This document shows, piece after piece, positions 1 through 64,000 of a stretch of 64,000 nt of DNA. The notes beneath the pieces were generated by a model. That model did no database searches. It had not been told where the DNA came from and was given only the letters and a program-made list of their open reading frames with translations. Every line of letters begins with the position of its first letter. Position 1 is the first letter of the stretch. Both the position numbers and the translations under genes were made by a program. Location of the stretch: NCBI GenBank assembly GCA_964016885.1, contig OZ024743.1:178560001-178624000 (forward strand). The letters are read 5' to 3'. Origin of the DNA: Eledone cirrhosa (Eukaryota).

Positions 1-2097
<2,097 letters not shown>

Positions 2098-2138
2098 ATA
2101 TAATCAATAACAAAGAAACGCCTATAGCATATGCATAT

Positions 2139-2196
2139 CTTTACTTGCTAACATTGTTTCATCCGCACTATAAGTGGGACTCATCAGAGCATAAAG
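2139..2196 (-). ncRNA. Minimal type I hammerhead ribozyme (F1)
   Basis: Minus strand: ugcu CUGAUGA gucc-cacuuauagugc-ggau GAAA caaug UU agca. Confidence 0.8.
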
Positions 2197-4016
2197 ATTA
2201 ATTACATACCACACAAGCAATAACAAATCCAAGACATTGAAGAAATAAAGAATGAAAAATAAAAGATAAAAGATATTGAGGAAGTAAAAATAAAAATAAA
2301 AATAAAAATAAAAATAAACATTGAAAAATAAACAATGAAAAATAATTGAAAAATAAGGGGTGCTATCAGTCACAGTTGGGCGGGGTGCTGTCAACATATA
2401 GTTACATACAAGCATACACATGGATAAGAGAACAGACAAGAATAGATAAGATAGATAGGATTAGGTAAGAGTAGATAAAAAATAGGTGAAAAATAGGTAA
2501 AAAATAGACTTATAATATATATAAGAAAGTATAAAAAAAAAAACATACATATAAAATATAAAATATACAGATAATAGTGATACAGGGTAAGGAATGAAAT
2601 AAAATAGAATAAAATAATATAAAATTAAAATTAAAATAATATAATATAAGATATAATTAAATAAATAAAATTAAATAAATAAAATTAAATAAAATGAAAT
2701 GAAATAAAATAAAATAAAATAAAATAAAGTAAATTGAGATAAGATATATATTTTTTTAGAATATATTTCTTGAATATATCAGGGGCCCACGAAGACACTA
2801 AGTGTCACAGTTATCAGTATCACTTGACCATTGCAATGCAATGGAGACGTCCCAGGTTGGGCAGTCTCAAAAGTTCACTCGAAAGTCACGGGTGTGCATT
2901 CGCACAGTTGGTGTGTATAATCTTGAGATGTCCCAATGCGGTGATTTCATGATATTGGCTCTTGAAGCTATTTTTTATATATCTTTTATTTTTTATATAT
3001 CTTTTGTATGCGCTGTTGAGTATGCATATTAACCCGCCTGACCCAACTGTGTCTGCTTGCTTTCGGCTAGCCCGCCTGCACCTGCTTGCTTTCGGCCCAC
3101 CTGTCTGCCTCTTGCTGCTGCACGTGAATTCTCCTACCTTCCTTCGATGTACCTCTGTTGACCATTGGACTCCTTCCCGGGTGTGAACCGGTTTGTGATT
3201 ACCCCACCGCTCAACTGTGCGAATGCACACCCGTGACATTCGAGTGAACTTTTGAGACTGCCCAACCTGGGACGTCTCCATTGCATTGCAATGGTCAAGT
3301 GATACTGATAACTGTGACACTTAGTACCTTCGTGGGCCCCTGATATATTCAAGAAATATATTCTAAAAAAATATATATCTTATCTCAACTTACTTTATTT
3401 TATTTTATTTTATTTTATTTCATTTCATTTTATTTCATTTTATTTATTTTATTTTATTTATTTAATTATATCTTATATTATATTATTTTATTTTAGTTTA
3501 TTTTATTTTATTTTAGTTTATTTTATTTTATTTTATTTTATCTTATTTTATTATTATATTATATTATATTATATTTTATATAATTTTAATTTTAATTTTA
3601 TATTATTTTATTCTATTTTATTTCATTCCTTACCCTGTATCACTATTATCTGTATATTTTATATTTTATATGTATGTTTTTTTTTTATACTTTCTTATAT
3701 ATATTATAAGTCTATTTTTTACCTATTTTCACCTATTTTTTATCTACTCTTACCTAATCCTATCTATCTTATCTATTCTTGTCTGTTCTCTTATCCATGT
3801 GTATGCTTGTATGTAACTATATGTTGACAGCACCCCGCCCAACTGTGACTGATAGCACCCCTTATTTTTCAATTATTTTTCATTGTTTATTTTTATTTTT
3901 ATTTTTATTTTTATTTTTATTTTTACTTCCTCAATATCTTTTATCTTTTATTATTTTTCATTCTTTATTTCTTCAATGTCTTGGATTTGTTATTGCTTGT
4001 GTGGTATGTAATTAAC

Positions 4017-4074
4017 CTTTATGCTCTGATGAGTCCCACTTATAGTGCAGATGAAACAATGTTAGCAAGTAAAG
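4017..4074 (+). ncRNA. Minimal type I hammerhead ribozyme (F1), one stem II mismatch
   Basis: tgct CTGATGA(4026-4032) gtcc...agat GAAA(4053-4056) caatg TT agca. Confidence 0.75.
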
Positions 4075-4211
4075 ATATGCATATGCTATAGGCGTTCTTT
4101 GTTATTGATTATATCACGGCTCTGTCCTCAGACATCGAGCTAACCTTATACTGCCTGTTGGATAAGTGGAGTATTATACACCCCTGATCCTCTCCCTAGT
4201 ATACTATATAA

Positions 4212-4350
<139 letters not shown>

Positions 4351-4487
4351 AATATATATATATATAAATATATATATATATATGTATATATAAATATATA
4401 TATATATGTATATATATATATATGTATATATATAAATATATATATATATATGTATATATAAATATATATATATATATGTATATATAA

Positions 4488-4536
<49 letters not shown>

Positions 4537-4594
4537 AATATATATATATATATGTATATATAAATATATATATATATATATGTATATATATATG

Positions 4595-4653
<59 letters not shown>

Positions 4654-4749
4654 GTATATATATATGTATATATATATATGTGTAAATATATATATATATA
4701 TATGTATATATATAAATATATTTTTATATGTATATATATAAATATATAC

Positions 4750-4813
<64 letters not shown>

Positions 4814-4816
<3 letters not shown>

Positions 4817-4899
4817 AAAGTTTTATTTAAAATTGTTGGGATACAACAAGTAAATATTTTTATAACTGATATAAAGCACTTGACAAGTATTTGGAGTAG

Positions 4900-4948
<49 letters not shown>

Positions 4949-5009
4949 AATATATATATATATATATATATAAATATATATATATAAATATATATATAGA
5001 TATATAAGT

Positions 5010-5046
<37 letters not shown>

Positions 5047-6451
5047 CGATATTAAACAAATGGAAACTACATTTATAAAACCATATTTATTTCATTATAT
5101 ATATTTCAGGGATATCATATTAAAAATATGGTATGCCCTCTTCAGACAAAATACAATATATAAACAGTTTTATAAATAAATTTGACATACCTTGGAAAAT
5201 TTACAACTTCCATTTAAAAAGTTGTTATGGTAAGAGAATGTTAATGACAGTTAGAAAGAAAGACGGAGAAAAAAGAAAAAAGAAAAAGAAGGAAAAAACG
5301 AAAAAGAAAGAGCGGAAGGTGAAGAAGATGAAGAAATGTATGTAAAGAGAGATATATGAGGGAAGGGGGTACTGTAATTATTTATTTATTTATTTATTTA
5401 TTTAGTGTTAAGGATACGGGGAGAAATAAAACAAAAACAAAAATAAATAAGGAGAGGTAGATCGAGTAATATCTATTATACGAGGTGGGAGAGATAGGGG
5501 AGGGGTGAGATACAGGAGATAGAGTTAAAATAGCCGATACATACGTCCCGTTAAATGTAGAGGGAGGAGGAGAGGAGATATACTTAGAAATAAAAATGAT
5601 AGTTTTAAAATATTATGTTTCATCAGTCTATCAATTCCTATGAATTATAATGTAAATATCAATATTCATGAATGAGACACATATCAATAATGTGTGAAAA
5701 AATAATGACTATATGTTTAGTTTAAAGATTCTTAGGTTTACAATCAAAATCTGAAATAAAACTTCAAAAAAAAAATACTGAAATACACAAGTATATATGT
5801 ATTTTCATGAGAAAAGAGAAAAAAAGAAAAAGAGAAAGAAAAAGAGAAGGTTATCTCAAATTGACATTATAGACATATGTGAGCCCACGTGAACAGCTCT
5901 GTAAATTTTTATTTCACATGAAAAGCTTCATTGCGTTAAAATAGATTTTACCGTACATATATGTACATACATACATACATATACATAAAATATACATTAT
6001 TAGTAATAATAATAATATTCTTGCCCTCTCATACATGATTATCGTTCAAGCATAGAATAGAACAGATATCAATATATTAAAATATTAAAATATTAAAAAC
6101 GCCAAGAATATTTCACTCCCCAGAATATCTAGGGCCGTAAAAAACACATTGTGCCCCGCATATCAATCAATCCTTCCAATTTATTTGACAATATATTGCC
6201 AAGTTCATTAGAAGCAATCAGAATCAAAAGCAAACAAAACCAAAATTATTCACCAAACTTATTTAGCAGAAATCATTCAAAAAAACTTTAGGATACCCGG
6301 TTGTTCTACAGATGCTCTTATATTTATTATAGAAGTTTATCTAGCTTAAAAAATTAATATCGTAAAATACTCCAAAATCTGTTGAGTGCTTTCATATCAG
6401 TTATAAAATATTTACTCGTTGTAACCCAACAATTTTAAATAAATTTTTGCA
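4814..6451 (-). mobile_element. HHR element family F2, diverged copy
   Basis: 5047-6250 is patchily homologous to 13447-14680. The F2 tail occurs in inverted orientation at 4814-4900 and 6360-6451 (compare 15780-15868). Confidence 0.7.
5089..5156 (-). ncRNA. Type I hammerhead ribozyme (F2)
   Basis: Minus strand: uauuuugu CUGAAGA gggcauacc...gauaucccu GAAA uauaua UA augaaaua; 8-bp stem I with GU pairs. Confidence 0.72.
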
Positions 6452-6710
6452 TATATATATATATAAAAAATATATATATTCATAAAAACTGTGATAATTA
6501 TTGCTATTTTGCTGAACTCCTTTGTAGAGTTTTTTTCAGAATGTATTTGACTGCTATTTCTTGTAAATAAACATTCACTTCCATCCTGACGTCACTAGCC
6601 CCGTTTTTTCCTCATGTGCTTTTACATAAATACACATGAAGGCGAACTAGTCAGTTTTAGAATTCCCTTTTTCGGACTATATTACTGTGAGAGCCCTGGT
6701 TTTCTGTTGA

Positions 6711-6792
6711 GCTCTGCTGATGAATGATATTCCAACCGTGACCATCTCCACTGAAAGTTTTCATGAAATAGTCATTTAAGACTATACAGAGC
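6711..6792 (+). ncRNA. Type I hammerhead ribozyme with full stem III
   Basis: gctctg CTGATGA atga...tcat GAAA tagtc-atttaa-gacta TA cagagc: 6-bp stem I, 4-bp stem II with 33-nt loop, stem III hairpin. Confidence 0.85.
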
Positions 6793-7100
6793 ATTTGATG
6801 TTATTCCAAATTGAAGGATAAGTGTTTCAAACTTTGTTTTATCATGAGTTAAAGGTCTATAGATTTTTCCCTGGATTTTACTAAATTCTGTGGATGAATT
6901 TGTATCCTGATTCTCTTTTGAGATGAGTTTGAGTTATTTTTCCTAAATCTTTCGTTAACTACTTTTCCCATCTTGACGTTATAGTCGCATATATGTTATA
7001 GAATGCCGTTAGCTTCTTGCTAAAACAATCTCTATACCTTTCATTTATATATAAATATATATATATATATATGTAAATATATATATATATGTAAATATAT

Positions 7101-7173
<73 letters not shown>

Positions 7174-7196
7174 AATATATATATATATATGTAAAT

Positions 7197-7391
<195 letters not shown>

Positions 7392-7410
7392 AATATATAT
7401 ATATATAAAT

Positions 7411-7443
<33 letters not shown>

Positions 7444-7446
7444 AAT

Positions 7447-7527
<81 letters not shown>

Positions 7528-7530
7528 AAT

Positions 7531-7611
<81 letters not shown>

Positions 7612-7785
7612 AATATATTGGTAAACGGAATAGAAAATGCTGACAAATTGTTCACAGTTGAAAAATGGTTTAATTAGGAATAAAAGAGTATTAGTGATTG
7701 TATGGGTTAGTATTCAGTTGTGGTTTTAAGTTTTTAAGTTTTTACCGGTTGCGCATTTCTAAATGCTTTTCAAAAATAATAGATC

Positions 7786-9036
7786 TTGGAGAACAATTAC
7801 TTCGTTTTCAATAACAAACCCTACAGGCAGAAATCTGGGACCGCTATGGGAACGAAAACAGCCCCTACGTATGCCAACCTAGTCATGGGATACCTGGAAA
7901 TCACCCTCTACACTAAAGTCCTAAACAAATTTGGAAACACCTTCCACTTACACATTGAAAGGAACTGGAAGCGATATCTTGATGACTGCTTCATCCTTTG
8001 GCACGAAAACATCGAAAAACTTAAAGAATTTCACACCCTTATAAATGGGCTCAACACAAATATTAACTTCACAATGGAATACAGCCATCAACAACTCCCC
8101 TTCCTCGACATCCTCATTAAGATCCATAACAAAAAAATAGAAACAGACATATACTACAAGCCCACAGACTCCAAGCAATACCTCCCCTTCAACTCTTGCC
8201 ACCCTAGACACGTTAAAATTAATATTCCCTACAACTTAGCCAAGAGAATCTGTACTATAGTCTCCAATAAAAACATCTGCTACTTACGGCTACAAGAACT
8301 AAAGGACACACTCATAGGCAGGGACTACCCTGCATCACTAATTGACAATGGAATCCAACGTGCCCTAAAACTCAGTACCCAGGACCTTAGACACCCTAAA
8401 GTAAATCAACCAAAACTAAAAGCTCTTCCATACATCTCCACACACAACCCCCTCAACAACGAGGCCTTTGACACCATCCTCCAGAACATCCCTGTATTGA
8501 AAAAGGACCATAGAATGAACCAAATTCTACGAACACACGATATCATAAAAAGCAAAAGACAATCCAAGTCAATGAAAAACATCTTAACACATGCCAAAGT
8601 ACTGCCAACCACAACAACGAAACCCACAGTAAAAAAATGCGATAGACCCAACTGTGGCATTTGCATCAACCTAATAGAGGGTTCGGAATTCTATTTCAAA
8701 GATGGACAACGTTTTATAGTAAAACACAATTTCACATGTGCATCGGAAAATTTAATATATGTATTAACTTGTTCAGGTTGTCGAGAACAATACATAGGCC
8801 AGACCAAAAACAGCCTCCGCCAACGCATGACTGTCCATAGATCCCAAATTAAAATACGGGAATACAGGAAAATACCACTGAGTGAACACATTGATACCTG
8901 CGCCGCCCAAAATCATCCCAACTTCAGAATCTTTCCCCTCTACAAATTTAAAGATAATGCCACCCACACCCAGCGCATCAGCAAGGAATCTTACTTCATT
9001 AACAAATACGGACCCCGTCTAAACACTTCTCCCTAA
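7786..9036 (+). CDS. PLE reverse transcriptase (C-terminal half) plus GIY-YIG endonuclease, uninterrupted frame
   Basis: GTAMGTKTAPTYANL, WKRYLDD, LPFLD, YYKPTD...SCHP, CDRPNCGIC linker, LIY...C..C...YIGQT...R...H, E..FI......LN. Confidence 0.92.
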   Translation: MENNYFVFNNKPYRQKSGTAMGTKTAPTYANLVMGYLEITLYTKVLNKFGNTFHLHIERNWKRYLDDCFILWHENIEKLKEFHTLINGLNTNINFTMEYSHQQLPFLDILIKIHNKKIETDIYYKPTDSKQYLPFNSCHPRHVKINIPYNLAKRICTIVSNKNICYLRLQELKDTLIGRDYPASLIDNGIQRALKLSTQDLRHPKVNQPKLKALPYISTHNPLNNEAFDTILQNIPVLKKDHRMNQILRTHDIIKSKRQSKSMKNILTHAKVLPTTTTKPTVKKCDRPNCGICINLIEGSEFYFKDGQRFIVKHNFTCASENLIYVLTCSGCREQYIGQTKNSLRQRMTVHRSQIKIREYRKIPLSEHIDTCAAQNHPNFRIFPLYKFKDNATHTQRISKESYFINKYGPRLNTSP

Positions 9037-9214
9037 GACGAACCCACAACATACACACGTCAACATACATACCTACATCAGCACACATCTCTACCCACAT
9101 ATAGACACAATGACACACGTAAACACACATGCTCTATGGTGCAATACAAAAAAATATATGTGCATATATATGTATGTATATATGTATATATATATATATA
9201 TGTATGTAGTGAAA

Positions 9215-9250
<36 letters not shown>

Positions 9251-9662
9251 ATATATGTGTATATAGTGAATATCATTTCACACCTTTTATTGTTAAGATT
9301 GTTGATGTTCTATTAAGAGAACCGATTTTACTGAAAAAATCGAATAATGTACACCATTTTACCAAGGGGGGAAAAAAATACTGGTCCACCCACACACGCA
9401 CACACACACACACACACATATATACACAGACACATACACACGCGTACATCAACATACAAAGAGACTTATACACACACACACACACACACACGCACTTCTC
9501 CGTATAAGACAAAAGCTGAAAAATATCTTTTGACCTTCGAATGACTCTGCTGTGTGTATGTACGCACACACACACACACACACACACACACTTATCTTAA
9601 TAGCCATTTGACACACATCGCTGGTGGCTATTGTCGCAGCATCGAATACCTTACTACTACTA

Positions 9663-9718
<56 letters not shown>

Positions 9719-10039
9719 TTGTTGTGAAAGAGTCATTTCTCAATCTTGGCGCAAAACCAATTTTTTATCCACATGACCTCTACCGACCAATCAAAATTGT
9801 TTTGACCATAATCTTTGCTGGAGCCACTTTTCTAACATTTTAACATAAAAACAGTCTTGGCGCAAAATCAACTTTTTACATTCACATGACCTCTACCGAC
9901 CAATCAAAATTGTTTTGACCACAAGCATTTTTACAACACAAAAATAACGCTGGAGCCATTTTTTTAACATAAAAACAGGTAGAATTCCCAAAACTAATCA
10001 GATCAGAGCAAACAGCACGGACACTCTATCTCAAAATTA

Positions 10040-10077
10040 TTTTTGAAAAGCATTTAGAAATGCGCAACCGGTAAAAA
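10040..10077 (+). ncRNA. Variant hammerhead-like motif (U3-A8, A13C); mirror copy at 7739-7780 (-)
   Basis: ttt TTGAAAA gcattt-ag-aaatgc GCAA ccgg TA aaa; same layout as 18608-18645. Confidence 0.5.
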
Positions 10078-10262
10078 CTTAAAAACTTAAAACCACAACT
10101 GAATACTAACCCATACAATCACTAATACTCTTTTATTCCTAATTAAACCATTTTTCAACTGTGAACAATTTGTCAGCATTTTCTATTCCGTTTACCAATA
10201 TATAATAACTTGTGTGTTACACCTCTATTCTTTTAACTATATAAATATATATATATATAAAT

Positions 10263-10311
<49 letters not shown>

Positions 10312-10312
10312 A

Positions 10313-10361
<49 letters not shown>

Positions 10362-10397
10362 AATATATATATACATATAAATATATATATAAATATA

Positions 10398-10447
<50 letters not shown>

Positions 10448-10468
10448 AATATATATAAATATATAAAT

Positions 10469-10499
<31 letters not shown>

Positions 10500-10502
10500 A
10501 AT

Positions 10503-10583
<81 letters not shown>

Positions 10584-10633
10584 TATAAATATATATATAT
10601 ATAAATATATATATATATAAATATATATATATG

Positions 10634-10673
<40 letters not shown>

Positions 10674-10704
10674 TATATATATATAAATATATATATATAT
10701 AAAT

Positions 10705-10787
<83 letters not shown>

Positions 10788-10824
10788 AATATATATATAT
10801 AAATATACATATATATAAATATAT

Positions 10825-10859
<35 letters not shown>

Positions 10860-10878
10860 AATATATATATATATAAAT

Positions 10879-10915
<37 letters not shown>

Positions 10916-10918
10916 AAT

Positions 10919-10991
<73 letters not shown>

Positions 10992-11022
10992 AATATATAT
11001 ATATAAATATATATATATAAAT

Positions 11023-11565
11023 ATAAAATATTAAACAAATAATGAATAAACAATTCCTTATATTAAACAAAAAAAGTTCATTATTTAACGATCGTTTCTA
11101 GGATATATATGTGTTAGAATTGGTATGCATATTCAACAGATCTATGTACAAAATTATACAAAATTATACAAATTATCAAGATTAAATATACATACCAAAC
11201 ACATATATACGCCGTCTTCAGAAATAATTATTTCTGAAGACGGCGTATATATGTGTTTGGTATGTATATTTAATCTTGATAATTTGTATAATTTTGTATA
11301 ATTTTGTACATAGATCTGTTGAATATGCATACCAATTCTAACACATATATATCCTAGAAACGATCGTTAAATAATGAACTTTTTTTGTTTAATATAAGGA
11401 ATTGTTTATTCATTATTTGTTTAATATTTTATCTTGACTCTGTATACCGTTTATCTTTCACCGAAAGTGATTTTTCATTACATCTCTTCTTTCCATGATA
11501 TCCGGAATACATTGAGTTCTTCATACGGATTGGACACTACCGTAAACTCTTGGTAGATTTATCTA
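11023..11565 (+). mobile_element. Spacer-less ~410 bp palindrome with two back-to-back HHRs plus tail (family F3)
   Basis: Palindrome 11023-11432 centred at 11227/11228; tail 11433-11565; (TA)n flanks. Confidence 0.8.
11227..11375 (+). ncRNA. Hammerhead ribozyme with ~115-nt stem II; mirror copy at 11080-11228 (-)
   Basis: attattt CTGAAGA c[ggcgtatatatgtgtt...aacacatatatatcct]a GAAA cgatcg TT aaataat. Confidence 0.72.
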
Positions 11566-11566
11566 C

Positions 11567-11609
<43 letters not shown>

Positions 11610-11619
11610 TATATATAAA

Positions 11620-13084
11620 TATATCATAAAACATGTCTATAGAATCACAAGATAAAATATATACTATTTCCTCTCCCAATTAGCATAATTAACTATATAA
11701 AAAATCGAATAGACCAGGCTATACGAATGAGGTTTCTATGAAAGAATCTCCAACAAATAACCAAAACTAGCGCTTCGCGTCGGCTGCATTGGAATATTTA
11801 TCGAATATTTCGACAGCGTAATCGCCTAGATACAGTCAACTAAGCAGAATTGGGTTTAAAATAAACTAGGAGAAAATAGAATACACTTAAATACCTCTAC
11901 CATGGTTTCGTCCGTGTTTTGAGTTATCCAATAATTATGTAATAATTATATGAACTCGAGCGCCGGATTCTTCAGGAAGCTCGCTCATATCTAGACATTA
12001 AATTTTCCAAGACGATCGCGCCAAGAATTCATTTCAAAATGGTTAAAAATCGTGACGTAGTCGCGGTCAATTTGGAAGGGGTGTGTTAGTTGCTTACGAC
12101 TGGTGGCATTTTTGCTAGAAAGCACAGCGCAATACAGCCAAATTTATGGCGCAACCTAGTGGGAGATTATTACATATAAAAGTTTACATATATATATACA
12201 TACACATACATATACGTGTTTTACAACTGGTCACTTTTTGGCTCAATGAAAAATTAATAAATTAAACAATCAGAGCTATATATCATAAAACATGTCTATA
12301 GAATCACAAGATGAAATATATACTATTTCCTCTCCCAATTAGCATAATTAACTATATAAAAAATCGAATAGACCAGGCTATATGAATGAGGCTTCTATGA
12401 AGGAATCTCCAACAAATAACCAAAACTAGCGCTCAACCCACTAGGTTGAGACACAAATTTGGCTGTATTGTGCTGTGCTTTCTAGCAAAAATGCCACCAG
12501 TCGTAAGCAACTACCACACCCCTTCCAACTTGACCGCGACTACGTCACGATTTTTAGCCATTTTGAAATGAATTCTTGGCGCGATCGTTTTGGAAAATTT
12601 AATGTCTAGATATGAGCGAGCTTCCTGAAGAATCCGGCGCTCGAGTTTATATAATTATTACATAATTATTGGATAACTCAAAACACGGACGAAACCATGG
12701 TAGAGGTATTTAAGTGTATTCTATTTTCTCCTAGTATATTTTAAACCTAATTCTGCTTAGTTGACTGTATCTACGCGATTACGCTGTCGAATTATTCGAT
12801 AAATATTCCAATGCGGCCGACGCGAAGCGCTAGTTTTGGTTATTTGTTGGAGATTCCTTCATAGAAGCCTCATTCGTATAGCCTGGTCTATTCGATTTTT
12901 TATATAGTTAATTATGCTAATTGGGAGAGGAAATATTATATATTTTATCTTGTGATTCTATAGACATGTTTTATGATATATAGCTCTGATTGTTTAATTT
13001 ATTAATTTTTCATTGAGCTAAAAAGTGACCAGTTGCAAAACACGTATATGAATGTGTATGTATATATGTAAACTTTTATATGTA
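11620..13084 (+). mobile_element. Non-coding ~659-bp HHR unit in partial tandem plus inverted arrangement (family F4)
   Basis: 11620-11773 is directly repeated at 12279-12432. 12438-13084 is the reverse complement of 11620-12163 plus 12172-12280. No ORF. Confidence 0.82.
12621..12706 (+). ncRNA. Hammerhead ribozyme (F4) with extended stem II; mirror copy at 11894-11979 (-)
   Basis: cttc CTGAAGA atccg...gagt...actc...cggac GAAA ccatgg TA gagg. Confidence 0.78.
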
Positions 13085-13097
13085 TATATAAATATAT

Positions 13098-13180
<83 letters not shown>

Positions 13181-13281
13181 TATATATATTTATATATATA
13201 TATAAAATATATATATATTTATATATTTATATATATATATTTATATATTTATATATATTTATATATTTATATATATATATT

Positions 13282-13342
<61 letters not shown>

Positions 13343-13375
13343 ATTTATATTTATATATATATTTATATTTATATT

Positions 13376-13406
<31 letters not shown>

Positions 13407-13445
13407 ATAAATATATATATATTTATATATATATATATATATATA

Positions 13446-15868
13446 TACGGTATTAAATAAATGGAAACTATATTTATAAAACCATATTTATTTCATTATA
13501 TATATTTCAGGGATATCATATTAAAAATATGTTATGCCTTCTTCAGACAAAATACAATATAAACAGTCTTATAAATAGATAGATTCGACATACCTTTCAA
13601 CTTCGACTTCTATTTGAAAAGTTGATTTGGTAGTGGAAAAAATATTAGGGACAGTTATAAAAAGAAAGAAAGAAAAACGAAGAAAAAGAAGAAATGCATG
13701 CAACTAAATAGAGAGAGATAGATATAGAGAGATAGATAGAGAGAAGAAATTCATGTAAAGAAACAGAGAGAGATATATAGAGAGAGGAAAAAAACACAGA
13801 GGGAAATAGATAGAGAGAGAGAGAGAGAAGAGAGGAGAGAGAGAGAGAGAGAGAAAATATAGAGAGATAGATATAGATAGAGATAGAGAGAAAGAAAATA
13901 GGTAGTTGTGCACCAGTTGAATGACGTATCAATGATATATTTATTTATTTATTTATTTATTTAGCTCTAGTATTAATGTAGAGAGAGATATATGTGGTTA
14001 AGAGAGAAAACAGCCGTTACATAGAGAGAAAAGAAAAATATCCAGACAAAAACGAGGCAGATTTAAATCACTATGTATCATCAATGTAAAAAATATCAAT
14101 TCGTATAAAACAGGCATTATAATGTAAATATCAGTATTCATGAATGAGACACGTATCAATAATGTGTGAAAAATAATGATCATATGTCTAGTTTAAAATT
14201 CATAGGTTTATATTAGAGTTGAGATAAAATAGAAGGTTATCCCAGATTTTATACTATATACATCCATGTGAATTTACGTGATCAGCTCTGCAAATTCCTA
14301 TTCACACGAAAACATTCTCATTGTGCTATAAAAATTCTAGTATACATATATGTGTATATACACACAAATATATATAGAGTCTACATTAATTTTAACAATA
14401 CTATTCATGTCTTTACTCTACATGATTATCGTTCAAGCATAAATAGAGAACAGATATCAATATATCAATAAAAATATCAGAAACAAAAAGTAAATAAAAA
14501 ACAAAAAATCAAAAAATACAAAAAAATATTAAAAATAAAAATAAAAATATTAAAAATATTAAAAATATTAAAATAAAAATGAAACATAGTATGCCCCGCA
14601 AATCAACCACAGAGATCAACCCTTCAAAGTTAATTGACAATATATTGCCAAGTTCGTTATAAGCATCAGAATCAAAATTATTTGATTTTTGGATTTTGGG
14701 ATTTTTGGATTTTTGGATTTTTTGATTTTTTGTTTTTTATTTACTTTTTGTTTCTGATATTTTTATTGATATATTGATATCTGTTCTCTATTTATGCTTG
14801 AACGATAATCATGTAGAGTAAAGACATGAATAGTATTGTTAAAATTAATGTAGACTCTATATATATTTGTGTGTATATACACATATATGTATACTAGAAT
14901 TTTTATAGCACAATGAGAATGTTTTCGTGTGAAATAGGAATTTGCAGAGCTGATCACGTAAATTCACATGGATGTATATAGTATAAAATCTGGGATAACC
15001 TTTTATTTTATCTCAACTCTAATATAAACCTATGAATTTTAAACTAGACATATGATCATTATTTTTCACACATTATTGATACGTGTCTCATTCATGAATA
15101 CTGATATTTACATTATAATGCCTGTTTTATACGAATTGATATTTTTTACATTGATGATACATAGTGATTTAAATCTGCCTCGTTTTTGTCTGGATATTTT
15201 TCTTTTCTCTCTATGTAACGGCTGTTTTCTCTCTTAACCACATATATCTCTCTCTACATTAATACTAGAGCTAAATAAATAAATAAATATATCATTGATA
15301 CGTCATTCAACTGGTGCACAACTACCTATTTTCTTTCTCTCTATCTCTATCTATATCTATCTCTCTATATTTTCTCTCTCTCTCTCTCCTCTCTTTTCTT
15401 TCTCTCTCTCTCTATCTATCTCCCTCTGTGTTTTTTACCTCTCTCTATATATCTCTCTCTGTTTCTTTACATGAATTTCTTCTCTCTATCTATCTCTCTA
15501 TATCTATCTATCTCTATTTAGTTGCATGCATTTCTTCTTTTTCTTCGTTTTTCTTTCTTTCTTTTTATAACTGTCCCTAATATTTTTTCCACTACCAAAT
15601 CAACTTTTCAAATAGAAGTCGAAGTTGAAAGGTATGTCGAATCTATCTATTTATAAGACTGTTTATATTGTATTTTGTTTGAAGAAGGCATAACATATTT
15701 TTAATATGATATCCCTGAAATATATATAATGAAATAAATATGGTTTTATAAATATAGTTTCCATTTATTTAATACCGTAAATATACTCCAAATACTTGTT
15801 GAGTGCTTTTATATCAGTTATAAATATTTACTCGTTGTTAACCCAACAATTTAAATAAAACTTTGCAT
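13446..15868 (+). mobile_element. Non-coding fold-back HHR element, family F2
   Basis: Arms ~13446-14515 and ~14715-15779 are near-identical inverted copies; tail 15780-15868; (TA)n flanks. Confidence 0.85.
13489..13554 (-). ncRNA. Hammerhead ribozyme (F2); + strand mirror 15671-15736 carries C3U
   Basis: Minus strand: uauuuugu CUGAAGA aggcauaac...gauaucccu GAAA uauaua UA augaaaua. The right arm reads TTGAAGA. Confidence 0.72.
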
Positions 15869-15869
15869 A

Positions 15870-15934
<65 letters not shown>

Positions 15935-15938
15935 TTAA

Positions 15939-15969
<31 letters not shown>

Positions 15970-15972
15970 AAT

Positions 15973-16478
15973 ATACATTATGAAGAGAGAAGAAACATTT
16001 AGATATAATTAGTAATAAAATGTATCATACCTTCGTGGTTATAAGAGGCTTAGCTCTGTTTCTCGACCGTTATATCGCGTGACTATCTCCCCCTCCGCCT
16101 TTTGGGATTCTTTCTCACGTCGTGTAGACGCGTTCTTGAGACTAGTAAAATGAGGTATCCTCTTGATAAGTCGGCAGACCTCGCAAGGACTCTATATCTT
16201 TGATATATTGTTTTTGTTTATGCCACGAAACTACGTAGTCGAGGAATTTAGGAACAGTTTAGGTATGATACATTTTATTACTAATTATATCTAAATGTTT
16301 CTTCTCTCTTCATAATGTATTTTTAACTCTGATACTGGTTCAGTCTAGTTCAAACTGAATTGGTCTGTCCCAGTCATTCATTGAGCAACATCGGTGAAGT
16401 TGGCACCCTTAACTCACAGTTGGGTGCGGATGCACTCATGTATATATGTGTGTGTCCGCATGTATCTGTGTGTTTCTA
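15973..16478 (+). mobile_element. Short HHR element with 60-bp inverted repeats and tail
   Basis: 15973-16031 is the reverse complement of 16261-16321; tail to about 16478; (TA)n flanks. Confidence 0.7.
16158..16245 (+). ncRNA. Hammerhead ribozyme, U3-A8 core variant
   Basis: tcctc TTGATAA gt-c-ggca...tgcc-ac GAAA ctacgtag TC gagga. Confidence 0.75.
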
Positions 16479-16507
16479 AATATATATATAAATATATATA
16501 TATATAA

Positions 16508-16574
<67 letters not shown>

Positions 16575-16613
16575 AATATATATATATATAAATATATATA
16601 TATATATTTAAAT

Positions 16614-16646
<33 letters not shown>

Positions 16647-16649
16647 AAT

Positions 16650-16698
<49 letters not shown>

Positions 16699-16726
16699 AA
16701 TATATATATATAAATATATATATATA

Positions 16727-16778
<52 letters not shown>

Positions 16779-16814
16779 AATATATATATATATACAAATA
16801 TATATATATATACA

Positions 16815-16848
<34 letters not shown>

Positions 16849-16881
16849 AATATATATATATAAATATATATATATATAAAT

Positions 16882-16948
<67 letters not shown>

Positions 16949-16949
16949 A

Positions 16950-18040
<1,091 letters not shown>

Positions 18041-18047
18041 TATATAT

Positions 18048-18104
18048 GCGGTGCCCCAGTATGGCCTCAGCCGGATGGCTGAAACAGGTAAAAGAGTAAA
18101 AGAG

Positions 18105-18105
<1 letters not shown>
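18048..18105 (+). mobile_element. SINE 3' fragment
   Basis: gcggtgccccagtatggcc...gctgaaacaggtaaaagagtaaaaga resembles a common octopod SINE 3' end (from recall). Confidence 0.55.
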
Positions 18106-18182
<77 letters not shown>

Positions 18183-18191
18183 CATAAATAT

Positions 18192-18222
<31 letters not shown>

Positions 18223-18225
18223 AAT

Positions 18226-18516
<291 letters not shown>

Positions 18517-18607
18517 GTGAGGTTTTTTTTACAAAATGAAAAATAACCGAGGTGTCCTACACGAGTGAAAGTATAAAGAAAAACCACAAACCCTCCATCT
18601 CAATTCA

Positions 18608-18645
18608 CCTTTTGAAAAGCAGAAGAATTGCGAAACCGGTAAAGG
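18608..18645 (+). ncRNA. 38-nt minimal hammerhead ribozyme, U3-A8 variant
   Basis: cctt TTGAAAA gca-gaagaat-tgc GAAA ccgg TA aagg, inside a ~200-bp insert between TA tracts. Confidence 0.75.
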
Positions 18646-18712
18646 AACCAAATAAATATATATATTTTTTTTTAAAATAAGACTTCAGTTGCATTTTCGA
18701 TTTCATCTTCTT

Positions 18713-18825
<113 letters not shown>

Positions 18826-18910
18826 AATATATATATAAATATATATATATATAAATATATAAATATATAAATATATATAAATATATATATATATATAAAT
18901 ATATAAATAT

Positions 18911-18972
<62 letters not shown>

Positions 18973-19040
18973 GAGAATTAGCCGTCGAAACGGCTTGAGC
19001 TCAGCCGTCGGGGTCTTACTGGTTCCTATATATATATATT

Positions 19041-19171
<131 letters not shown>

Positions 19172-19174
19172 CTT

Positions 19175-19220
<46 letters not shown>

Positions 19221-19527
19221 CATATATCTATATATATTTACATATATATATATATATATTTACATATATATATTTACATATATATATAAATATGAATATA
19301 CAAGAGAGATAAACACGAATATAAACACATGTATGTTAATATTTGTGTTCATCTCTTTTGTATATTCAATTATATTACACGGCTCAGAAAAAACTTCTTT
19401 CTTTGAGCTATTTCATTGTAAGAGACTATTTTCAGTTTATATATATATACATTTAAACCCACACACACATATATATATATATAGTAACATGTACTTAAGC
19501 CGTACTTGACTAAATAAAATTAGTCTT

Positions 19528-19737
19528 TTAGTTGAGATTAAAAAAAAACCCTCTGAATGGAAAAGAAGATGAGTATTGACGTGCATGGGGCACGAACCCA
19601 CATCTTTGGTTTGCTGAACCAATGTGTTACAATTGTAACACATTGGTCCGGCAAACCAAAGATGTGGGTTTGTGTCCCATGTACGTCAATACTCATCCTT
19701 TTTTCCATTCGGAATTTTTTTTTTAAATCCCAACTAA
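19528..19737. repeat. Imperfect spacer-less palindrome (MITE or fold-back-like)
   Basis: Centred on acaa|ttgt at 19632/19633; ~105-bp arms differing mostly by transitions. Confidence 0.8.
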
Positions 19738-19884
19738 CAAAGCACATTTTACTACCTAATATATATATATAAATATATATATATAATGTGTGTGTGTGTA
19801 AATGTATATATATGTGCATGTTACTACCTAATTTTCAAATTCGCTAGAAGTTTGTAAACAAAGCCTGCTTTGTGTCTCCCTATT

Positions 19885-19952
<68 letters not shown>

Positions 19953-20486
19953 TATAGATAGATATATATATATAGATATATATAAATGTAGGAGGTGAGT
20001 TTTATTGTAGTACAATAAAGCAATGCAGATATCGGATAAGAAGCACTCTACAGTTTGTGGGACTGGAGTATGCATAATATAAGATCAAAAGATGGTTAAA
20101 GGAGTTCAATATATTTTATTATGCGCATTTCAAAAACAAACATCATCAAACAATAATATTTGTGTTTTCATCAGATAAAACAGGAGAACATGATATGAAG
20201 GCTAAAAAAAAACACTTGTTGATAGTGCAGTTTTAAATCAACATATGAAAAGTGGTTTTAGATTGATGTGTGATATTGGGAAAAATATTTTATTTAGAGA
20301 GGGGGGGAGAGAAAAGGATGAAAAGGGAAGGAGATGAGAGGGAGAGATGGGTGATAGAGAGAAAGAGATAGTTTTTATAACAGAGAGGAGATATATTTTA
20401 TATAGAGGGGTTGAAAACCGTTGGAAGATACTGTATAAATTAAAAATTTTTGAAAATTAACGAAGGGAGGATATGTGCGAGGAAAA

Positions 20487-20860
20487 ACTTAATTTATGAA
20501 TGTAAAATTATAACTAGCACCAATTCCTTCACCTATTTTGGCTCCACTTCCACCTCTTTTAAAGCTCGTCTCTATAATCATCATTCATCTTTCAAATACA
20601 AACTTAAAAGAACTAACACTGCTCTCTCAGAACTCATATGGTCCTTAAAAGACAAAAACATTAAATATAACATCTTTTGGAAAAAGATTTCTTCTGCATC
20701 CTCGTACTTGAACAGTTCTCTATCTAAAATCTGTAATCTCTGCCTAAATGAAAAATTTACCATTATCTCTAACCTAGAATCCATAATAAATAGACGCTCG
20801 GATTTGTTTTCCATCTGCCTGCATAAATTCCATAGAACTTTTCACAAAGTATACAGTTAA
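20487..20860 (+). pseudogene. PLE GIY-YIG endonuclease fragment (Naiad-like type)
   Basis: NLIYEC...YFGSTSTSFKARLYNHHSSF...TALSELIWSLK...W...CNLCLNEK...INRRSDLFSICLH. Confidence 0.85.
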
Positions 20861-22099
20861 TATTCAATTCTTTATCAATTTAGAATCTTTTCTCAAAGGC
20901 ACATATACATACACCTCTTTAAAATATACCCATCTACCTTACTTTAAAGGGCATTATACACTATAACACTCGTTTACTCATTTCCCTCATCCTATCTTCT
21001 CGTAAAACAATAACATTTGTTTTTGACATTTTGAATATTCATCCGCAATCATTATTATTTTTTCCCTCTATCATAAATCTTTTTAATCTCAATTTCATCC
21101 TTAATTTATTATTATATATTTTTTTTAATATATACTCATATATTCTTTAAAATATACCCATCTACCTTACTTTAAAGGGCATTATACACTCTATAATACC
21201 CGTTTACTCATCACCCTCATTATATCTCCTCGTAAAACAATAACATTTGTTTTTGACATTTTGAGTATTCATCCGCAATCATTATTATTTTTTCTCTCTA
21301 TCATAAATCTTTTTAATCTCAATTTCATCCTTAATTTATTATTATTTTTTTCTCCCCATCAACGAACTCATTATTAATACATATGAATTCAATATAAAAA
21401 CTTTAACTTCACATTATTTTTTTCAAATCCTTCTACACAAACTTTTTCTCTTTGCTAATTTAAAAATTCCTACATTTCTCCTTTTGACGTTAGAATATTC
21501 ACCCACAATTATTATTTTTTTTTCTCTCTATCTCCATACATAATCTCCCTTCGTTATTTTTTTCTCTCTATCTCCATACATAATTTCCCTTCGTTAATTT
21601 TCAAATTCCTTTAATTTATACATTATCCTCCAACGGTTCCCAACCTCTCTATATTAAAACATTATATCTTTTTCTCAGTTATAAAAACTATCTCTTTCTC
21701 TCTATCACCCATCTCTCCCTTTCCACCTTCACTCTCATCTCCTCCCCTTTTTTTCATCCTTTCCACCCCCACCCCTCCCTAAATATAATATATTTTTTCC
21801 TCGCACATATCCTCCCTTCGTTAATTTTCAAAAATTTTTAATTTATACAGTATCTTCCAACGGTTTTCAACCCCTCTATATAAAATATATCTCCTCTCTG
21901 TTATAAAAACTATCTCTTTCTCTCTATCACCCATCTCTCCCTCTCATCTCCTTCCCTTTTCATCCTTTTCTCTCCCCCCCTCTCTAAATAAAATATTTTT
22001 CCCAATATCACACATCAATCTAAAACCACTTTTCATATGTTGATTTAAAACTGCACTATCAACAAGTGTTTTTTTTAGCCTTCATATCATGTTCTCCTG

Positions 22100-22166
22100 T
22101 TTTATCTGATGAAAACACAAATATTATTGTTTGATGATGTTTGTTTTTGAAATGCGCATAATAAAA
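22100..22166 (+). ncRNA. Hammerhead ribozyme (F5); mirror copy at 20114-20180 (-)
   Basis: ttttat CTGATGA aaac-acaaatattatt...tgatgatgtttgt-tttt GAAA tgcgca TA ataaaa. Confidence 0.8.
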
Positions 22167-22790
22167 TATATTGAACTCCTTTAACCATCTTTTGATCTTA
22201 TATTATAGATATATATATATATATAGATAAAAATATATATCGGAATATAAAAAACAACAACGCAGTGAGAGTAGGCGGGTGCGACGTTTCGGGCATAAGC
22301 CCTTCACCAGTATCATAACATATACAATATGTATGATGAATATGTTTCTCAGTGACAAAGCTCATTGAATGTTTGTCCAGAGCATCAATAATTCAAATTT
22401 AAAAAGATATATGTATATAGTCATATATCTTCAGAGAAACATATAGTATTCTGGAAATATATATAACAAAAAAGATATTTTGGAAACATATAATATTTTA
22501 AAACATGTTTTAAGGTGTGGAAAATTAATATTTCTTACAGAACTGTTACATAGTTCCTAGAACCAGATTGAAAATCGATCTAAGTAATCGATTATCGATT
22601 ACCAAATATCGATTTTGGTATAGCTCCGGGAGACGTGGAACTAATCGACAGAGGAAATCGTCTCGTTATAAAATCCAATAAAATACAAAATACCTTTAAT
22701 TCTGTCGTGTACTTATTCATACATAAATGTAAAGATACATACATACATATATCTATCTATCTATCTATATATATATAAAAAGAAAGTGAG

Positions 22791-22833
<43 letters not shown>

Positions 22834-23774
22834 GCCACTAGTACAGTCAATGCCCGTCTCTAATATAGTTACTAGACTTAGATGTTCCTAAAATGATGGG
22901 GGGAGGGTCACGGGTTAAATGATTTTGGTCTTGCGTTTACTTATTTACTTCTGAAAACTGTCTTACCTTATCTTCGTGCAAACGATTCAACTCTCATCAG
23001 TTAAACAACTCACACACTGAATTTAACCGCCAAACTAATAAATCGTTCGGAGTAAAAAGCAGAAACCTAACATATTCATGCAAATATACATAAAACTCTA
23101 GTTGTCAGCAGTCATAGGCTATACAACTTAAAGATCAAATAGAAATAACTCTCCATGAAACATTTCAACAACCACATTAATTAGCATCTATTGAAGACAC
23201 TTCCACTGCATTAGTGCGAATACTTTGGTGGAAGGAATGTTTAAAACCACGACAGATCGATCCTTTAATAATGGCAAGTCTGAACATAAAATGCAGAACA
23301 ATCATCCTGTTAAGAAAAAAATGTTTTTACCGTCACATAAGATATAGGAACATTAAACGAAAATACTCATTTTAGTTACTCTGTTTCTTTTCCTTTTCAA
23401 ATATATATATCAGAAAGAAAGAGGTGATTAATGATATAAAAATAAACTGAGATAGTGAATCCATATTTTAATGTTCCAGGTGAATGAAGATTACAACATT
23501 AATAGTCTCTAGATGAAAACTAACAGTACGCAAAACACCATCGTTAATTCAAGATCGAAATGTTATTTTAACTATCCGATAAAGTATAAATTAAGTATAT
23601 AATAATCACCCTCAATAAGCTACAGCCCATTAATATAATCTATTAATTTTCTATAGAAAGTTAGAAACCTCTTAACTTCACTACGTAAATATTATTAGAT
23701 ATTAGACTTTCAATGTGTTCCTAAAGCTTAAGCAAATTGTATTCTATATACCACATAATGAATGAAAGTTGAGC

Positions 23775-23958
23775 GTCAGTCGGCCTTGTGGTCCAGGGTG
23801 GACAGGATGGAAAAGACATTGCCCCAGAGGATGCTGAAGGAAACCCGCTGGAAGAGCTACTCCAACTGGCAGGGCTCACACTTGCACGTAACCAATTCCG
23901 CTCCCTTAGCAGTGAGTAGGGATGTGGTCCGAGGTCCATGAACACCAGTTTCCACTGT
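23775..23958 (-). pseudogene. 3' fragment of a CRE-like (REL endonuclease) non-LTR retrotransposon
   Basis: Minus frame VETGVHGPRTTSLL...GAELV...E...*LFQRVSFSILWGNVFSIL resembles the CRE C-terminal pattern ET.G..G....L...G.......FQR.S..I.RGN..SIL. Confidence 0.6.
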
Positions 23959-23984
23959 CACTAATAATGTTTTTTCTGCTTAAG

Positions 23985-24395
23985 GTACAAATCCAACAAT
24001 TTGGGGGGAGGAGAAACTCGATTAAATCGACCCCAATTACTCCGTAAGGACGAAAAGCAAAGCTAACCTCGGCGGGATTTGAACTCAGAACGTAAAGGGC
24101 CGTAACTTTATGCCACACAACATTTTGTCCGACGCTCTACCGATTCTACTGCCAATCCACTGAGAGTAATAATGGTTTCCCATTTAGGCACAAAGCTAAC
24201 AATTTTGGGGTGAGAGAAAAGTCTATTAAATCGACCCCAGTGCGTTACCAGTACTTTATTTTATCGAGCCAGTAAGGATGTAATGTGAAGCTAACCTTGG
24301 CAAAATTTGATCTCGGGACGTAAATGGCCGTAGATATAAGCCAAACAGCATGTTGTCCAATGCTCTACTGATTCTTCCAATTTACTGCCCTTCCA
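23985..24395 (-). mobile_element. Two tandem tRNA-derived SINE copies
   Basis: ggcgggatttgaactcagaac (reverse complement of a B-box) and the tcgacccc core shared with other copies. Confidence 0.75.
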
Positions 24396-24974
24396 CTGGC
24401 ACTCATAATACTAGCCATAAAATTTCAGCATTGATCTATTAATAAAAATAAAATAAGCTTGCTTATTTACAAGCATTAACAAATAGTGATCTATTTGTGT
24501 AAAAGCCTGGCACTGTTTTGTTAACACTAATTTAGTCTTCTGAATAAATGTTTCAACGTTTTAAATCCTCCTGCGGTGAATATTTCCATTATTTGATTCG
24601 ACTTTTCAAGTAAACATAAAGCTGTTAATATCTCCGACTGGAGTCGAACAGAAGAGAAGTGTTTACGTTGTTTCAGTTAGTCCTTTATGTAATGGACGTT
24701 AAATGCTGAAAGTTAGGAATGAAATGTTATAGAGAACATCGAAATAACGAGTTTTATTGCAATTGAAATTAGTTTGTAAGTGGCTCCCATTTGCTCACAA
24801 TACTGAGAGATGTAGATATATGAGATTACACATACAATACAGAGAGAGACAGATAGAGAACCACCATGGATGTACATGATAAAATGACAAGTCAGTCAAT
24901 CATGATGATGGCCACCCCACTGCCCCGGCGGACAGAATGGATACCGTATATTTTATTTATTTTACTCGAAGAGA

Positions 24975-25165
24975 TAATTGTTTCTACATTTGGCACAAGG
25001 CCAGCAATTACCCAGTACATTACTGGTACTTTATTTTATCGACCCCGTAGGGATAAAAGGCAAAGTTAACCTCGGCGGGATTAGAACTCAGAATGGCAAG
25101 GGCCGTAACTCAATGCGTCAAAACATGGTGTCCGAATCTCTACCGATATTGCCAATCCACCGCAA
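24975..25165 (-). mobile_element. tRNA-derived SINE
   Basis: Reverse complement of the 41410-41600 family. Confidence 0.85.
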
Positions 25166-25529
25166 TGACCTAGAATATTAAGTGACTATCATTCACTGTG
25201 TGATAAAATGTTTTAAAAGTGTTCATAATAGATAGAAGCTTGGCTGCGTGAGTAGTTCACCCGTGATCATATTTCTAATGAAATACACTCCATTTCAATT
25301 AATTAATGAAGTATTTTGAAAGGTTTATTTAAATAAATAATTATTTCATTACTAAAAGAGTAATTTAACATATCAATTATATAAATTTATGTTGGAAGCT
25401 TTTAAATTAAATAGGAACCATTTAAATGAGTAACTTTGTTTCATATAACTAGAGACATCTTTAGTCTGGTTGGTATGAAAAGGGTTAAGAAACTCGCTTT
25501 GCAACCACATGATTTCGGATGGACGAGGG

Positions 25530-25738
25530 CAGTGGGTTGGCAGTAGAATAGAAAGAACGTCGGACAATCATATAGTTACGGCCCTTTACGTTCTAAGTTC
25601 AAATCCCGCCAAGTTTAGCTTTGGCTTTATTCCTTACAGAGTCGATAAAATAAAGTACCAGTAATGCACTGGGTCGATATAATCGACTTACACCTCCACT
25701 CAAAATGGTTGGCCTTGTGCCTAATTCAGAAACAATTA
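25530..25738 (+). mobile_element. tRNA-derived SINE
   Basis: ttggcagtagaat...gttcaaatcccgcc...gtcgataaaataaagtaccag...ggccttgtgcc...agaaacaattat. Confidence 0.85.
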
Positions 25739-26566
25739 TGAGAAATGGATATTTATAGATTCATACTATTTCTTTTAGATTACCAACTGTAAGGAGTACT
25801 CGATGTTTCACGAAGTCTACCATGGCTTACTAGCACTATACGGAGGTTTAAATTGATTAAATGATTAATTAAATAGATAAATTTACTCTTATCATCTCCC
25901 ACTCGCTCCCTTTCTCTCCTACCCCGCCCCCCTCCTCTCTCTCACACACACACATACATACACACATACACACTGACACAATGACACACGTGGAAATGAA
26001 TTAAAAATAAATTCTCCGTTGGTTTAGACCCGCTACGTATACTAGTTGTACAATCTATTAAACTACTTCCAGATTGAAATGTACTGTAAATGGCTAAGTG
26101 TTCCAATCACACATGTACTCATAACGCAACTCTCGTGCAGAAAACATAACTTCAGTGAGTAGCAAAGCTAGTCCTTTGAATTAGAGGCGAGGGGCCGTTC
26201 ACCGGACGGATTTCCATACACAGTTTCAGCCTACTCACACAACTCCAGCTGAATGTTATAGTAGAAGATATTTGCCTACATCGTGGGATTGAATCAGAAA
26301 CCTGTTGATTGCAAAGGGAACTTCTAAGACAATTGGTCATATCAATTTTCTTTTCCTCCTATACACATAAACGGTTGATGGACCTCCGTCGATTTCGATG
26401 AGTCATGCTGCAATGTTTGACCAACGAAACATGGAAGTAACGTACAAGTAGCTGAACCTTTCACAGAGTATATATTTATACATACAACATATATATATAT
26501 ACATGCATATATATATATATTAATTCAAAATATTAATAAATATAGACATTCATGTGATCAAATATA

Positions 26567-26628
26567 TTTTATTATATATATTTCAGAGGTACTGTGCTGT
26601 TTCCTTAGTTCGTCCTCATCAGATAAAA
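26567..26628 (-). ncRNA. Hammerhead ribozyme (F2-related)
   Basis: Minus strand: uuuuau CUGAUGA gga...ucu GAAA uauaua UA auaaaa; weak stem II. Confidence 0.6.
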
Positions 26629-26789
26629 TAAATATATGTCTGACATACCTCAATTCCAGTTTTGGCAGTGATTAGTTGTGACAAAACTCAATATTTATAT
26701 ACCATGACTAGTAACATGACAAACTACATATAATTGAGAGGGTACGTAGGAAAACGTGTAGAAAAAATAAAATAAATACATATATAACT

Positions 26790-29700
26790 TTCTTTTTATT
26801 TGCCACCAGGGCATCAAAAGTGGGACAAGTACAATGGGGGGGGGGTTACATAGCAAGGCGTCCTCAATATGGAGGAGGCAATAACAAAGTATAAAAATAA
26901 AATAAAATATAACAAAATAAATTTTATAACAAAATCCTCCATAGGGAGGAGGTGCCTTGGGGGGTCTCACACACCCCCGAAAAAAAGTGTGCAACCCTTC
27001 TCCTCAGGAGCACAGAGAGGGGGTGCTCCCTTGATCTTTCCTCTTCCTCACCTATAGTCTGATGTAGAGTGAAGGCCCATTTACACGGGCCATTCTCGCC
27101 ACTTTCACCTATCTTTCATAGAAACGGCTGGGGTGCAGCACCTCTCTCTCCATCCTGATCCTTCTTCCGAAATTATATCGGAAGATACGGACCAGTTGTT
27201 GGCCAGAGAGAAAGGTGTCTGACCTCAGTCCTTTCAGACGCGTCCACCATACAACCTCTTTCGCCATGGCTATTACGCACAGAAACACCGCCTCTCCTTC
27301 GTTTTTGAAGAGGGGAGGCGGCTTGATCGTTACAATAGACTCGGTGGTCAACCGGATCGGTCCCACCCTTGACAGGAGTTGTTCGACATAGCCCCACTAA
27401 TCGGCAATGCCCGAGCAGTGTACCAGTGCGTGTGCAACGGTTTCCTCGTTGCACACGCATCTGGGACAGATCTTTTTCGAGGGGTCCCTACCCGGGCGCC
27501 CGTGTCTGTAGAGCCTTTCTCGAACGGACAGAGCCCTTTGGTAGCACTGCCAGGCCAGGGACCTTTGGAAGTTATCAATGGGTCCCGGGCTGAATGTCCT
27601 ACCGAACAGGTTGACCAGTTCGTCTTCCTCCATACCTAGGGCTTCTCGGAGGGCGTCGTCGCACCTACTAACCACCAGACCTCTATAGAATGACGAGGTG
27701 GATTCTCCACTGACAGCCGGATCCGCCTGCCAGAGAGCCGTGAGCGCCTGGGCACACTCGGTGTGCCAGGCGCCCAGTTTCCTCGGTCTTTGCTTGACCC
27801 AGGATTGCAGCTCGGTGAGTGAGACGAGTCTGGGAAAGGCTCGCCTCACAAACAGGGCCCACACCGGTTGACCGGTGAGGAATACCTGGAGGTGCCGTAG
27901 CCTTAATGCGTGTTTACGTATCATTAGTCACGGCATCCCCAGCCCTCTTTTCGAAGGGTGTTGACAGCAGATGGATCTCCTCACCATAGGAGCCCGCTTA
28001 TTCCAAAGGAATTGGAAGAGTGCGCGCTCCATTTTGGCGAGCGTTTCCCTTGGGCAAGGCACAACGGCCAGGCGGTAGTAGATGACGGACGCTATATAAG
28101 TGTTCGCCACCTCCGCCCGACCTTTCAGGGACAGTTTGCACTCAGCCCACTTCTGGGTCAGTGCAAACACCCTGTTCGTTACCTCACCCCAGTTCTTCTC
28201 CACCTGGAGGTCTGGTCCGAACCAGACCCCGAGCAACTTTACCGGACCCTCCGTCCAGCGCCCGACGACGCCATCGGAGGGCATCGATCTGCCCCTCCAC
28301 GTGCCGAGTTGCAGACCGATCGACTTGTCCCGGTTCAGCTTAGCCCCTGTAAACCTTTCGTACTCCTCCAGTAAGGTGCCGATCGCCCCGATTTCCGAGG
28401 CCGTCGACACCATTACTGTTACGTCATCGGCGTAGGCTGACACCGCTTTCCGCAATCCCGATTCCAACGGGATGCCCTGCAACAACTCCAACTTCCGCAG
28501 CAGTGGCTCTAGAGTCATTACATACAGAAGGGAGGAGAGAGGGCACCCTTGTCGAATGGACCGCGCGATTTCGAACGGGTCCGAAGCCTGCCGCCGCTAG
28601 CACCGCATCCAGGTAAACATGGTCGACCCTATCGAACGCCTTAGATTGATCCAAGTTGATCAGGGCCCCACCAAAGCCGGGTTCGTTCCCAAACCTCTCT
28701 ATGATGTATCGCATGAGGTGGAGGTTGTCGTGGATGGACTTGGACGGGATAGCACATGTCTGCGCATCTCCCAGCAGGTTGCCCACGACAAGCGCCAACC
28801 TCTTTGCTAGCACCTTGGCCAAAATCTGTAACTCTGTATTTAGCAGAGTTATGGGCCTGACATTATTTATATCGACCCCCTTGTTCTCGTCCTTCTTCAC
28901 TAGCGTGACTACGCCCTTGGTCACAGCACAGGGAATTCTCCCGTTCTGTTGCCAGTTGCAGTAGACCGCCTCGAGGAGATTGGGGAACAAGTCCGGCATA
29001 ACTAGATACAGTTCGTATGGAAGACCATCGAGACCCGGAGATTTGCGTTTGCCGCATTGGCTTAGCACGTCCTCTATCTCAGCGGCTGAAATCGGCTCCT
29101 CGCAGGACTTCGCCTCCCTGTCCGAGAGAGGCAGCAGGCCGTCGAGGTATGGACCGAAGTCCACATCCCCAACCGGCTCCCCGCTCCTTCCGAACAATCC
29201 GGCAAAGTGCTTTTGAAAAGCCTCGCACATCTGCTTAGGTTCAAGGATCACCCGTCCATCCTGGTCTCGCAAAGACCGGATAGTGGATTTGCTCCCTCTT
29301 TTGGCTTCTGTCACGCGGGCCCAGCTAACAGCTTTGGTCCCCTCGTTTCCCAGAGCACGTATTTTGCTTCGGACGATGCAGCCTTCGTGCTTCGCGTCGA
29401 AGAACTGGCCCAGGGCCGTTCTCGACGCTAGCACTCTGGCCACGTCGCCGCTTCTAATTGCCTCTTCTACACTATCTAGCAGCTCCCTTTCCTTCCTATT
29501 TCTATTTGAGGCTAACTCCTTACTAAATTCTATAGACTACTCTAATCTCTCTTTTGAGAGATCCCCACCACCTGCTGTTGACGATGGCGCCCGTCAACCG
29601 CTCCTTAACTAAAGTGCTAATCCGGTTCCTGTAAGCCTTACTTGCCGGTAAGGACAAGTTGAGCTTCCAGTAACCGGGCTCCTGTCTATACGTTCTGTCA

Positions 29701-57719: not shown

Positions 57720-59390
57720 GAGGTGTCATCAGAGCAGTAATCAAATCTATCTCGTATAGGATCTCAATGATATCAGCAAATGAGGAGATATTTATAAAAC
57801 ATGCACAATATTATAATAAGGCTCTTTCTGAATCTGGTTATGAACAATCAATTTATTACATACCTAAATGCCATAACACAGCAATTCACCATAATAAACT
57901 TAACACTAGAACTAGAAATACCTTAGCATATAGCCAAATTCGCCGGAATTTTAGCAGTAACAGCACCTATACAGGGAAGTTTAATGGTGGCAGCGGCCTG
58001 CTCCCCACTCCAAGTAGCAAACTAAAAATCAACCCTAGAATAGGAATGAGAAATGGGATGACAAATAACAAATCCCCAGGTAATAATAACCCTAGGAAGG
58101 CCCCTACCAACTCCACTAGAACCCCTAGAAAGAATAGGCCTAGAAATATCACCTGGCTTAACCCCCCATTCTCATCTAATCTCGCCACTAATATCCCTAA
58201 ACGCTTCCAAACTCTTTAATAAAAATAACATTAAAATCTCATTCTCCACAACACCTAACCTAGCTAGCCACATCGCATTCAGTAACCATCATAAACTAAG
58301 ACAGTATAACACCCACACTGCGGTACCACCACCCCTATCAAATACACCACGCCACTACACCAATAATTACTCTAGTAGCACACTTCCCCCATCTAATACT
58401 TCTAGCACTGACCTACCGCTCAAGTTAAACTACCCTACTCTCACTAACCCCAGAAGCAACTGCAACTGCCGTTACCCTAATGCATGCCCATTAAATGGAC
58501 ACTGCCTGACACCCAACATAGTCTATAGGTGCACGGTTAAAACTGCTTCGAATACCAGCTCTTATATCGGGTCTAGCTCTAACCCTTTTAAGGTACGCTA
58601 TAACGCGCACTCTTTTTCCTTCCGAGACCCTAGCAACAGATGTTCGACATCGCTAGCTAGGCTCATTAAAAACCTTAAATTAAGCAACGTTCAATGCTCA
58701 CTAAAATGGGATATCGTGGCTAGGGCCCAACCGTTCAATGGACGAAGAAAATCTTGTGATCTATGTATTACAGAAGCATATTACATAACTCTATCACGAC
58801 CTCTACCGATTAACGATAGAACGGAGGTAACTATTAGCTGTCAACATCGAAGGGCTAATTCCTTCGCGAATAGAATATTTGACCTAACTTATTCATCTAG
58901 CCCCATTTTTATTTGTGGCTAATAAGTTAAATAGCTATGACTAACTTAGATAATTATAAGTTACCTCCCCTACATTGTCTCTCAATTAAAAAATTAAATA
59001 GTTAGCACTTAACTATAAACTACCCACAATTTCTAATCGCTCGAGGAGTTACTTCCCCTTAAACTACCCTCTAATTAGTAAGGTAAATATGTCCTTTGGT
59101 AGCCATCTTGTTACCCATAGGCAGATCTCACACAATGCAGCCTCGACAGATGAATACTGCTTGATTATGGCTGACAACTGATGCAAATAAGATACCATAG
59201 TGAAAAACCAATATATGGAACATTATATTATGTAACATTCTCTCATTATTTTAATTTATATTCCTTTGAAGTTCCGATGAGCCGCTCTGTTTTTTAAATA
59301 TGTTAATTATTTTCAACTGAACCAGATCAATTATGATATATAGTCATATGATCCAGAAATAGTATATGGAGTAGCGAAACAATTATAAAC
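57720..59390 (+). mobile_element. Decayed PLE 3' half (Naiad-like linker and GIY-YIG) ending in a degenerate HHR
   Basis: RNITWLNPPFS, CNCRYPNACPLNGHCL, IVYRC...YIG...FKVRYNAH, CDLCITE, CQH. CCGATGA...GAAA at 59274-59379; SINE piece 59392-59500. Confidence 0.82.
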
Positions 59391-59612
59391 GGCGCCGAGG
59401 TTAACTTTGCCTTTCATCCTTACGGGGTCGATAAAATAAAGTACCAGTAATACACTGGTTAATTGCTGGCCTTGTGCCAAAAGTAGAAACAATTATTATT
59501 AATATTATTATTATTATTCTCTACATTCCTTACATCAAACTAAAATATGTTGACAATCTTTTAATAATGTCTTCCTTGTGAAATTTGTGGTCTTGTTTTG
59601 CTTAACTAATGA

Positions 59613-59721
<109 letters not shown>

Positions 59722-59761
59722 CATATATATATATATATATATGTATTTATATATTTATATA

Positions 59762-59830
<69 letters not shown>

Positions 59831-59935
59831 ATATGTATGTATATATATATATATATATGTGTGTATGTATATATGTATATATATATATATATATATGTAT
59901 GTATATATATATATATATATATGTATGTATATATG

Positions 59936-59969
<34 letters not shown>

Positions 59970-60003
59970 TGTATGTATATATATAAATATACATATATAT
60001 ATA

Positions 60004-60871
60004 TAGTATACTAGGGAGAGGATCAGGGGTGTATAACACTCCACTTATCCAGCAGGCAGTATAAGGTTAGCTCAATGTCTGAGGACAGAGCCGTGATATA
60101 ATAAATAACAAAGAACGCCTATAGCATATGCATATCTTTACTTGCTAACATTGTTTCATCCGCACTATAAGTGGGACTCATCAGAGCATAAAGGTTAATT
60201 ACATACCATACAAGCAATAACAAATCCAAGACATTGAAGAATGAAAAATAATAATAGACGATAAAGGATATTAAGGAAGTAAAAGTAAAAATAAAAATAG
60301 GAATAAAAATAAAAATAAAAATAAAAATAAAAATAAAAATAAAAATAAGATAATAAAATAAACAATGAAAAATAAGGGGTGCTATCAGTCACAGTTGGGC
60401 GGGGTGCTGTCAACATATAGTTACATACAAGCATACACATGGATAAGAGAAAAGACAAGAGTAGATAAGATAGATAGGATTAGGTAAGAGTAGGTAAAAA
60501 ATAGGTGAAAAACAGACTTATAATATATATAAGAAAATATAAAGAAATACATAACAAACTTACATATAAAATATAAAATATACAGATAATAGTGATACAG
60601 GGCAAGGAATGAGATAAAATAATATAAAATTAAAATTAAAATTATATAAAATAGAACATAATATAATATAATCATAAAATAAGATAAAATAAGATAAAAT
60701 AAGGTAAACTAAAATAAAATAAAATAGACTAAATTAAAATAATATAATATAAGATATAATTAAATGTAATTAAATAAAATAAATGAATAAATAAATAAAT
60801 AAAATTAAATAAATAAATAAAATTAAAATTAAAATTAAAATTAAATTTAAATAAATAAATAAATAAATAAG

Positions 60872-60914
<43 letters not shown>

Positions 60915-62071
60915 ATGGAATTAAATAAGTAAATAAATAAAATTAGATAACATGAAATGAAATAAAATAAAATAAAATGAAATAAAGTAAATTGAGATAA
61001 GATATATATTTTTTTAGAATATATCTCTTGAATATATCAGGGGCCCACGAAGGCACTAAGTGTCACAGTTATGTGTATCACTTGACCATTTTTTTAAAAT
61101 ATATTTCTTGAAAATATCAGGGGCCCACGAAGGCACTAAGTGTCACAGTCACCAGTATCACTTGACCATTGCAAGGCAATGGAGGCATCCCAGGTTGGGC
61201 AGTCTCAAAAGTTCACTCGAAAGTCGCGGGTGTGCATTCACACAGTTGAGCGGTGGGGTAATCACAAACCGGTTCCCACCCGGGCAGGAGTCCAATGGTC
61301 AGAGAGAGGTGCATCGAAGGAAGGTAGGAGAATTCACGTGCATTAGCAAGCGAAGTGCAGGCGGGTTAGCCAAAGCAAGCAGACACAGTTGGAGCGCATA
61401 CAAAAGATATATAAAAAGACAGAAGATATATAAAAAATAGCTTCAAGAGCCATGAAGTCACCGCATTGGGACATCACATATGCTGAACATATTGATGTGT
61501 ACAATCTTGTGATGTCCCAATGCTGTGACTTCATGGCTCTTGAAGCTATTTTTTATATATCTTCTGTCTTTTTATATATCTTTTGTATGCGCTCCAACTG
61601 TGTCTGCTTGCTTTGGCTAACCCGCCTGCACTTCGCTTGCTAATGCACGTGAATTCTCCTACCTCCCTTCGATGCACCTCTCTCTGACCATTGGACTCCT
61701 GCCCGGGTGTGAACCGGTTTGTGATTACCCCACCGTTCAACTGTGTGAATGCACACCCGCGACTTTCGAGTGAACTTTTGAGACTGCCCAACCTGGGACG
61801 CCTCCATTGCCTTGCAATGGTCAAGTGATACTGGTGACTGTGACACTTAGTGCCTTCGTGGGCCCCTGATATTTTCAAGAAATATATTTTAAAAAAATGG
61901 TCAAGTGATACACATAACTGTGACACTTAGTGCCTTCGTGGGCCCCTGATATATTCAAGAGATATATTCTAAAAAAATATATATCTTATCTCAATTTACT
62001 TTATTTCATTTTATTTTATTTTATTTCATTTCATGTTATCTAATTTTATTTATTTACTTATTTAATTCCAT

Positions 62072-62110
<39 letters not shown>

Positions 62111-62111
62111 C

Positions 62112-62143
<32 letters not shown>

Positions 62144-62913
62144 ATTTAATTTTAATTTTAATTTTAATTTTATTTATTTATTTAATTTTATTTATTTATT
62201 TATTCATTTATTTTATTTAATTACATTTAATTATATCTTATATTATATTATTTTAATTTAGTCTATTTTATTTTATTTTAGTTTACCTTATTTTATCTTA
62301 TTTTATCTTATTTTATGATTATATTATATTATGTTCTATTTTATATAATTTTAATTTTAATTTTATATTATTTTATCTCATTCCTTACCCTGTATCACTA
62401 TTATCTGTATATTTTATATTTTATATGTAAGTTTGTTATGTATTTCTTTATATTTTCTTATATATATTATAAGTCTGTTTTTCACCTATTTTTTACCTAC
62501 TCTTACCTAATCCTATCTATCTTATCTACTCTTGTCTTTTCTCTTATCCATGTGTATGCTTGTATGTAACTATATGTTGACAGCACCCCGCCCAACTGTG
62601 ACTGATAGCACCCCTTATTTTTCATTGTTTATTTTATTATCTTATTTTTATTTTTATTTTTATTTTTATTTTTATTTTTATTTTTATTTTTATTTTTATT
62701 TTTATTTTTATTCCTATTTTTATTTTTACTTTTACTTCCTTAATATCCTTTATCGTCTATTATTATTTTTCATTCTTCAATGTCTTGGATTTGTTATTGC
62801 TTGTATGGTATGTAATTAACCTTTATGCTCTGATGAGTCCCACTTATAGTGCGGATGAAACAATGTTAGCAAGTAAAGATATGCATATGCTATAGGCGTT
62901 CTTTGTTATTTAT
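60004..62913 (-). mobile_element. Non-coding fold-back HHR element, family F1, copy b (2.9-kb hairpin)
   Basis: Tail 60004-60100 is the reverse complement of 4115-4205. Arms 60101-61478 and 61508-62913 with a ~29-nt spacer. HHRs at 60136-60193 (-) and 62821-62878 (+). Confidence 0.88.
62821..62878 (+). ncRNA. Minimal hammerhead ribozyme (F1); mirror copy at 60136-60193
   Basis: tgct CTGATGA gtcc-cacttatagtgc-ggat GAAA caatg TT agca. Confidence 0.8.
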
Positions 62914-63120
62914 ACATATATATATATATGTATGTGTATATGTAAATATATATATATATATATATATGTATGTATATATATAAATATACATATATATATG
63001 TATGTATATATATAAATATACATATATATATATATGTATGTGTATATGTAAATATATATATATATATATTGGAATAAATGCTCTGAAATAGCGATATATA
63101 CGTGAATATAGACATAGAAT

Positions 63121-63209
63121 ATTCTCGATAAAAGCACTGGATATGTAGTCCTGAAGATTTCTAACAAGAATGAAACGCGTTGATTACTTCCCTTGCTTTT
63201 ATCGAGAAT
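63121..63209 (+). ncRNA. Hammerhead ribozyme with extended stem I inside a ~250-bp mini fold-back
   Basis: gtagtc CTGAAGA tttct-aaca-agaat GAAA cgcg TT gattac. Outer helix attctcgataaaagca/tgcttttatcgagaat; terminal inverted repeat ~63095-63123 / 63291-63317. Confidence 0.75.
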
Positions 63210-63309
63210 CTAATTGTAATACGTGACGTATTCTATTCTATAGCGATTAGGTCTTCAAAATGTTTATTATAAACATACAGAATATTTTCTAATATTCTAT
63301 GTCTATATT

Positions 63310-63360
<51 letters not shown>

Positions 63361-63646
63361 AATGTCATATTGTAATAATATTGCCAGGAATAATAACAGA
63401 ACACACTCACCGTTTGGTTGGTTTTCACTTCTGTATCTTTTATATTTCCATAGTTAATTTATTTGCCAATCAGTGTTTATCATTGATTGACCAACGGTTA
63501 AAAATACAGATATAAATATATATATATATATAGTCTATCAAAGTTCTTTCGTTGCACATCTGCAACATCATTAGTGGCACTATAATCATGTTCCCTCCTA
63601 TTGTATTGTAATGTTATAAATATATATATAAATATATATATATATG

Positions 63647-64000
<354 letters not shown>

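What the first reader, a model, noticed from the sequence alone, without database searches (positions are those of the whole stretch)
11620..13084. 659-nt HHR monomer with a head-to-tail junction: retrozyme or circular-RNA-like
The right arm (12438-13084) is almost exactly one unit. Read on the minus strand, the left part (12432 to 11620) runs from the unit's 3' end through a junction (...ttttatatgta-ataatct-cccactagg..., ~12160-12180) back into the unit's 5' start, giving a 659-bp direct-repeat period. There is one HHR per unit, no ORF, and more CpG than the flanks. Inference: copied from a multimeric or circular RNA; cleavage at successive HHRs would release a ~659-nt monomer that could circularise.
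Basis: partly seen in the sequence, partly recalled or inferred. Interest (0 to 1): 0.75.

Follow-up and report, generated by a model that had tools for sequence, protein, structure and literature searches.

The report
Two-armed hammerhead retrozyme with Penelope ends
This is one copy of a several-hundred-copy, non-coding 659-base jumping repeat with a predicted self-cutting RNA motif; its mirror-image insertions always pair two different fixed end points, likely the footprint of a Penelope-type enzyme copying one RNA onto both sides of a DNA break, while the proposed RNA circle remains untested.

Summary
The 659-nt period, one type I hammerhead (HHR) per unit, lack of an ORF and CpG excess are real. 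The boundaries are misread: the 'junction' at 12160-12180 is ordinary internal unit sequence, and this locus has only one HHR per strand, so it cannot release a monomer. The element is a young, dispersed non-coding family (272 exact HHR motifs) inserted in (TA)n. Copies have scattered 5' ends and two fixed 3' ends 103 nt apart (E1, E2). All 34 scoreable head-to-head insertions, and 8 of 8 in a 72%-identical sister family, pair E1 with E2. That is the Penelope-like element (PLE) 'tail' signature of two reverse-transcription starts. HHR helices covary across subfamilies, and a conserved ~180-nt sense-strand hairpin precedes E1. Both arms of an insertion share haplotypes. Best reading: a non-LTR retrozyme mobilised in trans by a PLE protein. 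Circular versus uncut read-through template is unresolved: junctions at the cut site are clean, but 5' ends are enriched near a promoter-like motif. No RNA data; no coding partner found among three active PLE families. Earlier scan notes report the same layout for other families, here and in other genomes.

The parts
11619..12433 (-). Left arm, 815 nt (1.24 units): unit 390 to 659, then 1 to 545; 5'-truncated; 3' end at fixed site E1, running into (TA)n
   Evidence: site L084
12437..13084 (+). Right arm, about 650 nt: unit 1 to 649/652; 5'-truncated; 3' end at fixed site E2, running into (TA)n
12434..12436 (.). Head-to-head join of the two truncated 5' ends, with a 3-nt filler
12620..12707 (+). 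Type I hammerhead fold: helix I 4-5 bp, extended helix II with A10.1-C11.1 mismatch, 2-bp helix III with palindromic loop (dimer type); predicted cut after 12702
   Evidence: fold predicted, cleavage untested
11893..11980 (-). Second copy of the hammerhead, on the opposite strand; predicted cut after 11898
12746..12924 (+). Conserved long hairpin between HHR and E1 (44 consensus pairs; basal extension to about 12716-12945 in single-sequence folds); candidate protein-binding element (inferred)
12983..13084 (+). 103-nt 'tail' between E1 (unit 546 = 12982) and E2 (unit 649); present at the end of this arm only
12171..12277 (-). Internal copy of the tail segment within the left arm
12164..12170 (-).
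   Evidence: tandem arrays with period 659
12541..12583 (+). Zone of excess 5' ends (unit 105-135) with conserved GCCATTTT (12557-12564) and TTGGCGCG (12576-12583); candidate promoter or start region (motif identity as YY1-like and E2F-like is recalled, not tested)
11566..11618 (.). (TA)n target tract, left
13085..13447 (.). (TA)n target tract, right; no target duplication can be discerned

Best explanation
The locus is a two-armed insertion of a non-coding 659-nt hammerhead repeat family, likely a non-LTR retrozyme copied in trans by the reverse transcriptase/GIY-YIG protein of a Penelope-like element. Inferred steps: source arrays are transcribed, probably from a promoter in each unit. The PLE protein binds the RNA, perhaps at the conserved hairpin, and cuts both strands of a (TA)n tract. 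One DNA end primes reverse transcription at E1 (unit 546) and the other at E2 (unit 649). Each cDNA stops at a variable point, and the two truncated ends are joined head to head. One RNA species, or one source locus, serves both arms. More-than-unit arms come from an HHR-cut, religated circle or from an uncut read-through multimer; I put these at about 50:50, and both may be used. Shown: copy structure, fixed ends, pairing rule, haplotype sharing, helix covariation. Not shown: cleavage, any RNA, the circle, the partner enzyme.
For: Fixed ends: 92 of 114 arm ends at 78 discovery sites and 71 of 90 at 57 new sites picked only by a 23-nt HHR motif fall at E1 or E2. Pairing: 20 of 20 scoreable pairs (of 28 opposed pairs) and 14 of 14 (of 25) are E1+E2, none like-with-like; chance at most 0.5^34 by hand. 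Two apparent exceptions inspected (L288, L126) carry an E1 terminus on one arm. Single arms at motif-picked sites end at E1 24 times and at E2 3 times. Sister family B (664 nt, 72% identical, collinear) uses the same two sites, with 8 clean mixed pairs, 2 eroded and none alike among 25 loci. PMC11167929 shows a purified PLE protein nicking and extending both strands of AT-rich DNA and starting at two internal RNA sites that define the tail. PMC8557442 describes inverted 5'-truncated copies, a one-sided tail and (TA)n targeting. HHR helices I and II have double-sided changes, and the whole structure pairs in 94.8% of 867 cells against 36-45% when slid. The hairpin has 141 G-U against 3 A-C cells on the HHR strand. 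Common variants agree within an arm in 142 of 157 comparisons and between opposite arms in 89 of 105, against 24.5% between sites. At least three PLE families with intact, 97-100% identical RT-EN frames exist in this genome.
Against: No coding PLE shares sequence with the unit: 0 of 3 families, 61 loci, so the partner is unidentified. The tail is 103 nt, against 30-40 nt in the papers read. The young families have lost the canonical G10.1-C11.1 pair (A-C in family A, A-A in B; G-C in 5 of 16 aligned rows), so cleavage may be weak. The preprint found cleavage in only 1 of 9 tested retrozyme dimers, and PMC11167929 found HHR cleavage dispensable in vitro. 5' ends are enriched at unit 105-135 (12 against 5.0 expected, P 0.006, zone chosen after looking; 8 against 3.5, P 0.03 in the other set), which fits a linear transcript start. 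Long arrays show blocks of shared variants from local duplication or conversion, so array length does not measure rounds of copying. 15 of 157 within-arm comparisons disagree at common variants. The covariation controls are affected by relatedness and by the structure having been derived from these rows.
Confidence: 0.8

Rival explanations
1. Same PLE-driven element, but the template is always an uncut linear read-through transcript of a genomic array. The hammerhead is weak or vestigial, no circle is involved, and arrays are regenerated by local unequal exchange. (A sub-case of the best explanation; the number is its share.)
For: 5' end excess at unit 105-135 beside a conserved promoter-like motif. 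Non-canonical 10.1-11.1 pair. Block-wise variants in long arrays. Homogeneous 3-4-unit arrays exist for several haplotypes and could serve as sources. [quoted passage not shown]
Against: 41 of 55 arms pass the zone, the ends are spread over 30 nt and share no extra G. The HHR core and helices are kept across subfamilies about 70% alike. Only 7 of 57 sites hold two or more HHRs in one arm, yet several haplotypes each have internally uniform multimers, which is simplest with a one-unit template.
Confidence: 0.4
2. The copies are truncated terminal repeats (pLTRs) of an autonomous coding PLE that I did not find.
For: The layout, HHR type and tail are those of PLE ends. Only three of an unknown number of PLE families were tested; the protein searches had tens of thousands of unscored candidates.
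Against: Units join head to tail with no ORF between them at periods 659 and 664. The whole unit is collinear between families 72% alike. PLE-protein matches near sampled copies lay outside the arms, in separate insertions where I looked; I did not inspect each one.
Confidence: 0.1
3. The palindrome and tandem structure arose at DNA level (fold-back, slippage or assembly error in TA-rich sequence), without an RNA step.
For: The region is full of microsatellites and palindromes. Local duplication is visible in long arrays.
Against: The arms differ by 3%. The same two end sites and the one-of-each rule recur on many contigs and in two families. Strand-specific G-U pairing points to selection on RNA. 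Contigs of an independent public sample show ends at E1 running into TA (table 7).
Confidence: 0.03
4. Classical LINE-type twin priming on one linear RNA by a non-PLE enzyme.
For: Head-to-head arms joined by short microhomologies or fillers. LINE-type elements with APE and RT domains are present in the window.
Against: The arms overlap in sequence and have unrelated lengths. There is no poly(A) and no 3'-terminal priming. Both starts are fixed and internal. Twin-priming expectations here are recalled, not read.
Confidence: 0.05

Closest known systems
Metazoan non-LTR retrozymes (Cervera and de la Pena 2020, PMC7229834, parts 2-4 of 6 read; Li, Clavereau and Pollet 2026, bioRxiv 10.64898/2026.07.22.740005, parts 1-3 of 5 read)
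   Same: Non-coding tandem units, one type I HHR each, low GC, dispersed monomers to multimers, PLEs present in the same genome. 659 nt lies within the 51-972 bp range of the preprint. A mismatch at the base of helix II is also seen in axolotl HHR_Amex2, which cleaves as a dimer.
   Different: Longer than the 170-400-nt invertebrate circles. Two-armed head-to-head insertions with two fixed ends and (TA)n targeting are not described in the parts read. No discernible TSD. No RNA or circle shown. No homologous pLTR found.
Canonical EN+ Penelope-like elements and their tail (PMC11167929, parts 1-2 of 4 read; PMC8557442, passages; PMC4209133, passages)
   Same: Inverted 5'-truncated arm, tail at one end only, internal fixed starts downstream of an HHR, AT-rich or (TA)n targets, short palindromic helix III.
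   Different: No ORF. Tail 103 nt rather than 30-40 nt. A strict one-start-per-arm rule is not stated in the passages read; the in vitro work saw no difference in start site between strands.
Non-autonomous Chlamys PLEs such as MRC1 (PMC8557442, passage)
   Same: Non-coding, multicopy head-to-tail insertions in PLE style.
   Different: Those generally share 3' sequence with an autonomous family and most Chlamys lack HHRs; here there is an HHR and no shared sequence was found.

Membership tests
Non-LTR retrozyme | Tandem head-to-tail units | tested here: met
   Period 659 in arrays of up to about 3.6 units; sister family about 9 units
Non-LTR retrozyme | Type I HHR in each unit | tested here: met
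   Pattern, covariation and fold; not found by Rfam gathering thresholds; 10.1-11.1 pair non-canonical
Non-LTR retrozyme | No coding capacity | tested here: met
   LTR, PBS and PPT were not looked for with a dedicated test
Non-LTR retrozyme | Two or more consecutive HHR units (criterion for 'active' in the preprint) | tested here: met
   Met by the family (7 of 57 sites); not met by this locus
Non-LTR retrozyme | Self-cleavage and expression as linear and circular monomer RNA | not testable with these tools
   No RNA holder listed
Non-LTR retrozyme | Target-site duplication, when present | tested here: inconclusive
   Both flanks are (TA)n
Autonomous Penelope-like element | ORF with RT and GIY-YIG endonuclease | tested here: not met
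Penelope-type insertion footprint | Inverted 5'-truncated arm and tail at one end only, from two fixed starts | tested here: met
   34 of 34 scoreable pairs, plus 8 of 8 in family B
Penelope-type insertion footprint | AT-rich or microsatellite target | tested here: met
   E1 and E2 ends run into (TA)n
Non-autonomous derivative of a specific PLE | Sequence homology to the pLTR of a coding family | tested here: inconclusive
   None in 3 families, 61 loci; other families untested

The most novel reading that the evidence does not exclude
A dimeric Penelope protein loads one circular, ribozyme-made 659-nt RNA and copies it from both ends of a staggered break, one subunit starting at E1 and the other at E2. 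The conserved 180-nt hairpin would be a structure-only recruitment signal that lets an old non-coding RNA lineage, with no sequence likeness to its helper, hijack the enzyme. The 34-of-34 rule would then be a genomic record of asymmetric two-subunit priming, and this short RNA a ready minimal substrate for PLE biochemistry.
Probability: 0.3. Interest if true: 0.75.

Novelty: new variant of a known kind. Interest (0 to 1): 0.5.

Why it matters
The papers read propose, but do not show, that animal retrozymes are mobilised by Penelope-like elements through circular RNA. This family gives genomic evidence for the first half: its insertions carry the PLE two-start signature without exception in the scoreable sample. 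It adds a rule, one start site per arm, that bears on the unsolved origin of PLE inverted and tailed structures. It also names exact, cheap tests: two predicted cDNA start positions, one hairpin and one cut site. It does not establish the circle. Earlier, unchecked scan notes describe the same layout for other repeat families, so the phenomenon looks general rather than peculiar to this locus.

Tried and rejected
Rfam scan of the window: no match at gathering thresholds. Sequencing runs: no RNA holder listed; the three runs laid are contigs of unknown kind from one sample and say nothing on expression. Template jumping on linear HHR-cut monomers: no pile-up of 5' ends at the cut (4 against 2.4 expected; 1 against 0.4); 90 of 99 passes were exact and the rest showed substitutions; 2 of 69 were flagged for an indel, in a nearby T-run. 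'One round of a circle' arm lengths: the excess of 5' ends at unit 451-565 (28 against 13.8) occurs in first and later passes and overlaps AT-rich microhomologies, so it is not diagnostic. RNA-editing scars: A>G 0.30 against T>C 0.33 per base, no excess. Whole-circle stability: z -1.96 for family A, about the same as its antisense (-1.93), and -4.55 for B, 30 shuffles each; not decisive. The isolated HHR segment is not unusually stable (z -0.59); the active fold lies 1.4 kcal/mol above the minimum. Partner search: the 784-, 775- and 714-aa PLE families gave no significant match beyond separate copies of the repeat itself. The short-query search returned only 31 candidates and could not serve as an unbiased sample. 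Literature searches listed no paper whose title or abstract start describes two-armed retrozyme insertions; PMC13282606 (passages) does not mention ribozymes. Supplements were not read, and those of the preprint are closed; they may hold related families.

Full report
1. Observation. The stretch 11619-13084 lies between two (TA)n tracts. Self-comparison gives inverted arms of 545 nt (96.9%) and 263 nt (96.2%) and a 156-nt direct repeat at spacing 659. I number the 659-nt unit from window 12437 (U1). The left arm, on the minus strand, runs U390-659 and U1-545 (815 nt). The right arm runs U1-649/652. Their 5' ends meet at 12434-12436. Each arm holds one hammerhead motif, on opposite strands. There is no ORF, and CpG observed/expected is 1.30 against 0.62-0.69 in the flanks. 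Rfam finds nothing at gathering level.

2. The family. The host genome G000 is 3.0 Gb. A 23-nt HHR motif occurs 272 times exactly, the reversed control 0 times. 56 of 78 well-matching units carry it exactly, so several hundred HHR-bearing units exist, plus shorter copies. Units differ from the family majority by 1.4% on average (131 units), and CpG sites mutate little faster than other G/C (2.5% against 2.05%). A sister family B (664 nt, 72% identical, collinear) and older subfamilies down to about 67-70% identity exist.

3. Ends. At 78 discovery sites, 54 arm ends fall at E1 (U543-546), 38 at E2 (U646-652) and 22 elsewhere. Of 28 head-to-head pairs, 20 have both ends at E1 or E2 and all 20 are mixed. 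That set is biased because the first query ended at E2. I therefore took 57 new sites chosen only by the HHR motif, in contig order from the first 100 of the 272 listed: 51 ends at E1, 20 at E2, 19 elsewhere; 25 opposed pairs, 14 scoreable, all mixed; single arms end at E1 24 times and at E2 3 times. Two pairs with both ends 'elsewhere' were inspected: each has an E1 terminus spliced onto the tail in one arm; the other arm reaches E2 after an expanded microsatellite (L288) or ends within the tail (L126). The other unscoreable pairs were not inspected one by one. Family B ends at B553 and B654 and gives 8 clean mixed pairs and 2 eroded ones in 25 loci. 5' ends are scattered.

4. Comparison with PLE mechanism. 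PMC8557442 (passages) describes PLE insertions as partial tandems with an inverted 5'-truncated copy, a 30-40-bp tail at one end, and a (TA)n preference in some clades. PMC11167929 (main text) shows a purified PLE protein, predicted to be a dimer, cutting and extending both strands of AT-rich DNA and starting at two internal RNA sites whose interval is the tail; HHR cleavage was not required. The E1-E2 interval here is the same kind of thing at 103 nt. Three neighbours in the window show the same one-sided tail, including a coding PLE with a tail of about 35 nt.

5. RNA structure. Across 16 subfamily representatives the HHR helices I and II show changes on both sides. The structure of 55 pairs is paired in 94.8% of 867 cells, 0 of 500 shuffles reach this, and slid versions give 36-45%; these controls are lenient for related rows and a derived structure. 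The 10.1-11.1 pair is G-C in only 5 rows, and A-C or A-A in the young families. Helix III is 2 bp with a palindromic loop, and two copies form an 8-bp duplex of -11.2 kcal/mol, the dimer-dependent type of PMC4209133 (passages). Downstream of the cut a long hairpin (12746-12924) is predicted in both families and in the alignment. It holds 141 G-U cells and 3 A-C cells on the HHR strand, so it pairs better as sense RNA (672 of 700) than as antisense (534 of 700). Its role as a protein-binding site is inference.

6. Template. Arms cross the HHR cut 168 times without junction scars, and 5' ends do not pile up there. The template is therefore not a free linear monomer; it is a ligated circle or an uncut multimer. 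Units of one insertion share haplotypes: common variants agree in 142 of 157 comparisons within an arm, 89 of 105 between opposite arms and 24.5% between sites; rare variants agree in 25 of 168 between opposite arms against 0.6% between sites. Several haplotypes each have uniform multimers. This fits a one-unit template, but a uniform source array or later gene conversion would give the same. Against a pure circle: 5' ends are 2.3-fold enriched at U105-135, beside a conserved GCCATTTT, although 41 of 55 arms pass; and long arrays show block-wise variants from local exchange. I leave circle and read-through at about even odds. This locus cannot be a source of monomers; 7 of 57 sites could.

7. 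Partner. The window holds a truncated PLE (RT plus GIY-YIG, 7783-9036) of a family with many near-identical 784-aa frames. Two more active families have 775- and 714-aa frames. None shares sequence with units A or B. The helper is unidentified.

8. Novelty. Non-LTR retrozymes and the proposal of PLE mobilisation are in print (PMC7229834; bioRxiv 10.64898/2026.07.22.740005). In the parts read and in searches I found no description of two-armed, two-start retrozyme insertions; most subscription papers and the supplements were not seen. Earlier scan notes, unchecked, report this layout for other families in this and other genomes; a look-up by sequence found no note on this family. My reading was recorded before I opened them. 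Those notes call the host a cephalopod; I did not test that.

9. Verdict. A real element, and a new variant of a known kind: a retrozyme-type non-coding family with a clear PLE insertion footprint. The circle is plausible but unproven. Interest 0.5.

Noticed in passing
window 7613-10238: 5'-truncated coding PLE (RT + GIY-YIG with a CxxxxCxxC linker, Neptune-like by that motif), with a 168-nt inverted arm and a tail of about 35 nt. The family is very young, with many 99-100% identical copies.
   Followed up: partly
L121 (G000:C5) and L222-L223 (G000:C26): Two active PLE families each have a 455- or 496-aa open frame overlapping the start of the 784- or 775-aa RT-EN frame in another phase, rather than a single ORF. 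Intron, frameshift or true two-ORF layout was not resolved.
   Followed up: no
window 11020-11565: Another two-armed element: a 416-nt palindrome (99.5%) with a one-sided extension of about 130 nt and an HHR-like motif with a palindromic helix III, seen by eye; a related motif lies at 40870.
   Followed up: partly
window 13440-15870: A third two-armed element (arms of about 1,080 nt, 98%) with an HHR motif at 13546 (-) and a one-sided extension of about 80 nt.
   Followed up: partly
window, whole: 17 type I HHR-like motifs of several sequence families in 64 kb, none detected by Rfam gathering thresholds.
   Followed up: no
G000:C4:193999090-194005250 (L224): Sister family B array of about 9 units of 664 nt, with block-wise shared variants.
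   Followed up: partly
L288 and L126: Arms whose terminus is the last 12-17 nt of E1 joined directly to tail sequence further downstream, as if priming began at E1 and then jumped.
   Followed up: partly
L122:5746-6726: A family A two-armed copy met by chance in a stretch fetched for another purpose, with a 98-nt insertion inside HHR helix II.
   Followed up: no
window 27400-29536 and 46748-50020: Two broken LINE-type elements (RT and zf-RVT in both, APE endonuclease in the second).
   Followed up: no
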